A stretch of 64,000 nucleotides of DNA, from positions 960,001 to 1,024,000 of the forward strand of contig CAWDSK010000006.1 of assembly GCA_963804995.1 (NCBI GenBank), in the 5' to 3' direction. Below the pieces are notes generated by a model. That model saw only the letters and a program-made list of their open reading frames with translations. It was not told the DNA's origin and made no database searches. Of the stretch, positions 1 through 64,000 are shown one piece after another. Both the position numbers and the translations under genes were made by a program. How positions within the stretch are numbered: position 1 is the first letter of the stretch; the number at the start of each line of letters is the position of its first letter. This DNA is from an uncultured Acidobacteriota bacterium (GTDB taxonomy: Bacteria > Acidobacteriota > Terriglobia > UBA7540).

Positions 1-513
1 TTGACTCACCAGCATCAGGTTCTTGGGTTTGAGGTCACGATGAATAAATCCCTTCGCATGCGCGGCCGCCAAGGCTTTCGCGGTTTGGATGCCGATGTCC
101 AGAACCTGGTCAAGCGCAAACGCTTCCTCATCCAGCCGGGCGTTCAGGGTGTCTCCTTCCACAAACTCGTAAACGATAAAAACCATTTCATGGCCATCAT
201 CGTAGATGTCGATGGCTCGCACGATGGCAGGATGATTTATGACGTTCCCGGCTTGGACTTCAAGGGCGATACGCTTGCGGAATTGCGGGTTGCGGAGGAG
301 CTCCGATTTGATCCTCTTGAGCGCCACCGTGCATTTCAATTTCAGGTCATGAGCACAGTAAACTTCCCCCATCCCGCCGCTGTCAATCAGGCGCTCGATC
401 CGGTAACGGCCTACCAGCACCTCTCCGGGAGAGAGTTTGCTCCCTGTGCGCTTGTCACTGTGATCAAGGCCAAGCTCAGGATCAACGTCTAGGGGGGAGT
501 CGTCAATGTCCAC
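1..513 (-). CDS. Ser/Thr protein kinase, N-terminal part (runs off window start)
   Basis: Manual minus-strand translation gives RYRIERLIDSGGMGEVY, VALKRI, YEFVEGDTL and HRDLKPKN kinase motifs. GTG start at 513 preceded by GGGAGG. Not in the ORF track. Confidence 0.9.
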   Translation of the reverse strand, partial: MDIDDSPLDVDPELGLDHSDKRTGSKLSPGEVLVGRYRIERLIDSGGMGEVYCAHDLKLKCTVALKRIKSELLRNPQFRKRIALEVQAGNVINHPAIVRAIDIYDDGHEMVFIVYEFVEGDTLNARLDEEAFALDQVLDIGIQTAKALAAAHAKGFIHRDLKPKNLMLVSQ

Positions 514-1031
514 TATGCGGGCCTCCCGGCGGCTGGGTAGGTCGTACTCGGGGGCTGGTTTCTCTACCTTCGACCTGGATGTTAACTCTCGGAGAGCCGG
601 CTGTAAAGGCGACCCTCAATTTGCTGCCTTTGCTTGAGCACGCCACCAGCCAAAACGGCACCGTTCAGCGGAGTCGTCCAGCTGACACTTAACTCCAGAG
701 CACCTGTGGCGCAGCTCCGGCAGTCGATGGTTGGAGTAAACTGGAAGCCAGTCCGGGCAGCAAGTGCAGGGTTGTCCTGACACTTGGGGAATACGGGGCG
801 GCGGCCCGTGTCGCTTCCCAACGCGCAGGAGGACGCGCTTCTTCATCAAATGAAGGGATTGCACACTCCCCACCCTCCCTCCTGAATGGACTGAGAATTG
901 CTCAACCTGCAATAGCAACGTGAGCCGGGAGAATCGCCATGGTCCGTGCTCATTCCCGAATCAAAACAGAAGACCGAGGCCGACGCTGCCACCTTACGCT
1001 AAGGCGTCCATCCGGGTGGAGATAAATTGCC

Positions 1032-1898
1032 ATGAAACACTTACCTCGCTTGCCTAAGGGGCTCGCCCCCTGCATATTCGCAATGATGTTGGTCATCCCG
1101 ACTCCCCAACTGCTCGGCACGGATTTGAAACCGCAGACACTCGCAAGCTTCGCGCACTACGTCGAGCTCACCGAAACTCGCATCGACACAGAATTGAAGC
1201 GGCCCGGCCAGTTCCTCTACGTGGACGGCCTCCCCGAGGCGCGGCGTGGGCAGGTTCTGAACTTACTCCATAACGGCGAGATTTTCATCGAACCGCTCTC
1301 CACGCCCGAAGCCTCCGGCAAGGCGATTGTTCCACCCGGGGGAATGTTCCACCACTGGCTGGGCGCGGTGTTTGTCCCCGGCGCAAACCTGAGGCAAACC
1401 ATGGAACTGGTGGAAGACTACAATCGCCATCAGGACATCTACAAACCGGAAGTGGTGGGCTCGAAACTGGTCAGCCGGAATGGGGATGACTTCAAGATTT
1501 TTTACCGCCTCAGGAAGAAGAAAGTGATCACCGTGACCCTGAACAGCGATCATGATGTGCACTACTTTCCGGTCGACTCCACACATTGTTACAGCCATTC
1601 CTACTCAACGCGGATCGCCGAAGTCGCAGATGCTGACACGCCCCAGGAGCACGAAAAGCCCATTGGCCATGACGGGGGATTCCTCTGGCGGATCAACTCC
1701 TATTGGCGCTTCGAAGAGAACGACGGAGGCATGTACATCGAGTGTGAGTCCATCTCCCTGACGCGCGGCTTGCCACCCTTCATCGGGATGATTATCAAGG
1801 GGTTTGTAACGGAAATTCCCCGTGAGTCGCTGATGATGACCATGGGTTCAACGCGCTCAGCGCTCCTGGAGAGAGTCCAAGCTATGGGGCAGCACTAA
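1032..1898 (+). CDS. Exported hypothetical protein (possible START/SRPBCC-like fold)
   Basis: 288 aa ORF with signal-peptide-like N-terminus and GFLWRINSYWRF..ECESISLTR motif; fold is an inference. Confidence 0.65.
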   Translation: MKHLPRLPKGLAPCIFAMMLVIPTPQLLGTDLKPQTLASFAHYVELTETRIDTELKRPGQFLYVDGLPEARRGQVLNLLHNGEIFIEPLSTPEASGKAIVPPGGMFHHWLGAVFVPGANLRQTMELVEDYNRHQDIYKPEVVGSKLVSRNGDDFKIFYRLRKKKVITVTLNSDHDVHYFPVDSTHCYSHSYSTRIAEVADADTPQEHEKPIGHDGGFLWRINSYWRFEENDGGMYIECESISLTRGLPPFIGMIIKGFVTEIPRESLMMTMGSTRSALLERVQAMGQH

Positions 1899-2187
1899 GA
1901 ACTCACGCCTGGGTCAATACGAAGCATCCTTCCCTGCTATCGATCGCCTTTTGCGTTCCTCTGCGCTTTTCGTTGTTTAGCATTAATAAACACATGAACG
2001 TACGCTGTATTTAGAGCCGTGGAGTAGTGCTGAAATACGCACACCTCCGCGCTACCGGACTTGATGCGAAAGACCTCCGAGGTCAACGATGGGGGCTGCG
2101 CATGGATTGGGTAGGGTGAATCTGAGGAAGAGCCGCCGACCTCAACCCCGGAGGTCTGCGCTACGATTGGCAGGCCGGCGGGTCAAA

Positions 2188-4293
2188 TTACTGCTGCTTG
2201 TCTTCGGGTTTCTTCTCTTCCTTCTTTGGCGGAGGTGGCTTTTGCGCCGGCGGCGGAGTTTGGTGTTGCGGCTGCGCCTGCGGTCGAACCGGCGGCGGAG
2301 CGCGTTCTTCTCTTACTGCCGGAGGAGCCTGGCGTACCGGAGGCTGAACCTGCTCACGGACCGGTGGCGCCGGGCGTACCGGGGGTTGAACCTGCTCACG
2401 GACTGGAGGCTCCGGGCGTACCGGAGGCTGAACCTGCTCACGGACCGGTGGCGCCGGGCGTACCGGGGGTTGAACCTGCTCACGGACCGGTGGTGCCGGG
2501 CGTACTGGGGGTTGAACCTGCTCACGGACTGGAGGCGCCGGGCGTACCGGGGGTTGAACCTGCTCACGGACCGGAGGCGCCGGGCGTCCCGGGGGTTGAA
2601 CCTGCTCACGGATCGGAGGAATATTCTGCGGCCGGCCGGCCGGGACGGGTTGGGTATGAAGGTTCTGGTTAGGCAGCTTTTCCGGACCAGTTTGGGGCTC
2701 GAACCGGGCGCTGGGCAAAGGTGGGCGCGGGACCGGGGCGCACGGTCGGCGTGACCGGATGAACCTGTTGCGCGTTGATCGGCTGGACCTGGAAGCGTCC
2801 TGGCGCCGGGTTATGGCCGACGGACTGGGAACGCAAGGTCTGTATTTGCGCCGGCGCTACCGGGGTCCCGGGATGCTCCTGCAACATCTGTTGCTTGGCG
2901 GCGAACGGAACCGCACGCGGAGGGGGAGCGAGTTTGGCAACTGCGGGACGATTGGCAAGAGCCGCCGGAGGCGCAACCGCGGCACGGCCACTGCTACTCG
3001 CAAGCACGCTCTCCCGTTGCGGCGCTACTCTGGGCGCGGCTCCGATCACTTCCGCCTGGCGCATCTGGTTGGCGTCGACGCGAACCCCGGCGCGCTGGAC
3101 AGGCTGAGCCGAGGCGAAAGAATTCTGAGGCATCGCCACGATAGCATTACGATTCACATAGTTGATGTTGGTGACGTTGATGTTGGTCACATTGATGTTT
3201 GTAATCCGCGTATTGGTGACGTTCACCCGGCGGACGTAATCCTCTGACACATGATACGAGGGGTAGTATGCTTCGCGGGGGCCGAGTGGGAACCAGCCGA
3301 CGAGACCGCCGCCCCCACCGCCTCTCGACACACCTGCGCTGAATCCTCCCCCGCCGACGAAAGCCACCAGCGCCGGAGCATAATAGACGCGCGCTGAAAC
3401 CGCGCCGGGGCACCAGCTCCAACTGTTATTGACATACGCCCAGCGTCCATAGTGAAACGGCGCGAAGCCCCAGGGTTCATTGTCCACCCAGGTCCAGCCC
3501 CAGGGTTCGACCCAAGCCCATTGCCCATCGTGATAGGGGGTCCAGCCCGCCGCCACGCGCGGAGTCCATACAGGTCCGTAGTCCGCCGTGTTGTGCCAAT
3601 CGCCATGGGCATTCAGATCTTCATAGCCGACCATGTCGGGTGAGACGTAGCGGGACGGGGGACGTTTCCCAGGTGGTCCCGCGAAGAGACGAAAGAATCG
3701 AAATCGTCCGGCTGGTTTGCAGCCTGAACGTCAGGCGGGTTGCCGGAGTTGTCGAAGTATGCTGTCTGGCCGGAATGAACGGGAAAGCTCTGGTTGTTGG
3801 CGGTTACTTCAATGTCGCCCGCACGCACAGTAATCATCGTGGCGTTGCGAGAGGTATCGGTGTCGACGCGGTATTCGCCTGTGCGCAGGAGAGTGATGGC
3901 GCCGTTGGGAGTGTCGACCTCCCAGGATTCCCCATCAAAGAGGTGACGTACGTGCAGGCTCAGACTGCCGGCGTTTATGCTGGTCTGAACGACGTTATCG
4001 CTCAGGTTCACGAACTGGAAATTGGTGCCAGAGTCCAGGCGGATGGAATTCTGCCCGATCCGCAGCACGGCACGCGCGCCGTTATCGGTATAGAGATTGT
4101 CGCCGGTGGTCATCGGGTAATTCAGCGATGCGTCGGCCCATCCGTCCACGCTGGCGGGCTCGAACGATACGGGACCGTTGATATACGCGATGCGGGCTAC
4201 GCGCGAGGGCGGATCCGCATCCTGCGCTGCCGCGATGCCGGAAACAGCGAGGAGTGCGGCTAGGACTGATACACACAAGAGCAAATTTTTCAT
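2188..4293 (-). CDS. FecR/DUF6600 protein with Pro-rich tail, split by two frameshifts
   Basis: ORFs 3613-4293 (signal peptide, DPPSRVARI, FecR-like), 2669-3634 (WGWTWVDNEPWGFAPFHYGRW) and 2188-2718 join into one protein. First break lies in a C homopolymer near 3657-3661. Confidence 0.85.
2322..2618 (-). repeat. 42-bp coding tandem repeat, 7 copies (PVREQVQPPVRPAP)
   Basis: Repeat unit visible directly in DNA and protein. Confidence 0.95.
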
Positions 4294-4883
4294 TTCAGGA
4301 CCTTTCCGGGTCGGCCGGCCAATAAATGCAGCGAAATCGCCAGAATGGAGTAAGTGGTCACCCGATCAGCATTTAAGCGGGACAAAATGCATCCTAATAC
4401 CCTCGGGCGGAGACTGTCTGTTCGATATTGCTCACGTGAGGAGAACTAAGCGACCTTGGATGAGTGACGAGAAACGGGTGGGATGACACTAACATATGTT
4501 GCGCGGCCTGGGCTTCTTCGCATTCATCTGCCACGGTTTTCAAAGAAGTGCAACTCCCTGACTCCCCGGAAGCCCCTTCGAAGAAGTTGGTGATGGCGTA
4601 GCGCTCGCTTGGATTGATTGCGGGTCGTAGTGTAGACCACCACACCTCAAGTCCAGGATGGTCGGGTACTCAAAAACAAACCCAGTGCGGTGCGGCTCCT
4701 CATCTTGCTCTGGTGGTCACATGGACGTTCTAGTCGCCGAACCGTAGATGTGGCGCCCACGCTCGCCTGCGGATTCCTGACATACCCGGAAGCTGCCGGA
4801 CAGGGGAAGTGCCGCATGGGTCGCCGGGAATAATCGAACTTCTGAAACCGCGGCCTGGCACCCAGCAGGTTGATGAAAAACGA

Positions 4884-4958
4884 AGTAGCGGCGGGTTTAC
4901 CCCGCCATCCCAGCCCGCGATCGCTTGGCATAAAATGGCGGGGTAAACCCGCCGCTAC
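4884..4958. repeat. GTAG-type REP doublet (inverted pair)
   Basis: gtagcggcgggtttaccccgcca ... tggcggggtaaacccgccgctac; near-identical copy at 26027-26098. Confidence 0.85.
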
Positions 4959-5300
4959 GCCGCACCGGAAGGGTTTTTCAGCAGCCCCATGCCCCTATCC
5001 CCCAATCCCGAATCCTTCGTTTCCCCGCCCCCGCCGTGACACACTTCAAGAGCAGTGACCAGTGACTAGTGGCGAGTGGCGAGAGGAAACCCAAACCCAA
5101 GGCGGGAAGGAAATCAGTACCCAAATCCTAGCGGGAGACGCCCCACGCTGACAACTCGCAGCCGGCAGCTCACAATTTGTCCCCAGCCCCCCCTATTCCC
5201 TCGTTCCCCCATTCCCACCGTGAACACTCCCCCGCTTCGGTTATCGGTGGGATCGACGCCAAGGATGAGGCAAATTGAGTGGCCGGTAACAAGAAGCTTG

Positions 5301-5371
5301 CCCCCTCACCCGTCGCGCTCCGGCTGGTAAAAGCGCCGGCAGCGCGCCACCCTCTCCCCTCGGAGAGGGCT
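5301..5371. repeat. Palindromic intergenic repeat, CCCTCACCC..CCCTCTCCC..GAGAGGG family
   Basis: Related copies at about 12400-12527, 37509-37646, 38604-38761 and, more degenerate, 48008-48090. Confidence 0.75.
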
Positions 5372-5559
5372 ATGAATTCTTGCTTGGGCTGATGGAGCGA
5401 TCACCCGACCACCGGATCACCCGAACTCCCGATTACCTACCTCCGCCGTGACACACTTCCCCGTATCGGTTATCGGCAGGTTGGTACCCAAACGTGAGCC
5501 AGAATTCGGCTCGAAGTTCGGCTCGAAGTTTGACAATCACCAATTCGTTCCATCGCAAA

Positions 5560-5670
5560 ATCCATCAATGAACCGATGATCCAATGAATCAATGAATCAA
5601 AGATCCGATCGCCCAATGATTCAATGAATCAATGATTCAATGAACCAATGGCCCCATCGCCCGATCGCCA
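5560..5670. repeat. Degenerate octamer tandem repeats (CAATGAAT/CCGATnnn)
   Basis: About 12 imperfect 8-mers; same family as the arms in 52.6-57.8 kb. Confidence 0.8.
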
Positions 5671-5675
5671 GCCCC

Positions 5676-7184
5676 TCACTTCTCCGACCTCCGCTCGTAC
5701 AGCACGCACATCTTATCGCTATAAACTTTCTTCCATTCCGGCGAAGCTTCGAGGAAGGTCGCGAGCCCTTCCCCGGGGGGGATGAGGCAGGATCGCAAGT
5801 GATACTTTTGGAGCAGCCAGGGAGTATTCGGGTGGACATGCATCATCTGAAGATAGTCCGTGAAGACGCCGGCGTATTCATAGATGTCGATCCGGCAGTC
5901 CATGAATACCCGCTGCTCCGGGCCCAGCGCATAAAGCAGGTAACCACCCCAGGTGAGGTCGTTCAGCATCGGCCGGGGGGGTGGGTGTCTGCGCAGAAAG
6001 TCGACGGCCCCCTGCGGATTATGGTCAGCTATGATGCGCTCGAGTTTTTCCTGCGCGGGGAAACCTTGGATGATTCCCAACGCAAGGCAGGCGATGATCA
6101 GAGCATTCAGGGCGGGAAGATCTTTGCGGGGCTCGTAGTTGGGCACCCAACCGTCCAGCAGGCTCGCCAGGAGCGGCGCAAAAACAATTGCGAAGAGGGG
6201 AAGGGCCCGGGCATGGAAGGCGGTCATGGCCACTGCCAAACAAAAGAGCGTCAATTCCTCGATGCGGACGGGCGGCTGGAAAATCGCCACCGCCGCGATG
6301 AAGAGCAGCAGGAAGGCCAGAAAGAGTTGGCCATGCCAGACGTTCAGCGGGATCGACTGCCAACTCAACATGGTCGAGATCATCTCCGGCTGCAGGAAGA
6401 AGACTTGCCCGGGATAGGTGAGCAGGCGCGGGCCGTAGGGTGTGACACAGCAAGCCCCGAGCGACACTAGCGTCACCGCCGCCATTTGAATGCGTTCGTC
6501 GACCGCCCAGCGCTCCGCTCGCAGGCATCCCACGCGCAGGTCCACCAGCCCGCCCAGCCAGTAAATCCCCACGGCAATCAAACCGAATACAAAGGTGCCG
6601 TGCGTATTGACCCAAAAGAGAAACACCAACGGAAGCAACCAAAGCGCCGCGCGACGGCCCTGGCGGAAAAGTTCCAGCAAGATCAGCGTGATGACCAGAA
6701 ATACGTAACCGAAAAGTTGGGGATGCAGAGTGAACCAGACTCCCTCGAGCGGCAGAATCAGCACCGTGGCCACAAAGGCCGCCTTGGAATTCCGGCAACG
6801 GAGATAGGCGTAATAATAAATTAACAGGGTCATGCAACCGGCCAGGCCGGCCAGAAGCCCCATCCAGCCCCGCAGCCCCCCGGCATGCCCCACCCGCGCC
6901 AGGACCACGTCCGCCAGCCATTCGTACGCCATCCATTCCGTGCCCGGGGCCGTGAAGGAATAGGTATCGAGAGTCGGCCAGGTGTGCGTGCGGAGGATGC
7001 GCTGACCTACCACGTCGTGGAACCAGGCGTCGGGATCTACCTGGAACATCAGCGACACCAGGAAAGCTCCGAGAACCAACAGGGCGCCTAAAAGAATCGG
7101 ATAGGAAAACACTTTCCTCAGGAGCGCCCAGGATTGAGCGCGCTCGCCTGCCACCGGATTTTCACTTCTTTCGTGACTACTCAT
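5676..7184 (-). CDS. Polytopic membrane protein, putative GT-C glycosyltransferase (paralogue 3)
   Basis: Many hydrophobic segments; DPDAWFH, YSFT..EWMAYEWL, WVNTHG, GGYL and FMDCRIDIY motifs. Confidence 0.7.
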   Translation of the reverse strand: MSSHERSENPVAGERAQSWALLRKVFSYPILLGALLVLGAFLVSLMFQVDPDAWFHDVVGQRILRTHTWPTLDTYSFTAPGTEWMAYEWLADVVLARVGHAGGLRGWMGLLAGLAGCMTLLIYYYAYLRCRNSKAAFVATVLILPLEGVWFTLHPQLFGYVFLVITLILLELFRQGRRAALWLLPLVFLFWVNTHGTFVFGLIAVGIYWLGGLVDLRVGCLRAERWAVDERIQMAAVTLVSLGACCVTPYGPRLLTYPGQVFFLQPEMISTMLSWQSIPLNVWHGQLFLAFLLLFIAAVAIFQPPVRIEELTLFCLAVAMTAFHARALPLFAIVFAPLLASLLDGWVPNYEPRKDLPALNALIIACLALGIIQGFPAQEKLERIIADHNPQGAVDFLRRHPPPRPMLNDLTWGGYLLYALGPEQRVFMDCRIDIYEYAGVFTDYLQMMHVHPNTPWLLQKYHLRSCLIPPGEGLATFLEASPEWKKVYSDKMCVLYERRSEK

Positions 7185-7476
7185 GCTCTCCAGGTTGGAG
7201 CTTCGGACCGCTAGTAATCTCCCTGCGTCTCAACGAGGGGCGAGGAGGCTGTACTCCGCGTCAGCCACTTCCCTGCCCTATTTTTGCAGGTGTCCCACTC
7301 TCTTTCGTCAATGTGGGACTGTCCCAGATGTTGCTCTCCGCGGGGCATAGCGAGCGAGGTCCCACATCTTTCCCCATCTTCCCCCGTTTTATACGGGAAT
7401 TTTTCGCTACCCGCTCGAATCATACGAATGCATCGCAACAAATTTGAACGACGCCAGATTTCACCAGAACGCCGCG

Positions 7477-9003
7477 TTACGGTTCCTGGCGCACGAGCAA
7501 AACGCTCAGATCATCCTGATAAACTTGGCGCCATTCAGGGTTCCCATCAAGCAGGTTCGCAAGAGATCCGTTACGCTCAATCAGGCAGGAGCGCACGCCG
7601 TATTTTTTGAGAACCGCCAGCGCATCAGGTTCCGCTTGAATGATCCTGACGTAATCCGCGAGCACGCCGGAAGGCTCATAGGCGTCAGACCGCCCGTCGA
7701 TGAAAACCTTATGCTGCCCTTGGAACGCCCAGATCAAATATCCTCCCCAGAAATTGTCGTTGAACATGGGCTCGGGGACAGAGTGTGTGCGCAGGTAGTT
7801 TACCGCACGGCTCGGCTGATTGCGGTCAATCAGGCGCTGCAACTTGACTGAGGATGGGAACCACACCACACCGCCCACTACGAATGCCAGAATCAGGATT
7901 GCGTTGAGCGCCGGCCGCTCCGCTTCGGGTTGGTGAGCAGGAGTCCACTCCGCCAGCAATTCAGCCAGCACCGGCGCCAGCGCGATGGCGAAGAAAACCG
8001 CAAATCGTTGATGGATGCAGGCCAGGACCGCGGCGAAAATCACCAAGACCACCGCTTCCGCGCGTTCGGCGCGGCGCCGAAAGAACCATCCGATCACCAA
8101 GACCGATAACAGGATCAAGAACCACACGCCGTAGAAATCATGGAATCCGAGCGGCTGCCAATCTTCGAAATACTTCAAGTTTACGGGTTGCGAAGCGATG
8201 CCCAGCTCGTAGCGGATTAGGTGCGGTCCGTAGGGATTCACTGTTAACGCGACCACGCACAAGAGAAATACCCAAGCGAGGTGCCACCGCTCGCGAGGGA
8301 GCCACGCCTTGCCCTCCAGCTTGCTTACGCGGAAACCTTTAAGTCCTGCCACCCAATAAATCGCCATGGCCGCAAGGCCCAGCGTGAACGTGCCGTGAGT
8401 GTTCACCCAAAGTACGAAAACCGGAGCGAGAACCCACAGGCTTTTCTGCAACCCTCGGCGGTAACGCTCAAGCAAGATCAGAGTGATGAGCAGAGCGGTA
8501 TATCCCAGAAGCTGGGGGCGCAAGGTGAAGCAAAAACCCAGCAGTGGCAACGCGGCCACGCAAGCTATAAAGGCGCTCTTCGCGTCGCCGCTCACGAGGC
8601 TCGCGTAATAGTAGAGAAGCAGCATAATGGCCGAGACGAGGAGCGCAAGCAGCGCCATCAGCGCCCTGGGGCCGCCGCAATCCGAGGCGAGCGCCATCAA
8701 CACCTCACCCAACCATTCATAGGCCAGCCATTCGCTGGTGGGGGTCGTGAACGAGTAAAAATTGGTGGTGGGCCACTGATGAGTTTCCAGGATGCGCTGG
8801 CCCGCGGCTATGTGCCAAAACGTGTCACCTTCCACGAAGGTGGCGTGCCAATGGCCCGCGGGGAGCTCCGCGGCTTGGCCCAGGCGCAGGTGCAAATTCA
8901 TAAACATGCCGGCCACCAGCAATGCTCCCAGGAAAACAGGGAAGGAGAAAACTTTGCGGGCCAACGCTCCGAGCGTGGCGTCAGTGGCTGGACCCACGCG
9001 CAC
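7477..9003 (-). CDS. Polytopic membrane protein, putative GT-C glycosyltransferase (paralogue 2)
   Basis: EGDTFWH, YEWLGE, RPQ, WVNTHG, GGYLIW and FIDGRSD motifs. Confidence 0.7.
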   Translation of the reverse strand: MRVGPATDATLGALARKVFSFPVFLGALLVAGMFMNLHLRLGQAAELPAGHWHATFVEGDTFWHIAAGQRILETHQWPTTNFYSFTTPTSEWLAYEWLGEVLMALASDCGGPRALMALLALLVSAIMLLLYYYASLVSGDAKSAFIACVAALPLLGFCFTLRPQLLGYTALLITLILLERYRRGLQKSLWVLAPVFVLWVNTHGTFTLGLAAMAIYWVAGLKGFRVSKLEGKAWLPRERWHLAWVFLLCVVALTVNPYGPHLIRYELGIASQPVNLKYFEDWQPLGFHDFYGVWFLILLSVLVIGWFFRRRAERAEAVVLVIFAAVLACIHQRFAVFFAIALAPVLAELLAEWTPAHQPEAERPALNAILILAFVVGGVVWFPSSVKLQRLIDRNQPSRAVNYLRTHSVPEPMFNDNFWGGYLIWAFQGQHKVFIDGRSDAYEPSGVLADYVRIIQAEPDALAVLKKYGVRSCLIERNGSLANLLDGNPEWRQVYQDDLSVLLVRQEP

Positions 9004-10558
9004 TCTCCCGATGACTGGAATCGACTTCTCTTGTGACGTTCTGAGGTTTGCCTGCGCTGGCTGGCTTCCTTACGAATAGAACACTCTGCTCGTCTGCATA
9101 GACTTTTTCCCAGGCGGGGGAAGAAGTCAGCAGAGTCTGGAGCGGCTCGCTTTGCTTGACAAGGCATGATTTAAGGTTATAAGCCTCTAATAGCAAGGGC
9201 GTGGGGCTCGCAAGCCTGCCGATGCTGAGGTAATCGCTCAAAACGCCTGTCCGCTCGTAGATATCCGCCCGACCATCTATAAACACCTTGTTCTGATCCG
9301 CCAGTTGCCAGATCAAATAGCCGCCAAACAGGTAGTCGTTGTACATGGGCTTGGGCACAGGATGCTGCCTTAAGTAGGCCACCGCTTTGACCGGCCATTT
9401 CTCTTCCACAACCTGTTCGAGGGCGGCGCGGGAGGGAAAGAACCATAGAGTGGCGGCGACGGCAAGCCCCATCAATCCGGCATTCAGAGCGTACTTGTCC
9501 TTGGCGGGCTCATAGGGATCAAACCAGCGCGAAATGATTACGGCGAACATGGGTGCGCTGAAGGGCACGAAAGCCAATACAAACCGTACGTGCAGGCAAG
9601 CCGCGGTGATCCCGGCAAGGAACAGCACGAACTCTTCCAGGCGCCAGCGCGGCCGGAGCGTTACTTGGGCCAGCAAGAACGCCAGGATGAGGGCTAAGAA
9701 GAGCTGGCCAAAAACCTTGTCAAACATCATGGGCGCCCATTCAATAATATTCTTCTGCATGATGGGCTGGGAAAGGGCCAGGTCCAAGGGGTAGAGCAAT
9801 AGCTCTGAACCGTAAGGGGTGATGACGAGCGCCACCAGGCTCAGCAGCGCCACCATTTCCAACTGCAGGCGCTCACGGACTGTCCAAAGCCGGGATTCGA
9901 GGCCACGAATCTCGACGAGCCCGCATACCCAGTACACCCCCAGCGCAAAAAGGCCTAAAACAAAAAGGCCGTGCGTGTTGACCCAAACCAGGAAAAGTGG
10001 CGGCAGCAGCCACAGCGCGCGGGTGTGCCCCTGGCGAAAACGCTCAAGGATGATCAGGGTCAATACCAAAAAGAAATAGGCAAGCATCTGCGGGCGCAAA
10101 CTACAGGAGGCATAAACCAGGGGAAGGAATAAAGTGCAGGTCGCAAAAGCCGCTTTGGAGTTCTGACAGCGAATGGTAATCAGCGCGAAGAGCGCACTCA
10201 GGATAGCGCCCGCCATGCCGATATCGAGTGCCAGGAGGCCGCGCAGCCCCCAACGCTGGGAGACCATCGCCAGCAGAACTTCGCCCAGCCATTGGTAAGC
10301 GATCCAGTGCGTGCCATAGGCGGTAAACGAATAGGGGTCGGTGGTGGGCCAGCGATGCGTGGAGAGTATGACGCTCCCCACTTTGATGTGCCACCAGACG
10401 TTGGGATCCACCCAGAACTGGCGCAGCGGCGCCTGCATCCCAGCCACCAGCAAGACTGCCAACATGGCAGGGAATGAAATCAGTTTCTTGATAATCGACT
10501 GCGGCGTAGAGTGCTCAAGGTGCGAGGGAGGTGCCATCGTCTCAGGGGTAGTCATCAA
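8981..10558 (-). CDS. Polytopic membrane protein, putative GT-C glycosyltransferase (paralogue 1)
   Basis: DPNVWWH, YQWLGE, RPQ, WVNTHG, GGYLIW and FIDGRAD motifs. Confidence 0.7.
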   Translation of the reverse strand: MMTTPETMAPPSHLEHSTPQSIIKKLISFPAMLAVLLVAGMQAPLRQFWVDPNVWWHIKVGSVILSTHRWPTTDPYSFTAYGTHWIAYQWLGEVLLAMVSQRWGLRGLLALDIGMAGAILSALFALITIRCQNSKAAFATCTLFLPLVYASCSLRPQMLAYFFLVLTLIILERFRQGHTRALWLLPPLFLVWVNTHGLFVLGLFALGVYWVCGLVEIRGLESRLWTVRERLQLEMVALLSLVALVITPYGSELLLYPLDLALSQPIMQKNIIEWAPMMFDKVFGQLFLALILAFLLAQVTLRPRWRLEEFVLFLAGITAACLHVRFVLAFVPFSAPMFAVIISRWFDPYEPAKDKYALNAGLMGLAVAATLWFFPSRAALEQVVEEKWPVKAVAYLRQHPVPKPMYNDYLFGGYLIWQLADQNKVFIDGRADIYERTGVLSDYLSIGRLASPTPLLLEAYNLKSCLVKQSEPLQTLLTSSPAWEKVYADEQSVLFVRKPASAGKPQNVTREVDSSHRESARGSSH

Positions 10559-10822
10559 AATCCCGGAATAATTCTATCTTAATCTCCAATTTCCAACGAT
10601 TCTTAATTGAGCGATTCTCCTCGATTGGCCGCGCGGCTCATTCCCCCGTGACAACAAAAAGCTGCGGACCTTGAGGACCGGTCGCGCTACACTGCGGGAT
10701 GTACCTTGGCGCCCTGCGGAATCAACCAAGCTCCCTGCGAAAGGAATAGTGGCGATGATCGCTGCGCACTACACTAGTGCTAAAGAAGGTTGTGAAATAT
10801 TTGCCACGGGAGGATTACCAAA

Positions 10823-12364
10823 ATGGCGCTAAGAACGATCGTGAAGGGCGTGGAGGGTGATAGGGGCCGACGAACGACCCTGCTTCGAGTAGCTTGCTGC
10901 TTACTGTTGGCCTGGCTTCCCGCCGCGGTGTCAGCGGCTGGGGCGGAGGATGCGGAGGGGCCCATCTCTGTAAATCCCCGAAACCCGCACTATTACATCT
11001 TCAAAGGAAAACCTACGGTCCTGATTACCTCCGCCGAGCATTACGGAGCGGTGGTCAATAAGGACTTCGACTATGTCCAGTATCTGGACGCATTGCAATC
11101 CTATGGCCTCAACTATACGCGCATCTATCCGGGATTCCTGTTTGAGCCGATTGGGAAGTTCGGCAAGGGGAACACCCTGGGGGTCAAACCCGCGAGCCTC
11201 GTTGTGCCCTGGGGGCGCAGCAACGTACCCGGCTACGCCTTGTGTGGCAACAAGTTCGACCTTGACCGCTGGGACCCGGAATACTTCAAGCGGCTGAAAG
11301 ATTTCGTGGCGAAGGCGGCCGAACGCGGCGTGGTAGTGGAAATCTGCTTCTTCAACGCTCAATATTCCGATACGTGGCCTATCTCGCCTTTATATTACGA
11401 GAACAATATACAGGGTGTGGGCAAGTGTGATTTCCAGGATGCCCAGACTCTCCGGCACGCTGACCTGGCCAAACGGGAAGCCGATTACGTCAGCAAGATC
11501 ACCGAAGAAGTGAATACCTACGACAATGTGGTTCTGGAAGTTTGCGACGAAGCCCCGGACATTGGCAATCCTCCCACCCCGATGGGGGAAGCCGGCGAAT
11601 GGGTCAGCCACATGATCCAGGTTGTGAAGAATACCGAGGGCCGCCTGCCGAAGAAGCATCTGATTGCGCAGCAGATGGAGGGCCCACTCGGCGGGCTTTT
11701 TAATTTTGCCGCCCACCCTGACGTTGCGATCATCGTGACCCAGTATGTTTGGGAAGCAGGATTTCAGATGGGTGGAATGAAGGCCCTCGATTATGAGTAC
11801 GGGCGCAATAAACCGATTGAGTTCAATGAGACCGCCTACTATCCTTTCTGGTATAAGGGCGATAAGGTTGCGGATTCACGAGTGGAAGCCTGGGAGTTCA
11901 TGGTGGGAGGCGGCGCCAGCTTTAACCACCTCAATGGGGTGTATACCGTCGAAAATCCTGCCGGCAAGACGCCCGACAATACGCAAGTCCTGACCGCCTT
12001 GAAGAACCTCGAAGAGTTCATCCACAGTTTCGATTTTCTAAAGATGCGCGCGGACATCACCTATGTCCAGAATGGAATTCCTCCCGGAACCTATTGCCGC
12101 GGCATGAGCGAAGAGGGCAAACAGTACGCTTTGTATCATCACCACAGCACGGGCGGAAGTGGCAGCTCGTATACGGTGACGCCTGGGCATTACACCGAGG
12201 ATCTGGTGCTGCGTTTGCCCGCGGGACCGTACCAGGTGGACTGGGTTGACCCGGCCTCCGGCGCGGTCGTTCGCACCGAGAACCTCGACCACCCGGGAGG
12301 CAGCTTGAAGGTCACGACGCCTGAGCACGCGGTGGACATGGCCCTGCGAATCAAACGCCGGTAG
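10823..12364 (+). CDS. Secreted putative TIM-barrel glycoside hydrolase with C-terminal beta domain
   Basis: Signal peptide; KFDLDRWDPEYF motif; LEVCDE and PIEFNET resemble clan GH-A catalytic glutamate contexts. Confidence 0.55.
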   Translation: MALRTIVKGVEGDRGRRTTLLRVACCLLLAWLPAAVSAAGAEDAEGPISVNPRNPHYYIFKGKPTVLITSAEHYGAVVNKDFDYVQYLDALQSYGLNYTRIYPGFLFEPIGKFGKGNTLGVKPASLVVPWGRSNVPGYALCGNKFDLDRWDPEYFKRLKDFVAKAAERGVVVEICFFNAQYSDTWPISPLYYENNIQGVGKCDFQDAQTLRHADLAKREADYVSKITEEVNTYDNVVLEVCDEAPDIGNPPTPMGEAGEWVSHMIQVVKNTEGRLPKKHLIAQQMEGPLGGLFNFAAHPDVAIIVTQYVWEAGFQMGGMKALDYEYGRNKPIEFNETAYYPFWYKGDKVADSRVEAWEFMVGGGASFNHLNGVYTVENPAGKTPDNTQVLTALKNLEEFIHSFDFLKMRADITYVQNGIPPGTYCRGMSEEGKQYALYHHHSTGGSGSSYTVTPGHYTEDLVLRLPAGPYQVDWVDPASGAVVRTENLDHPGGSLKVTTPEHAVDMALRIKRR

Positions 12365-12820
12365 GGGGGCTGAGTCAGAAGTTCGCTGATTATGAGAGAA
12401 CCCCCTCACCCCCGGCCCCCCCCAAAGGGGCGATGGGAGAGTTGAACTTACTCCCTCGCCCCTTTGGGGGAGAGGGTGGACCGCTGCCGGCGTTCTCATC
12501 AGCCGGAGCGGGACGGGTGAGGGGGTCAATTCGCAACCGATTCATAGGGACTGTTGTAACCGCATACATGCCAAAATGCAGCACGTATGCGCCACCCGCG
12601 CCGCCACTGCGTAACCACCCCGGCGCTCGGCCCCGATGATCAATTTGGAAAGAACGCGCTATCGGGGCTCGGCGCGCCACCCCTCCTAAATTAGGAGGGG
12701 AGCTGTTAAAGAACTCCCCTCCTCAGATGAGTAGGGGTGGCGTGCCGAGCGCCGGGGTGGTGCTGATAGTGCAATATCGGGGTGACTTAGATAATTGCAG
12801 CGCCTGAAGGAGATGCCAGC

Positions 12821-13843
12821 ATGACAGATCTACGATTCGCGGTCTTTGGAGCGGGCTTTTGGGCTCCATACCAAATTGCCGCGTGGCAAGAAGTGCCGGG
12901 AGCGAAATGCGTCGCCATCTATAACCGCACGGTTGCGAAGGCAGAGAAGATTGCGCAGGCCTTCGGCATCCCGGCAGTGTACGGTGACGCGGAGGAATTG
13001 CTCGAACGTGAGAAGCCCGATTTCCTCGATGTCATCACGGATTGCCTTACCCACTGCAAGTTCGTGTCCATGGCCGCCCGGCACAAGGTGCCAGTCATTT
13101 GTCAGAAACCGATGGCGAATACCCTGGCAGAAGCAGAAAGCATGGTGCGCGCCTGCCGGGAAGCGGGAGTCCCTTTCTTCGTGCATGAGAATTGGCGCTG
13201 GCAAACCCAAATCCGGGAACTCAAGAAGGTGCTGGACTCAGGCGAAATCGGAGTTCCGTTCCGCGCCCGCATTTTCCAGGTATCAGGTTACCCCGTGCTC
13301 ATCAACGAGCCGGGCTTAAGGAACTTGGAAGAGTACGTCCTTAAAGATATGGGGCCGCATCTCCTGGACGTGGCACGCATGCTTTTCGGTGAGGCGGACA
13401 GGCTTTACTGCCAGACCCATCAGGTGCAAAAGGACATCAAGGGGGAGGACGCGGTCACCGTCATGATGCACATGGGCGGGAGGACCACGGTGACATGCTA
13501 CCTCGGCTTCCCGGGGAATTTCCTGGAGAATGACGTCTTCACCCAAGCTTTGATTCTGGTGGAGGGTGACAAGGGATCGGCGGAGCTCAACCGGCACTAC
13601 TGGGTTCGGGTGACCACCGAGAGCGGCACGCGTTCGAAGCGCTATCCGCCCACCCTCCGGCCCTGGATGCAGCCTGACTATGTGGCGTCGCATGCCAGCA
13701 TTGCGCGCTGCAATGCGCACCTTCTCCAAGCTTTGCGCGGGGAGGTGAAGGGAGAGTCGAGGGGCGAAGATAACCTCGAAACCATGCGGCTTACCTTCGC
13801 TGCCTATGAATCCGCGCGCTCGGGCAACGTGATTCGGATCTGA
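12821..13843 (+). CDS. Gfo/Idh/MocA family oxidoreductase
   Basis: FAVFGAGFW Rossmann start, ICQKPMA, HENWRW and DMGPHLLD motifs. Confidence 0.9.
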   Translation: MTDLRFAVFGAGFWAPYQIAAWQEVPGAKCVAIYNRTVAKAEKIAQAFGIPAVYGDAEELLEREKPDFLDVITDCLTHCKFVSMAARHKVPVICQKPMANTLAEAESMVRACREAGVPFFVHENWRWQTQIRELKKVLDSGEIGVPFRARIFQVSGYPVLINEPGLRNLEEYVLKDMGPHLLDVARMLFGEADRLYCQTHQVQKDIKGEDAVTVMMHMGGRTTVTCYLGFPGNFLENDVFTQALILVEGDKGSAELNRHYWVRVTTESGTRSKRYPPTLRPWMQPDYVASHASIARCNAHLLQALRGEVKGESRGEDNLETMRLTFAAYESARSGNVIRI

Positions 13844-14194
13844 AGCGAGTGTGGCGCGGAACTTTCTTCGCAGTTTGCGAACCGCGCCAATCATGTGGGG
13901 CCGAACGGCGTTCGGCCCGAGGGGCGAGCGCCGCCCCAGTGCCAGAAGCCGGCTGTGGGGCGCAGGGCGCTCGCCCCTACGCCGGCTACCCTCCGGCTCG
14001 TAATTAGCCGGAAATTAATTTTCCAAGTGGGTCAAAAAACCAGAGGTTGCCCCCGAGGATTACTCAAGTTCATTTTGTCCCCATCATTCGGTCCAGATCA
14101 TACCAAATCTTGTGGCATGCCAGTTTGTCACATACCAACCCTCGCGCACGACAAAATGTCCCTTCCTTTCTATAAGATTGATTGAATTTGCCAC

Positions 14195-14234
14195 AGTACT
14201 TTAGTACCCTTTCAATTCGAAAAGTACTTTAGTA
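14195..14234. promoter_or_regulatory. Direct repeat AGTACTTTAGTA x2, putative transcription-factor site
   Basis: Identical 12-mers at 14195-14206 and 14223-14234 in the AT-rich region upstream of the PilB-like gene. Confidence 0.4.
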
Positions 14235-14398
14235 GTCTCACGCCGTCATTAGAGAAATATCAGTTTGTGGCTATTCAAATTAGATTAGTTTTTAGGGTCG
14301 AGTCCAGGGATCTTCATTAACCACTATCGTGGGGGGCGGAGTTAATAGCGAGATGGTTTCATTTCACTTCTAGCTATTGCTCAGGAAGGGGAGCTCCC

Positions 14399-16322
14399 GT
14401 GAGAACGTCCTTCGTCGGCGCCGGCATTCTGACCCCAGATGAGTTGGAAGAATACTCCGCACGGGCTCGCCAGAGCAAGGAAGCTCTGTGGGAGATTTTG
14501 CTGCGGGAAGGCAAGATTACAGAAAGCTGGCTGGCGGACGCCTTTGCGCAACGGCAGCGAATTCCCCTCGTGGTTCCGTCCACGCTTTCCATCGACCCAG
14601 AAGCTGTGCATCGAATTCCGGAGAGCTTGGCCCGTATTCGTCAATGCATCCCCTATGCGCTGGCGGGCCGCGCCCTGAAAGTTGTCTTCGTTGACCCTTC
14701 GGATCTCAGTTCCATCCAGGCAATCGAGTTTTACACCGGATCAAGAGTCGAACCGGCGGTGGCGCTGCGCTCGCAGGTTCTGGAAGCCATCGACGCCAAT
14801 TATTCCCGGACTCAGGCCGTCGACATCATCGATCAGGCCAGCGACCAGCCGGACTTCCAGATTTTCCCCGTAAGCAACGAGGTGGATTTGGACGAGATTT
14901 CGTCGCTACGCGCCGCCGAACTCCCGCCCATTGTCAAACTCGTGAACCTGGTGATCACCGAGGCTCTGCGCGTTAAGGCCAGCGATATCCATATTGAACC
15001 CAGCCAGCAAGACCTTCGGATCCGGCTGCGGGTGGACGGAGTTCTGCGGGATTTTCTTCAGGCTCCTGCCTGGCTGCATCCAGGACTGAGTTCGCGCCTG
15101 AAGGTACTCAGCAAGGTGGACATTACGGAAAAACGCGTACCCCAAGACGGCCGTTTCAAGGTGCGCTTTCAGTCCAGAGTAACCGACTTGCGACTCTCCA
15201 CGCTGCCCACACAATTTGGCGAGAAGGTCGTGATGCGCGTTCTGGGGTCGAATGAAGGCATCCCACAGCCTGACCGCCTGGGAATTCCCGTTGCCGAGTT
15301 GCCGGCCATTCTGGAGGCCGTCCGGCAGCCGCAAGGCATGATCATCGTCACGGGGCCTACCGGCAGCGGCAAGACCACCACTCTCTACTCGCTGCTGAAC
15401 TACAACCGTTCCCCCGGAGTTAACGTTGTAACCGTGGAAGATCCCATTGAATACCAACTGGAGGGCGCCAACCAGGTTCAGATTAACCCCAAGGCGGGCC
15501 TCACCTTCGCCGCCAGTTTGCGATCGATCCTTCGACAGGACCCTGAACGTCATCCTGGTGGGGGAGATCCGCGACCGCGAAACGGTGGAAACTGCGTTCC
15601 ATGCCGCCATGACCGGGCATCTGGTTCTGACCACGCTGCACACCAACAATTCCATTGCCACTGTGCTGCGCTTGCTGGACCTGGGAGTCGATCCGTTCGT
15701 CATCACTTCTTCCGTGGCGCTGATTATTGCGCAGCGGCTGGTGCGCGTGGTTTGTGACCACTGCCGGGAAGTCTATGCGCCGACACCTCATCTGCTTGAC
15801 CGTCTGGATTGGAAAGAGCGGGAATTTCCGTTCACTCACGGGAGTGGCTGCCAGGTGTGCCATGGGGTCGGATTCAAAGGCCGCATCGGAGTATACGAAA
15901 TCCTGCGGATGACGCCGCCGGTCCGTAAAGCGATCAACGAAAGCGGCTCGGAAGCCACCATCCGCAAGGCTGCCGTGCAGAGCGGCATGGTGCCCTTACT
16001 TCAAGCCGCCAGAGAGAAGATTCGGCAATGCGTAACCACGCCGGAAGAAGTGATCCGGAGCATCCAGTTGATGGAGGAAGAATCCGCTTCCTGCCCGCAG
16101 TGCGGAAGAAGTCTATCGGGAGAAGGCGAGCAGTGCCGGTATTGCGAAAGCTTACTCACCCAACGTTGCCTGACCTGCGGACGAGCCCTGGAGTCCGAAT
16201 GGCAAGTATGTCCCCACTGCAGCACTCCGGCGGCGCGCGTGGAAAGCCAGTCTGCCTCCGCTCTCAAGTGGGACGCGCGGCAACTGAAGCTCGCGCAGAA
16301 GAAGGCGGGAATAGTTCAATAA
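14399..16322 (+). CDS. pilB: GspE/PilB pilus assembly ATPase with C-terminal double zinc ribbon (frameshift near 15545)
   Basis: [31 protein letters not shown] | [19 protein letters not shown] and several CxxC pairs. Confidence 0.85.
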
Positions 16323-16415
16323 GCAACCGGCGCCACCGTCTAGATCTTACTCTCCCGATCTTTGGATTTCGAGTGGGGTGCCGTGGTCGCGGGGGGAGCG
16401 GAAAATTCCGGACGA

Positions 16416-17153
16416 TCAATCCAGCGTGAAATCCTCGGTATAGATCAGCCCAGCTTCCGAGGAACCTTCATGCTTCTGTATCAGTGGACCTTGCAACCTT
16501 TCACCAAGATTCCCCACCACCAGAAGAACCGAAGCCGGCTGCCAGCGCTCCCCGAAATCTGCCTTGATTTGGGCTCGGTAGGTCCCGGCGTTGAACGGCT
16601 TGCCTCTCTGCAACAGATCGCGAGTCGCAAAGCTTCCTGCGGAGATCGTGACAGGATAGTCCACGGCAACCAGCACGTCGCCGGAGAAGATGCGAACCTC
16701 CAACTGGGTTCCCGTGGGAAGATTCGACCGGCCCGCCACCCGGAGGCTTCCTTCGGCACTCCTCGCAATCCGCAGTTGAAACACTGGCACGATTTGGCCC
16801 ACCGGCAGGCGAAGATATTGGGCGACCTCCTGAGTTTCTGTGTCTCTGGCTTGGTTGCGCTCTTTCCAGGCAATCGAGAGCAGCAACCCCATGAGGGCCG
16901 CGACCGTGGCGATGACCAGAACGCCTTGCCGTGTAAACGTCTTCTGCGGCGGAGGAATCGGCCGGGGGGCGAGCGAAGAAAGATCGATGTCCTTGACTAT
17001 GCTCCAGCGGCCGTCAGCCAGCTTGCGGTAAATCAGACCCGCCTGGTTCATGGGCGCGCCGCAGCGACGGCATTCCACCAAGGCGCGATCCTGGGGATGA
17101 CCGCAGGAGGGGCAGACCAGCGAGTCCGCGGGAGTGGAAGTGTTTTCAGCCAT
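16416..17153 (-). CDS. Membrane-anchored hypothetical protein with N-terminal zinc ribbon
   Basis: CPSCG..CRRCG, one TM helix, then an Ig-like segment. Confidence 0.65.
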   Translation of the reverse strand: MAENTSTPADSLVCPSCGHPQDRALVECRRCGAPMNQAGLIYRKLADGRWSIVKDIDLSSLAPRPIPPPQKTFTRQGVLVIATVAALMGLLLSIAWKERNQARDTETQEVAQYLRLPVGQIVPVFQLRIARSAEGSLRVAGRSNLPTGTQLEVRIFSGDVLVAVDYPVTISAGSFATRDLLQRGKPFNAGTYRAQIKADFGERWQPASVLLVVGNLGERLQGPLIQKHEGSSEAGLIYTEDFTLD

Positions 17154-17240
17154 GGACTCGAGAAAAGTGGTGTTTCAGAACTCCATCAGCCATTGGCTCG
17201 GCACCATTGTACGATTTTCAGGTTTATCCGACAACGCCGT

Positions 17241-17762
17241 TTGGGAACCTCGCCTCGAAAGGTCCAGGGCCGCAGGGCCCGTGCCGTAGGCGGGTTCACC
17301 CTGGTCGAGGCCCTGGTCGCTCTGAGTTTGCTCTCCTTTGCCTTGCTTTCACTCGCCATGCTATTCCCGCTGGAGACGCGGCTGGCCGAAGTGAGTGAAG
17401 TTTCGAACGAAACCGCCACGTTGGTGGAAAGAGAGCTGAGTCAGATTTGTAACCACGTGTTCGACAGCAGTGGGAGCTTTGTGGATTTGGCGGGCAACAC
17501 CGTGGATGTGAGTTGCCCCGGGTCCCCAGGCGCCAGTTGCGGAAACCCTCTGACCCCTTCCGGGCTCATTGATTTCACGCAGCCTCCTCCGGTGGGATTC
17601 TCCGCGCAACTTTCCGTGGGAAGTGGCCGGCAATATTCGATTCGCTGGAATATTTCCGTGACGGCCAGCAGCGGGAGGAAAATCGTCGTCGCCGGGAAGG
17701 CTTTGAATCCGGCGGGTGGGTTTGCTCCAGTCGTTCAGTACCAGACCCTGAAAGCATCCTAG
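17241..17762 (+). CDS. PilV-like minor type IV pilin (start uncertain)
   Basis: G|FTLVEALVALSLL prepilin cleavage motif after a basic leader. Confidence 0.8.
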   Translation: MGTSPRKVQGRRARAVGGFTLVEALVALSLLSFALLSLAMLFPLETRLAEVSEVSNETATLVERELSQICNHVFDSSGSFVDLAGNTVDVSCPGSPGASCGNPLTPSGLIDFTQPPPVGFSAQLSVGSGRQYSIRWNISVTASSGRKIVVAGKALNPAGGFAPVVQYQTLKAS

Positions 17763-17847
17763 TGCAGTGCGTCTCAAATCGTGGTGCGTAGGGTGGTCAA
17801 CCCCCCCCCGCTGACCTTGTTCGTGGAGCTGTTCAGGGATTTGAAAC

Positions 17848-18543
17848 ATGACCAGACGAAGACGGCCTTTCAGTGAACGTCCGCGATATTCCGTGGCCGA
17901 AGCCCGAGCGAGGGCAGCCGGAGTGCCTGATCGAGGAGGCTCCCTCATTGAACTCATCCTGGTGCTGGGGTTGTTTGGAGTTCTGACCGCTATAGCCCTC
18001 ACTTTGATATTGCAAACTTACGGGGAAGTGAAAAGCCGCCTGGGGTCGGCGACGCTGTTTGATAGTGGGGTAACGGCCCTGAATCAAATGGGCCGGGAAA
18101 TCCGCATGGCTGGATTTCCCTCGTCGAAGTCTTACAGTGCATCTGCCGTCGCTGCCTCACCCGGTCTCATAGCGACTTCTTTCGTGACCGTCACCTCCTA
18201 CGACCTGGTCTTCCAGGCAGACACCGACGGTGACGGAACCGTAGAACAGATCGAATACGTGAACGCTCCGAACTCACAGAACCTTCTGCGTATGAGTACC
18301 GGGAAGAATCTGAATGGGTCGCTGGCGACGACTACGGTCACGACCCTGGCGCTCGACCACGTGCAGAATCGGGTTACAAACCAGCCTCTGTTTACCTGGG
18401 ATGTGGACCCGTCGATCGCCCAACCCTTCCCTCTGAACGTGCGAGCCGTGTACATCAACCTGGTTCTTCAATCCGCTGGAAATGAAAGTGGGCCCCCGGC
18501 CGTGGTGACGTTGATGGCCACCTGCCCAAGGATGAATTTTTGA
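17848..18543 (+). CDS. PilW-like minor type IV pilin
   Basis: RG|GSLIELILV with Glu at +5; REIRMAGF motif. Confidence 0.8.
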   Translation: MTRRRRPFSERPRYSVAEARARAAGVPDRGGSLIELILVLGLFGVLTAIALTLILQTYGEVKSRLGSATLFDSGVTALNQMGREIRMAGFPSSKSYSASAVAASPGLIATSFVTVTSYDLVFQADTDGDGTVEQIEYVNAPNSQNLLRMSTGKNLNGSLATTTVTTLALDHVQNRVTNQPLFTWDVDPSIAQPFPLNVRAVYINLVLQSAGNESGPPAVVTLMATCPRMNF

Positions 18544-20039
18544 AATTTGAAACACCAGCCCGAGGGATGAACCCGTCCGCCAGGTTGCCCCACCCGGGGG
18601 CACAGCCGGCGCCGCCAATAGAGATGGACAAGAACCATCCCCCCGGAATTCGGCCGAGGGAGCGCGGCATGGCTCTCATGATTGTGCTTCTCGTCATCGT
18701 AACACTCAGCGGTCTGGCACTCTCCATCGTGCTACTGACTGACAGCCAAATCCGTCTGGCCCAGACCATCCAGGCCCGGGAGCGAGCTTATTACGCGGCC
18801 ATGGCGGGGCTGGAGGAGGCCCGCGGACGGATGAAGGGGTCCGCGCCAGATACTGTCGCCGCGTCCTTACCCAGCACGATTCACCAGGTCCTCTACCTTC
18901 GGAACGCCAGCGCGACAGACCCCGTCCAGCCCACCAGCGCCCTATCCCCCTATTACGACTACGAATACGCGCGCGAGTTCAGTGGTGGATTGGGATCAGC
19001 GGCGGTCCTCCCCTATCTCAACAGCGACCAACCGGGAGCCTCAACCACGACATCGATCCCCTATAAGTGGGTGCGTATTACCCTTAAGACCAATGATGGG
19101 ACGTCACCCCTTTACTGGGACGGAACGCATGAGAATTCGACGTCCACGACCGGCGCGTTGGTCTACGTCCTCACGGCGCTAGCTGTTGACTCCTCGAATG
19201 TGAGGAAACTCCTGCAAACCGAAGTCGCGGGAATCCCGGGGGTAGGAGGCACAAATTACACGCCCGTGGCGGCTGTGGCTGCTGCCGGCTCGGCTTCCCT
19301 CTCCGGGCAGCCGTTATGGTGGCTCATTAGTATGTTCCTCGGGGGCACAGGGTCCGCGAATGTGACCGTGACCGGGAATGACAACAACCCGGGCACGGCA
19401 GGATGCCCCACCCCGACCGGGGCATTGCCGGGCGTGGTGGCAGGGGGCACGGTCAATACTTCTGCTGCTTCGGTGGCTGGCAATCCCGCCACACAATCCG
19501 CCGTCACTCCCTTCCCCCAATCCGCTGCCACCCTGATTGCGCAATACCAGCCCGCCTCGAGCCCCATTACCTCAGTCGATCCCTCGCATGTGTCATCCTC
19601 TGGCCCGACCTACTTGGCGAGCGGCACGACTCTGGGAACACAACCCACGGCGGGATCGGCGGGGTCCGCGCGGATCGTCTACACCGACCGTCCTCTCTCC
19701 ATCAGCGGGAACGGCAACAGCGGTTATGGACTGCTCCTGGTCAACGGCGATCTTACGGTCACAGGATCGTGGAACTACCAGGGGGTTACGATTGTCAATG
19801 GTGCAATCAATTTCACGGCGGCCAACAGTGCGAATATTCTAGTGAGAGGCACGCTGGTCGCGTCGGGGAATCTCTCTTTGAACGCCTCCACCAGCTTCAG
19901 TACTTCCACGATCAGCACGCTTTATGATTCCTGCATGGTGAGCCAGGTTTTGCAGGGGCTCAGCGGTGGCGCCTCTTCCGGTCTTACCTCCTCCACCACA
20001 AGCCCTCAGATTCTCTCCTACCGCGAACTTAGCTACTGA
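18540..20039 (+). CDS. PilX-like minor pilin with large beta-rich C-terminus
   Basis: ERG|MALMIVLL lacking E5; AYYAAMAGLEEA; ends in SYRELSY. Confidence 0.8.
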   Translation: MKFETPARGMNPSARLPHPGAQPAPPIEMDKNHPPGIRPRERGMALMIVLLVIVTLSGLALSIVLLTDSQIRLAQTIQARERAYYAAMAGLEEARGRMKGSAPDTVAASLPSTIHQVLYLRNASATDPVQPTSALSPYYDYEYAREFSGGLGSAAVLPYLNSDQPGASTTTSIPYKWVRITLKTNDGTSPLYWDGTHENSTSTTGALVYVLTALAVDSSNVRKLLQTEVAGIPGVGGTNYTPVAAVAAAGSASLSGQPLWWLISMFLGGTGSANVTVTGNDNNPGTAGCPTPTGALPGVVAGGTVNTSAASVAGNPATQSAVTPFPQSAATLIAQYQPASSPITSVDPSHVSSSGPTYLASGTTLGTQPTAGSAGSARIVYTDRPLSISGNGNSGYGLLLVNGDLTVTGSWNYQGVTIVNGAINFTAANSANILVRGTLVASGNLSLNASTSFSTSTISTLYDSCMVSQVLQGLSGGASSGLTSSTTSPQILSYRELSY

Positions 20040-20194
20040 TCTCGCGGCCGTGTTCACCGCGAGGCGGCGGGCACACGTCCAGTGACTGCAGCCGAGGGAG
20101 CGATCCTGGATAGCTGAGAAATTGACCTGCGCGAACTCTTCATGCGTGCCCGTATTAATGTGGGCCGAAGGGCCACCGGTCCGGGCCACGCTCG

Positions 20195-21844
20195 CTACTG
20201 TAATGACGACTCCAGATGTTTCCGAATTTCCTCCAGAAACTCCTGGTCATCGCTCGTCCCCTGCTTCTTGAGATTATTGAAGGTGGCAAGCGCCTGCTGA
20301 GACTTCACGCTTTCACCCAATAAACTATAGGCGCGGGAAAGCTGGTAATAAGCCTGGGCGAGATCAGGTTGGTCGTGCACCGCGGCTTCCAGTTCGTGGG
20401 TGGCGGCGGCAGGCTGGTTCTGCCTGACCAGCAGCTTTCCCAGTTGGTAGTGGGGAAGGCCGTAAGCGGGGTTTAGCGCCAGGGCCTGCTTGAATGCCTC
20501 CGGAGCTTCCTCCGCTCGGTTATCGCGAAGCAGCAGGACGCCCAGATGGTATTCAAAGCGGGCGTTACGTGGTTCGAGCGCGATGGCCTGACGCAAGTAT
20601 TTCTCGCCTTCACGATTCTTCCCCTCGTTCACTAAGCTGGCAGCGTAAAGAAACAACGAACGCGCGGAATGGGGATCGCGCTGGACGGCCTGTTCTAGAC
20701 TTTGCCGCGCCTCGGCATAGCGCCGCTCCAGATAATAACTGACCCCCGCGCTGTAATAAGGGTCCGCCCAATCCGGCGCCTCTTCGATGGCCTGGTGCAG
20801 TAATTCGAGCGCGGCGTCATGCTGACCCACGAACTGACGGATCTGCGCGCGTAGAAGTGTGTAGCGTGGCTCGCGCGGCGTCATCGCGAGGGCCTGACGG
20901 CAGGCATCGTCAGCTTCCACTGGGCGATGCAGGGCGTAATACGCGCTGGCACGTAAAAAGAAATCCTCAGCCGCGGTGGGGTTCGAGACGGTTTCCAGCA
21001 CGCTGTCAGGATTGTGGGATTGCAACTCGGCCACGGCCAGTTGGCGGCGAATGTCGTCCCGAGAAGGCTGGGCCCGCAACGCCTCGGCAAGATAGGGTAG
21101 AGCGTCCTGTGCCTGGCGCTTCTCGAGGAAGAGCTTCCCCACGGCGGCCTGCCACTCCGGGTCGACAGGAAGATTCCTGGCGGCTGCTGCGGCTTCCTGT
21201 CGGGCCTCTTCGGGATGCTGTGCTTCGAGCTCCGCGCGGATGATGTTGAAGGCAACATCCAACCGCGGCGGTCCGAGTTCCTGGGCGCGGCGCAAGTCGG
21301 TCAAGGCCTCCTCAGGCCGCCCCATTTTTAACAAGACCACTCCAAGGTTATAGACAGCGTCAGAATGCTTCGGATTCAGCGCCACGGCCTGCTGGAGTTC
21401 GCGCCGCCCCAGCTCCATATTCGATTCGCGCAAATACGCCAAGGCAAGATAGTAATGGCCTGCGAAGGACTTAGGCTGGAGCTTCAGGGCCTGCTGATAG
21501 TGCGCGATGGCTTGGGTTGTCTCTCCACTTTCGACCTCGGCCAAGCCCAGCAACAAGTAGGCATCCACCAATTGGGGTTCGGCCTGCAAGACTTGCTTGA
21601 GAAGAGATTTGGTCTGCTCGAAATCATGCGCCTTATAGGCTTCGCGCGCTTTCTCGAACTGGGCGGCAGCCTCAGGATTGTTGCTGTGAGTCTGTTCGAT
21701 CAAACCAGCCGAGAGTAAATTGCTGCCACGCACCGCTGCCGGCAACAGGAGGAGCGAAATGGCGACCAGCAGACCAGCGCGATGCCACGTGGGTGTGCTT
21801 CTTACTCCAAGCCCAGTCAGGCGTGATGTCGCGACGAGGTTCAT
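20195..21844 (-). CDS. Exported tetratricopeptide repeat protein
   Basis: Signal peptide followed by many TPR units. Confidence 0.9.
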   Translation of the reverse strand: MNLVATSRLTGLGVRSTPTWHRAGLLVAISLLLLPAAVRGSNLLSAGLIEQTHSNNPEAAAQFEKAREAYKAHDFEQTKSLLKQVLQAEPQLVDAYLLLGLAEVESGETTQAIAHYQQALKLQPKSFAGHYYLALAYLRESNMELGRRELQQAVALNPKHSDAVYNLGVVLLKMGRPEEALTDLRRAQELGPPRLDVAFNIIRAELEAQHPEEARQEAAAAARNLPVDPEWQAAVGKLFLEKRQAQDALPYLAEALRAQPSRDDIRRQLAVAELQSHNPDSVLETVSNPTAAEDFFLRASAYYALHRPVEADDACRQALAMTPREPRYTLLRAQIRQFVGQHDAALELLHQAIEEAPDWADPYYSAGVSYYLERRYAEARQSLEQAVQRDPHSARSLFLYAASLVNEGKNREGEKYLRQAIALEPRNARFEYHLGVLLLRDNRAEEAPEAFKQALALNPAYGLPHYQLGKLLVRQNQPAAATHELEAAVHDQPDLAQAYYQLSRAYSLLGESVKSQQALATFNNLKKQGTSDDQEFLEEIRKHLESSLQ

Positions 21845-22313
21845 GGGGCGATACCAGGGAGGCTATCTTACCTTACAACGCGACGCGCCGAGTCGGTTAC
21901 GTGGAGACCGCACGTTCGGTTGGGACAATTCGACCTCGCCAGGTTCAGCGTGCATGGGGCAGGAATCCCCGTCATGCCTCGGTTGGTCCACAAGAACGGT
22001 TTCAGAGCGCCGGCTTCCCCACAACGACTCTCCAGAAAAGTAAAAATGTCCTCTTCTGGTCTTGAATAATATTGGATCAAAAATTGATGTAGGTCATTGT
22101 TGGCGGGTAGGTTTGGGTGTATAGCAGCCGTGCTGCGAGCACAATCGTAAATCCCGCTTTACCTTCATCCGGTTTGGTCGTCCGGCCGTAGGACCAATCT
22201 TTAGGATAGCCAAGTCGGATAATGTTACTATCTGTGGTATTATTTCAATGGTTTATCTCCCATGCGTCGGACGTAGAGGCTGGATACTTCACACAAGCAC
22301 AGGAGGGCGATTC

Positions 22314-25300
22314 ATGCAAGAGAAATTAAGGATGCTATTGTTCGTCGCCCTGGTGGCGGCGGTCCTGGAAACCGCCCAACCTTCGTGGGCTGACGTAACC
22401 GGATCTATTTTGGGAACTGTTACAGACCCTACCGGGGCCGTAGTTCCCAAGGCGCAGGTAACGCTTCGAAATGCTGATACCGGCGCGGTGCGAAATACCA
22501 CCACGGACTCCTTGGGAAGCTATGAGTTCCTTTTGGTTCCCGTGGGTGAAAACTATGTCTTGGTGATCGAGGCGGCCGGCTTCCAAAAGGCCGAACAAAC
22601 CGGGATCAAACTTCTGGTTAACCAGAAATTCCGTGCGGATGTCCATCTCATTGTTGGCTCCGTAACGCAACTAGTCAATGTTTCAGCGCAGGTGGTCCAG
22701 GCCGAGACGACGAGCACCCAGCTCGGTGATGTCATCGAGGACCGCAAGATGAACACCCTGCCTCTTAATGGGCGGAGTTACACCGACCTACTGGGCCTGC
22801 AAGCGGGCGTCGCTCCTGTTACCTCCAGCGTTCAAGACACCAGCCGACCTGTTTCCGGCAATCTCAACCCCGGCACAGTTTCGGTCAACGGGGAACGAGA
22901 GTCCGCCAATTCCTTCCTGGTTAACGGAGGAGACGTGCAAGAGGGCCTGACCCAGGGCGCTTCCATTGTACCCACCCTGGACTCCATTCAAGAGTTCCGC
23001 ATCTTGACCAACTCTTTTGATGCGGAATATGGCAAATTCGCCGGAGCCATTGTGAACGTGATCACCAAATCCGGAACCAACGGCTTCCACGGCACGGTCT
23101 ATGAGTATCTCCGCAATGAGAAACTGGACGCGCGCAACTTTTTCGATATGAACCAGACTAACCCTGTCACAAATAAAGAGCTGCCGGGGACGGCGCTGGG
23201 AGAATTCCGGCGCAATCAGTTCGGCGGGGCCGCGGGCGGGCCAATCCTTAAGAACCGTCTCTTCTTCTTCGCAGATTTCCAGGGAACACGGGAAGTGCGA
23301 GGTCAATCCACCGGCATCATCGATGTCCCCTCCGCGAGCGAGCGGCTAGGCGATTTCACGGATGTCAGCACCACCGGTTATGGCGTGTTAGGGGGGGGCG
23401 TCCACAGTGATAACGCTGTCGGGGACTTGGCTCAGACGCTGACCGCCCGGCTGGGATATGCAGTGACTGGCGGTGAGCCCTATTATTACTCGGGCTGCAC
23501 CACGACCGCACAGTGTGTCTTCCCCGGCCAGGTGATCCCAGAAGCCGCTTGGGATCCGGCCGCCAAAGGAATGTTGAAGTACATTCCTTTGAGTACTGGC
23601 GTGGCGGCTGGGACGCCATTCTTTTCCAGCAGCGCCGAGAAGGCAACCTGGGGTAACAACAAAGGCGCCATCCGCATCGATCTCAACACCCAGCGGATGG
23701 GAGCCTTGTCCGGCTACTACCACCTCGATGATGCTACTATGGTTTACCCCTACCCGGGTTTGATTGGCAATGGCGCCAATGTGCCGGGCTTCCCGGCGAC
23801 CACACCCTCGCGGGCTCAGCAGTTCAACCTGAGTAACACGCGCAATTTCGGCAGCGCGATGGTGAATGAAGCGCGCGTGAACTACACGCGTAGTGCGTTG
23901 ATGTGGGACGCGCCGACTGGTGGGCTAACTAAGCTCTCCAGCCTAGGCTTCGTCACGGGGGAGGGGACACTGGGCCTGAATCCGGTTGTCGCCGCGTTTG
24001 AGGGGGCCCCCTCGACGTGTTTAAATATCATGGGCCCCTGTTGGGGCGTCTCCAATGGCAGTACAGGCCAGTACAACAACACTTTTCAAATCAGTGACAA
24101 CTTTTCCAAGATTGTAGGCCGGCATACCCTCAAGTTCGGCGGTGACGGCCGCTACCTCCAGATCAATGAGCGCAATACGTATTCTGAGAATGGGTACATC
24201 CAATTCGGCGGCGAGGAAACCGGCAACGATTTTGCGGATTACCTGCTGGGCGCCCCCGATTTCTTCAACCAGGCGAGCCAGCAGTTTCTGGATAATCGCA
24301 GCAAGTATTACGGGTTTTATGCACAAGACACGTTCAAGTTCAGACCCAACCTGACACTCAATTACGGCCTGCGCTGGGAAGTCAGCGAACCTTACTACGA
24401 TACTCAGAACAAGATCCAGACCTTCAAGTGGGACGCTGCGGGCCCCATCCAATCGCACGTTTACCCGCAGGCTCCCGCAGGTTGGGTGTTTCCGGGTGAT
24501 GACGATATTCCTCCCTCCCTGGCCCACACCACCTACAACCACTGGGGTCCACGGGTGGGTCTGGCGTATTCCCCCGGGTCCTCCAGCGGAGCGCTCGGCA
24601 ATATCTTTGGTGGGCCGGGCAAGACCAGCATCCGCGCTGCCTTCGGTATGTATTACACCTCGGTCGAAGACGAGACGCTGTTCGGGGTTCAAGGGAACCC
24701 GCCCTTCGGGTTTTGGTATGTAAGCCCAGCTCTCGTCTACCTGGACGAGCCTTACAAAGATCGCGTAAGCAACAACGATCCCGGGCAGCGTTTCCCATTC
24801 CATATGGCTACTCCTGGTTCAAACCCTAGTTTCGACGACTGGATTCCGGTAATCAGTGTCCAGATGACCCAGACCAATAACACGTTGCCCTATTCGGAGC
24901 ACTTCAATTTCAACATCCAACGTGAGATCAAGAATTCGGCGGTATTGACCGTGGGCTACGTGGGCACCCGGGGCCATCACTTAGCCTCCCTCTATTCGTT
25001 TAATCCCGGCAATGCCGCCCTCTGCCTGCACATTGCGGCTCTATATACTGCCGCCGGCCTGTCAGGAGGGTGTGGCCCAAGTGGTGAGGATTCCATCTAC
25101 AATGTCAACGGCCAAACCTTTTACGGGACTCGGCCGTATTCTGTGACCTCCGGGCGTGGCCTGCCTCTTGGCCGGTTGGATTTCGGGGAGAACGATTTCT
25201 TTGCCACCAAAGCGAACTCCAATTACAACGCCCTGCAAGTCAGCCTGGAAAAGAGAGTCGGCCACCTGCGCTTCCTTAGCGCCTACACCTGGTCAAAATC

Positions 25301-25943
25301 GCTCGATAACAGCTCAAACATCAACGAGTACATCAACACCTTTAACCCAGAAATCAGCAAGGCGCTTTCGGCGTTTGACATGACTCACAACTTCGTTACC
25401 AGCTACAGTTACGACATACCTACTCCACACCTGACCACTTCCAGCCCGGCCGTTGTCCGTAAGCTCCTCGATGGCTGGACCGTGACCGGCATCACACGCT
25501 TTGCAACCGGCCAGCCCGTCCGCATGCGTCAGAGTGGTGACTTGGCTCTTTGCAATTGCCACGCCGCGGTTGATTTTCCCAATTGGACTGGTGAGGCGAT
25601 TCAGTTCTCTGATCCGCGAGCTTCCTCCAGCCACCGGTATTTCTCTACCACCCAATTCTACTCGCAGGTGTTGGGAGAGGTCGGCAATGCAAACCGGCGA
25701 TTCTTCCACGGCCCCGGCCTCAACAACTGGGACGTTGCCCTTCACAAAACAACGGGCGTCTCGGAAAGGGTATCGCTAGAATTCCGAGCTGAGTTCTTTA
25801 ACATTTTCAACCACGCTCAGTTTAATACCCCGGGCGGCACCTTTTCGGCGTCGTCATTTACAACACCAGACCCTTCGGTCGGTAGAGTAACGAGTGCTCG
25901 CGACCCTCGGATCGGCCAGTTTGCCCTGAAGCTCCATTTCTAA
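22314..25943 (+). CDS. TonB-dependent receptor, Oar/carboxypeptidase-regulatory-domain type (copy 1)
   Basis: AGGAGG RBS; GTVTDPTGAVVP, LPLNGRSY, IQEFRI and TKSGTN motifs; C-terminal RAEFFNIFNH..PRIGQFALKLHF. Confidence 0.92.
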   Translation: MQEKLRMLLFVALVAAVLETAQPSWADVTGSILGTVTDPTGAVVPKAQVTLRNADTGAVRNTTTDSLGSYEFLLVPVGENYVLVIEAAGFQKAEQTGIKLLVNQKFRADVHLIVGSVTQLVNVSAQVVQAETTSTQLGDVIEDRKMNTLPLNGRSYTDLLGLQAGVAPVTSSVQDTSRPVSGNLNPGTVSVNGERESANSFLVNGGDVQEGLTQGASIVPTLDSIQEFRILTNSFDAEYGKFAGAIVNVITKSGTNGFHGTVYEYLRNEKLDARNFFDMNQTNPVTNKELPGTALGEFRRNQFGGAAGGPILKNRLFFFADFQGTREVRGQSTGIIDVPSASERLGDFTDVSTTGYGVLGGGVHSDNAVGDLAQTLTARLGYAVTGGEPYYYSGCTTTAQCVFPGQVIPEAAWDPAAKGMLKYIPLSTGVAAGTPFFSSSAEKATWGNNKGAIRIDLNTQRMGALSGYYHLDDATMVYPYPGLIGNGANVPGFPATTPSRAQQFNLSNTRNFGSAMVNEARVNYTRSALMWDAPTGGLTKLSSLGFVTGEGTLGLNPVVAAFEGAPSTCLNIMGPCWGVSNGSTGQYNNTFQISDNFSKIVGRHTLKFGGDGRYLQINERNTYSENGYIQFGGEETGNDFADYLLGAPDFFNQASQQFLDNRSKYYGFYAQDTFKFRPNLTLNYGLRWEVSEPYYDTQNKIQTFKWDAAGPIQSHVYPQAPAGWVFPGDDDIPPSLAHTTYNHWGPRVGLAYSPGSSSGALGNIFGGPGKTSIRAAFGMYYTSVEDETLFGVQGNPPFGFWYVSPALVYLDEPYKDRVSNNDPGQRFPFHMATPGSNPSFDDWIPVISVQMTQTNNTLPYSEHFNFNIQREIKNSAVLTVGYVGTRGHHLASLYSFNPGNAALCLHIAALYTAAGLSGGCGPSGEDSIYNVNGQTFYGTRPYSVTSGRGLPLGRLDFGENDFFATKANSNYNALQVSLEKRVGHLRFLSAYTWSKSLDNSSNINEYINTFNPEISKALSAFDMTHNFVTSYSYDIPTPHLTTSSPAVVRKLLDGWTVTGITRFATGQPVRMRQSGDLALCNCHAAVDFPNWTGEAIQFSDPRASSSHRYFSTTQFYSQVLGEVGNANRRFFHGPGLNNWDVALHKTTGVSERVSLEFRAEFFNIFNHAQFNTPGGTFSASSFTTPDPSVGRVTSARDPRIGQFALKLHF

Positions 25944-26026
25944 GCTTCTGGATTCGGCGCGCGAGGAGGTGTGATAGTTCCTACGGTTAGGTAGGTAAGA
26001 ACCTGGCAGGCTGATGAAAGAGCAAC

Positions 26027-26098
26027 GTAGCGGCGGGTTTACCCCGCCATTTTATGCCACGCGATCGCGGGCAGGATGGCGGAGTAAACCCGCCGCTA
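26027..26098. repeat. GTAG-type REP doublet
   Basis: Same family as 4884-4958. Confidence 0.85.
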
Positions 26099-26700
26099 AG
26101 TCGCACGGGAAGGGTTATTCAACAGCCTGCTAGTTCGCTACGTCGCCGCTTTTCGACAAAGATGGCGACAACACTGGTCGGGCTGCTTTGGTTCGCAAGT
26201 CCAAACACGCAGAGGAATTTCCAAAGCGGCCCGACCCACCCACCTCATAAGGCTTCCGCTTTCAGCGTTAAGAGATGGCCTTCGGTGGCCATAAGAACCT
26301 AGACTGGGCGTCCTCCTCGTCAGGTTCAATGGGCAAAGGGGCAGAGATTCCCGTCGCGCCTCGGTTGGTCCGCAAGTACGGCTACCGAGCGCCGGCTTCC
26401 GCACTACGACTCTCCGGAAAAGTAAAAATGTCCCCTTCTAGGATTGAATAAAATCGGATCAAAAATTGATGCAGGTCATTGTTCGCGGGTAGGTTTGGGT
26501 GTAGACAAGTCGCCAGAATAGAAGAACTAAGCCAAGTCCTGGATCAACTTTACCCTCTGCGCGGGTCCGGGATGTGCGCTTATGTCAACGATAGCCAAAT
26601 CGGTTTGGGTTGTAACTGCTGGTCTGTAAGCTTGGCAATAATATCCAATGCGTCGGGCGTGGGTGAAGAATCTTTCGTGCTAGCACAGGAGGGCCAATTC

Positions 26701-29700
26701 ATGGAAAAGAAATTAAGGGCTTTATTCTTCGTCGCCCTCGTGGCAGCGGTCCTGGGGACCGCCCTATCTTCGTGGGCTGACGTAACCGGATCAATCTTGG
26801 GAACCGTAACAGATCCTACCGGAGCCGTGGTTCCTGGGGCGCAGGTGACGCTGCGTAATGCTGATACCGGCGCGATCCGAAAAACCACCACGGACCCTCA
26901 GGGAAGCTATCAATACCTTTCGGTTCCCGTGGGTGAAAACTACGCCGTGGAAGTTGAGGCAGCCGGCTTTCAAAAGGCCGAACAAACCGGAATCAAACTT
27001 CTGGTTAACCAGAATTTCCGTGCCGATTTCCATCTCCGCGTGGGCGCCGTAACGCAGGAGGTCAATGTTTCAGCGCAGGCGGTCCAGGCGGAGACAACGA
27101 GCACCCAGCTCGGCGATGTTATCGAGAATACCAAAATGAACAACCTGCCCCTCAACGGGCGGAGTTACACCGACCTGCTGGGCCTGCAAGCGGGCGTCGC
27201 CCCGGTCCAATCCAGCGCCCAAGAGGCCAACCGTTCTACTTCCGGGAATCTCAACCCCGGCACGGTTTCGGTCAATGGGGAACGTGAGTCCGCCAACTCC
27301 TTCCTGGTTAATGGGGGCGATGTGGAAGAAGGCCTCGACCAGGGCGCTTCCATTATTCCCACGCTGGATTCTATTCAAGAGTTCCGCCTCCTGACCAACT
27401 CTTTTGATGCGGAATATGGAAAATTCGCCGGGGCCATTGTTAACGTGCTCACGAAATCGGGAACGAACAGTTTCCATGGCACCGTCTTCAAGTTTCTCCG
27501 CAACGAAAAGTTGGATGCGCGTAACTTTTTCGATTTGAACCAGGCCAACATTGTCACGGGTCAGGAGATACCGGGATCGGCGCTGGGGGCCTTCCGGCGC
27601 AATCAGTTCGGCGGGGCCGGGGGCGGGCCAATCCTTAAGAACCGTCTCTTCTTCTTCCTGGACTTCCAGGGGACACGGGAAGTACGCGGGGTATCATCCG
27701 GCAATATTAATGTGGCCTCCCCTTTGGAGCGGGAGGGCAATTTTTCGGAACGTCGGCACTACAAATTTCAATCCCTTGACGGGCGTCGTCCGTGGCGATA
27801 ACGCTCCCGGCGATTTCGCTCAGGCGCTGACCACCCGGCTGGGATATGCGGTGTCGGCGAATGAACCCTATTGGTTTTCCGGTTGCACCACAACCACCCA
27901 ATGTGTCTTTCCGGGCCAGGTGATTCCACAAAGTGGTTGGTCTTCGGCCGCCAAAGGTCTGTTGCAATTCGTTCCGTTGCCCGTGGGCAATTTGGGTGGG
28001 ACACCCTTCTTTTCCACCAGCGCCAACAAGTCAACCGTGGTCGACAACAAGGGCGCCGCACGCATCGACTTCAACACGCAGCGGATGGGAACCTGGTCCG
28101 CTTATTACCACATGGATAATGCCAATGTCCTTCTTCCTTACGCCTCCGCGGTGGGCAATGGCGCCAATGCGCCGGGATTCCCGGCCATCACACCCTCGCG
28201 GGCCCAGCAGTTCAACTTGAGCAACACTCGCAATTTCGGTGGCTCGATGGTGAATGAAGCGCGTATTAACTACACGCGTGAGGCATTGATCTGGGACAAG
28301 CCGAATGGAGGGCTCGGTAGCCTATCCAGCTATGGTTTCCTCAAGGGCGGACTGGGCATCAATCCTACGGTTCCGGCCTATGAGGGCTCCCCCACCGTCA
28401 GTTTAAATCTCATGGGGCTCACCTGGGGCGTGCCCGAGGGCACCACCGGCCAATACAACAACACTTTTCAAATCTCTGACAACTTTTCCAAGATCGTAGG
28501 CCGGCACACCCTCAAGTTCGGCGGCGACGGCCGCTACCTCCAGATCAACGAGCGCAATACTTATACCGAAAATGGTTACTATCAATTCAGCGGCGGGGAA
28601 ACCGGCAACGATTTTGCGGATTACCTGCTGGGCGCGCCCGATTTCTTTAATCAGACGAGCCAGCAGTTCCTGGATTCCCGCACCCGGTATTACGGGTTCT
28701 ATGCCCAAGACACGTATAAGATCAAGCCCAGCCTGACGCTCAATTACGGCCTGCGCTGGGAAGTCAGCGAACCTTTCTACGATTCCGAGAATAAGATCAT
28801 GACGATTCAGCCGGGCGTGCAATCGCACGTTTACCCGGATGCCCCCACGGGCCTTGCGTATCCGACTGATGACAATCTCCCCCGCGGTATGGCCCCCACT
28901 GGGTACCACAACTGGGGTCCACGGGTGGGCCTGGCGTATTCCCCAACGTCCACCAGCGGACTGCTCGGCAAGCTCTTCGGGGGGCCGGGCAAGACCAGCA
29001 TTCGCGCTGCCTTCGGGATTTACCACACGTCGGTCGAAGACGAGACTCTGTTCTGGGTGGTCGGAAACCCACCGTTCGGGCTCTGGTATGTAAGCCCCAC
29101 TCTGGTGTACATGGAGGAGCCTTACAAAGACCGTCTGCGCAACAACGATCCCGGGCAGCGTTTCCCGTACGCTATCCCTGCCCCGGGATCAAACGTTAGT
29201 TTCAACGATTTGCTTCCCATCAGCTTTGTCCAATTTACCGCGCCCAATAACACCTTGCCCATCTCCGAACATTTCAATTTCAACATCCAGCGCGAAATCA
29301 AGAACTCCGCGGTTTTGACCGTGGGCTACGTGGGCACCCAAGGGCATCACTTACCCGCCCTCCATTCGATGAATCCCGGTAATCCCGCCCTCTGCCTGCA
29401 TATTGCGGCTCTCTATGCTGGCGCCGGCCAGGCAGGACAAGGGTGTGGGCCCTATGGCGAGGATTCCATCTACCAAATCGACGGCCAAACTTTTAATGGG
29501 ACCCGGCCCTTCTCGGTGACCTCCGGGCGTGCCCTGGATCTGGGCCGGTTGGATTTTGGGGAGGACGATTACTTTTCCACCCTATCGAACTCCGATTACA
29601 ACGCCCTGCAAGTCACTCTGGAAAAGAAAGTCGGTCCCCTACGCTTCCTCACCGCCTACACCTGGTCAAAATCGCTCGATAACGGCTCAGGGACCACCGA

Positions 29701-30292
29701 GTTCATCAACCCCTACAACCCACATCTCAGTAGGGCCATTTCGGCATTTGACATGACCCAGAATTTCGTGACCAGTTATACCTACGACCTACCCTTTCAA
29801 CGCATGACCAGTTCCTCCCCGGCCGTGGTCCGTAAGCTCCTGGAAGGTTGGGCACTGACCGGGATCACACGCTTTGCCACCGGCCAGCCGGTTAACATCA
29901 TGCAGAGTGGGGACTTGTCTCTCTGTAATTGCTCAACCTCTGATTACCCCAATTGGACCGGTACGCCGGTGCAATTCTCCAATCCGCGATCTTCGTCCAG
30001 ACACCAGTACTTCTCCTCGGACCCCTTCTTCTCGGAGGTCCTGGGAGTGGGAGGCGACGCAGGTCGGCGATTCTTCCACGGGCCAGGGCTCAACAACTGG
30101 GATATGGCCCTTCACAAGAGCACCCACATCTCGGAAAGGGTTTCGCTAGAATTCCGGGCTGAGTTCTTTAACATCTTCAACCATGCGCAATTCAACAATC
30201 CGGTGGGCGATTTTGCCTCGTCGTCTTTCGGTTTGGTCACCAGCGCTCGCGACCCTCGAATCGGGCAGATGGCCTTGAAGCTCCATTTCTAG
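26701..30292 (+). CDS. TonB-dependent receptor (copy 2), frameshift near 27745
   Basis: ORFs 26479-27801 and 27551-30292 join into a close paralogue of copy 1. Confidence 0.9.
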
Positions 30293-30507
30293 GCTTCTCG
30301 ATTCGGCAAGCGAGGAGGTGTGATAGTTCTTACGGTTAGTTAGGCAAGAACCTGGCAGGCTGATGAAAGACAACGTAGCGGCGGGGCTGCTTTGGTTTGC
30401 AAGTACAAGCAAGTGAGCTAGTCCCCAAAGCGGCCCGACCCACCTATCCCATCAGGCTTCCGCAATCAACGTTAAGGGATGAAAGGGCAGGGCTTCATAG
30501 TTCGCGC

Positions 30508-31659
30508 TTAATGCGTGGAGAATCTATAGACGGTGGTGGACTGATAGGTTTGGCCCGGCCGTAGAATCGTGGAGGGGAAACCTGGCAGGTTGGGTGAATT
30601 CGGATAATGCTGGGTTTCCAAACAGAAGGCAGGCCGTTGTTTGTACACATGCCCCCGTTTGCCGGTGACGGGCTCGTCCGTAAAATCGCCCGTATAAAAC
30701 TGCACGCCCGGCTCCGTAGTATAAACTTCCATGACGCGGCCGGAAGTTGGCTCATAGACTCGCGCCGCGAGCGTCAAACCTGAACCCTGCCGGTTGATCA
30801 CGAAATTGTGATCGTAGCCGCCCCCCAAAACCACTTGCTCATGCTTGGAATTGATCCGGGCCCCAATGGCGGTGGGCTGGGTGAAATCGAGCGGCGTCCC
30901 TTTTACGGTCGAGATGCCGCCGGTGGGGAGCAGCGTCTTGCTGATCGGTGTGAAGCGGTTGGCGTTGAGCATTAGCACGTGCCCCAGGATGTCTCCGTTT
31001 CCCTCTCCGGCCAGGTTGAAATAACTGTGATTCGTGAGGTTGAGGGGAGTGGCCTTGTCCGTCGTGGCGTGATAGTTGATGGCGAGTTCGTTCTTTTCGT
31101 CGAGCCTATAGGTGACGGTCACCTGCAGGGTGCCCGGGTAGCCCTCTTCGCCGTCGACGCTCGTGTACTTCAGGATCAGGCTGGCCTCGCCCGCATTCTC
31201 GACGGGTTCGGCGTGCCATACGACCTTGTCAAAACCCTTGATACCGCCGTGCAGGCTGTTGGGACCGTCGTTTTTCGCCAGCGCGTATTCCTTGCCGTCC
31301 AGGGTGAACTTGGCGTTGGCGATGAGGTTCACGTAACGCCCGACGGTCGCCCCAAAATAGGCATTGCTGCCGAGGTAGCCGCCCAGCTTGTCAAATCCCA
31401 ACACCACATCAGCGCATTGGCCCTGCTTGTCGGGGACTCGCAAGGCAACGATGGTTCCACCATAGGTCATCACGCGAACTTCCATGCCCTGCTGGTTCTT
31501 CAAAGTGTAAAGCTCGACCGACTTCCCGTCGCGTGCGGTCCCAAAGGCTTGTTTGTTGATCAACTTTGTACTCGGTTGAGAGGATAAGACCGCAGAAGCG
31601 GTCCAGAAGAAAGAGAACACCAGGCACCAGGAAAGTGAAACACAAACGCGGCGAAGCAT
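30508..31659 (-). CDS. galM: Aldose 1-epimerase with signal peptide
   Basis: YFGATVGRY, NSLHGG, NLTNHSYFNL, GYDHNF and FCLETQHYP motifs. Confidence 0.9.
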   Translation of the reverse strand: MLRRVCVSLSWCLVFSFFWTASAVLSSQPSTKLINKQAFGTARDGKSVELYTLKNQQGMEVRVMTYGGTIVALRVPDKQGQCADVVLGFDKLGGYLGSNAYFGATVGRYVNLIANAKFTLDGKEYALAKNDGPNSLHGGIKGFDKVVWHAEPVENAGEASLILKYTSVDGEEGYPGTLQVTVTYRLDEKNELAINYHATTDKATPLNLTNHSYFNLAGEGNGDILGHVLMLNANRFTPISKTLLPTGGISTVKGTPLDFTQPTAIGARINSKHEQVVLGGGYDHNFVINRQGSGLTLAARVYEPTSGRVMEVYTTEPGVQFYTGDFTDEPVTGKRGHVYKQRPAFCLETQHYPNSPNLPGFPSTILRPGQTYQSTTVYRFSTH

Positions 31660-32142
31660 AGAGGCTCCGTTGATTCTTGATTCACCAGGAATCGGTTGGT
31701 GCGCATGCCTTGACATATCGCCGCGGGTTCTGAGAACACGTTCAGAGTGAGCCGGAATTCCCTCTTGGCTTTTCCGCCGTGCAGAGTATACACCGTTTGC
31801 TTCCCAGCGAACATTTAGAGCGGAGTCAGTAGCACAGCGCGGGGAAATCGCACGTAAAAAGTCATAGGAAGAAAACGCATGAAGGTGGGGAATTTGGTGG
31901 CGACTAGCCCGCGATACCTCGCTAATCGCAACTAGAGGGACATGTCCCACTTACGGCTCCAGGGGGGTCTGCCAAGCCTTGTCCCACTAACTTGCCCCGG
32001 CCTTCACGCGTTTTGCGCCCTCTGATTTTTCATTTTGGACTCCGCCACACTGCGCACCCCTGCTTCTGAGTTGTTGCCCAATCTGTGCCCTCTGCGGATC
32101 ATCCCGTCAACTCCGCAGTTTATGCAAATTAAAACCAGCGGG

Positions 32143-33087
32143 TTAACTCTGATGGCCAGCGACGAGTTTACGAAATTCCGGCAGGACCGCGAAAGGGGTT
32201 TGGACGCTCGCGATGCTCTCACCGATTTGGCGGATTTTATCCAGCTTGTGGTGCCCGAGCAGCGCGCCGGCCTTGGCCAGATACTCGATTCGTTCCGGGG
32301 CCAAGCCCATCACGCGCGCGGCAGTGGAATCGACCGCCACCGGGTCATCGCCCAGAATAAGCACTCCACTCGGCTTGGGAGTTCCCTGGATGGGGCCGTT
32401 GCCCTCCATGCCGACGATGCCGTCCACGATGGCGAAATCCGGGCGCACGGTGCTGTTGATGTGGAGAATGGACGGAGTGATGCCGGCCCAGTGCAAAATG
32501 TTCTTGGGCCAACCGTAACAGCATCCCGGCACGATGCCGAACATGTTCTTCAGGGAAAGCGTGGCGCCCACCCAATGATGCGTCTTAAGTTTGGGCAGCG
32601 ACACGATGAAATCCGCGTCCAGGACGGTCTGGGGAAGGTAAAGCTCCCGCAATTTAGAAGCGCGCGTCGGCAGGGTGACGGCGCAAACTTCATCCAGGTT
32701 CAAGTCGACGAATAGATTCGCCAGCGGACCCAGGTAATCGCGCAAGCGAATGGTTTCAACGATGGCCTCCGTATCGCGCTCATGCCCTGGTCCCTCACCC
32801 ACCAGGACCGAGGCCGCCCCCATCTGCAAGAAGCATTCCCGCGCCGCACCCACCACAGCGGGATGAGTATTGATGACTCCATCCGCGTCCGGCTCAACAA
32901 AATTGGGCTTGAGAAGAACTTTCTTGCCGCGCACGGGCAGGTCAAATTCTCGGAGTGCCTCACCGAGAAGTTTAGCGAGGTCACGGTTGTAGCCCTCCGC
33001 GCGCAGGATCGCCACACGGGAGGGCGGTCGTTCAAAGGGGAGCACGAGGTTGCGGGTGGTAAGGCTCATAACGATACGTTCGCTCAC
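32143..33087 (-). CDS. DUF362 family protein
   Basis: VLLKPN, THPAVV, PKLKTH, LSLKNMFG, DGIVGMEGNGP and DPVAVD motifs. Confidence 0.85.
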   Translation of the reverse strand: MSERIVMSLTTRNLVLPFERPPSRVAILRAEGYNRDLAKLLGEALREFDLPVRGKKVLLKPNFVEPDADGVINTHPAVVGAARECFLQMGAASVLVGEGPGHERDTEAIVETIRLRDYLGPLANLFVDLNLDEVCAVTLPTRASKLRELYLPQTVLDADFIVSLPKLKTHHWVGATLSLKNMFGIVPGCCYGWPKNILHWAGITPSILHINSTVRPDFAIVDGIVGMEGNGPIQGTPKPSGVLILGDDPVAVDSTAARVMGLAPERIEYLAKAGALLGHHKLDKIRQIGESIASVQTPFAVLPEFRKLVAGHQS

Positions 33088-33970
33088 ATGACATACGAAG
33101 AACCGCAGACCTCAACGGCGGAGGTCTGCGCTACGCCGCTCGTGGGCCGGATGGCCTGTTTCGTAACGCGGTCCCCCGCTTTTGGGGTCCGCGGTTCTTC
33201 GTTTGCCTGACCCCGAAAACTCAAACAATTCTTCACCACGATACATTCGCTCACATGACGTACGAAGAGCCGCAGACCTCAACGGCGGAGGTCTGCGCTA
33301 CGCCGCTCGTGGCCCGGATGGCCTGTTTCGTAACGCGGTCCCCCGCTTTTGGGGTGCCCGGTTCTTCGTTTGCCTAACCCCGAAAACTCAAACATCTCTT
33401 CACCACGATACATTCACTCACATGACTCAGGAAGAGCCGCAGACCTCAACGGCGGAGGTCTGCGCTACGCCGCTCGTGGGCCGGATGGCCTGTTTCGTAA
33501 CGCGGTCCCCCGCTTTTGGGGTCCGCGGTTCTTCGTTTGCCTGACCCCGAAAACTCAAACAATTCTTCACCATGATACTTTCGCTCACATGACATACGAA
33601 GAGCCGCAGACCTCAACGGCGGAGGTCTGCGCTACGCCGCTTGTGGCCCGGACGGCCTGTTTCGTAGCGCGGTCCCCCGCTTTTGGGGTCCGCGGTTCTT
33701 CGTTTGCCTAACCCCGAAAACTCAAACAATTCTTCACCACGATATTTTCGCTCATATGACTCAGGAAGAGCCGCAGACCTCAACGGCGGAGGTCTGCGCT
33801 ACGCCGCTCGTGGCCCGGATGGCCTGTTTTGTAGCGCGGTCCCCCGCTTTTGGGGTCCGCGGTTCTTCGTTTGCCTAACCCCGAAAACTCAAACAATTCT
33901 TCACCATGATACTTTCGTTCACATGACTCAGGAAGAGCCGCAGACCTCAACGACGGAGGTCTGCGCTACG
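33072..33970. repeat. Tandem array of 167-bp units (5 full + 1 partial), BIME/REPIN-like
   Basis: Units start at 33072, 33239, 33406, 33573, 33740 and 33907. Each holds two oppositely oriented GTAG/GTAA-type hairpins. Confidence 0.95.
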
Positions 33971-34925
33971 AAACATTTTGTTTGCCGCCCCGGAGGGCAA
34001 TAGTAATCCACGCAACCGTCAGCACACTTTCAAAGAACCGGTTCTGCGCGTAAAGTTCATTGAGAGCGGGCGCAAGGGGAGGCGCCTCGCGTCCATAAGC
34101 CGTCAAACAACGGTGCGCCAAGGCGAGCGACGCTGCCCCGCGAATCCGCCGGTATTCGCGCTCGAGCCAGTCAAGGCTCATTTGATTCTCCGCGCGCTCA
34201 GCCGCATCAATCAACGCCAGCAACGCCCAAGCCGTCGGGCCCACCCGAGGCACGCCAGCCACGCCATAGACCAGCGGGTTTCCGCTATTCCACCCGCCTC
34301 CGGGGCACATGCGATCATAAAGCATCCGCTCCGCCAGCCGCCGACGTTTTACCGCCACGGGAGGAAGCATCTCCGCCGGCAAGTTGCGCAGCAGCAGGAG
34401 AGCGTACGCAGTAGGTTCAACCCAGCTTGCCGTGCCGGGAGTCCAGCTCCAGCCACGCAGCGAAGTGTCCTGACGGACCACACTCGACCGCCCCAGCGCC
34501 TGGTGGAGTCGCCACCAAAGGCCACCTTCAGCCGGCCAGGCCTTCAGGACCCAACCGAGTCCGCGCCCCACTGCTTCTGGCAGACTGCCGTGAGAATGCA
34601 GCGCCAACGACGCGAGCGAAGTGGTCCAGCACCCTTGCCGCTGGCCGGGAAAGGCAGGCCAGGAGCCATCGGGCAGTTGGGCGCGTAGAAGCCAGTCACA
34701 GGCCCGGTCACAGGGTTCTTTAGCAGGTAACGAAGTAAGCGCCAGGAGGGCCCAGGACGTGGCTTCCACGCTGCTCGGAGAGGTAGGGTGATAGCCCCAT
34801 CCGCCGTCGGGGTTTTGGTGGGTGATGAGGAAATGCTTCGAAGCGGTGTCCGTGATTGGGGCGGAAGTCAAACCTTCCTGACGCGCCTCCGACCCCCCAT
34901 TTTCTGCGGACAACATACGGTCCAA
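33966..34925 (-). CDS. Prenyltransferase/squalene-oxidase (QW-like) repeat protein
   Basis: QNPDGGWGY, QLPDGSW, GWSWTPGTASWVEPT and GGWNSGN repeats. Confidence 0.8.
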   Translation of the reverse strand: MDRMLSAENGGSEARQEGLTSAPITDTASKHFLITHQNPDGGWGYHPTSPSSVEATSWALLALTSLPAKEPCDRACDWLLRAQLPDGSWPAFPGQRQGCWTTSLASLALHSHGSLPEAVGRGLGWVLKAWPAEGGLWWRLHQALGRSSVVRQDTSLRGWSWTPGTASWVEPTAYALLLLRNLPAEMLPPVAVKRRRLAERMLYDRMCPGGGWNSGNPLVYGVAGVPRVGPTAWALLALIDAAERAENQMSLDWLEREYRRIRGAASLALAHRCLTAYGREAPPLAPALNELYAQNRFFESVLTVAWITIALRGGKQNVS

Positions 34926-35056
34926 TCGTTAGGTCGGGTTCTACATGATAATGTTTTGCGCATGAAGTGCCGCGGACCTCAACAGCGGAGGTCCGCGCTA
35001 CGCTCGCTGTCATCCGCAGGGTGTGCCTCGCCGCCGGCGCCCCGCCAGGTCCAGCC

Positions 35057-35584
35057 TTACTGCGCAATTACCATCGTTGAGGTGCTGTTAATGTTGAACG
35101 TCGATACGGGCAGAAAAGCGAACATAAATTTGAAAGCATAGGTCAACTGCACCTGGACCGGGCATCCGGGGCTCTTGGCTATGCACGTATTGCCGAAAGG
35201 CGACGTGGTAAGCCAAGTTGTATTCACCGTCAGGGAACTTGTATTGATTCCGGGCGGCGTAATGCTGTACACGTAGTTCTGAACGTCCCCTGCTGCGGCC
35301 TTGCAGTCGAAACTTGTCGCCCAGGGCGAGCTGCAAGTGGCCGTCCAAGTTGACCCTCTGACCGACGCCCAACGGGCCCCCTCACGCGCGGCGTTGGACA
35401 GGTGGTGATAGGTATAAAGAAAGCGCGAGAAATCCATAATCCCGAACAGGAAGGTCAGAAATAACACCAGCACGAAGGCAAACTCCACGAGCGTCGCGCC
35501 CTCGCGGCCGCGGGCGCCTCTCATCCCTCTCCTAAGCCAAGCCCATCGCCCTGTGGGCGGTCGTTCCATTACTTTCCTCCCCAA
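35057..35584 (-). CDS. tadE: TadE family pseudopilin
   Basis: G|ATLVEFA and NAAREGAR motifs. Confidence 0.88.
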   Translation of the reverse strand: MGRKVMERPPTGRWAWLRRGMRGARGREGATLVEFAFVLVLFLTFLFGIMDFSRFLYTYHHLSNAAREGARWASVRGSTWTATCSSPWATSFDCKAAAGDVQNYVYSITPPGINTSSLTVNTTWLTTSPFGNTCIAKSPGCPVQVQLTYAFKFMFAFLPVSTFNINSTSTMVIAQ

Positions 35585-36106
35585 CTATTGTGTCGCGCGC
35601 ATCTTCGCACTGCCGGTCAGGGCAAAGCTTGAAGGAATACCCGGCCAGTGAAACATAGTATTGTAGGTGTACGAGGTCGTCACTTTCACGTAGCTCACCA
35701 CGGTGGCGCCACCGGTGCAGGTCGGTTGGGTTGCACAACTCGCCGACGCTGTTCCGGAAAGATCAGAACATTCACACCCGTAAGTCGCCACGGGGCTCAC
35801 CCCCGCGGATATGTCATGCGCATCATTGTTGGCCGCAGTGGTCATCCCGGTTGTGTCGCTGGGGTATTGCGTGCCGTACTCGGCGCCGGCATAGGCGGCG
35901 TTTGTGACCTCAATGCTCAGGTAATAAGCGCGACCAAAGTCGATGACCCCCAAGAGCAAAAATGAGAGGAGCGGCAGCAGGAAGGCCAACTCCACCAAGC
36001 TCGATCCGCGTTCCGTCCCGGTCAGGGCAATTAGCGGGGCCACAACCCGTCCGCCTAATCGAGACAGCAACCCACGTTTTAAGGGCATTTTCTCGGACAT
36101 GCTCAC
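35585..36106 (-). CDS. TadE/TadF family pseudopilin
   Basis: G|SSLVELA, DFGRAY and NAAYAGA motifs. Confidence 0.88.
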   Translation of the reverse strand: MSMSEKMPLKRGLLSRLGGRVVAPLIALTGTERGSSLVELAFLLPLLSFLLLGVIDFGRAYYLSIEVTNAAYAGAEYGTQYPSDTTGMTTAANNDAHDISAGVSPVATYGCECSDLSGTASASCATQPTCTGGATVVSYVKVTTSYTYNTMFHWPGIPSSFALTGSAKMRATQ

Positions 36107-37377
36107 TCCCCCAGCGAGACGATCTTCACGGGTGACGCTCCAGCGGAGGGGGCACCGTATGTACCATTTCCGGGCAAACTGACAGAGTCTGCGAGAAGAA
36201 TGGTGTATGTAGCGCTCTTGTTATAGTTGACCGTTGTCCCACCTATCGTCAAGTTCGCGCCTGGAAAGTAGAGGGCCCCCGTGAAATAAGAGGCGTCCGC
36301 ACCTCCGAATGTCGCATCATTGGTGTTACTTGAGGGCTGCCAGAACAAAATCCCATAAAGAGAATTACTTTTGTCCGTGGGGGCCGCGAACTGGACTGTG
36401 CCACTTGTGACTCCACCCTCAATACTAACCGTCCCTCCGGAAACGTAAAACGTAACACCCGTGCCGCTCGCGGTGGTGGATGCACCTGAAATCGTGATGC
36501 CATTCTTGAGATAATATGTGCCGGCCGCAAAATTCGCGGTTCCACTCGTGATCGAAAGTGTGCTGGAATAGAGGCCTGCCGTACACGAGGTGGTAGAACC
36601 AACGGTAGTACAGGCCCCGGCAGAGGGGAGTGATGGGGCCGTCAAATACGCCAACGGGTCGGGGACCGGCGGCGAATTGTCTACCTCCGAATCCGTGAAG
36701 AAACAAGAGCCCGTAGTGTGCGATGCACCAAATTTAATGGCTTCGAAAGTCACCACTTTGGGCCCTTTAGTACAATGCACGGCATTAGGGAAATTGGAGT
36801 TCACAATTACTGTACAATTAGGGAAGTCCACCTCACTGGCGCTGATATCCAATGTCTTATGGCCATTCAGAGAGAGAGCATATAGGCAGTCGGTAGTATT
36901 TGCTAATCCCGCTTCCCCGCGAGCGCTGATTGTGAGCGACTGGAAGCCGAGAACTTTGGCAAAATTTGTCGATACTTTTTGGGCAACGATGGCCTCGACA
37001 TAGTTCGCGTCACCGTTGTGCGGATCGGTGAATCCCAGCGTTGCCCCGCAACTTGGCCCATTCTTGACGGTAAGGTTCGTCGCGCCCAAGGTCGGAGCAG
37101 GGGTGCAACTGGTGTCCGCGGTGGGACTGGTAATCCCATTCTCAACCAAAGCCTTGGTGGCGGCAGTGGTGAGAGTCGAACAATCTGCTGTACCCGCGCA
37201 GGCCTGGATCTCCTTCGCTCCCGCTATGGCCGCGGCATCCGCCAAAATCTGCATCTGTCGCTGCACGTAACGCATGTACCCGAGATCAATCCCCAGGCCC
37301 AAAAAACCCAAGAGAACAAACAGGCTGACAGCGACTAGTATCAGCGCCTGGCCCGTGTCACTTTTGCGCCTGTCCAT
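36103..37377 (-). CDS. TadG-like pilus assembly protein
   Basis: G|QALILVA..GLGIDLG..ADAAAIAGA Tad N-terminus followed by a beta-rich C-terminus. Confidence 0.85.
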   Translation of the reverse strand: MDRRKSDTGQALILVAVSLFVLLGFLGLGIDLGYMRYVQRQMQILADAAAIAGAKEIQACAGTADCSTLTTAATKALVENGITSPTADTSCTPAPTLGATNLTVKNGPSCGATLGFTDPHNGDANYVEAIVAQKVSTNFAKVLGFQSLTISARGEAGLANTTDCLYALSLNGHKTLDISASEVDFPNCTVIVNSNFPNAVHCTKGPKVVTFEAIKFGASHTTGSCFFTDSEVDNSPPVPDPLAYLTAPSLPSAGACTTVGSTTSCTAGLYSSTLSITSGTANFAAGTYYLKNGITISGASTTASGTGVTFYVSGGTVSIEGGVTSGTVQFAAPTDKSNSLYGILFWQPSSNTNDATFGGADASYFTGALYFPGANLTIGGTTVNYNKSATYTILLADSVSLPGNGTYGAPSAGASPVKIVSLGE

Positions 37378-37766
37378 TTTATTCACCCTCGTTGCTGCAA
37401 TATATTCCCTGACCTTCCTCATATTATACAACAGGTCGAATTGTCTGCCAACAGGTTTGAGCGTTAGTGCTTGTGTGGTGTCCCGGTTAATATTTGACAA
37501 GGCTGTCCGACCCCCTCACCCCCCAGCCCCTCTGTCGCCGCGGCGACCGAGGGGAGAGTTGAACTTACTCCCTCGGTCGCCGCGGCGACAGAGGGTGGCC
37601 CGCCGCCGGCGTTTTCATCAGCCGGGGCGGGACGGGTGAGGGGGTTGCCCTGGAACCCATTGAGACTTTATCAGCGAACTTCTGACTCAGGACGATAACC
37701 AAAAGTGTACACTCTACGCAGTTTGATCGTTCGTTACGGGACTCGTGGGGCTTGAAATTCCTTATT

Positions 37767-38234
37767 TCACCGGTCGTCCTTCTCGTGCTCCGGTGCGCAG
37801 TCTGGACAGAAACGCCCCCCACTAAAGATTTGCTTTCCGCACGCCATGCAGACCCACGATCGCGCACCCTGCGTGGGCGTCAGTTTGCGGAGGCCGGCTT
37901 GTGCCTGCGGAGAATCAATCGGGACGATGCGCTTGCTCCCACAGCGCGCGCATCCTTGATAGCGGCCCGACAGTCTCCAGAGGGAATAGAAAGCACCCGG
38001 AAGGAGAAAGAGGAGCCATGCCCCAAGTTCCGTATGGAATGTTTCCGGCCTGAAGCGCTCCAAAAGGGTCGCGACGGAATAGTTACCTCCCAGAGACTGA
38101 ACCGCCAGACTCCAAGCCAAAAAGATAACTACCGGAATGAGAAAAAGGAGCCATAGCGCAACTTCCATTCGGAATGTGCCCGGCATCTGCCCTTTTGGCG
38201 TCCCCGCCGAGTCACAATCAAGGCAGTAGTTCAT
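37767..38234 (-). CDS. Membrane protein with zinc-ribbon motifs
   Basis: CLDC, two TM helices, CARC, CMAC..CPDC. Confidence 0.6.
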   Translation of the reverse strand: MNYCLDCDSAGTPKGQMPGTFRMEVALWLLFLIPVVIFLAWSLAVQSLGGNYSVATLLERFRPETFHTELGAWLLFLLPGAFYSLWRLSGRYQGCARCGSKRIVPIDSPQAQAGLRKLTPTQGARSWVCMACGKQIFSGGRFCPDCAPEHEKDDR

Positions 38235-38379
38235 AGGCCTTTGCCTCCTTGCTCCAACGGAAAAGACAGAGTTGCACTGCACAGACTCAAAGCGTAATAC
38301 CAGAATACCAGAAAGTTCGAAGAAACGCTTGTTTTGTCTTGTCGTGGTAGTGACGCATTTTGAGGCGCCACGGGCGGGA

Positions 38380-38519
38380 GAAGCTGTGAAGAAATCCCTG
38401 AACGAACAAAAGCATCTCGCGCAGAGACGCAGAGGCGCAGAGAAAACAAATCAGTTATTTACTTAAAATCTCTGCGTCTCAGCGGCTCTGCGCGAGATTA
38501 CCTATTTTTTCACAGCTTC
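38380..38519. repeat. MITE-like inverted repeat with internal CGCAGAG repeats
   Basis: gaagctgtgaa ... ttcacagcttc ends enclosing an atctcgcgcagag ... ctctgcgcgagat stem. Confidence 0.65.
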
Positions 38520-38782
38520 GGACGCCTTTACGCACAGTGCTGAGCTAATGGTTTTTGAATTTATAAGTTGTAAATTGTTCCGACGCCCCGCGCGTGTGAG
38601 TAACCCCTCATCCGTCCTCCTACGTCGGCCACCTTCTCCCGCCACGGCGGATCTGCGACCCCTGGGAGAAGGCTGGGATTTACGGTGCCTAGCCCTCTCC
38701 GAGGGGAGAGGGTGGACCGCCGCCGGCGTTCTCACCAGCCGGGGCGGGACGGGTGAGGGGTCTCGTGGGCGCTTGAGAGTTC

Positions 38783-40604
38783 TCAATAGCTCCCCGGGAC
38801 GAGGGCGGGAATACCCACCAGAATTTCCACGGCCACCGGCTTCCCCGACTGGAGAGCCGGACGAAATTTCCAGCGGGCAAAAGCCGCCATGGCTGCTTCG
38901 TTAAAGGTCGGCTCCACACTTTGGATAACCTCGAGATCACTTACCGTGCCATCCTCATGAATCATTCCATGCAGGACAACCATCGTATAGGCAGGGTCAG
39001 TGGTAAGGGGCGGGCGGTGAAAATCAAACTGGCCCACCGCGTCCGGGGGTGTGAGTGGCGGTTGCATATGAACATCAACCACCCGGGAAGCGGGCGCGGG
39101 CTTTGGGGTTTCGTCGTGAGCACAGAATTGTAAGATCCAGCTCTTGCCCGGCATGGTCAAGTAGACCGTATAAACCTTCCCCCCATGCAGCACGCCGTAG
39201 ATTCGCAGTCCGCCACCACCCCCCGCCCCACTGCTCACTACAAAGCCAGTCGCCCGGGCCTTCAGAATCCGCGGGATTCACGGGATAGACTAAGGACTGG
39301 ACGTCAAGAGGTGGAAGGGTTCCCCCCGCCGCGCCTCCTGGCCCGCCCGTAAGATTGGTAACGCTAAGCGACCCTGCGGGGGTGACCGAACCTGGGGCTC
39401 CTCCGCCCCCTGCCCCACCCTTACCGACGGCCACACTCTTATCGCCGCCCAAGCCCGGCCCACCTTTGCCGGCGCCCAGTTCGCCTCCTGGGACGCCACC
39501 CGGTGATCCCGGCCCGCCCCCTGCCGGTCCAATTGCGAACGCCCCCTCAGCATTGCCGGCCGGGATGGAGGGCATATCCTTCAAAGGAATCGGATCAATG
39601 CTCAGGGTGGTCAACTGCGCGGTTCCCGGATGCTTTTCGCCGTCCGGCGAGGCGGCGTTCGCAGTGTTGGTTTCAGGCGTGGGTGCGGCAGAGACAGGAA
39701 CTTCCGGCCCAGGAGGCGTGGCATTCTTTGCGGGTGGAGGAGACGGACCGGCCTGGACCTCAAGATGCGGCGCAGGAATGGGAGGAAGCTTGGAAGCCAA
39801 ATCGAGCTCCGTCAGTGGTACGAGGTCAGGCGGAAGCACCAGCTTGGGTTTCAGGGCCGCCGTGGGCGGTTCAGCGTGCGGAGCCGGCGGTGCGGGTTTG
39901 GGAAGCTTGGGAGGCGCCGGCGGGGGTTGCGGTAACGGCGTCAAGCTTCCTAAAATCAGATTGGGAACGCGCAGGTCCTTGGGAAGTTTCAAGGTCGGTG
40001 GGACAGCCGGATTATGAACGGTGAAGCGGAGATTGTCAGGATGCGCGGGATTGGAGATGATCGAGACGCGCGGATCGAAATGAGTGACGCCTAGCCTAGG
40101 CTTGGCCTCAGGCTTCTCTCCTTGCCCGGGAGCCCCTCCCAGATCGGGTGGACGCAGGTCGGGAAGGCGGGGCGGAAGGGACAACCCGTGAAATTCGATC
40201 GCGACCACGTTCATGTGTGTATTCTTGACTTCCTGAGGCGGCAGGAACCGGTGGAAAAGATCACTAAAAGGTACGCTGTAGCAGAAGTAGACAACGGAGA
40301 TATGAAACAGGAGTGAGGTCAGGTGGGCAGGCGTCGAGCGGCGGGTCTTGGGCCAGGTGGCGCCTTCCCGCAGCAGGACGGGGCAGGCAGGTGGGTCAAC
40401 TTCCCAGAACTCGGACCAAGCCTCCGCGAACGATCTGTGGCCGTACCTGCCAGAAAGAAGCCGGGAATGCTCCGGTAGCAAATCCACACTGATCGTGACG
40501 CCGTGGCGAGTGACCACAGCCGCAGGTTTGGCGGACCCGCCGTCACTTCCATCCGGCCTCGGGTTAGGCTTATCGATCCCCGTCGGGCTGGAAGGATCAC
40601 TCAC
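38783..40604 (-). CDS. TonB family energy transducer (frameshift near 39250)
   Basis: TM anchor, Pro/Gly-rich linker and TonB C-domain (IHEDGTV..WKFRPA..GKPVAV). Confidence 0.75.
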
Positions 40605-41131
40605 TTCTTCTTTCCCAGGCGCAGAACCAGGCCCGCCGAAAGGCGAATGTTATCCTGACGAGTGTTGCTGAAACGGGTCATGAGGTAATCCGCCTGGATC
40701 AAGCGCAAGGCCACGCGGTCATTGATCCGCAAATCCACCCCACCACCCGTGTACACCCCGAAGCGTTCTTCCGGCTTTGATATGTTGAGGTATTCAGGCC
40801 CTCCCCGCACGACTCCGAGCAAGACATGGCCGAACGGAACGATGCTCTTGTTCTTACGGTATGAGAACACCGGGCCGTACGTCAAGGTTTGCATGTTGGT
40901 TTTGAATCCAGCCTCAGTCCCGAAATGGTAGCTGAAATCGACCGCGCCGCCGAACCAGGAGTTGAGGTTCTCGGCGGCTGAAACAGCCACTCCGTTCAAG
41001 TTGAAGCTGGTGTTATTCAGATTCGCTGTCAGGTTCGAGTATCCGCCAAAAACTTCGACCCTGGGTGTCTCTTGCGCCCAAGCAGAAATCGTCAGCATCA
41101 ACAGCGGCAACAAGATCAGAGCCCTTCGCAT
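40601..41131 (-). CDS. Small outer membrane beta-barrel protein
   Basis: Signal peptide; EVFGGYS, GGGVD and QDNIRLSAGLV motifs. Confidence 0.8.
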   Translation of the reverse strand: MRRALILLPLLMLTISAWAQETPRVEVFGGYSNLTANLNNTSFNLNGVAVSAAENLNSWFGGAVDFSYHFGTEAGFKTNMQTLTYGPVFSYRKNKSIVPFGHVLLGVVRGGPEYLNISKPEERFGVYTGGGVDLRINDRVALRLIQADYLMTRFSNTRQDNIRLSAGLVLRLGKKK

Positions 41132-41311
41132 GTAGCCTCCCCCTCATGGGCGGAATTGAACGGGGCGCCAGTCTCTCCTAAAGACACTGGAACCCGTCGT
41201 GTGAAACCTCGGGGTGAACCCCACCTTCGAGCAGCCTAAGGTGGGACTGTCACTATCTCACCACTGGCCGCCAATTTTCGGCTCACCCTTGGAACCGTAG
41301 TGCCAAATTCG

Positions 41312-41400
41312 GTGCTGTCCTAATCTGAAATGTAGCGCCGGCTTCCAGCCGGCATTGAGCCCCGATGAATCGGGGCGCTACGTTCAAATTAGGACAGCAC
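41312..41400. repeat. Inverted-repeat element with GTAG/CTAC core
   Basis: gtgctgtcctaat ... attaggacagcac 13-bp perfect ends with internal hairpins. Confidence 0.75.
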
Positions 41401-41407
41401 CCCAAAT

Positions 41408-44400
41408 TCATTGGACGGTCACGCTCACGGTTGCCGAATGCGAGAAATTTCCAACCGACCCAACTACCATGACGTTATAAGTACCTGCAGGCGTGCCCGT
41501 CGGATTCACATAAGCCGTACCTCCACCTCCACAAGCCGCGAGGCCCGTCAAGAGGAGCAAGGTGAGAGCCAAAGCCACCGTGGCCCAGCGCAAGCGGTTC
41601 TTCCGCACCATGCTCCATAACCCCATTAAAGCCGCCAACATCAACCAGACCTCCAGGCGCAGGGCCAACCCCGGCCCCTGCGGCCAGGGATGGCCACCGG
41701 GCGGGACAGCGGTGCGTCGCGTGGTGCGGATCACCATAGTGGAAGTCGCCGGACTGACACCATTCAGCGTCGGTGCGGAGGGCGAGGCCGCGCAAGTCGC
41801 TGCCCCGGGTAGACCACTGCAACTGAGCGTCACCTGGGCGTTGTACCCGAACAGGGGGGTCAACGTCACGGTGAGGTTGGTGGAATTCCCGGCCACCACC
41901 GTGACCGTTGTGGGAGTCACCGCCAAGCTGAAATCAGAACCGGAACCGCCCAGAGAGACCACTTGCGGGCTGTTAGGGGCATTGTCCGTGATGGTTAAGG
42001 TCCCCGTCCGCGTACCGACCGCCGTGGGGGTGAACAAGACGCTAATCGTGCAGGTGTTTCCGGCTGCAAGGCTCTGCGGACAGGTGTTGGTCTGGGAAAA
42101 GTCGCCCGTGACGGCAATGTTGGAGATGGTCAAGGGAGACGCCCCGGTGCTCGTCAGGGTAACCGTTTGAGCAGCGCTCGTGGTGCCCGAGGATTGGGAA
42201 CCAAATGTCAAACTGGAAGTCGAAACGGAAGCTCCAGGCTGGATGACTCCTGTGCCGGTTAGCAGCACGATCTGAGGGCTATTGGAAGCGTTGTCGGTAA
42301 GGGTGAGCGACCCCACACTCGTGCCCGGCGCACTGGGCGTGAAAATGACGGTGATCGTGCAATTCGACGGCGGTGAAGTAGGTTGGAGAGGCGCCCCACA
42401 GGCGTTGGTCTTAACCGCAAAATCACCGCTCGCAATCACGCTGGTTATGTTCAGCGCCGCCGTACCGGTGTTGGTCACCGTAAGGTACTGGGGCGCGCTG
42501 GCCACATTGACGGCTTGATTACCAAAAGGCAGGCTGGTGGCTGACAGGACGACCGTGGGCAATGTCCCGCCCGTGCCTGACAAATCCACTACCTGCGTGC
42601 TGTTGGGAGCGGGCAGGTTATCCGTAATCGTGATATGGGCCGTGCGGGTTCCCACCGCTTGAGGAGTGAAGGTCACAGTAATAGTACACTGACCCAAAGC
42701 GGGCACGGAACCGTCGCACGTATTATTCTGTGAAAAATCACTGGTGTCGGCGCCCGTGAGCACAATACTGGAGATCGTCAGTGCCGTGTTTCCGCCGTTG
42801 GTGAGGGTTACGGTCTGGGAGGGCACACTCGTCGTATTGACCGCCTGGATGGGGAAGGTCAGACCCGCCGGACTGAGCTCAACTCCGCCCGAAGGGACGA
42901 TTTTCGATATAAAGGCATCGCAGTTACCTCCCGGGGTAGCCTGCAAGGGGTTCGCAAGGGGGAAGTCCAGGGAACACGTTTCCCCCGTAACGTACGCTCC
43001 GCCATTAACATCGATCGCAATGCCCGCGCCGGTATCCGTGTTGCTGCCGCCGAGGAAAGTGGAGTAAACCAACGAAGCGCCTGTCGGGTTCAGTTCGGTG
43101 ACAAACGCATCGGCGTTCCCGCCGCCAAAGTTGGGCTGAAAGACCGCACCATGGATTGGGAAATTGGTGGAAACCGTCGAGCCGGTCACATAAGCGTTTC
43201 CACTGCTGTTGACAGCAATGCCCGCCGCCGAGTCAGCAAGGGAGCCACCCAGATAGGTGAAATAGACGAGCGAGGCCGCACCACTCAAGGTGGGATTGAA
43301 CTTGGCCACCATGGCGTCGCCCTCGCAAACGCCCAAGGTGTCAAGCGCACAGTCGGCCTGAAACGCTCCTGCCGGCGCCGTAAACCCCAGGCTGCTGGCG
43401 ATGGAGGTCGTGCCCCCCGCGACATAGGCGTTGCCACTTGCGTCCACCGCGACACTGTTGCCTTGATCCAGCCCGCTGCCACCCAGGTAGGTTGAGTAAA
43501 GCAGGGAAGACTGCCCCGTGCCGTTCGTGTTGACTTTGCTCAGGAAGGCGTCACCTGCTCCGGCATACACGTTCTGCAAGGGTGCATGCGGTGAGGTGTA
43601 AGTTATCGTATCGGTGAGGGGAAAGTTGGATGAATAGGTAAGGCCGGTAGCATAGGCATTCGCGTGGGTATCAACCGCAATGCCATACCCGACGTCTTCG
43701 TTGCTACCGCCGAGATAGCTGGAATAGAGGATTCCGGAACCTGTGGCCGAAATTTTGGTGAGGAAAGCGTTCGTGCTTCCCCCCCGAACGTCGCTTGAAA
43801 ACCCCCGACAATAGGAAAGGGGGGTGGAGGTAGAAGAGGCGCTACAATTGTAACCGTGGGAGTAATGTTTGCAGTGGTCGCGCCCGTTACATAGGCGTTC
43901 AAATCGCCATCTACGGCGATTCCCCGGCCCTCAACGTCCTCGTAATACCCGAGATAACTGGAATAGACCAAGGCCGACCCGGCGATGTTCAGCTTGGTGA
44001 CGAAAGCGTTGGAGACAATCAAGCCCTGGGGATTCCACGTGGCGCCACATTTGCCGTCCCCACCGCACAGGGGGTCAAACGAACCTGCGGTTACGGGAAA
44101 ATTAGTTGAGAGGGTCGTACCAGTCACAAAAGCTTCGCCCGCGGCATCCACCGCAATCGCGTTCGCCACATCCTGACTCGTGCCGCCCAGATAGGTCGAA
44201 TACAACAACGTGGAACCGTCCGCGCTCAGCTTGGCAACAAACGCATCCTGAGGAAAATCGTAGGGTCCACCGACGTTGGGCTGCAAGGCGTGGGCCGTGG
44301 GGAAATCCGCTGAGAAGGTCCCCCCCGCAATGAACGCGGTACCATCCGGAGCTACTGCGATACCATTGGCATAATCGATGTTGCTTCCCCCGAGGTACGT

Positions 44401-45229
44401 TGAATACGCCAAGACAGGATCGATCACCAGAGGCTGGCGCGTGTCATACGGCGCCAGACGAAACGAGACCTGGTTCCGACCTTGCAAAACATAACGAACC
44501 GGAACGGGACGCTCAACTCCGCCTGCCTTTTGATAGGCCACCGGCTGGCGGAATTGCAGTTCTCCGCCTGCGACCTTCACCAGCAGGTCACCCTGAGCAT
44601 CCGTGCGCACGCCCTGGATGCCCTCCAGTACAAACCGGATCTTGCGCGCATCGGCATGGGGAGCAAGCTCAAAGTCATATTCAAGCTGGCCCTGGTTCCC
44701 GTGGTAAACAAGATCAATCCCCGGATAGACGCCCGATGCGGCAACCCGTCCATAATTGGGAACCCCGGTGCGCCACTGGGAGGGGATCCTTTCCGATGAA
44801 GTAATTGCTCTTGCCAGGCTGCTCGTCCAGCGCCTTCAGGTTTGGAACTGAAGCGCCCTTCGCAAGGCGCATCGTCACCACGGCCGAGGATACCTTTCCG
44901 GCGTTGCTTTGCTTCCCGTCCCCTTGCCGCAAGACCAGCACAGCTTTCGTCGAGGTCAGGAAAAGAGTGTAGGCGCTTCCACGGGAAACAAACTTTACTT
45001 CCTGCCCTTCCGGACCTTTGACTTGGCCAACGTTCTTCTCAAAACTCAGTGGCCTCTTCGCGGATGCTGCCCGGACCCGCGCTTCGGCGGGCACGTCGGA
45101 ACGAGGAAGGGCCGAAGCAGTGTCACCCTTGGCGTAGACAGCCGTGTTTCCAGCAGCCAGCCAAAGCAGAGTAAGACCCGCTAGTAGCGAGGCAACCCGT
45201 AACCTACCGGTTTTCTCAAATCTGTGCAT
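41408..45229 (-). CDS. Large surface protein: SBBP beta-propeller repeats plus ASH/choice-of-anchor-D Ig domains (several frameshifts)
   Basis: ORFs 44714-45229, 43603-44610 and 41408-43579 carry YSTYLGGS repeats and TITDNAPNSPQ Ig repeats; C-terminal TM segment and GTPAGTY. Confidence 0.82.
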
Positions 45230-45736
45230 AGGATCTACCCATACCAGCTTTAGTGTCTGAATTTGACCCCTGCCCTCTCCAGCTTATGATGCGCTGGAAC
45301 CCAGGCCAGAATTGGCAATCCTGCGGCATCTTATTAGCAGGACTCCCGGCACTACAAATCTTTAACTTGTAAAACCAACTGCTCGGGTAACTCGAAGAAC
45401 CTGGCCAACTGCGTACTTGTCAATGCTTATTGTATGTACGATTCCTGCCAAATTGAACCGCGCAACTTCCTGGTTCCAGTTCGCAGGTTCAAACAATATG
45501 TGTGTGCACAGAATACACGAACTAAAACCCGTGCGCAATCACCTTCTTCTTTCACCTTCTTCTTTCGGAACCATCATTCGGAAAGGGTCATGCAGTTTGT
45601 CATTGGTACCGATCGTTTCGAACTGCCGGGCGGTCGCGCCTTAAGTGTCGATACAAGGAAAGAGCATCATTGGCTTTCTGGTGAGGGAGGTCGGTTGGCG
45701 CAGAGCGAAGCTCTGCGTCTGGAGTTTCTACATTTA

Positions 45737-47116
45737 TTATGCATCAGCGGCGTGGGTGAGGGCGCGGTCGGTGAGTTGGAAGCCCAGAGATTGGGGACAT
45801 TCCGGGTGGTCGACCATTTCTTGGTGCAGCAGGGTGACGAGGTCGAGGCAGGAAGGGCGGTGGGCCTTGCGTCGCCACCGGGGCAGAGCCTGATAGGCCG
45901 TGCCACGCTCGGTGCCGAAGGCTTGGAGAGAAGCCAGGAGCAGCGCGCTGTAGGCGGCCACGACCAGGGCAGGTTGCTTGGGCACGGCGTTAACGTTCCA
46001 TAACTGGGCTTGTCCGACACCCAGCGTCTCCTTCTCGTCGCGGTGGTTGACTTCGATCTGCCAGCGGTCGAAGTAGATTTGCAGCAACTGAGGGGCAGAG
46101 TGCCGCAGGTCGGTGGTCAGCAGGTAGGCCGGTTGACGGTAGTAGAGTCTGGAGCTCTTCCGTTTGCGATAGGGGGTAGGAGCCACGACGAAGAGCCGCA
46201 GGGGGATCTGGCCGGCGCCCCGACGCCAGTAGACTTGCGACACCTCTTTATAACGGAGGCGGCGGCGCTTGCCTCCGTAGAAGAGCTTGGTTTGCTGCCA
46301 GAGGTGGGACTCGTCCTGCCGGACCTGTTCGGGGGTAAAGGTGGAGAGGGCGTAAAAGCGGCGAGAAGGCTGGGGAGCGCGAAAGCCGAGGCGCGCATCC
46401 TTGCGGGCGCGGGCGATCAACTCGGTGCGATCGCGGGGGGCGCGCAGACAGGTGCGGTTGCAGAAGCTGCCATCCAGAGCCAGCACCAGCAGCTTGGCCC
46501 CACCCCCGGCCGCATCCAGCGCCTGGCGCAAGGGGGCCACGCTCTGCACAAAACGCTGCGAGAGGTTGTGGAGCTTGCGCATCCTTTTATATTCCTGCCA
46601 GGCTTCCTCTTTCGCCTTGCGGGAGGGCTTTTTCAGCGGCGCCGCCTCTTCAAAGCGCACGGGCAGAGCGCGGCAGCTGGCGGGGGCGTGCCGATGCAGG
46701 GGCAGCAGCAGGGAAGCTTGCAGAAAGCGCACGCCGCGCAGGAGGTTGACATGAAAGGGGGGCGAGAGGGGATCGCGGTGATAACGCGCCTGGGGAATGG
46801 CGCGGCCGGTCTTGCGCAGGCGGGTGTCGTCGACGGCCACGCCCACCAGGCGGCCGGGACAATAGGGCAAGGCGCGGCGCCAGACGCCGGCAAACAACGT
46901 CTGCGGTTCCCAGTGACAACGCGAGTGGAGAAAGTATTCGCTCGACCAACTGCGCTGCTGGCGGCCCTGGGTCCAGAGGATACGCGAAAGACAGCGTCGA
47001 CCCACGCAGACCAAGGCGCCCAGGGCCTGGCGCACGGCGCGCTGCAGGGTGCGCTGCTGGGGAAAAGTGGGGGCCCAGTCCGCCACGATCTCCGACCAGG
47101 CGGCGAACAGAGTCAT
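45737..47116 (-). CDS. DDE transposase (DDE_5/IS701-like)
   Basis: VAVDDT, LALDGSF and YFDRWQIEVNHRDEK catalytic motifs. Confidence 0.88.
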   Translation of the reverse strand: MTLFAAWSEIVADWAPTFPQQRTLQRAVRQALGALVCVGRRCLSRILWTQGRQQRSWSSEYFLHSRCHWEPQTLFAGVWRRALPYCPGRLVGVAVDDTRLRKTGRAIPQARYHRDPLSPPFHVNLLRGVRFLQASLLLPLHRHAPASCRALPVRFEEAAPLKKPSRKAKEEAWQEYKRMRKLHNLSQRFVQSVAPLRQALDAAGGGAKLLVLALDGSFCNRTCLRAPRDRTELIARARKDARLGFRAPQPSRRFYALSTFTPEQVRQDESHLWQQTKLFYGGKRRRLRYKEVSQVYWRRGAGQIPLRLFVVAPTPYRKRKSSRLYYRQPAYLLTTDLRHSAPQLLQIYFDRWQIEVNHRDEKETLGVGQAQLWNVNAVPKQPALVVAAYSALLLASLQAFGTERGTAYQALPRWRRKAHRPSCLDLVTLLHQEMVDHPECPQSLGFQLTDRALTHAADA

Positions 47117-47448
47117 CGGGCCTCCGGACGTAAGCCGAAAGTGTTCTTCCCGGTACGCAGGAAGCGATCGCCGCGGGCGACTTTTTTGGTCAGCGAAGAG
47201 ACCAGGCTCTCGCGATCGACGGTGACGTGGAAGGCGGCGCGGAGGTGCGCCAGGAGTTCGGAAATGTGCAAGGGGGTACGGGCCTTCTTGAGTATGTCGT
47301 ACGCCATGTCCACTTGGGACAGACCTGTGCGGCGCGGCCTCGGGGCGGGGGCTGGGGAACCGCCGCGGAGACGGCGAACCGCCCGCAACTGGGCATCCAG
47401 TGAGGCCTCGAATATCGAAAGAATGGAATCCTTGAGATCGTCAGGCAA
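47113..47448 (-). CDS. Winged-helix (HARE-HTH-like) accessory protein inside the IS
   Basis: AYDILKKARTPLHISEL..FLRTGKNTFGL; 4-bp overlap with the transposase start; GGAGG RBS. Confidence 0.75.
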   Translation of the reverse strand: MPDDLKDSILSIFEASLDAQLRAVRRLRGGSPAPAPRPRRTGLSQVDMAYDILKKARTPLHISELLAHLRAAFHVTVDRESLVSSLTKKVARGDRFLRTGKNTFGLRPEAR

Positions 47449-47652
47449 GTTAACCTCCGGAGCCAGGACTCAGGAGGAAGGTAACGGAAATCAGGTCGGT
47501 CTGTCAATAGAAATCTTACTTTGCCAGACCTAAATGTAGAAACTCCAGGCGCAGAGCGAAGCTCTGCGTTGTTGTGCGCAAGGTGGGGAGGCTCAGAGAC
47601 GTGAGTCGCAGAGCTGTGCTCTGCGCCACCCGGCCAGCCGCATCCAATTTCA

Positions 47653-47980
47653 TGAGCCCCAAAGGGGCGAAATAACAAAGCCCAGGCCAACGGCCGGGTT
47701 TAGATTATCCGCCGATTTTCCCCCAGCCCTGAAAGGGCGAGATACGCGTTTCCCCATGCCGCAATCGCTTTCCCCACTCTACGTAACACAACAAGAAACC
47801 CACCACCGCGTGGTCAGCGGAATTCCGGAAGCTGCTGGACGCGCACGGAATCGCCTACGACGAACGGTACGTGGGGGATTGAAAAGGATTGTTCCACCCC
47901 TTCAGGGCTCGGGTATCGGTTTGGGTCCCGCTGACCCAGGCCGTTGGCCGGGCTTCGTTAGTTCGCCCCTTTGGGGCTCA
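47653..47980 (+). mobile_element. Internally deleted IS200/RAYT-like tnpA remnant with palindromic inverted ends
   Basis: MPQSLS start at 47756 joined to a C-terminal EFRKLLDAHGIAYDERYV fragment; about 40-bp imperfect inverted ends containing GCCCCAAAGGGGC, with inner GCCCTGAAAGGGC-type hairpins. Confidence 0.7.
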
Positions 47981-48327
47981 AAAACCTGGGCTTCGTTAGA
48001 TCGGTTCCCTCCCCTCGGAGAGGGCGGTTACTCAAGGTAAGGTGCGGCGCCGTAGCCACCCTGAGATCATAGCCTTCTCCCCAGGGGAGTCCGATTGCTG
48101 GACCCCGATGGGGTCCATCGGAACCCAGACATCGGGGAAGGTGGCCGGCTGGCGCAGGGCGAGCGCAGCCCTGCGATTGTAGTGCGGTCTGATGACGTGA
48201 ATCGCAGAGCTGCGCTCTGATGTTATGAAAGCGGCGATGCCTCCTCGGGTGCCGCTAAACTGGAGGTGGTCCAGTTTAGCGGGCCCTCGGGTTCAGACCG
48301 AGAGTTTTGCATCGAGGAGACAAAGCG

Positions 48328-49429
48328 ATGAAGAAGAGTATAACGCCCATTGGAACGCCGGTGGGAGTGGATGTTCACAAGCGTCGTTGCAAGGTGGTGG
48401 AGCTTGATCACGGAGAGATTAAGGCACGGAAGTCGATGGCCAACACGCGGGAGGAGTGGCTGGAGATGTTGACGGAACTTCCTCCCGACGCCGAGATCGG
48501 CCTGGAGGTGAGCACGGCAGGCTACTTTGCCATGAGCGTGCTGGAAGAGGCGGGGTGGCGAGAGCGCGCGCACTGGGTGCACACGGCGGGGATCGACAGC
48601 AACCGCCGGCAGAAGAATGATCGTTTAGATGCCGAGCGGCTGGCGCGCAAGCTGGCCGCGCACCATCTGGATCCGCTGCCGGAGGCGTGGTTTCCGCCGC
48701 CGGAGATTCGCGCCCTGCGTCTGCGCGCACGCCAGCGCTGCTGGTTGGCCCTGCTGCGCACGCAAAGCCAAGAATCACCTGCAAAGCTTGCTGGGGATGC
48801 ATGGCTTGCAGGCGCCGGGGACCGACCCGTTCGGAGCGGCCGGGGAGAAGTGGCTGGCGGAACAGACCTTGCCGATGCCCTTGGCCGAAAGTATCCCTCA
48901 GATCCAACGCCTGCTGCAGTTCCTGGAGGAGGAGATCGAAATCAGCGAGAAGTACTTGCAGGCGGTGGACGGACAATTCCCCGAGTTGGCGCTGCTGCGC
49001 ACAATCCCCGGCATCGGCCCCATCCTGTCCCCGGTGATTTGGAGTGAGATCGGCACGATCGAGCGGTTTCGTTCCGCCAAGGCCTTGGCCAACGATACGG
49101 GGCTGGTCTCCAGCTTTTACGACAGCGGGGAAGTGAAGGTGTCGGGTCCCATCACCCGCCAGGGATCGCGCTGGCTGCGCTGGGCCTTCGTCACCGCCGC
49201 CAATGTCGCCATTCAATACCGCAATCCTTTCGCGCGGCGCTACCACCGCCTGCGCCGCAGCAAGAAACCCAACGTGGCCAAGGCCGCCATCGCGCACTCC
49301 TTGGCGCGTTGTGCGTATGGAGTTTTGAAGCACGGCTGCCCTTATCGGGAAGACCGTTGGGGCCGCCAAGTCGGCGTACTGGAGCAGGAAGCCCGTGCTG
49401 GCGCTAGGTACACCAAGACCGCGCTCTGA
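48328..49429 (+). CDS. IS110 DEDD recombinase/transposase (frameshift near 48766)
   Basis: GVDVHK, GLEVST and KNDRLDA catalytic residues; TIPGIG, GLVSSFYDSG and GSRWLRWA motifs. Confidence 0.92.
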
Positions 49430-49500
49430 TAGGGACCTGCTCCCGAACAACCTCATGGGGACCAGGGCAACCTGGCTAGCCCGTAGAGATGAAAGGGACC
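49390..49500 (+). ncRNA. Putative bridge/seek RNA (target- and donor-binding loops)
   Basis: Guides 49397-49404 and 49421-49428 match the target flanks; 49449-49456 and 49485-49492 match the circle junction. Each pair lies in a stem-flanked internal loop. Confidence 0.75.
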
Positions 49501-50091
49501 GAACCGACTCGGCAAACTCGCATGGCAAGAGCAAGAACCCAACGCCCACGGGGCCGTGCTTCATCCCCGGCAGGCGGCGGGGAGCCAACCCTTCCCGCCC
49601 CCCGGGCTCTACATAAAGGAGGAACGACTATAACTTGGAATAATCCTATGAGATAATACGTACAGAATGGCAGCCGACGGCGAAGTCGGCAACCCGCCAC
49701 TTTGCCGAAGGGGTACGGCGCGTTTTTCAGGCATGGGGAAGCTGTGCCCAGAGCTTAGGAGGGGGGCGACCGCAGGCCGCCCCGGCATCGTTTCCATCAG
49801 CCTCCGACCGGCTATTCCTCAGCGGGTTGCTCGCCAGCAGAGCCCGCCTCCGCTTCACCGGCTGCAGGCCATTCTGAAGTCGAAGGGAGAAGTTTGTCAA
49901 AGGCGAATAAGAAATTCAAAAAATCGGCTTGACACGGCATCGCGGTTTCAGAGATGCGCCAGCCGGCCAAAAGAGAGGGCAGAGAACCACGGTCGGTAGG
50001 CTTCAAAAAAGAGTGGGTCAAGGAAGGGTCAAGGACAGGGTCAAGGAAGTCGCAAGCCATAAATGAGAGCTTGTGGTAATATGCGCCGGTC

Positions 50092-50682
50092 ATGGGACTT
50101 AAAAGCATTCCCCAGGAAGTCCGCGACAGATTTCGCATTGAGGAACGCGGACACGCTTCTGCCATCCTCGCGAGCGATTACCCGAACGAGTTTAAGGACC
50201 TCGTGGAGTGTCTCGGTGCGTTCTCTTTGAAGCGCAGCCATATCATGAACCCAGGTGGGGGAAGATCACAGATTCCAGAGATGATTGACGGATTTCTTCG
50301 CGAGCGGGGGTGGGGAGAGAAATCGTTCGATATTGCGATCACCGTGGACGGCAGACCAGTTCCGATCCCGACTCACAAGATCGACAATTTCAAAAATGAG
50401 GTGGGGGTGGAAGTGGAGTGGAACAACAAGACAGAGTTTTACGACCGCGACCTTAATAACTTCCGGCTACTGAAAGAACTTCGGGTGCTTGCGGTTGGGG
50501 TCATCATCACCCGATTGAGCGAGTTGAGGACATTGTTTACGCAGCTTGGAGAGTGGCACAAATACGGAACGACATCGACGCATTGGGACAAACTCATACC
50601 GAAGGTAGATGGAGGCGGCGCTGGGGGCTGCCCGCTTCTACTGGTGGGGATTGGAGAGGCTTGTTACGATCCCCATTCGTAG
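50092..50682 (+). CDS. BglII/BstYI family restriction endonuclease
   Basis: THKIDNFK..GVEVEWNNKTEFYDRDL (D..ExE active site). Confidence 0.8.
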   Translation: MGLKSIPQEVRDRFRIEERGHASAILASDYPNEFKDLVECLGAFSLKRSHIMNPGGGRSQIPEMIDGFLRERGWGEKSFDIAITVDGRPVPIPTHKIDNFKNEVGVEVEWNNKTEFYDRDLNNFRLLKELRVLAVGVIITRLSELRTLFTQLGEWHKYGTTSTHWDKLIPKVDGGGAGGCPLLLVGIGEACYDPHS

Positions 50683-51271
50683 CCCACGCATACGCCTTGT
50701 ACGGAGGAGGCTCGTAACTATCCAATTCGTCACCCCATTGGGTCCAGCCGCGCACCCGGCAGCGACCGAAAAGCTCACAATACGGTCCAGGGCTGCAACG
50801 CTCGATGATGTCGTAAAGCGCTTCTGGTTTCTTGGAGTGCTCCTGCTTTCGAGTGACGATAACGTTGACCTGGCTTCTCCCTGGCGCGAGCGTCCGCATA
50901 CGGCCCTTGATGCCGAATAGAACCAACTCGGTCACGTTGCGGAAGTAGAATCCGACGCCGCGGCCGTCCGGCCCTCCATCCTTACGGACTTTGTACCAAA
51001 CGATGTTCGTCTTGTACGTGAATCCCCACGCCTTCATAATGCCAAGGGCCTCGGCCACAAGCGCGTTGGGGCACCACAGATAAAGGTGGCTCTTTTCAGC
51101 GGCGATTTTACCGACTGGCAGGGCAGCAATCTCCTCGAAAGAAAGCGTCTCGTAGCGATGAAGCCGCTTATGCTCCGGGGCCATCTTTCCCGTACGGTTG
51201 GCGAAACGCCAAGGAGGATCAATCAGGATCGTACCGTATTTGCCCTGCACAGCCTCTAAAAGGCTTTGCAC
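50594..51271 (-). CDS. MT-A70 family N6-adenine methyltransferase
   Basis: ILIDPPW, HLYLW, WGFTYKT, HSKKPE and ELFGR..WGDE motifs. Confidence 0.9.
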   Translation of the reverse strand: MQSLLEAVQGKYGTILIDPPWRFANRTGKMAPEHKRLHRYETLSFEEIAALPVGKIAAEKSHLYLWCPNALVAEALGIMKAWGFTYKTNIVWYKVRKDGGPDGRGVGFYFRNVTELVLFGIKGRMRTLAPGRSQVNVIVTRKQEHSKKPEALYDIIERCSPGPYCELFGRCRVRGWTQWGDELDSYEPPPYKAYAWATNGDRNKPLQSPPVEAGSPQRRLHLPSV

Positions 51272-51394
51272 TTCTTCTCCCCCTAAAAAGTTTCGCCGCT
51301 ATCCCTAACTCGGCTGGAGAATATTCGATCTCGTTGAGTTCGTCAAGAAAAAAGCGCAACCTGTTGTGTTCAATCACTGTAATTCATACAACAT

Positions 51395-51826
51395 CTAGGG
51401 CCTTAGGACGTTCAATTCAATACTGCGGGGGACTATCCCTTCCGCCTTAAACTGCTTGAAAGTGTGGGTAGCTAGAATCACGATTGCATCATAGCCTTTC
51501 GCAAGTGCCGCCTTTTTCATTCTTGCATCAAGCGCCAAGCGCATCTCTAGGGTGCGCGGATGCCCATCAGGAATCCTAACGGTCTTTCCGAATAGGACTC
51601 TATGGATGGAGAACTCATCGCCCACAATCGGATTCTGAACCTTCACGCGGCCGGGTGTATCTAGCGGACGGCCATAGAATTCGCATTCTGCAAAGCTTGA
51701 TGCGTAGAATTTTCCGCGCTTGGAATAAGCCTCCGAGTCAAGAGGGGGACAATGCCACCAAGCCTTTCTATTGATGTGCGAGATCATTTTTTGGACAAAC
51801 TCTTTCTTGATCCGTTTCATCAACAA
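51395..51826 (-). CDS. Hypothetical protein, possible ADP-ribosyltransferase-like fold
   Basis: WWH..GKFYASSFAECEFYG..VQNP..KGYDAIV..SIE pattern; fold is an inference. Confidence 0.45.
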   Translation of the reverse strand: MLMKRIKKEFVQKMISHINRKAWWHCPPLDSEAYSKRGKFYASSFAECEFYGRPLDTPGRVKVQNPIVGDEFSIHRVLFGKTVRIPDGHPRTLEMRLALDARMKKAALAKGYDAIVILATHTFKQFKAEGIVPRSIELNVLRP

Positions 51827-51927
51827 CCCTCAGAGTGTCTATCGGCGAAGAATGGTATCGGCATGAGCAAAAAATCGCAAGAGGGTCTTTCAAGTGATTT
51901 TAGGACACTACCACCTTCGGCATTTCG

Positions 51928-51957
51928 TTGACAGTTTTGGCTTGTGGTTCGTATAAT
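51928..51957 (+). promoter_or_regulatory. Sigma70 promoter of the rplU operon
   Basis: TTGACA-18 bp-TATAAT, perfect consensus hexamers. Confidence 0.85.
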
Positions 51958-51990
51958 GGTTGTTTTCGGGAAACAGGAGAAAGAGAATCT

Positions 51991-52302
51991 ATGTACGCCA
52001 TCTTCCGCTCCGGCGGGAAACAATACAAAGTCTCACCGGGTGACGTTGTGCGCGTGGAGCGCGTGGCGGGTGACCCGGGCTCGACCATCGAATTCAATCA
52101 CGTGTTGGGCGTGCGCAAGGAGAAGCTCACCCTGGGCGCGCCGCTCGTTGAGAACGCCAAGGTGAAAGGGACGATCCTGCGCAACGATCGCGACGCCAAG
52201 GTGCGGGTGCTGAAATTCAAACGCAAGAAGCAATACCGGCGCACGCGGGGACATCGTCAATCTTTCAGCGAGATACTGATTCAAGACATCGTCGCAGGGT
52301 AG
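51991..52302 (+). CDS. rplU: 50S ribosomal protein L21
   Basis: MYAIFRSGGKQYKV..GHRQ. Confidence 0.97.
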   Translation: MYAIFRSGGKQYKVSPGDVVRVERVAGDPGSTIEFNHVLGVRKEKLTLGAPLVENAKVKGTILRNDRDAKVRVLKFKRKKQYRRTRGHRQSFSEILIQDIVAG

Positions 52303-52332
52303 CATCGCCCTCGCATCCAAAGGAATTCTGTT

Positions 52333-52596
52333 ATGGCACACAAGAAAGGTCAGGGAACTTCCCGCAACGGCCGCGATTCCAACGCCCAGCGCTTGGGTGT
52401 GAAGCGGTTTGACGGCCAGTTCGTGTCCGGAGGCTCCATCCTGGTTCGCCAGCGCGGCACGCCTTTGAAGGCCGGTAATAACGTGGGCCTCGCCAAAGAC
52501 GATTCGCTGTACGCCAAAGTCTCGGGCGTAGTTCGCTTCGAAGATAAGGGCCGTTCGGGCCGCTTCGTCAGCATCCTAGTCCCATCAACGAATTGA
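52333..52596 (+). CDS. rpmA: 50S ribosomal protein L27
   Basis: [24 protein letters not shown]. Confidence 0.98.
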
Positions 52597-53791
<1,195 letters not shown>

Positions 53792-53896
53792 ACAACTTCG
53801 ACCTGGTTTGTTGCTTGTTCACCCGGTCACAAAATCACCCAATGACCCGATGGGTTTGCTCACCCGATCACTCGATTTTCCGATCATCCGATTCTC

Positions 53897-54574
53897 ATGA
53901 ACATCGCACTCTACGGTGGAACGTTTGATCCCTTGCACGCCGGGCATCTGGCGGCGGCGCGCGCGGCCCGGCGACGCTTCGGACTCGACAGAATCCTTTT
54001 CATTCCGACCGGGAACCCACCGCACAAGATTCACGATCACCTTACGGATTACGCGCAGCGTTTTGCGATGGTGGCACTGGCCTGCGCCGGGGAACCGGCC
54101 TTTATTCCTTCGACGATTGAAACGCCCACCCCCAACGGCTCACCGCGCTATTCCATTGATACCGTGCGGACCGTACGGCGCAGGCTGCGGGGGCACGACC
54201 GCCTCTATTTTTTGCTGGGTGTGGATGCTTTCCTGGATCTGCCCCTCTGGAAGGAATTCCGCCGCTTGCTCGACTCCGTGGAGTTTATCGTGGTATCGCG
54301 ACCCGGCTTCGATGCCGGCGCGATTCGCAAGGTGGCGCCGCCTGACCTGCTGCCGGCGCGGCGGCTTCGGGAAAAAGCGGACACCCTCCGACTTCGCCAC
54401 GGCGCCATCCACCTTCTGCGCGGCGTGGATGCGCCCGTCGCCTCGCGTGACATTCGCCAGGCCGTCCGGGCGCGACAGCCGATCACTGGCCTTGTTCCGC
54501 CGCTTGTGGAAGAATACATCTTGAAGGAAGGTTTGTACCGTCCCGGCCCAGCCGGGAGACGTTCAGAACGATGA
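53897..54574 (+). CDS. nadD: Nicotinate-nucleotide adenylyltransferase
   Basis: GGTFDPLHAGH, PPHK and ASRDIR motifs. Confidence 0.95.
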   Translation: MNIALYGGTFDPLHAGHLAAARAARRRFGLDRILFIPTGNPPHKIHDHLTDYAQRFAMVALACAGEPAFIPSTIETPTPNGSPRYSIDTVRTVRRRLRGHDRLYFLLGVDAFLDLPLWKEFRRLLDSVEFIVVSRPGFDAGAIRKVAPPDLLPARRLREKADTLRLRHGAIHLLRGVDAPVASRDIRQAVRARQPITGLVPPLVEEYILKEGLYRPGPAGRRSER

Positions 54575-54912
54575 CCCCTTACCTACGCGAAGCGGTCCAT
54601 GCCGCCCAGGATCGAAAAGCGCTGGACTTGCGCGTCTTGGACCTGGAAGGAAGCAACTCCTTCACCAGCTACTTCCTGATTTGTAGCGGCACCTCCACAC
54701 GCCATACCCAGGCAATTTGTGACGGCATCCTGGAGAGGCTCAAGAAATCCGGGCACGCGCCCACTCACGTGGAAGGCTACGCGCAGGCTGAGTGGATTCT
54801 GATCGATTACCTCAATTTCATCGTTCATATTTTTTCCGAGCGCGCGCGGAACTTCTACGACCTGGAACGCCTCTGGAAGAATGCGCCGAGGCTGCAGGTG
54901 CCGGAAGGCTAA
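54571..54912 (+). CDS. rsfS: Ribosome silencing factor
   Basis: DRKALD, YFLICSG, WILIDY and RNFYDLERLW motifs. Confidence 0.95.
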   Translation: MTPYLREAVHAAQDRKALDLRVLDLEGSNSFTSYFLICSGTSTRHTQAICDGILERLKKSGHAPTHVEGYAQAEWILIDYLNFIVHIFSERARNFYDLERLWKNAPRLQVPEG

Positions 54913-54922
54913 GGCAAGGAGA

Positions 54923-55113
54923 GGATCGGCCCATCGGTTCATCGGGTCATCGGGCCATCGGTTCATCGGGCCATTGAGCGATTTGGTGATTCTGAGGTTG
55001 ATTGATTGAGTTACAACCAGAAATTCCTCTGGTCTTCAATCACTCCATCACTAAATCGCAAAATCACGAGATGACCCGATGAGCCGATGAACCGATGGCC
55101 CGATGACCCGATT
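54923..55113. repeat. Inverted octamer repeat arms without ORF
   Basis: (nCATCGGn)n followed by (CCGATGnn)n. Confidence 0.85.
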
Positions 55114-55119
55114 CTAACC

Positions 55120-55583
55120 ATGCGCATCAAAATTCTCTGGGAAGGTAAAACCAAAGACTCGCACTTGCGGGCGCTCCAGCAGGACCTGGCAGGCCGTATC
55201 GAACATTTCACAGGCTTGGTTTTGGAGGAACTTCCGCCCCTGCGCGGCTCAAGCAAGGCCCGGAAAGCAGGATTGACCTCCGCCGAGCGCGCGCTGCTCG
55301 AAAAGCTGCGCGGGGCAACCAAAGTCCTGCTCGACGAGCGGGGGCGCGAGCGGACCTCCGAGGAGTTTGCAGAGTGGCTTGGCGAGCAAGCTTTGCGGGG
55401 CACGCGCGAGCTGGTATTTTTGGTCGGAGGGCCGGACGGCTTCTCCGCGGCGTTTCGCCAGGAGGCCGATGTTCTGCTGGCGCTCTCGCGCATGACCCTG
55501 ACACACGACTGGGCGCGGACCCTATTGTCGAGGAGATCTATCGCGGCTTCACAATATTGCGCGGTTACCCTTACCCCCGGTAG
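55120..55583 (+). CDS. rlmH: 23S rRNA pseudouridine-1915 methyltransferase (frameshift near 55528)
   Basis: LLDERG..SEEFA, FLVGGPDG, LALSRMTLTH and, in the second frame, IYRGFTILRGYPY. Confidence 0.9.
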
Positions 55584-55669
55584 GAGAATCTGTCCATCGA
55601 TTCATCGGCTCATCGGTCCATCGGTATTTGGGACATCATTACTCTTATATCAAGCTCGTCGGAAATGGG

Positions 55670-56026
55670 ATGGAGAACAAGCATGAAGAATTGAGGCAGC
55701 GTACGAAGCAATTAGCGCTCCGTGTACTCCATCTATTCCGATCATTGCCCAAAAGCGAGGAAGGACGCATCATTGGAAGGCAACTACTCCGTGCTGGAAC
55801 AGCGGTTGCAGCAAACTACCGTGCGGTGGGACGAGCACGATCGCGAGCTGAATTCATCGCGAAGATGGGTATCGTGGTGGAAGAAATCGACGAGGTCGTA
55901 TTCTGGCTGGAATTGATTGCCGATGGGCAACTGATTCCTTCACCTCGCCTGGCGGATCTCCAGAAAGAGGCCAACGAACTCCTGGCCATTTTTGCAGCCT
56001 CGCAACACACTGCGAGACATCATTGA
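55670..56026 (+). CDS. Four helix bundle protein (23S rRNA IVS protein/Avd-like family)
   Basis: IGRQLLRAGTAVAANYRA..RARSRAEFIAK..EEIDEVVFWLEL..EANELLAIF. Confidence 0.9.
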   Translation: MENKHEELRQRTKQLALRVLHLFRSLPKSEEGRIIGRQLLRAGTAVAANYRAVGRARSRAEFIAKMGIVVEEIDEVVFWLELIADGQLIPSPRLADLQKEANELLAIFAASQHTARHH

Positions 56027-56105
56027 ACCAAGATCGGGAACTTCGATGGACCGATGAAACGATGAGCCGATGAACCGATGAGCAAATGATTCAATAGGAG
56101 ATCGC

Positions 56106-56645
56106 TTGCCAGAAGATCGAAAAGGGTTGATTATCGTAAACACGGGCCCCGGCAAAGGCAAAACGACGGCCGCTCTGGGGACGGCGCTTCGGGCTGTGGG
56201 ACAAGGCCTGAAGGTCTTGATGGTACAGTTCATTAAGGGTTCATGGCACTATGGCGAGTTGGACGCCGCCAAGATGCTGGGTGACGATCACCTGAAGATC
56301 CTGCCTATGGGCCGCGGATTTGTGAAAGTCGGCGCCGAGAAACCTGATCTGGAGGATGTGCGGCTGGCCGAGGAAGCCTGGCAGTTCGCGAGCGGGGAGA
56401 TCCAGAGCGGGCGCTACGACATGGTGATCCTTGACGAGATCAACTACGCGATCAGTTACAAGATGCTGGACCCGGAGCCGGTGGTGGAAACCCTGAAGAA
56501 AAAACCGGAGAAGGTGCACGTGATCCTGACCGGCCGCAACGCCCACCCAACGCTCGTCGAGATGGCTGACCTGGTGACGGAAATGCGCGAGGTCAAGCAC
56601 CCGTACCAGAAAGGCATCCCCGCCCAACGGGGGATAGAATACTGA
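56106..56645 (+). CDS. cobO: Cob(I)yrinic acid a,c-diamide adenosyltransferase
   Basis: NTGPGKGKTTAA, QFIKG, ILDEINYA, TGRNA and KHPY..AQRGIEY motifs. Confidence 0.93.
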   Translation: MPEDRKGLIIVNTGPGKGKTTAALGTALRAVGQGLKVLMVQFIKGSWHYGELDAAKMLGDDHLKILPMGRGFVKVGAEKPDLEDVRLAEEAWQFASGEIQSGRYDMVILDEINYAISYKMLDPEPVVETLKKKPEKVHVILTGRNAHPTLVEMADLVTEMREVKHPYQKGIPAQRGIEY

Positions 56646-56646
56646 G

Positions 56647-56770
56647 GATCGGGCCATCGGGTGAACAAGCGAAACACGAAAATCGAAATTCGAAACTGAG
56701 TCATAATTTCCTCCGATTTTCGAGTTTCGAGTTTCGGATAAGTCAGTCCGATGGCCGGATGAACCGATAA
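56647..56770. repeat. Inverted octamer plus heptamer repeat arms
   Basis: cgaaaca cgaaaat cgaaatt cgaaact ... ttttcg agtttcg agtttcg, inside octamer arms. Confidence 0.8.
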
Positions 56771-56780
56771 ATAGGATTCC

Positions 56781-57632
56781 ATGACTTGGTTCCGCAAAGA
56801 GAGGCAGCCGCTTGAGACGCCCAAGGAGAAGCGCGTCCAGACCGAAGGGCTCTGGGTGAAGTGCGCCGGTTGCAAGCAGATCCTATGGAAAAAGGATCTG
56901 GAAACCCATTTGCAGTGCTGCCCCAAGTGTGGGCACCATTTCAAAATGGGCTCACACGCGCGGCTGGAAATGCTGTTTGATGACGGGCTCTACACGGAGC
57001 ACGACGCCCGCCTTGCTTCCACGGACCCCCTGCATTTCAAGGACACGAAAGCATACCGCGACCGGCTGAAGCAAGCCGAAAGAGTAACCGGCATGAAGGA
57101 CGCACTTCTGACCGGCGAGGGACTGATCGAAGGCAAGCCTGCCATCATCTGCGCCATGGAGTTTCAGTTCGTGGGCGGCAGCATGGGCGCCGTGGTGGGA
57201 GAAAAGGTAACCCGCGCCATCGATCGCTGCATCGAGAAGAAGCTGCCACTGGTGATCGTTTCCTGCTCCGGCGGGGCGCGCATGATGGAAGGCGCCATCA
57301 GCCTGATGCAGATGACCAAAATCTGTTCAGCGCTGGCCCGCCTGGATGAAGTGCGCAAGCCCTACATTTCAGTGCTCACTGATCCCACCACGGGAGGCGT
57401 CACCGCCAGCTACGCCATGCTGGGAGATTTGAACATTGCCGAGCCGGGGGCGCTGATTGGCTTCGCAGGCCCGCGCGTCATTGAACAGACCATCCGCCAA
57501 AAGTTGCCCGAAGGGTTCCAGCGCTCCGAATTTCTCCTGGAGCACGGCATGCTCGACGCCATCGTCCCTCGCAAAGAGTTGAAGAGTTTCATCGCGCGGG
57601 CCTTTGGCCTGATGCGGGCCTGGGACTCTTGA
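56781..57632 (+). CDS. accD: Acetyl-CoA carboxylase carboxyltransferase beta subunit
   Basis: EGLWVKC zinc finger, GGSMG, SGGARM, PTTGGV and GFAGPRVI motifs. Confidence 0.97.
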   Translation: MTWFRKERQPLETPKEKRVQTEGLWVKCAGCKQILWKKDLETHLQCCPKCGHHFKMGSHARLEMLFDDGLYTEHDARLASTDPLHFKDTKAYRDRLKQAERVTGMKDALLTGEGLIEGKPAIICAMEFQFVGGSMGAVVGEKVTRAIDRCIEKKLPLVIVSCSGGARMMEGAISLMQMTKICSALARLDEVRKPYISVLTDPTTGGVTASYAMLGDLNIAEPGALIGFAGPRVIEQTIRQKLPEGFQRSEFLLEHGMLDAIVPRKELKSFIARAFGLMRAWDS

Positions 57633-57636
57633 GAAA

Positions 57637-57816
57637 TCGACTCATCGGCCCATCGGCTCATCAGTTCATCGAGTGATGGGGTCATTGAGTGATTTGGTGA
57701 TTTCGCGATTAGTTGATGGAGCGACGAACAGGAATCACTGGGGCTTTAAATCACTAAATCACCCAATCGCCAGATGAACCGATGGCCAGATGATCCGATG
57801 GCTCGATGCCTCGATT
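57637..57816. repeat. Inverted octamer repeat arms without ORF
   Basis: (ATCGGCTC-like)n followed by (ATGAACCG-like)n. Confidence 0.85.
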
Positions 57817-57819
57817 CCC

Positions 57820-59163
57820 ATGACTTACCCTGAATGCTTGGAATATCTTGCCGGCTTGGGCCATGAGCTGCACGGCCTGAAGTTCGGGCTGGCGGCCATT
57901 ACCCAAATCCTGGCGGAGCTGGGCTATCCCCACGAACGCTACCCCACAGCCATTGTGGCGGGAACCAACGGCAAGGGTTCCACCTGTGCCATGCTGGCCA
58001 GCATCCTGGAACATGCTGGTTATCGCACGGGGCTCTACACTTCTCCCCACCTGGTCCGGGTGAACGAAAGGGTACGGGTAAACGGGGAGGAAATATCCGA
58101 CCAGGATTTTGCCTCGGCCTTTTCACGAGTTGCCACGACCGTCGAAAGCTTGGTCCGGGAAGGCAAGCTGGAAGGGCCCCCCAGCCTTTTTGAATTCCTC
58201 ACGGCGGTGGGGTTCTTGCACTTTGCGCAGGTTGAGGCGCAGTTTGTAGTGCTGGAAGTCGGCATGGGTGGGCGTTTGGACGCCACCAATGTGACGGATC
58301 CGCGCGTGGCGGTGATCACCAACGTCGACTTCGACCACATGGAGTTTCTGGGCTCCACTCTGGCCGCCATCGCCGCGGAAAAGGCCGGGGTCATCAAGCC
58401 CCATCGTCCCGTGATTTCGGGAGTTGAAGAACCGGAGGCTGCCGCCGTCATCCAGCGACGCTCGGAAGAATCCGCGGCTGATTTAGCGGTCATGGCCGAG
58501 TTCGCAACTATCACCAGACTTCGTACCAACCAGGGCCGCTACACTTTTGACATGCTGCTGGGCGAGGAATACTTTGCCGGGCTGACCGCGCCCCTCCTGG
58601 GAAAATTTCAGGTAAAGAACACTGCCCTCGCGGTGGCAGCGGCCCGGCGACTGAATGAGGAAGGGTTTCTGATCTCCCGCCGCGGCATTTTGTTGGGCCT
58701 GCGCAACGCCTCCTGGCCAGGCCGGCTGGAACCGATTCACCGGCAGCCGCTGGTGCTGCTCGACGGCGGGCATAATCCTGCTGCGGCGCGCGAGCTGGCC
58801 ACTTTCATCCGCGAGGAATTGCCGGAACGCCGCCTGCGTCTGGTGTATGCTTCCATGCGCGATAAGGCGATGGGAGAGATTAGCGAAATCCTCTTCGCGC
58901 TGGCGGGAGAGGTCTACTTCACTCGCCCTGACCACCCACGCGCCGCCTCCCCTGAGGAAATTGTGGCCGCCCTACGTTTCCGGCCGGGCACGCTGCACTT
59001 GGAATCTGACCCCGTCCGCGCGATGGAAAAGGCCTGCGGCGCAAGCGCTCCGGACAACGTGGTGCTCGTCTTCGGATCGCTCTTCCTGGTGGGCGCCATC
59101 AAGAGTGCGCTAAGCGCAGGAACGCTGCAATTGCCGGGCCCCGCCGGCAGTGCCGTTGTGTAA
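57820..59163 (+). CDS. folC: Folylpolyglutamate synthase/dihydrofolate synthase
   Basis: AGTNGKGST, YTSPHL, EVGMGGRLDATN, WPGRLE and LDGGHN motifs. Confidence 0.96.
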   Translation: MTYPECLEYLAGLGHELHGLKFGLAAITQILAELGYPHERYPTAIVAGTNGKGSTCAMLASILEHAGYRTGLYTSPHLVRVNERVRVNGEEISDQDFASAFSRVATTVESLVREGKLEGPPSLFEFLTAVGFLHFAQVEAQFVVLEVGMGGRLDATNVTDPRVAVITNVDFDHMEFLGSTLAAIAAEKAGVIKPHRPVISGVEEPEAAAVIQRRSEESAADLAVMAEFATITRLRTNQGRYTFDMLLGEEYFAGLTAPLLGKFQVKNTALAVAAARRLNEEGFLISRRGILLGLRNASWPGRLEPIHRQPLVLLDGGHNPAAARELATFIREELPERRLRLVYASMRDKAMGEISEILFALAGEVYFTRPDHPRAASPEEIVAALRFRPGTLHLESDPVRAMEKACGASAPDNVVLVFGSLFLVGAIKSALSAGTLQLPGPAGSAVV

Positions 59164-59179
59164 CTTGCCCGATGATGTC

Positions 59180-59959
59180 ATGGAAACCGCCTCCCCAGCC
59201 GTGGCCAGGAAGACCCGTACCGAGCGGCGCGGCCGCTATCTCTTAAGCTACGCGCGTTCCCTGCTCTTCACCAACCTCCTCATTTATTCCTACACCGCCA
59301 TCTGTGGAACGTTCTCGCTTCTGGGATCTCTTTTCGACGCGCGCGGGCGCTGGCAGCACGCCTGCGCCCGCGTCTGGTCGTGGCTGATCTTGAAGACCAG
59401 TGGAATCCGCGTGCGCGTGGAAGGCCTGGAGCACGTGCATCCCAGCCACACCACCATCTTCTGCGTGAATCATCAGAGCGCCATGGATATCCCCATTCTT
59501 TTTGTGAATCTGCCCGCCCAGTTTCGCTTCGTCGCCAAGCGCTCGCTCTTTCACCTGCCGTTCATGGGCTGGCACCTGAGCCGTTCCGGACACATCCCCG
59601 TGGATCGTGACCGGCCGCGCGAAGCCATGAAAAGCATGAAGAAGGTGGCGCAGGAAATTCGCGAGGGAAAATCTGTGCTGCTGTTTCCCGAAGGCCATCG
59701 CAGCCGCACCGGCCAACTGCTCCCTTTCAAGGCCGGAAGCTTTTACATCGCCATTCTGGCCGGCGTGCCGATTGTGCCCATTACTCTCAACGGAACGCGC
59801 CACGTGCTTGAGCCTGATACGTATCATGTGCGGGCAGGACAGACGGAAATGTTCGTGCACCCGGCCATCGAAACCAAAGATCTGACGCTGGAAGACGTCG
59901 AATCCCTTTCGCAGAAAGTGCGGCAAGCAATTGAGTCGAAGTTCGTTCCAGTGGAATAA
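59180..59959 (+). CDS. plsC: 1-acyl-sn-glycerol-3-phosphate acyltransferase
   Basis: NHQSAMD and FPEGHRS motifs. Confidence 0.9.
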   Translation: METASPAVARKTRTERRGRYLLSYARSLLFTNLLIYSYTAICGTFSLLGSLFDARGRWQHACARVWSWLILKTSGIRVRVEGLEHVHPSHTTIFCVNHQSAMDIPILFVNLPAQFRFVAKRSLFHLPFMGWHLSRSGHIPVDRDRPREAMKSMKKVAQEIREGKSVLLFPEGHRSRTGQLLPFKAGSFYIAILAGVPIVPITLNGTRHVLEPDTYHVRAGQTEMFVHPAIETKDLTLEDVESLSQKVRQAIESKFVPVE

Positions 59960-60228
59960 TCAGTCTCAGCAAAGGCCTCTCGACAGAGCTTGCGCCGCAT
60001 CATATCCTTGTGAACTGTGTGGCGCCGGGATGGATCGGCACGGAAATGGCGGCGCCGGTGATGCGCAATCGGCGTGAGCACCGACAGGCGCTTTCGGTTA
60101 TCCCGCTTCGGCGGTTTGGAAAACCTGAAGAGGTGGCCATGCCGATTCTCTTCCTGGCCTCGCCGCTCTCGACGTATATAACGGGGGAGGTTGTCAACAT
60201 CAATGGAGGCAATGTTCTCTGTGGTTAA
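59953..60228 (+). pseudogene. C-terminal fragment of an SDR (FabG-like) oxidoreductase
   Basis: GIISLSKGLSTELAPHHILVNCVAPGWI..IPLRRFGKPEEVA..YITGEVVNINGG; no Rossmann N-terminus and no start. Confidence 0.8.
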
Positions 60229-61009
60229 GCCGCTGATCTCCTGGTTCGGTTGCCTGGGGCGGGCGTTTGCCATGGTCGTTTTGGCAACTGCCACGCTCCC
60301 GGCACAAAAACCCCCGGCGCCAGTGCTGCCACGGCGCGTCGACCCCAAAGCGCAGGAGATTCTCAACCGCACGATTCAGGCGCTAGGAGGACAGGCATTT
60401 TTGAATTTCAAAACCCTGACCACCAAGGGGCGGACCTTCTCCATTCATGATGAAACCACGGCAGGCTTGGCGCCCTTTCAAAGCTATGTGCAGTACCCGG
60501 ACAAGCGACGCTTTTCCTACGGGAAGACCCTGCCTGTTATCTTGATCAATAACGGCGACAAGGGCTGGGAACTCAACCGCTACGGGCTGATCAGCCAACC
60601 GGTTGAGCAGGTGCAGCGTTGGATCGCCTCCAACCGCTACTGCCTTGAAAACCTGTTGCGCTTGCGTATCAATGAGCCTGGCGTGCTGGTGCAAGTGGGC
60701 GGTGTTGACTTTGTGGATAATGCGGCCACGCAGGCCATCGAGATCATCGAGTCGGGGGGCGCCATCATTCGGCTGGATTTGAACCGCCAGACCTTCGTCC
60801 CCACCCGCATAACCTATCGGGTCCGCAACCCCAAGACCAACGACTATGATGATTACTCGGACGCGTACGCGGACTACAAGACGTTCGATGGAATCCAAAC
60901 CCCCATGCACATCTCGCGCTATGTGAACGACGAACGGAGTGGGGAGATCTTTCGCAATACCGCGAAGTATGACGAGGAGTATCCCGCCAACTACTTCACG
61001 CCCGAGTGA
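60212..61009 (+). CDS. Exported hypothetical protein (possible LolA/lipoprotein-sorting-like fold)
   Basis: Signal peptide; IQALGG and YADYKTFDGIQTP motifs. Confidence 0.6.
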   Translation: MFSVVKPLISWFGCLGRAFAMVVLATATLPAQKPPAPVLPRRVDPKAQEILNRTIQALGGQAFLNFKTLTTKGRTFSIHDETTAGLAPFQSYVQYPDKRRFSYGKTLPVILINNGDKGWELNRYGLISQPVEQVQRWIASNRYCLENLLRLRINEPGVLVQVGGVDFVDNAATQAIEIIESGGAIIRLDLNRQTFVPTRITYRVRNPKTNDYDDYSDAYADYKTFDGIQTPMHISRYVNDERSGEIFRNTAKYDEEYPANYFTPE

Positions 61010-61022
61010 GGCCAGGGACATC

Positions 61023-61031
61023 TGCTATAAT
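61023..61031 (+). promoter_or_regulatory. Extended -10 promoter element for hslVU
   Basis: TGCTATAAT shortly upstream of hslV. Confidence 0.5.
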
Positions 61032-61048
61032 GTTTTGATGGAGCCTCG

Positions 61049-61591
61049 GTGAAGAATTCCGCAAAAATACGAAGCACTACCATTCTATGCGTGCGCCGGG
61101 GCGGACACCTGGCCATGGGCGGCGACGGCCAGGTAACCATGGGCGAAAGCGTGGTAAAGCAAAAGGCCCGCAAAATCCGCCGCCTGTACAGCGAAAAGGT
61201 TGTGGCGGGATTCGCTGGAAGCACGGCCGACGCGCTCTCCCTGTTTTCCCGTTTCGAGCAAAAGCTCGATGAATACCACGGTAACCTCAGCCGGGCCGTA
61301 GTGGAATTGGCCAAGGATTGGCGCACCGACCGCGCCTTGCGCCACCTGGAAGCGCTGCTGCTGGTTGCGGATGAGAAGAACACCTATCTGGTCAGCGGCA
61401 ATGGCGACGTGATTGAGCCGGATGACGGCATTGTTGCCATTGGTTCCGGCGGACCTTTCGCACTGGCGGCGGCGCGCGCGCTTGCCAAACACACGGAAAT
61501 GAACGCCAAGGAAATTGTCCAGGAAGCCATGCTCCTGGCCAGCCAGATCTGCATCTTCACCAACGATCAGATTCATATTGAGGAGCTGTAG
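61049..61591 (+). CDS. hslV: ATP-dependent protease subunit HslV
   Basis: [27 protein letters not shown] and GSGG motifs. Confidence 0.97.
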
Positions 61592-61630
61592 CTCAGACGC
61601 TTTTCCAGCTCCAGATTGAACGACTCAAAA

Positions 61631-63043
61631 ATGGTTTTCTATTTGCCCGACAATCTCGAAGCCTCAACCGCGCTTGACGATCTGACGCCGCGACAGATCG
61701 TAGTCGAGCTCGACAAGTATGTAGTAGGCCAAGCCAACGCCAAGCGCTCGGTGGCCGTTGCGCTGCGTAACCGGATGCGCCGGCAGAAGCTTGCGCCGGA
61801 GATCGCCGAAGATATCCTCCCCAAGAACATCATTATGATTGGCCCCACGGGAGTCGGCAAAACGGAAATCGCCCGCCGGCTGGCGCGTCTGGCAAATTCA
61901 CCTTTCCTGAAAGTGGAAGCCTCGCGCTTCACCGAAGTTGGCTATGTGGGGCGTGACGTGGAGTCGATGATACGCGACCTGGTGGAAGTTTCCATCGACA
62001 TGGTGCGCGAAGAAAAGGTGGATGAGGTCGCCGAAAAAGCCGAGCAGAACGCCGAGGAGCGCCTGTTGGATCTCCTGCTGCCGCCTCCCCCCTCGGCGCG
62101 CAAACCCGAGAAAGCTCCCGCAGATAATGACGAGGGACGCGCCCAGGCCGCCCAGGAACAACTTCACCGCACGCGGGAGAAGATCCGCGCCCAGCTTCGG
62201 GAAGGCAAGCTGGACGACCGGGAAGTGGAAGTGGAGATGCGCGAGCGCAATATGCCCGCCTTCGAGGTCATCACCTCACAGGGCATCGAAGAGATGGATA
62301 TCAATATCAAGGATATCCTCCCGGGACTCTTTGGCCAGCGCACCAAGAAACGCCGCATGCACGTCACCGAAGCCATGGAATACCTGATCCAGGAGGAGGA
62401 AAATCGGCTAATCGACATGGACCAGGTGACGCGAACCGCCGTCGAGCGCGCCGAGCAGTCAGGTATTATCTTTCTGGATGAGATCGACAAGATTGCGGGG
62501 CGCGAACGCGGAACCGGGCCCGACGTAAGCCGCGAGGGTGTGCAGCGCGACATCCTGCCCATCGTGGAAGGCACCACCGTGAATACCCGCTACGGGATGA
62601 TCCGCACGGATCACATCCTGTTCATCGCCGCGGGCGCTTTCCACGTCTCCAAGCCGTCGGACCTGATCCCGGAACTGCAGGGCCGCTTTCCCATCCGCGT
62701 GGAGCTGCACTCGCTCTCAACCGACGATTTCATACGCATCCTGAAGGAACCGAAGAGCGCTCTGGTAAAGCAATATACGGCGCTGCTGGAGACGGAAGGC
62801 ATCAAGATCACTTTCACCGACGACGCGCTGGAGGAGGTCGCCAAATTCGCGGCGGCCGTGAACGAGGCGACGGAAAACATCGGAGCGCGGCGGCTGCATA
62901 CCATCATGGAAAAGCTGCTCGACGAAGTTTCCTTCGAGGGGCCGGACCTGAAAAAGAAAGTCGTACGCGTGGATGCCGCGTACGTCCAAAAGCAATTGGC
63001 GGACATCGTCAAGAATCAAGACCTCAGCCGATACATCCTGTGA
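61631..63043 (+). CDS. hslU: ATP-dependent protease ATPase subunit HslU
   Basis: [34 protein letters not shown] and NIGARRL motifs. Confidence 0.98.
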
Positions 63044-64000
63044 AACTACATCCCCGACCTTTGCAACGCGTGGCCCGTAGGACGGTTGACGCCCAAGATC
63101 GCAGTCAGGGATCCTGGGCCGCAGGGCAATCTGTCACCCCCGGCACCGCCCACATTCTGAGGACGGCGGCCCTCCCTTCCTCCCGAGTGCCGTGGCTGGT
63201 GCGAATTCTGCAGATACTGCTCATAACCTCCGCTGCCGGGTGCCTGTATGGATGCGGCGTGCAAGGCCCCCCACACCCACCGCGCCTGGAGCGGCCAGCA
63301 AAGATCTCAAACCTCACCGTCGCTCAGGTCGGGCAAACCCTGGAATTCCACTTCACCATTCCGCAGGAGACGAACGACGGCGAGCGCTTGATAAAGCCGT
63401 TGGAAGTGCAGTTACTGCGGGGCGTGGCTCCCCAGGCCAAGGGCCTTTCCAAGCTGCCGGAACCCGAAGTCTGGGTGACCCTCACCCGCGATGAGTGGTT
63501 CCCTTACGCGCACGATCGGGACGTTGCCTACCCCGCCCATCTCACGGAGAAGGAATTCCAATCCTGGCGTGGTCAGACTCTGGTGCTGGCTGTGCGCACG
63601 CTCACGCGTGGGTTTCGGCATCGTCCCCTCGAAAGCGACCCCTCAAACTTTGTGGACGTTCCCGTTCTGGACGTTTCAGAACCGGTGGGAAGCTTGTCCT
63701 GTGTGACCACGGAAAAAGCGGTGGAAGTCAGGTTCGTTCCCTCCACCCAGATGCTCAGCGGCCAACCGCTCCAGGGCGTTACGGGCTATAGGATCTACCG
63801 CAGCAATACCGGCCAACCCGGCAGCTTTGTGGTGCTGGGGCAGACGGTCGCTCCTCCTTACCGCGACAGCCAATTCGAGTTCGGCCACACGTACTACTAC
63901 ACGGTGCGCGCACTATTCGGTGAGCCTGCTCATACAGCCATGAGCGACAACTCGCAAGCGGCAAAGGTCACGCCTCGTGATATTTTCCCGCCTGCCCCGC
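63040..64000 (+). CDS. Probable lipoprotein with fibronectin type III domains (runs off window end; start may be 63187)
   Basis: Open frame not in the ORF track: [13 protein letters not shown] lipobox, GYRIYRS, YYYTVRA and DIFPPAP. Confidence 0.75.

Follow-up and report, generated by a model that had tools for sequence, protein, structure and literature searches.

The window, a stretch of 64,000 nucleotides from an uncultured Acidobacteriota bacterium, contains an insertion sequence (IS) that is bordered on both sides by the same short hairpin. This raises the question whether the hairpin was duplicated as a target site and which feature of the target is read by the transposase. A preliminary description of the locus had proposed that targeting is directed by structure, with strand transfer at the base of a cruciform.

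The insertion sequence and its hairpin duplication

The presence of a long hairpin target-site duplication (TSD) around the IS was confirmed. The 21-mers at 45698-45718 and 47549-47569 are identical and flush with both ends of the IS (Table 1), and the chance of an exact 21-mer repeat in this position is about 5e-13. The perfect 18-bp terminal inverted repeats (TIRs), directly flanked by identical stem-loops, are thus present as reported before. In the fold of the 21-mer a perfect 8-bp stem carries a 3-nt loop (about -9.5 kcal/mol with DNA parameters). Because the outermost G and T do not form a Watson-Crick pair, the TSD comprises the hairpin plus one nucleotide on each side. The earlier statement that the TSD is exactly the hairpin therefore holds in that the hairpin was duplicated whole, but it misses the extra base per side. 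The partner of the REP pair that had been placed downstream was found as well: the arms at 47548-47568 and 47607-47627 are 90% complementary at a spacing of 57 nt. Within the IS, the stop codon of ORF1 overlaps the start codon of the transposase gene.

Other mobile sequences lie close by. An inverted-repeat unit with 56-nt arms (47644-47989) surrounds a remnant of 42 codons (47756-47883), which is similar to both ends of a Y1/RAYT-type transposase and has no Pfam match. This unit is 89% identical to repeats beside an intact PF01797 gene in the cargo cassette L255. Moreover, an IS110-family transposase gene split over two frames (48307-49429; PF01548, PF02371) adjoins another hairpin of the same hairpin family at about 48161-48219.

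Table 1. Features of the insertion sequence in the window and cargo cassettes with the same ends in the source genome
Feature	Position	Strand	Description
Whole IS	45719-47548		1,830 bp, perfect 18-bp ends
TSD copy 1	45698..45718		21 bp: 8-bp stem, 3-nt loop, 1 unpaired base per side
Terminal inverted repeat IRR, transposase 3' side	45719..45736		18 bp, perfect
DDE transposase	45737..47116	-	459 aa, Tn5-like fold
ORF1	47113..47448	-	111 aa, winged-helix-like
Terminal inverted repeat IRL, ORF1 side	47531..47548		18 bp, perfect
TSD copy 2	47549..47569		21 bp
Inverted partner hairpin of the REP-like doublet that forms the target	47607..47627		Outside the IS
Cargo cassettes L252-L255	C1:444888-451209, C3:826489-835457, C5:1245059-1255639, C6:1026896-1031991		About 70-100-bp shared ends with TIR

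The source genome (G000) contains seven copies of the IS, which are 1-6 nt apart and all carry the 18-bp TIR. All seven have a long palindromic TSD (18, 19, 21, 21, 21, 22 and 23 bp, the last with one mismatch), each of them a different hairpin. Short non-palindromic TSDs, named beforehand as the outcome contrary to structure-directed targeting, were not found among these copies. A search for an orthologous empty allele in 28 other genomes of the genus matched only the 25-31-bp hairpin, and paralogous empty sites were therefore used. The doublet is uninterrupted at C6:1888652 and C6:1889540, with the partner at 57 nt, and at C6:1890529 the same first hairpin and the start of the spacer are present without an IS. 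All three empty paralogues carry a single hairpin at the target position and not the double hairpin that had been considered as a possible prior state. Therefore, the second copy arrived with the insertion.

A second family in the same genome (39.7% identical, 1,763 bp, 10 copies) has hairpin TSDs of 18-27 bp in eight of its ten copies. The remaining two (C1:277560 and C2:761522) have swapped flanks, which implies a rearrangement between copies. Re-pairing of these flanks yielded one 21-bp hairpin TSD and one 7-bp repeat that is not a hairpin. The latter is the lone sign of a short TSD made on duplex DNA and thus counts against an absolute rule. Besides, MITEs of 163-175, 305 and about 510 bp share the TIR in G000, and four cargo elements of 5.1-10.6 kb have the same ends and no transposase of the IS family. 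Several of these MITEs and cargo elements are flanked by hairpin TSDs, of up to 33 bp on a 15-bp stem. The interiors of the MITEs at C5:1182935, C6:703455, C6:1258121, C6:1411795, C9:314569, C3:683961 and C6:2041593 consist of long palindromic repeats.

Footprints in other genomes and the length of the duplication

Homologues of the transposase fell into 443 clusters at 50% identity (E<=1e-30); of 8,000 candidates that were scored, 6,231 reached E<=1e-40. The 80 named genome records listed of the 176 confirmed were mostly Acidobacteriota MAGs; Hydrogenedentota, Armatimonadota and one Lysobacterales were the other hosts among these 80. Matches on plasmids were only about 25% identical, and phage records gave no match to the transposase. 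A single closed-chromosome Bryobacterales assembly (G423) held 49 matches, 45 of them complete, and TSDs of 18-28 bp flanked 39 of these 45 copies. Of these TSDs, 38 were dyad-centred and 37 ended at most 1 nt from the stem foot. The six copies without a TSD include L075 and L286, which are reciprocal flank swaps. An element of 41% identity in G324 had hairpin TSDs of 21-27 bp in four of four copies.

Across loci L001-L080, 117 of 133 ends abutted a perfect stem of at least 6 bp within 2 nt, compared with 51 of 10,000 random genome positions. Long TSDs were found in 15 of 17 cases in G000, but in 13 of 38 in metagenome contigs. In G420 (L062, L067-L069) and G423 (L266, L276) other elements are inserted within the IS ends or a few bases inside them.

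For a pooled analysis all loci and G000 were combined with at most two mismatches per TSD, which gave 191 distinct end pairs with both flanks. Because palindromic TSDs extend the inverted repeat and mislead de novo end finding, ends were called by motif anchoring. The repeats measured 0-4 bp in 80 pairs, a class at chance level that includes some chance end pairs in G000, 7 bp and 16 bp in one pair each and 17-33 bp in 109. TSDs of at least 14 bp were thus present in 110 of 191 pairs, and in 104 of these 110 the midpoint is also that of a stem of at least 5 bp. The edge lies at most 1 nt from the last paired base in 94 of these 104, whereas 10,000 length shuffles averaged 65.7 and never exceeded 76. 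TSD length followed the stem (rho 0.60), and long palindromes (half-length 12-16) were cut at most 1 nt from the foot in eight of ten cases and not about 10 nt from the centre. Short stems were mostly cut 1 nt outside the foot and long ones at or just inside it. In one repeat family the symmetric cuts lie at two different depths (27 bp in L193, 21 bp in L202), as expected of a branch-migrating junction. The pooled TSDs comprise 89 distinct target cores. In 70 of 73 cases, and in 38 of 39 in G423, the two cuts lie symmetrically around the dyad. A length preference exists as well, since 86 of the 110 long TSDs cluster at 19-23 bp and 69 at 20-22 bp. As 39 of the 110 come from one genome, these counts are not independent and the statistics overstate independence.

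Altogether, the footprints suggest that the feature read is folded, cross-shaped DNA and not a fixed sequence or length. Structure-directed targeting as proposed in the preliminary description is supported by TSD edges that keep to the stem foot at lengths of 17-33 bp, the behaviour expected from a cruciform-foot model. With regard to strand transfer at the base of a cruciform, the footprints do lie at the stem foot, but it is from them that we infer the cruciform itself. A long TSD was missing in 81 of the 191 end pairs, 63 of which are IS-sized. Hairpins were present at both ends in 44 of these 63, at one end in 17 and at neither in 2 (control: 26 of 5,000), and the missing long TSDs fit recombination between copies together with chimeric short contigs. 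In L020, L022 and the G000 element at C3:683961 one hairpin copy is trimmed to approximately the loop, which suggests a later deletion at the hairpin tip.

The targets are richer in GC than the hairpin control (0.70 vs 0.62). Counted from the cut, bases 6 and 7 are G in 72% of targets versus 31-34% of non-redundant G000 hairpins, a comparison of targets pooled from many genomes with control hairpins from one. This GG bias may reflect a preference of the enzyme or the make-up of the repeats. REPs had been named both as the target and as the unit that is duplicated. Hairpins are indeed targeted, but the counts do not establish a specificity for REPs, as repeated arm families account for 15 of 21 G000 targets and for 1356 of 2400 of all hairpins (p=0.19). 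By counts only, a GTRG tag lies near 9 of 21 targets and 503 of 2400 hairpins; terminator-like targets made up 7 of 73. The hairpin is also copied, but the GTAG tag is usually left outside the TSD, for instance in the commonest G423 target. The extra copy is therefore a bare hairpin, and hairpins are added more than complete REPs.

Relationship of the transposase to known families

In the transposase the residues D95, D214, E354 and K361 are invariant among 80 aligned homologues. A full YREK motif, assigned by the spacing of this motif as Y347-R350-E354-K361, is present in the protein and in the consensus of the 80 homologues. The predicted structure has a pLDDT of 96, and the top six Foldseek matches were Tn5 transposase or its inhibitor (best E 2.7e-11, TM about 0.55). 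A sequence search of the PDB retrieved Tn5 only, with E about 0.2. Having a DDE triad in an RNase H fold, TIRs and near-identical dispersed copies, the element is a DDE IS of the IS4 superfamily with Tn5 fold. Pfam DDE_5 was matched with 27.3 bits (cut-off 27). NF049999 (transpos_IS701_3) was the best NCBIfam profile with 132 bits at a cut-off of 170, which the transposase of the second family exceeds with 182.7 bits. IS4 profile models gave at most 36 bits against cut-offs of 115-250 and the IS1634 profile 12 bits against 100 (NF033559, E=0.076); no IS30 or IS1182 model was among the NCBIfam/Pfam matches at E<=0.1.

The element is related to classical IS701, yet it departs from the features that define this family. 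According to the parts of the IS4-family review cited here, IS701 elements make a 4-bp TSD and IS4 elements one of about 10 bp; IS701 members mostly miss the Y of YREK, are 1.4-1.55 kb long and have the end consensus ---YACT-Y--YR, which does not span the whole family (De Palmenaer et al. 2008, PMC2266710). In contrast, TSDs in the hairpin clade are 17-33 bp long, and the window IS has the full YREK motif, ends of the CTGGAGTTT type and a length of 1,830 bp. With IS4 sensu stricto it shares the complete YREK, but neither the 7-13-bp TSD nor a profile score above the cut-off. The IS1634 family, with duplications that are either 5-6 bp and AT-rich or very long and variable, does not accommodate it either, as the profile score is low and the repeats are GC-rich hairpins.

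ORF1 was considered as a target selector and rejected, because different members of the clade have an HTH-like, a MazE/AbrB-like, an unrelated or no product at this position. The ORF1 product of the window lineage is HTH-like (HARE-HTH, E=0.0015, below the Pfam cut-off) and that of the second family MazE/AbrB-like (E=0.021). L141 and L154 have an unrelated upstream ORF, and L159 and L160 have none; nevertheless, an 18-bp hairpin TSD flanks L160. Elements that lack ORF1 measure 1.47-1.52 kb. Since ORF1 is not common to all members, target choice most likely resides in the transposase, which alone would read the cruciform. Alignment and structural model point to two candidate regions. One is a clade-specific insertion, basic and aromatic, which precedes the YREK helix at about residues 311-327 and is modelled as a beta-hairpin; the other, a proline-rich basic helix at about 157-184, is conserved. 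As a guess, the beta-hairpin might contact the junction and the helix might take part in binding it. In the second family, for example in L214, the MazE/AbrB-like ORF extends into the transposase frame, with the overlap at a lysine-lysine run, and the two may be fused by a -1 frameshift.

A phylogenetic placement, as the preliminary description had advised, set the clade apart from outgroups with short TSDs. In an IQ-TREE analysis of 42 proteins and 446 columns the hairpin clade is split from the outgroups by a long branch (UFBoot 100), and NF049999-type and IS701 elements are the nearest outgroups. The clade in this tree includes eight members in which no paired ends were found; L210, L213 and L221, in which no clear TSD was found, were kept as outgroups, and L249, a partial ORF whose long branch had fallen inside the clade beforehand, was left out. 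By comparison of ends and flanks, outgroup TSDs are short (4-9 bp) and without hairpins, and IS701-type outgroups showed the 4 bp typical of that family. They measure 4 bp in four of four G298 copies and two of two G159 copies and 9 bp in G256; de novo calls on single copies gave 4-5 bp for L177, L209, L211, L223, L226, L227 and L228 and 8-9 bp for L251 and L235. In L177 a CTAG lies outside a CCTGGAGTTT end, and the terminal CTGG/CTAG as a captured IS701 CTAG duplication is a candidate idea.

No paired ends were found in six deep-branching homologues on long contigs (L194, L196, L197, L198, L203, L250) and in L200 and L215, both near contig ends. One end lies beside a hairpin in L203, L192 and L195. 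L194, L196, L197, L198 and L250 contain clade frames of 500-560 codons without detectable paired TIRs and with altered residues after the catalytic E; they are old copies or possibly domesticated.

Proposed mechanism, alternatives and precedents

We consider it likely that the anatomy of the element, the dyad-centred TSDs with edges at the stem foot and lengths that follow the stem, the many targets and the short TSDs of the outgroups are best explained by an IS701-related transposase with Tn5 fold that captures a short palindrome as a cruciform and performs strand transfer at its two 5' feet. In DDE elements the TSD is as long as the stretch of sequence that separates the two bonds under attack. 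A recently active IS of this IS701-related clade of the IS4 superfamily, presumably using cut-and-paste chemistry, would capture the palindrome as an extruded or protein-extruded cruciform. Attack by its two 3'-OH ends would follow a diagonal of the four-way junction, one end per strand, and each end would hit a hairpin arm at its 5' foot or 1 nt outside. One attacked bond would mark the left edge of the palindrome and the other, on the opposite strand, the right edge; at any arm length the two would be neighbours across the junction, and the stagger in three dimensions would be short. When the arms relax, a gap of whole-palindrome length would arise on each side, and fill-in would duplicate the hairpin. 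Spontaneous extrusion of 8-bp stems is energetically doubtful, and therefore the protein or local supercoiling would have to help.

Other explanations were weighed against these footprints. A fixed ruler acting on duplex DNA, with cuts about two helical turns (20-22 bp) apart, preferably at symmetric GC-rich sites, and no extrusion, would agree with the TSD mode of 20-22 bp (69/110) and with the symmetric, soft GG bias. Nevertheless, it is quite improbable in view of 89 different cores, of TSDs that follow the stem from 17 to 33 bp with 94 of 104 edges at the foot against a permutation maximum of 76, and of long palindromes cut at the foot in eight of ten cases; common 8-9-bp stems account for the mode. 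We regard it as very unlikely that the ends attack one at a time on single-stranded hairpins, in the lagging strand or a transcription bubble, instead of a two-armed cruciform. The cuts, symmetric in 70/73 and 38/39 TSDs, fit a concerted event, and DDE synaptic complexes such as that of Tn5 transfer both ends together, although sequential attack would avoid the energy cost of extrusion and L020 and L022 keep only half of one hairpin copy.

Resolvases cut junctions diagonally, and this known geometry would suit a host junction or hairpin factor of the resolvase, SbcCD, HU or gyrase type that brings in the transposase after binding or nicking the cruciform, or else leaves a break that the IS joins. 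Insertion of IS into existing breaks has been reported, but the breaks described in that source yield no TSD (10.1101/2024.06.02.596822). Moreover, the trait is kept across transposases of about 40% identity and across host groups, the TSDs of related IS families from the same phylum sample are short, and the precision of +/-1 nt fits direct strand transfer. Such a host factor is thus unlikely in our opinion. Extremely improbable, and largely refuted already, is an origin by survivorship or artefact, in which the IS inserts anywhere, survives only in extragenic repeats and gains the second hairpin by recombination or mis-assembly. Flank swaps between copies do occur and mismatched flanks are frequent on short-read contigs, but every copy has its own, different hairpin on both sides, a short-TSD class is absent (one of 191 at 7 bp, one at 16 bp), empty paralogues have one hairpin, and 39 of 45 copies on a closed chromosome carry the TSD.

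That this clade duplicates hairpins is real and holds generally; in its action it resembles IS1630, and it is a mirror image of IS1272. These two elements, and not IS1634/IS1549 as suggested before, are the closest precedents. IS1630 of Mycoplasma fermentans, an IS30-type element described in seven to nine copies, duplicates inverted repeats (Calcutt, Lavrrar and Wise 1999, PMID 10601219, via PMC3317919, PMC2853133). The window IS likewise duplicates an inverted repeat, but its transposase is IS701-related with Tn5 fold and not of the IS30 type. IS1630 is known only from M. fermentans in the sources cited, whereas the hairpin clade is wide and includes MITEs and cargo elements. The precedent of 1999 limits the novelty of the phenomenon itself. 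As described in the sources cited, IS1272/TnSha1 (IS1182 family) of staphylococci uses stem-loop targets without a sequence consensus, for which a cruciform model exists, and deletes the stem-loop at its 3' feet without leaving a TSD (PMC5678879, PMC4923244). [quoted passage not shown] 13b of PMC5678879.

Palindromic extragenic repeats are also the landing sites of ISPsy8, ISPa11, ISPpu9/10, ISRm22, IS1397 and IS621 (PMC1525189). In the cases described there, however, these IS cut inside one conserved REP, which is broken, and make 0-6-bp repeats. The window IS, in contrast, takes many sequences and keeps the hairpin whole on both sides. IS1549/IS1634 are relatives within the IS4 superfamily that also have long, variable direct repeats (8-514 bp), but in the cited parts of the 2008 review a link to hairpins is not stated, and according to this review no mechanistic model had been proposed for target duplications of such a long and variable kind (PMC2266710). 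The full-text literature searched, largely without subscription papers, yielded no description of a hairpin-duplicating clade related to IS701.

We tentatively put forward, with slightly more doubt than belief, that the clade is an undescribed one at family level and represents autonomous four-way-junction integrases, which would extrude short palindromes and attack them on one fixed diagonal, as a mirror of IS1272, via the basic beta-hairpin and drive a hairpin-targeted mobilome (IS, MITEs and 5-10-kb defence-like cargo) without destroying the hairpin. A simple rule emerges from more than 100 natural footprints: they are centred on the dyad and end at the stem foot. With this rule the cruciform model can be tested using one Tn5-like protein and an 18-bp end. 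Taken together with IS1272, the model would, if true, show that DDE enzymes are able to resolve a target junction along both diagonals, by deletion or by duplication, and footprints could serve as an in vivo record of the palindromes that extrude. As non-autonomous 5-10-kb cassettes use the same ends, the system would amount to a structure-addressed integrase of natural origin, with the hairpin left intact.

The cargo of the cassettes in G000 comprises AbiEi-like, Zeta-toxin-like, PIN-like, NucS-like, CapP/IrrE-like and ThiF/E1-like proteins as well as a dCTP deaminase, a Y1 transposase and a nested IS21. Three of the cassettes have clear hairpin TSDs (19, 25 and 33 bp), and a further cassette is probably located at C6:1672323-1682123.

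What the first reader, a model, noticed from the sequence alone, without database searches (positions are those of the whole stretch)
48212..49968. IS1111-type element with readable bridge-RNA guides; target loop overlaps the transposase C-terminus
Seen: the element splits a REP, and the empty site is GCGCTC-TG-CGCCAGC. GCTGGCGC (49397-49404) is the exact reverse complement of 49956-49963, and GCGCTCTG (49421-49428) equals 48212-48219. Both sit in an internal loop between short stems. The circle junction would read AGAGA-TG-ATGTT: AGAGATGA (49485-49492) matches 8/8 and AACCTCAT (49449-49456) matches the opposite strand 7/8, flanking a CCAGG-GCAA-CCTGG hairpin. TTGACA (49929-49934) plus junction-created GATGAT at 18-bp spacing would form a circle promoter. 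Known: IS110/IS1111 recombinases use bispecific bridge/seek RNAs. Inferred and unusual: TG core, right-then-left guide order, and target guides inside the last codons of the ORF, so retargeting would recode the protein tail.
Basis: partly seen in the sequence, partly recalled or inferred. Interest (0 to 1): 0.85.

Follow-up and report, generated by a model that had tools for sequence, protein, structure and literature searches.

The report
RNA-guided jumping gene splitting a REP
This is a slightly damaged copy of an IS1111-type jumping gene that carries its own guide RNA for finding one spot in a repeated DNA hairpin; it is a clear new example of a mechanism described in 2024, not a new mechanism.

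Summary
Window 48218-49956 is one of four copies of a 1.74-kb IS1111-type insertion sequence. It has a DEDD transposase, subterminal inverted repeats and a long 3' non-coding end, and it sits in a REP hairpin at GCGCTC|TG|CGCCAGC.

The guide reading holds. A sister element in the same genome has the same ends but a different target, and different guides at the same positions. A covariance model found 54 relatives (44 distinct). Their guide strands covary with their flanks (0 of 5000 permutations reach the observed match on either side), and the stems keep pairing through compensatory changes (98% of cells paired, 15 of 22 pairs).

The claims of unusualness mostly fail. "Right-then-left" guide order is the published IS1111 norm, and a TG core was not shown to be special. 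The overlap of the target loop with the transposase tail is real but lineage-specific: 16 of 43 relatives read through to a fixed UGA, with about ten different tails, and 25 of 43 stop before the guides.

The window copy has a private frameshift; two other copies are intact.

Unexplained: a ~180-nt block near the right end is far more conserved than the transposase and is shared with IS3-type elements.

Verdict: new member of a known kind.

The parts
48142..48217 (.). Left part of the split REP hairpin: outer arm 48142-48156, inner arms 48161-48178 and 48200-48217. The left target is GCGCTC at 48212-48217.
   Evidence: Inverted repeats I3 and I5; same context at uninterrupted sites.
48218..49956 (+). 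The whole IS1111-type element, 1739 bp counted with a TG at both ends (core TG at 48218-48219 and 49955-49956).
   Evidence: Four copies share these ends and sit in like flanks. The sister element B has the same ends.
48226..48241 (+). Left subterminal inverted repeat (TGAAAGCGGCGATGCC).
   Evidence: pair I13: 13 nt, 85% complementary to 49936-49948. Sister element B matches at 13 of 14.
48252..48302 (+). Left-end hairpin (48252-48264 with 48270-48282, 13 bp perfect), followed by a terminator-like stem-loop (48286-48302) just upstream of the ribosome-binding site.
   Evidence: pair I8.
48328..49429 (+). DEDD transposase gene, broken here by one extra base at about 48761-48762. Intact copies encode 366 aa.
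   Evidence: Pfam PF01548 and PF02371.
49381..49443 (+). Target-binding arm of the bridge/seek RNA. P1 is 49381-49388 with 49436-49443; P2 is 49392-49394 with 49432-49434; P3 is 49407-49409 with 49418-49420.
   Evidence: RNAalifold and pair counts; single-sequence fold.
49397..49404 (+). Right target guide GCUGGCGC. [quoted passage not shown]
   Evidence: There are six guide classes, each matching its own right flank.
49421..49428 (+). Left target guide GCGCUCUG, identical to the left flank plus core. UGA at 49427-49429 is the transposase stop codon.
49444..49457 (+). Candidate right donor guide strand (CGAACAACCUCAUG). It is partly complementary to core plus left end, ATGATGTTAT.
   Evidence: 8 of 10 here, 4-8 of 10 in relatives, same register in 36 of 38 guide sets.
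49458..49482 (+). P4/P5 hairpin separating the two donor strands. P4 is 49458-49460 with 49480-49482; P5 is 49462-49466 with 49471-49475.
   Evidence: All 5 P5 pairs and 2 of 3 P4 pairs show double changes.
49485..49492 (+). Left donor guide AGAGAUGA, identical to the right end AGAGA plus core TG plus A.
   Evidence: Present in 38 of 38 distinct guide sets. The right end is equally invariant, so covariation could not be tested.
49499..49512 (+). Small hairpin after the donor strand (CCGA with UCGG). Relatives have a different sequence there that still forms a hairpin.
   Evidence: by inspection.
49703..49725 (+). Terminator-like stem-loop followed by a run of T.
   Evidence: GGCG(C)GTTTT is kept in 8 of 10 relatives.
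49722..49905 (+). Highly conserved block of unknown function. Its core is 49803-49862.
49929..49934 (+). TTGACA, the -35 box of the inferred circle-junction promoter. The -10 (GATGAT) would form only when the right and left ends are joined.
   Evidence: TTGAC is kept in 10 of 10 relatives. The junction itself was not observed.
49936..49950 (+). Right subterminal inverted repeat (GGCATCGCGGTTTCA).
   Evidence: pair I13.
49957..49969 (.). Right target CGCCAGC and the outer arm of the split REP.
   Evidence: pair I5.

Best explanation
Window 48218-49956 is a copy of an IS1111-type, RNA-guided insertion sequence of a soil acidobacterium (Terriglobia).

Intact copies encode a 366-aa DEDD recombinase. 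The 3' end of that gene runs straight into a bridge/seek RNA of about 130 nt (49381-49512).

The first arm of the RNA is a stem-loop. Its internal loop carries two guides. [quoted passage not shown] The other is identical to the left half-site plus core (GCGCUCUG), so it pairs with the bottom strand. Together they specify GCGCTC|TG|CGCCAGC in one arm of a REP hairpin.

Downstream, two single strands flank a small hairpin. They match the element's own joined ends: AGAGAUGA equals right end plus core, and AACCUCAU is partly complementary to core plus left end.

The following steps are inferred and were not observed here. The element excises as a circle. Joining the ends places TTGACA 18 bp from a newly formed GATGAT. 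Transposase mRNA and guide RNA are made as one transcript. The RNA then bridges the circle junction and the REP site for recombination at the shared TG.

The window copy cannot make transposase because of a private 1-base insertion. Its RNA is intact apart from one change in the P5 hairpin loop (49467), and two sister copies could supply the enzyme.
For: Family features:
- Pfam DEDD_Tnp_IS110 (1.4e-12) and Transposase_20 (9.6e-20).
- Subterminal inverted repeats (pair I13).
- A 527-nt 3' non-coding end against a 110-nt 5' end.

Site specificity:
- 4 of 4 A copies have CGCCAGC on the right, and 3 of 4 have GCGCTC on the left.
- Uninterrupted sites exist elsewhere in the genome.

Covariation within the genome:
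- Sister element B has 4 copies, the same ends and a transposase gene 67% identical in DNA.
- B sits at (CTG)ACCG|TG|GCTACC. At the aligned guide positions it carries GGTAGCCA and ACCGTG.
- The stems change in a compensatory way, GGAGCAGG/CCTGCTCC to GGGGCAGT/ACTGCCCC.

Covariation across relatives:
- 54 matches in 76 sources, 44 of them distinct.
- 35 unique right-guide/right-flank pairs average 5.69 of 6 identities. 39 unique left pairs average 3.97 of 6.
- Shuffling flanks among guides reached the observed totals in 0 of 5000 trials on either side.
- Guide classes cross transposase lineages. For example, G016 is 81% identical to A in protein but carries B-type guides and sits at a B-type left flank.

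Structure:
- 98.1% of cells paired; 15 of 22 pairs changed on both sides; 0 of 500 shuffles as good; slid controls paired at 27-58%.

Donor side and promoter:
- The donor strand AGAGATGA is present in 38 of 38 guide sets.
- The -35 box is kept in 10 of 10 relatives.

Comparison with a known member:
- IS5075 has the same layout by my reading of one copy: a top-strand match, a bottom-strand match 27 nt later, then a right-end match about 70 nt further on.

Published order and location agree (PMC11187229 section 9; PMC11208160 section 12).
Against: - No RNA ends, circle junction or transposition were observed. The metatranscriptome data are contigs 90-95% alike from other strains, and such contigs cannot show transcript ends or levels.
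- The donor side could not be tested by covariation, because all relatives share the same ends.
- The right donor guide matches at only 4-8 of 10 positions although the left end is invariant.
- The register of the right target guide differs by one column between A-type and B-type guides, and the core T is unpaired in A-type guides.
- Left-guide matches are short in several single insertions. Three such sites share only 2-3 flank bases next to the core: L057, L071 and the G017 site (L019 and L065, identical flanks).
- Terminal extensions beyond the inverted repeats total about 12 bp. The published values are 7+3 or 6+3 (PMC11187229).
- No Rfam family matched.
- The relatives are kin, and many sit in the same REP families, so the permutation figures overstate independence.
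Confidence: 0.9

Rival explanations
1. The element is an IS1111-type IS, but the donor half of the RNA is not a guide. The ends would be recognised by the protein through the subterminal inverted repeats, the RNA would specify only the target, and AGAGAUGA would be conserved for some other reason, such as protein binding or processing.
For: Siddiquee et al. describe only target matches in the short seekRNA and stress the inverted repeats as a family difference in end recognition (PMC11187229, sections 6 and 9 and passages of the Discussion). The right donor strand is poorly complementary, at 4-8 of 10. There is no covariation to test, because ends and strand are both invariant.
Against: An exact 8-mer of the joined ends sits at a fixed place in 38 of 38 guide sets. 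It lies about 60 nt after the target loop, as in IS5075. [quoted passage not shown]
Confidence: 0.2
2. The window copy is an inert relic. Its transposase is frameshifted, it carries 24 private substitutions, and it will not move again. The guides are then a fossil record rather than a working system.
For: 25 of 31 variable columns among the four copies are private to the window copy, including the frameshift.
Against: The RNA region of the window copy differs from the intact copies at one loop base (49467) and at 49511, just 3' of the donor strand, and both ends are intact. Two copies encode the full 366-aa protein, so mobilisation in trans is possible. This rival concerns activity, not identity.
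Confidence: 0.4
3. The matches between the 3' region and the flanks are not RNA guides. They would be REP-like sequence picked up by the element, or the chance similarity expected in GC-rich palindromic DNA.
For: In the window copy alone the right flank has two other reverse-complement matches of 8 or more nt inside the element, and the fold z-score is modest at -2.04.
Against: The two matches are on opposite strands and split by a conserved hairpin. They change in step with the flanks in at least six right-guide classes and 14 left-guide variants, while the stems are kept by compensatory changes.
Confidence: 0.02

Closest known systems
IS1111-family seekRNA elements ISEc11, ISPa11 and ISKpn4 (Siddiquee et al. 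2024, PMC11187229)
   Same: DEDD transposase, subterminal inverted repeats, and the long non-coding region 3' of the gene. The RNA carries a top-strand match 5' of a bottom-strand match, and the two matches overlap in the target. The target is a REP (ISPa11's target also starts with GTAG), and the promoter is formed at the circle junction.
   Different: The protein is only about 25% identical to IS4321 and IS5075; ISEc11, ISPa11 and ISKpn4 were not compared. The RNA starts inside the transposase gene instead of about 100 nt after the stop, as I read in one IS5075 copy. The terminal extensions are longer. About 450 nt of extra sequence, including a conserved block, lies between the RNA and the right end.
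IS621 bridge RNA (Durrant et al. 2024, PMC11208160; Hiraizumi et al. 2024, PMC11208158)
   Same: Bispecific logic. The left guide is identical to the top strand of the left half-site plus core. The right guide is complementary to the top strand of core plus right half-site. A second set of strands matches the joined element ends. The shared core is a dinucleotide, and the target is a REP.
   Different: The RNA is 3' rather than 5' of the gene, and the guide order is reversed. The donor strands are not in a closed internal loop. The core is TG rather than CT. I could not identify handshake guides. The core T is unpaired by the right target guide in A-type elements.
ISPpu9 with its ssr9 module (Pares-Guillen et al. 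2025, PMC12288879; abstract only read)
   Same: An IS110-family element inserted in REPs that carries an extra small-RNA module downstream of the transposase. This is a possible precedent for the conserved block at 49722-49905.
   Different: No solo copy of the block exists in this genome: all 8 copies are inside A or B elements. The block is also found in IS3-type elements. No function or separate circle is known for it.

Membership tests
IS1111 group of the IS110 family | DEDD (RuvC-like) N-terminal domain plus a C-terminal Transposase_20 domain containing the GL-P----S/TG motif | tested here: met
   PF01548 and PF02371 are above their cut-offs in both A and B proteins. B has GLVPSSYDSG; A has GLVSSFYDSG, with P replaced by S (translations; motif as given in PMC11187229 section 6).
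IS1111 group of the IS110 family | Subterminal inverted repeats, usually 11-13 bp | tested here: met
   48229-48241 pairs with 49936-49948 (13 nt, 85%). Element B matches at 13 of 14.
IS1111 group of the IS110 family | Terminal extensions beyond the inverted repeats of 7 bp (left) and 3 bp (right), occasionally 6 and 3 | tested here: not met
   Depending on where the shared TG is assigned, the extensions are 6-8 bp on the left and 4-6 bp on the right, 12 bp in all (published values from PMC11187229). I treat this as a variant geometry, not an exclusion.
IS1111 group of the IS110 family | The longer non-coding region lies downstream of the transposase gene | tested here: met
   527 nt downstream against 110 nt upstream.
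IS1111 group of the IS110 family | Site-specific insertion without target duplication, each IS having its own target | tested here: met
   All 4 A and 4 B copies share a half-site pattern specific to their type. Across relatives there are 35 unique right flanks and 39 unique left flanks.
IS1111 group of the IS110 family | seekRNA with the top-strand match 5' of the bottom-strand match | tested here: met
   49397-49404 precedes 49421-49428, and all 54 matches have the same order.
IS1111 group of the IS110 family | A circular intermediate with a junction promoter; RNA bound by the transposase and required for transposition | not testable with these tools
   Only the -35 box and its conservation (10 of 10) are visible. 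No junction read was available.
IS621-type bridge RNA | Two closed internal loops, each with a left and a right guide, in the order left then right, with the core paired by all four guides | tested here: not met
   The order is reversed. The donor strands flank a hairpin with no closing stem found. The core T is unpaired by the A-type right target guide. The element works like a bridge RNA but is not of the IS621 architecture.
Rfam families (release 15) | A match of the RNA region to any curated covariance model | tested here: not met
   No family matched 49381-49512 or 49722-49905 at E up to 1. The block also has no match in six other loci.

The most novel reading that the evidence does not exclude
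The block at 49722-49905 may be an undescribed structured RNA module carried on the sense strand in the 3' untranslated part of unrelated transposase genes.

What was seen:
- The block is about 93% identical between elements A and B, whose transposase genes are only 67% identical in DNA.
- It occurs in 60 of 137 genomes of the order, against 16 of 137 for this transposase.
- It also lies directly after IS3-type (rve) transposase genes and in IS-poor intergenic spots.
- It keeps hairpins through G-C to G-U changes that only make sense on the + strand.
- It is the part of the element most often hit by metatranscriptome contigs from four studies.

One possibility is a hitchhiker like ssr9 of ISPpu9. 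Another is a shared control or stability element for transposase transcripts.

Separately, in the A lineage the transposase stop codon is the UGA formed by the core-binding UG of the left target guide. Ribosomes must therefore melt the target loop on every pass, which could couple translation to guide-RNA maturation.
Probability: 0.3. Interest if true: 0.6.

Novelty: new member of a known kind. Interest (0 to 1): 0.38.

Why it matters
The mechanism (IS110/IS1111 bridge or seek RNAs) has been in print since 2024, so the element does not change what is known.

Its value is as a natural experiment. Within one closely related family, with transposases 79-93% identical in the A lineage, nature has retargeted the same scaffold to several REP variants. 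Right and left guides have been exchanged independently and moved between transposase lineages. The exact guide lengths can be read from the flanks: 6-7 nt plus core on the right, 4-6 nt plus core on the left.

IS1111-type RNAs are less well characterised than IS621, so this gives a compact 130-nt scaffold with ready-made specificity variants for anyone engineering them.

The read-through of the gene into the target loop shows that a guide loop can be translated without harm. It is also a practical warning that searches limited to non-coding ends may clip such RNAs.

The conserved 3' block is the only part that could lead somewhere new.

Tried and rejected
- Rfam scan of 47800-50400 at E up to 1 found only a sub-threshold Acido-Lenti-1 match outside the element.
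- Handshake guides as in IS621 (PMC11208158 section 11). I compared the bases after the right target guide and after the candidate right donor guide with the last bases of the opposite left half-site. There was no consistent match, apart from an invariant U after B-type right guides that could pair with the last A of the right end. Left open.
- A closing stem for the donor strands. AGUCGG at 49366-49371 could pair with CCGACU at 49504-49509, and B has GCCGGC with GCCGGC, but this competes with the small hairpin at 49499-49512. Not resolved.
- A conserved small ORF in the block. Rejected, because the distance between conserved anchors is 55 nt in A and 60 nt in B.
- A minus-strand transcript of the block from TTGACA-N18-CAGAAT at 49900-49871. 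Not favoured. The stems contain many G-U pairs that would be A-C on the other strand, and the hexamers are not kept in the IS3-type copies.
- Metatranscriptome and metagenome runs. All are contigs from relatives (90-99% alike). They show that RNA libraries contain this sequence family, but not ends, strand or level. Stretches without cover are no evidence.
- Donor covariation. The covariance model did not hit the distant relatives (28-35% identity; L102, L103, L107-L110, L038, L040, L041). I could not define their ends, so the donor guides remain untested by covariation.
- The earlier-notes look-up by sequence found nothing for the block.
- One search failed because my start coordinate was off by one base. 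I repeated it correctly.
- The plasmid search gave only distant relatives, at most 33% identity.
Full report
**What is in the sequence.**

The element runs from the TG at 48218-48219 to the TG at 49955-49956 (1739 bp). It interrupts a long imperfect palindrome. 48142-48156 pairs perfectly with 49955-49969 across the element, and 48161-48178 pairs with 48200-48217.

The genome that holds the window has 7.55 Mb in 9 contigs. All relatives found are Acidobacteriota/Terriglobia.

It carries four copies of this element, "A", one of which is interrupted. It also carries four copies of a related element, "B".
- All four A copies have CGCCAGC on the right. Three of four have GCGCTC on the left, and the fourth has CGGCTC.
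- The uninterrupted 15-mer occurs twice perfectly in the genome, and 49 times with at most one mismatch.
- Most of those copies share the REP context AATCGCAGAGCTG..GCTC.
- About 17 of the 49 belong to an unrelated repeat.

**The gene.** Intact copies encode a 366-aa protein with DEDD_Tnp_IS110 and Transposase_20 domains.

The window copy has one extra base at about 48761-48762. Of the 31 columns that vary among the four copies, 25 are private to it. It is therefore the oldest and only frameshifted copy.

A fourth copy (C3:1379537 onward) carries a 1104-bp insertion inside the RNA region.

**Family features.** Subterminal inverted repeats are present (pair I13). The long non-coding end is 3' of the gene. 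Insertion is site-specific without duplication.

One feature departs from the published description. The terminal extensions beyond the inverted repeats sum to about 12 bp, against the published 7+3 or 6+3 (PMC11187229, passage).

By protein identity the family is remote from named members. IS5075 and IS4321 are about 25% identical, and the best plasmid hit is 33%.

**The target guides.** The single-sequence evidence is weak. The element contains two other reverse-complement matches of 8 or more nt to the right flank, and the fold z-score is -2.04, with 7 of 200 shuffles as good.

The comparative evidence is strong.

Element B has the same ends (TGATGTTATGAAA ... TTTCAGAGATG) but sits at (CTG)ACCG|TG|GCTACC. 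At the positions aligned to A's guides it carries GGTAGCCA, the reverse complement of TGGCTACC, and ACCGTG, which equals left flank plus core. The enclosing stem changes from GGAGCAGG/CCTGCTCC to GGGGCAGT/ACTGCCCC.

I collected relatives from reference genomes (8 loci), from the order (16 of 137 genomes with the transposase) and from metagenomes (55 loci). I then built a covariance model from 13 sequences. It found 54 matches in 76 sources, 44 of them distinct.

Reading guides from the model alignment and flanks from the element ends gave these results:
- There are six right-guide classes. Five match their own right flanks, including GCTGGCGC with CGCCAGC, GGTAGCCA with GCTACC, CGTAGCGC with CGCTACG and GGTAGCGC with CGCTACC.
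- The sixth class, GGTCGCCC, has one site, GCTACCA, and carries one mismatch.
- There are 14 left-guide variants. For example, GTGTCG sits at ...GTGTCG|TG, GTAGTC at ...GAGTC|TG and GCGGTC at ...GCGGTC|TG.
- Mean identity is 5.69 of 6 over 35 unique right pairs and 3.97 of 6 over 39 unique left pairs.
- Shuffling flanks among guides never reached the observed totals. On the left the observed total was 155 against 92.6±8.6. On the right it was 199 against 161.2±5.9. Both were 0 of 5000.

Misses exist. At L057 and L071 only TC matches before the core, and at the G017 site (L019 and L065, identical flanks) only C. One right flank is CGCGGAC instead of CGCCAGC. Two elements (L084, L085) have an apparently truncated right end.

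Guide classes cross transposase lineages. G016 and L063/L064 are 81-82% identical to A in protein but carry B-type guides and sit at B-type sites. The G005 group is about 53-60% identical to A and carries A-type right guides.

The sequences are kin and often sit in the same REP families, so the permutation figures overstate independence.

One oddity remains. The right guide is read one column further 3' in A-type loops than in B-type loops, and the core T is unpaired in A-type loops.

**Structure.** The consensus has five helices. Counted on 44 distinct sequences, 98.1% of cells pair. 15 of 22 pairs change on both sides, and 0 of 500 shuffles do as well. Slid controls pair at 27-58%. That alignment was fitted to the model, which favours the structure. 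The independent MAFFT alignment of 13 sequences gave 14 of 22 pairs with compensatory changes.

**Donor side and promoter.** AGAGAUGA equals right end AGAGA plus TG plus A. It is present in 38 of 38 distinct guide sets.

The strand 5' of the P4/P5 hairpin matches the reverse complement of ATGATGTTAT at 8 of 10 positions here and at 4-8 of 10 in relatives. The register is the same in 36 of 38 sets.

Because all relatives share the same ends, this is conservation and not covariation. The donor strands are not closed by a stem of their own. [quoted passage not shown]

TTGAC of the -35 box is kept in 10 of 10 right ends. The -10, GATGAT at 18 bp, exists only after the ends are joined. This is inferred.

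**Comparison with the literature.**
- Durrant et al. define the left guide as pairing with the bottom strand and the right guide with the top strand (section 7).
[quoted passage not shown] The "right-then-left" order is therefore the family norm.
- A review table lists ISEc11 as inserting at TG*AA, and ISPa11 as targeting a GTAG-type REP (PMC13604230, Table 1).
- In one IS5075 copy I read the same layout, but about 100 nt after the stop codon. The top-strand match AAAACGGAAA is at +97, the bottom-strand match TATTTT is at +124, and a right-end match ATAGATT lies about 70 nt further on.

**Overlap with the gene.** In all 43 relatives with a frame anchor, the last codons overlap the 5' strand of P1.
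- In 16 of 43, all from the lineage at least 79% identical to A, the frame runs through the whole target loop. It ends at the invariant UGA made of the core-binding UG plus A.
- In 2 of 43 it stops inside the loop.
- In 25 of 43 it stops before the guides, at TAA, TGA or TAG.

The 13-residue tail differs with the guides, in about ten versions such as EARAGARYTKTAL, EARGSHRSTKTVP and ETRRSARSTKTAV.

The overlap is therefore real, and retargeting does recode the tail. The tail behaves as an unselected read-through.

I found no mention of such an overlap in either paper. I searched passages of Siddiquee et al. for "termination codon", "stop codon" and "overlap", and passages of Durrant et al. for "coding sequence" and "overlap". 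Durrant et al. define the ends as non-coding. Two library searches gave nothing further. I could not see the figures that show stop-codon positions.

**The unexplained block.** Between a terminator-like hairpin (49703-49725) and the -35 box lies a block, roughly 49722-49905.
- It is about 93% identical between A and B, whose transposase genes are 67% identical in DNA.
- It is absent from the short family members of 1471-1484 bp.
- It is not a conserved ORF.
- A 126-nt probe matched 60 of 137 genomes of the order. This tally includes the unpublished genomes G117, G119, G036 and G120. The 16-of-137 tally includes the unpublished genome G118.
- Of 30 loci fetched, 10 hold a P0001-like transposase.
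- In four loci the block follows an IS3-type (rve) ORF. Others lie beside ordinary genes or are right-end remnants of this IS.
- In this genome all 8 copies are inside A or B elements.
- No Rfam family matches it.
- An alignment of 20 shows hairpins of variable sequence and many G-C to G-U changes that fit the sense strand. Only 2 of 23 predicted pairs have double changes.
- Metatranscriptome contigs from four studies pile up on 49810-49862 with unlike flanks, and in one run on 49373-49573. These are contigs of relatives and prove neither strand nor level.
- ISPpu9 with its ssr9 module is a possible precedent (PMC12288879, abstract only).

**Verdict.** The element is a new, well-resolved member of the IS1111 kind, and only the conserved block is really unexplained.

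Noticed in passing
window 49722-49905 (core 49803-49862); also L135, L138, L139, L141, L131, L134: A conserved block near the right end is about 93% identical between elements whose transposase genes are 67% identical. It is found in 60 of 137 genomes of the order, including after IS3-type transposase genes. It has no Rfam match and is frequent in metatranscriptome contigs. Its function is unknown.
   Followed up: partly
G000 C3:1380797-1381900 (inside A copy 4; loci L004, L005, L049), equivalent to window 49476/49477: A 1104-bp element has inserted into the P4/P5 region of the bridge RNA of the fourth copy. It has terminal inverted repeats of about 25 bp, a TA duplication and a two-frame ORF. 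It looks like an IS630/Tc1-type IS. Pfam was not run on it.
   Followed up: partly
window 50092-50682 (+) and 50594-51271 (-): Directly right of the element lie a BglII-like restriction endonuclease gene (PF09195, 1.1e-38) and an MT-A70 methyltransferase gene (PF05063, 2.2e-28). They converge and overlap at their 3' ends, which suggests a type II restriction-modification pair.
   Followed up: no
window 47935-47978 (+): A sub-threshold match to the Acido-Lenti-1 RNA motif (29.5 bits against a gathering score of 37; E = 0.0004), about 240 nt left of the element.
   Followed up: no
G000, at least 17 places, e.g. C1:424885, C2:22996, C3:186500: Another multi-copy repeat with identical 100-nt context contains GCGCTCTTCGCCAGC, one mismatch from the A target. 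It is probably part of a different mobile element.
   Followed up: no
window 48252-48302: The left end holds a perfect 13-bp hairpin and then a terminator-like stem-loop just before the transposase ribosome-binding site. Element B lacks the second structure through a deletion of about 30 nt. This may be a block to read-in transcription.
   Followed up: no
L117 (G015 C4), L116, L118, L121, L123, L128: One internally deleted derivative of about 1.03 kb keeps both ends. Several right-end-only remnants (block plus right end plus target-like flank) have no transposase gene nearby.
   Followed up: partly
B-type target CTGACCG|TG|GCTACCCGC (e.g. G000 C6:541000 region): The B target reads GTAGCC on the opposite strand. 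It therefore appears to be a GTAG-type REP, possibly the same kind of repeat that earlier notes of this scan report as the landing site of about 40 group II introns in this genome. The 12-mer ACCGTGGCTACC occurs 87 times.
   Followed up: no
L034 (G014 C380): 744-890 (-) and 1915-2054 (+): Two family members, one B-like and one A-like, lie head to head within about 1 kb on one contig.
   Followed up: no
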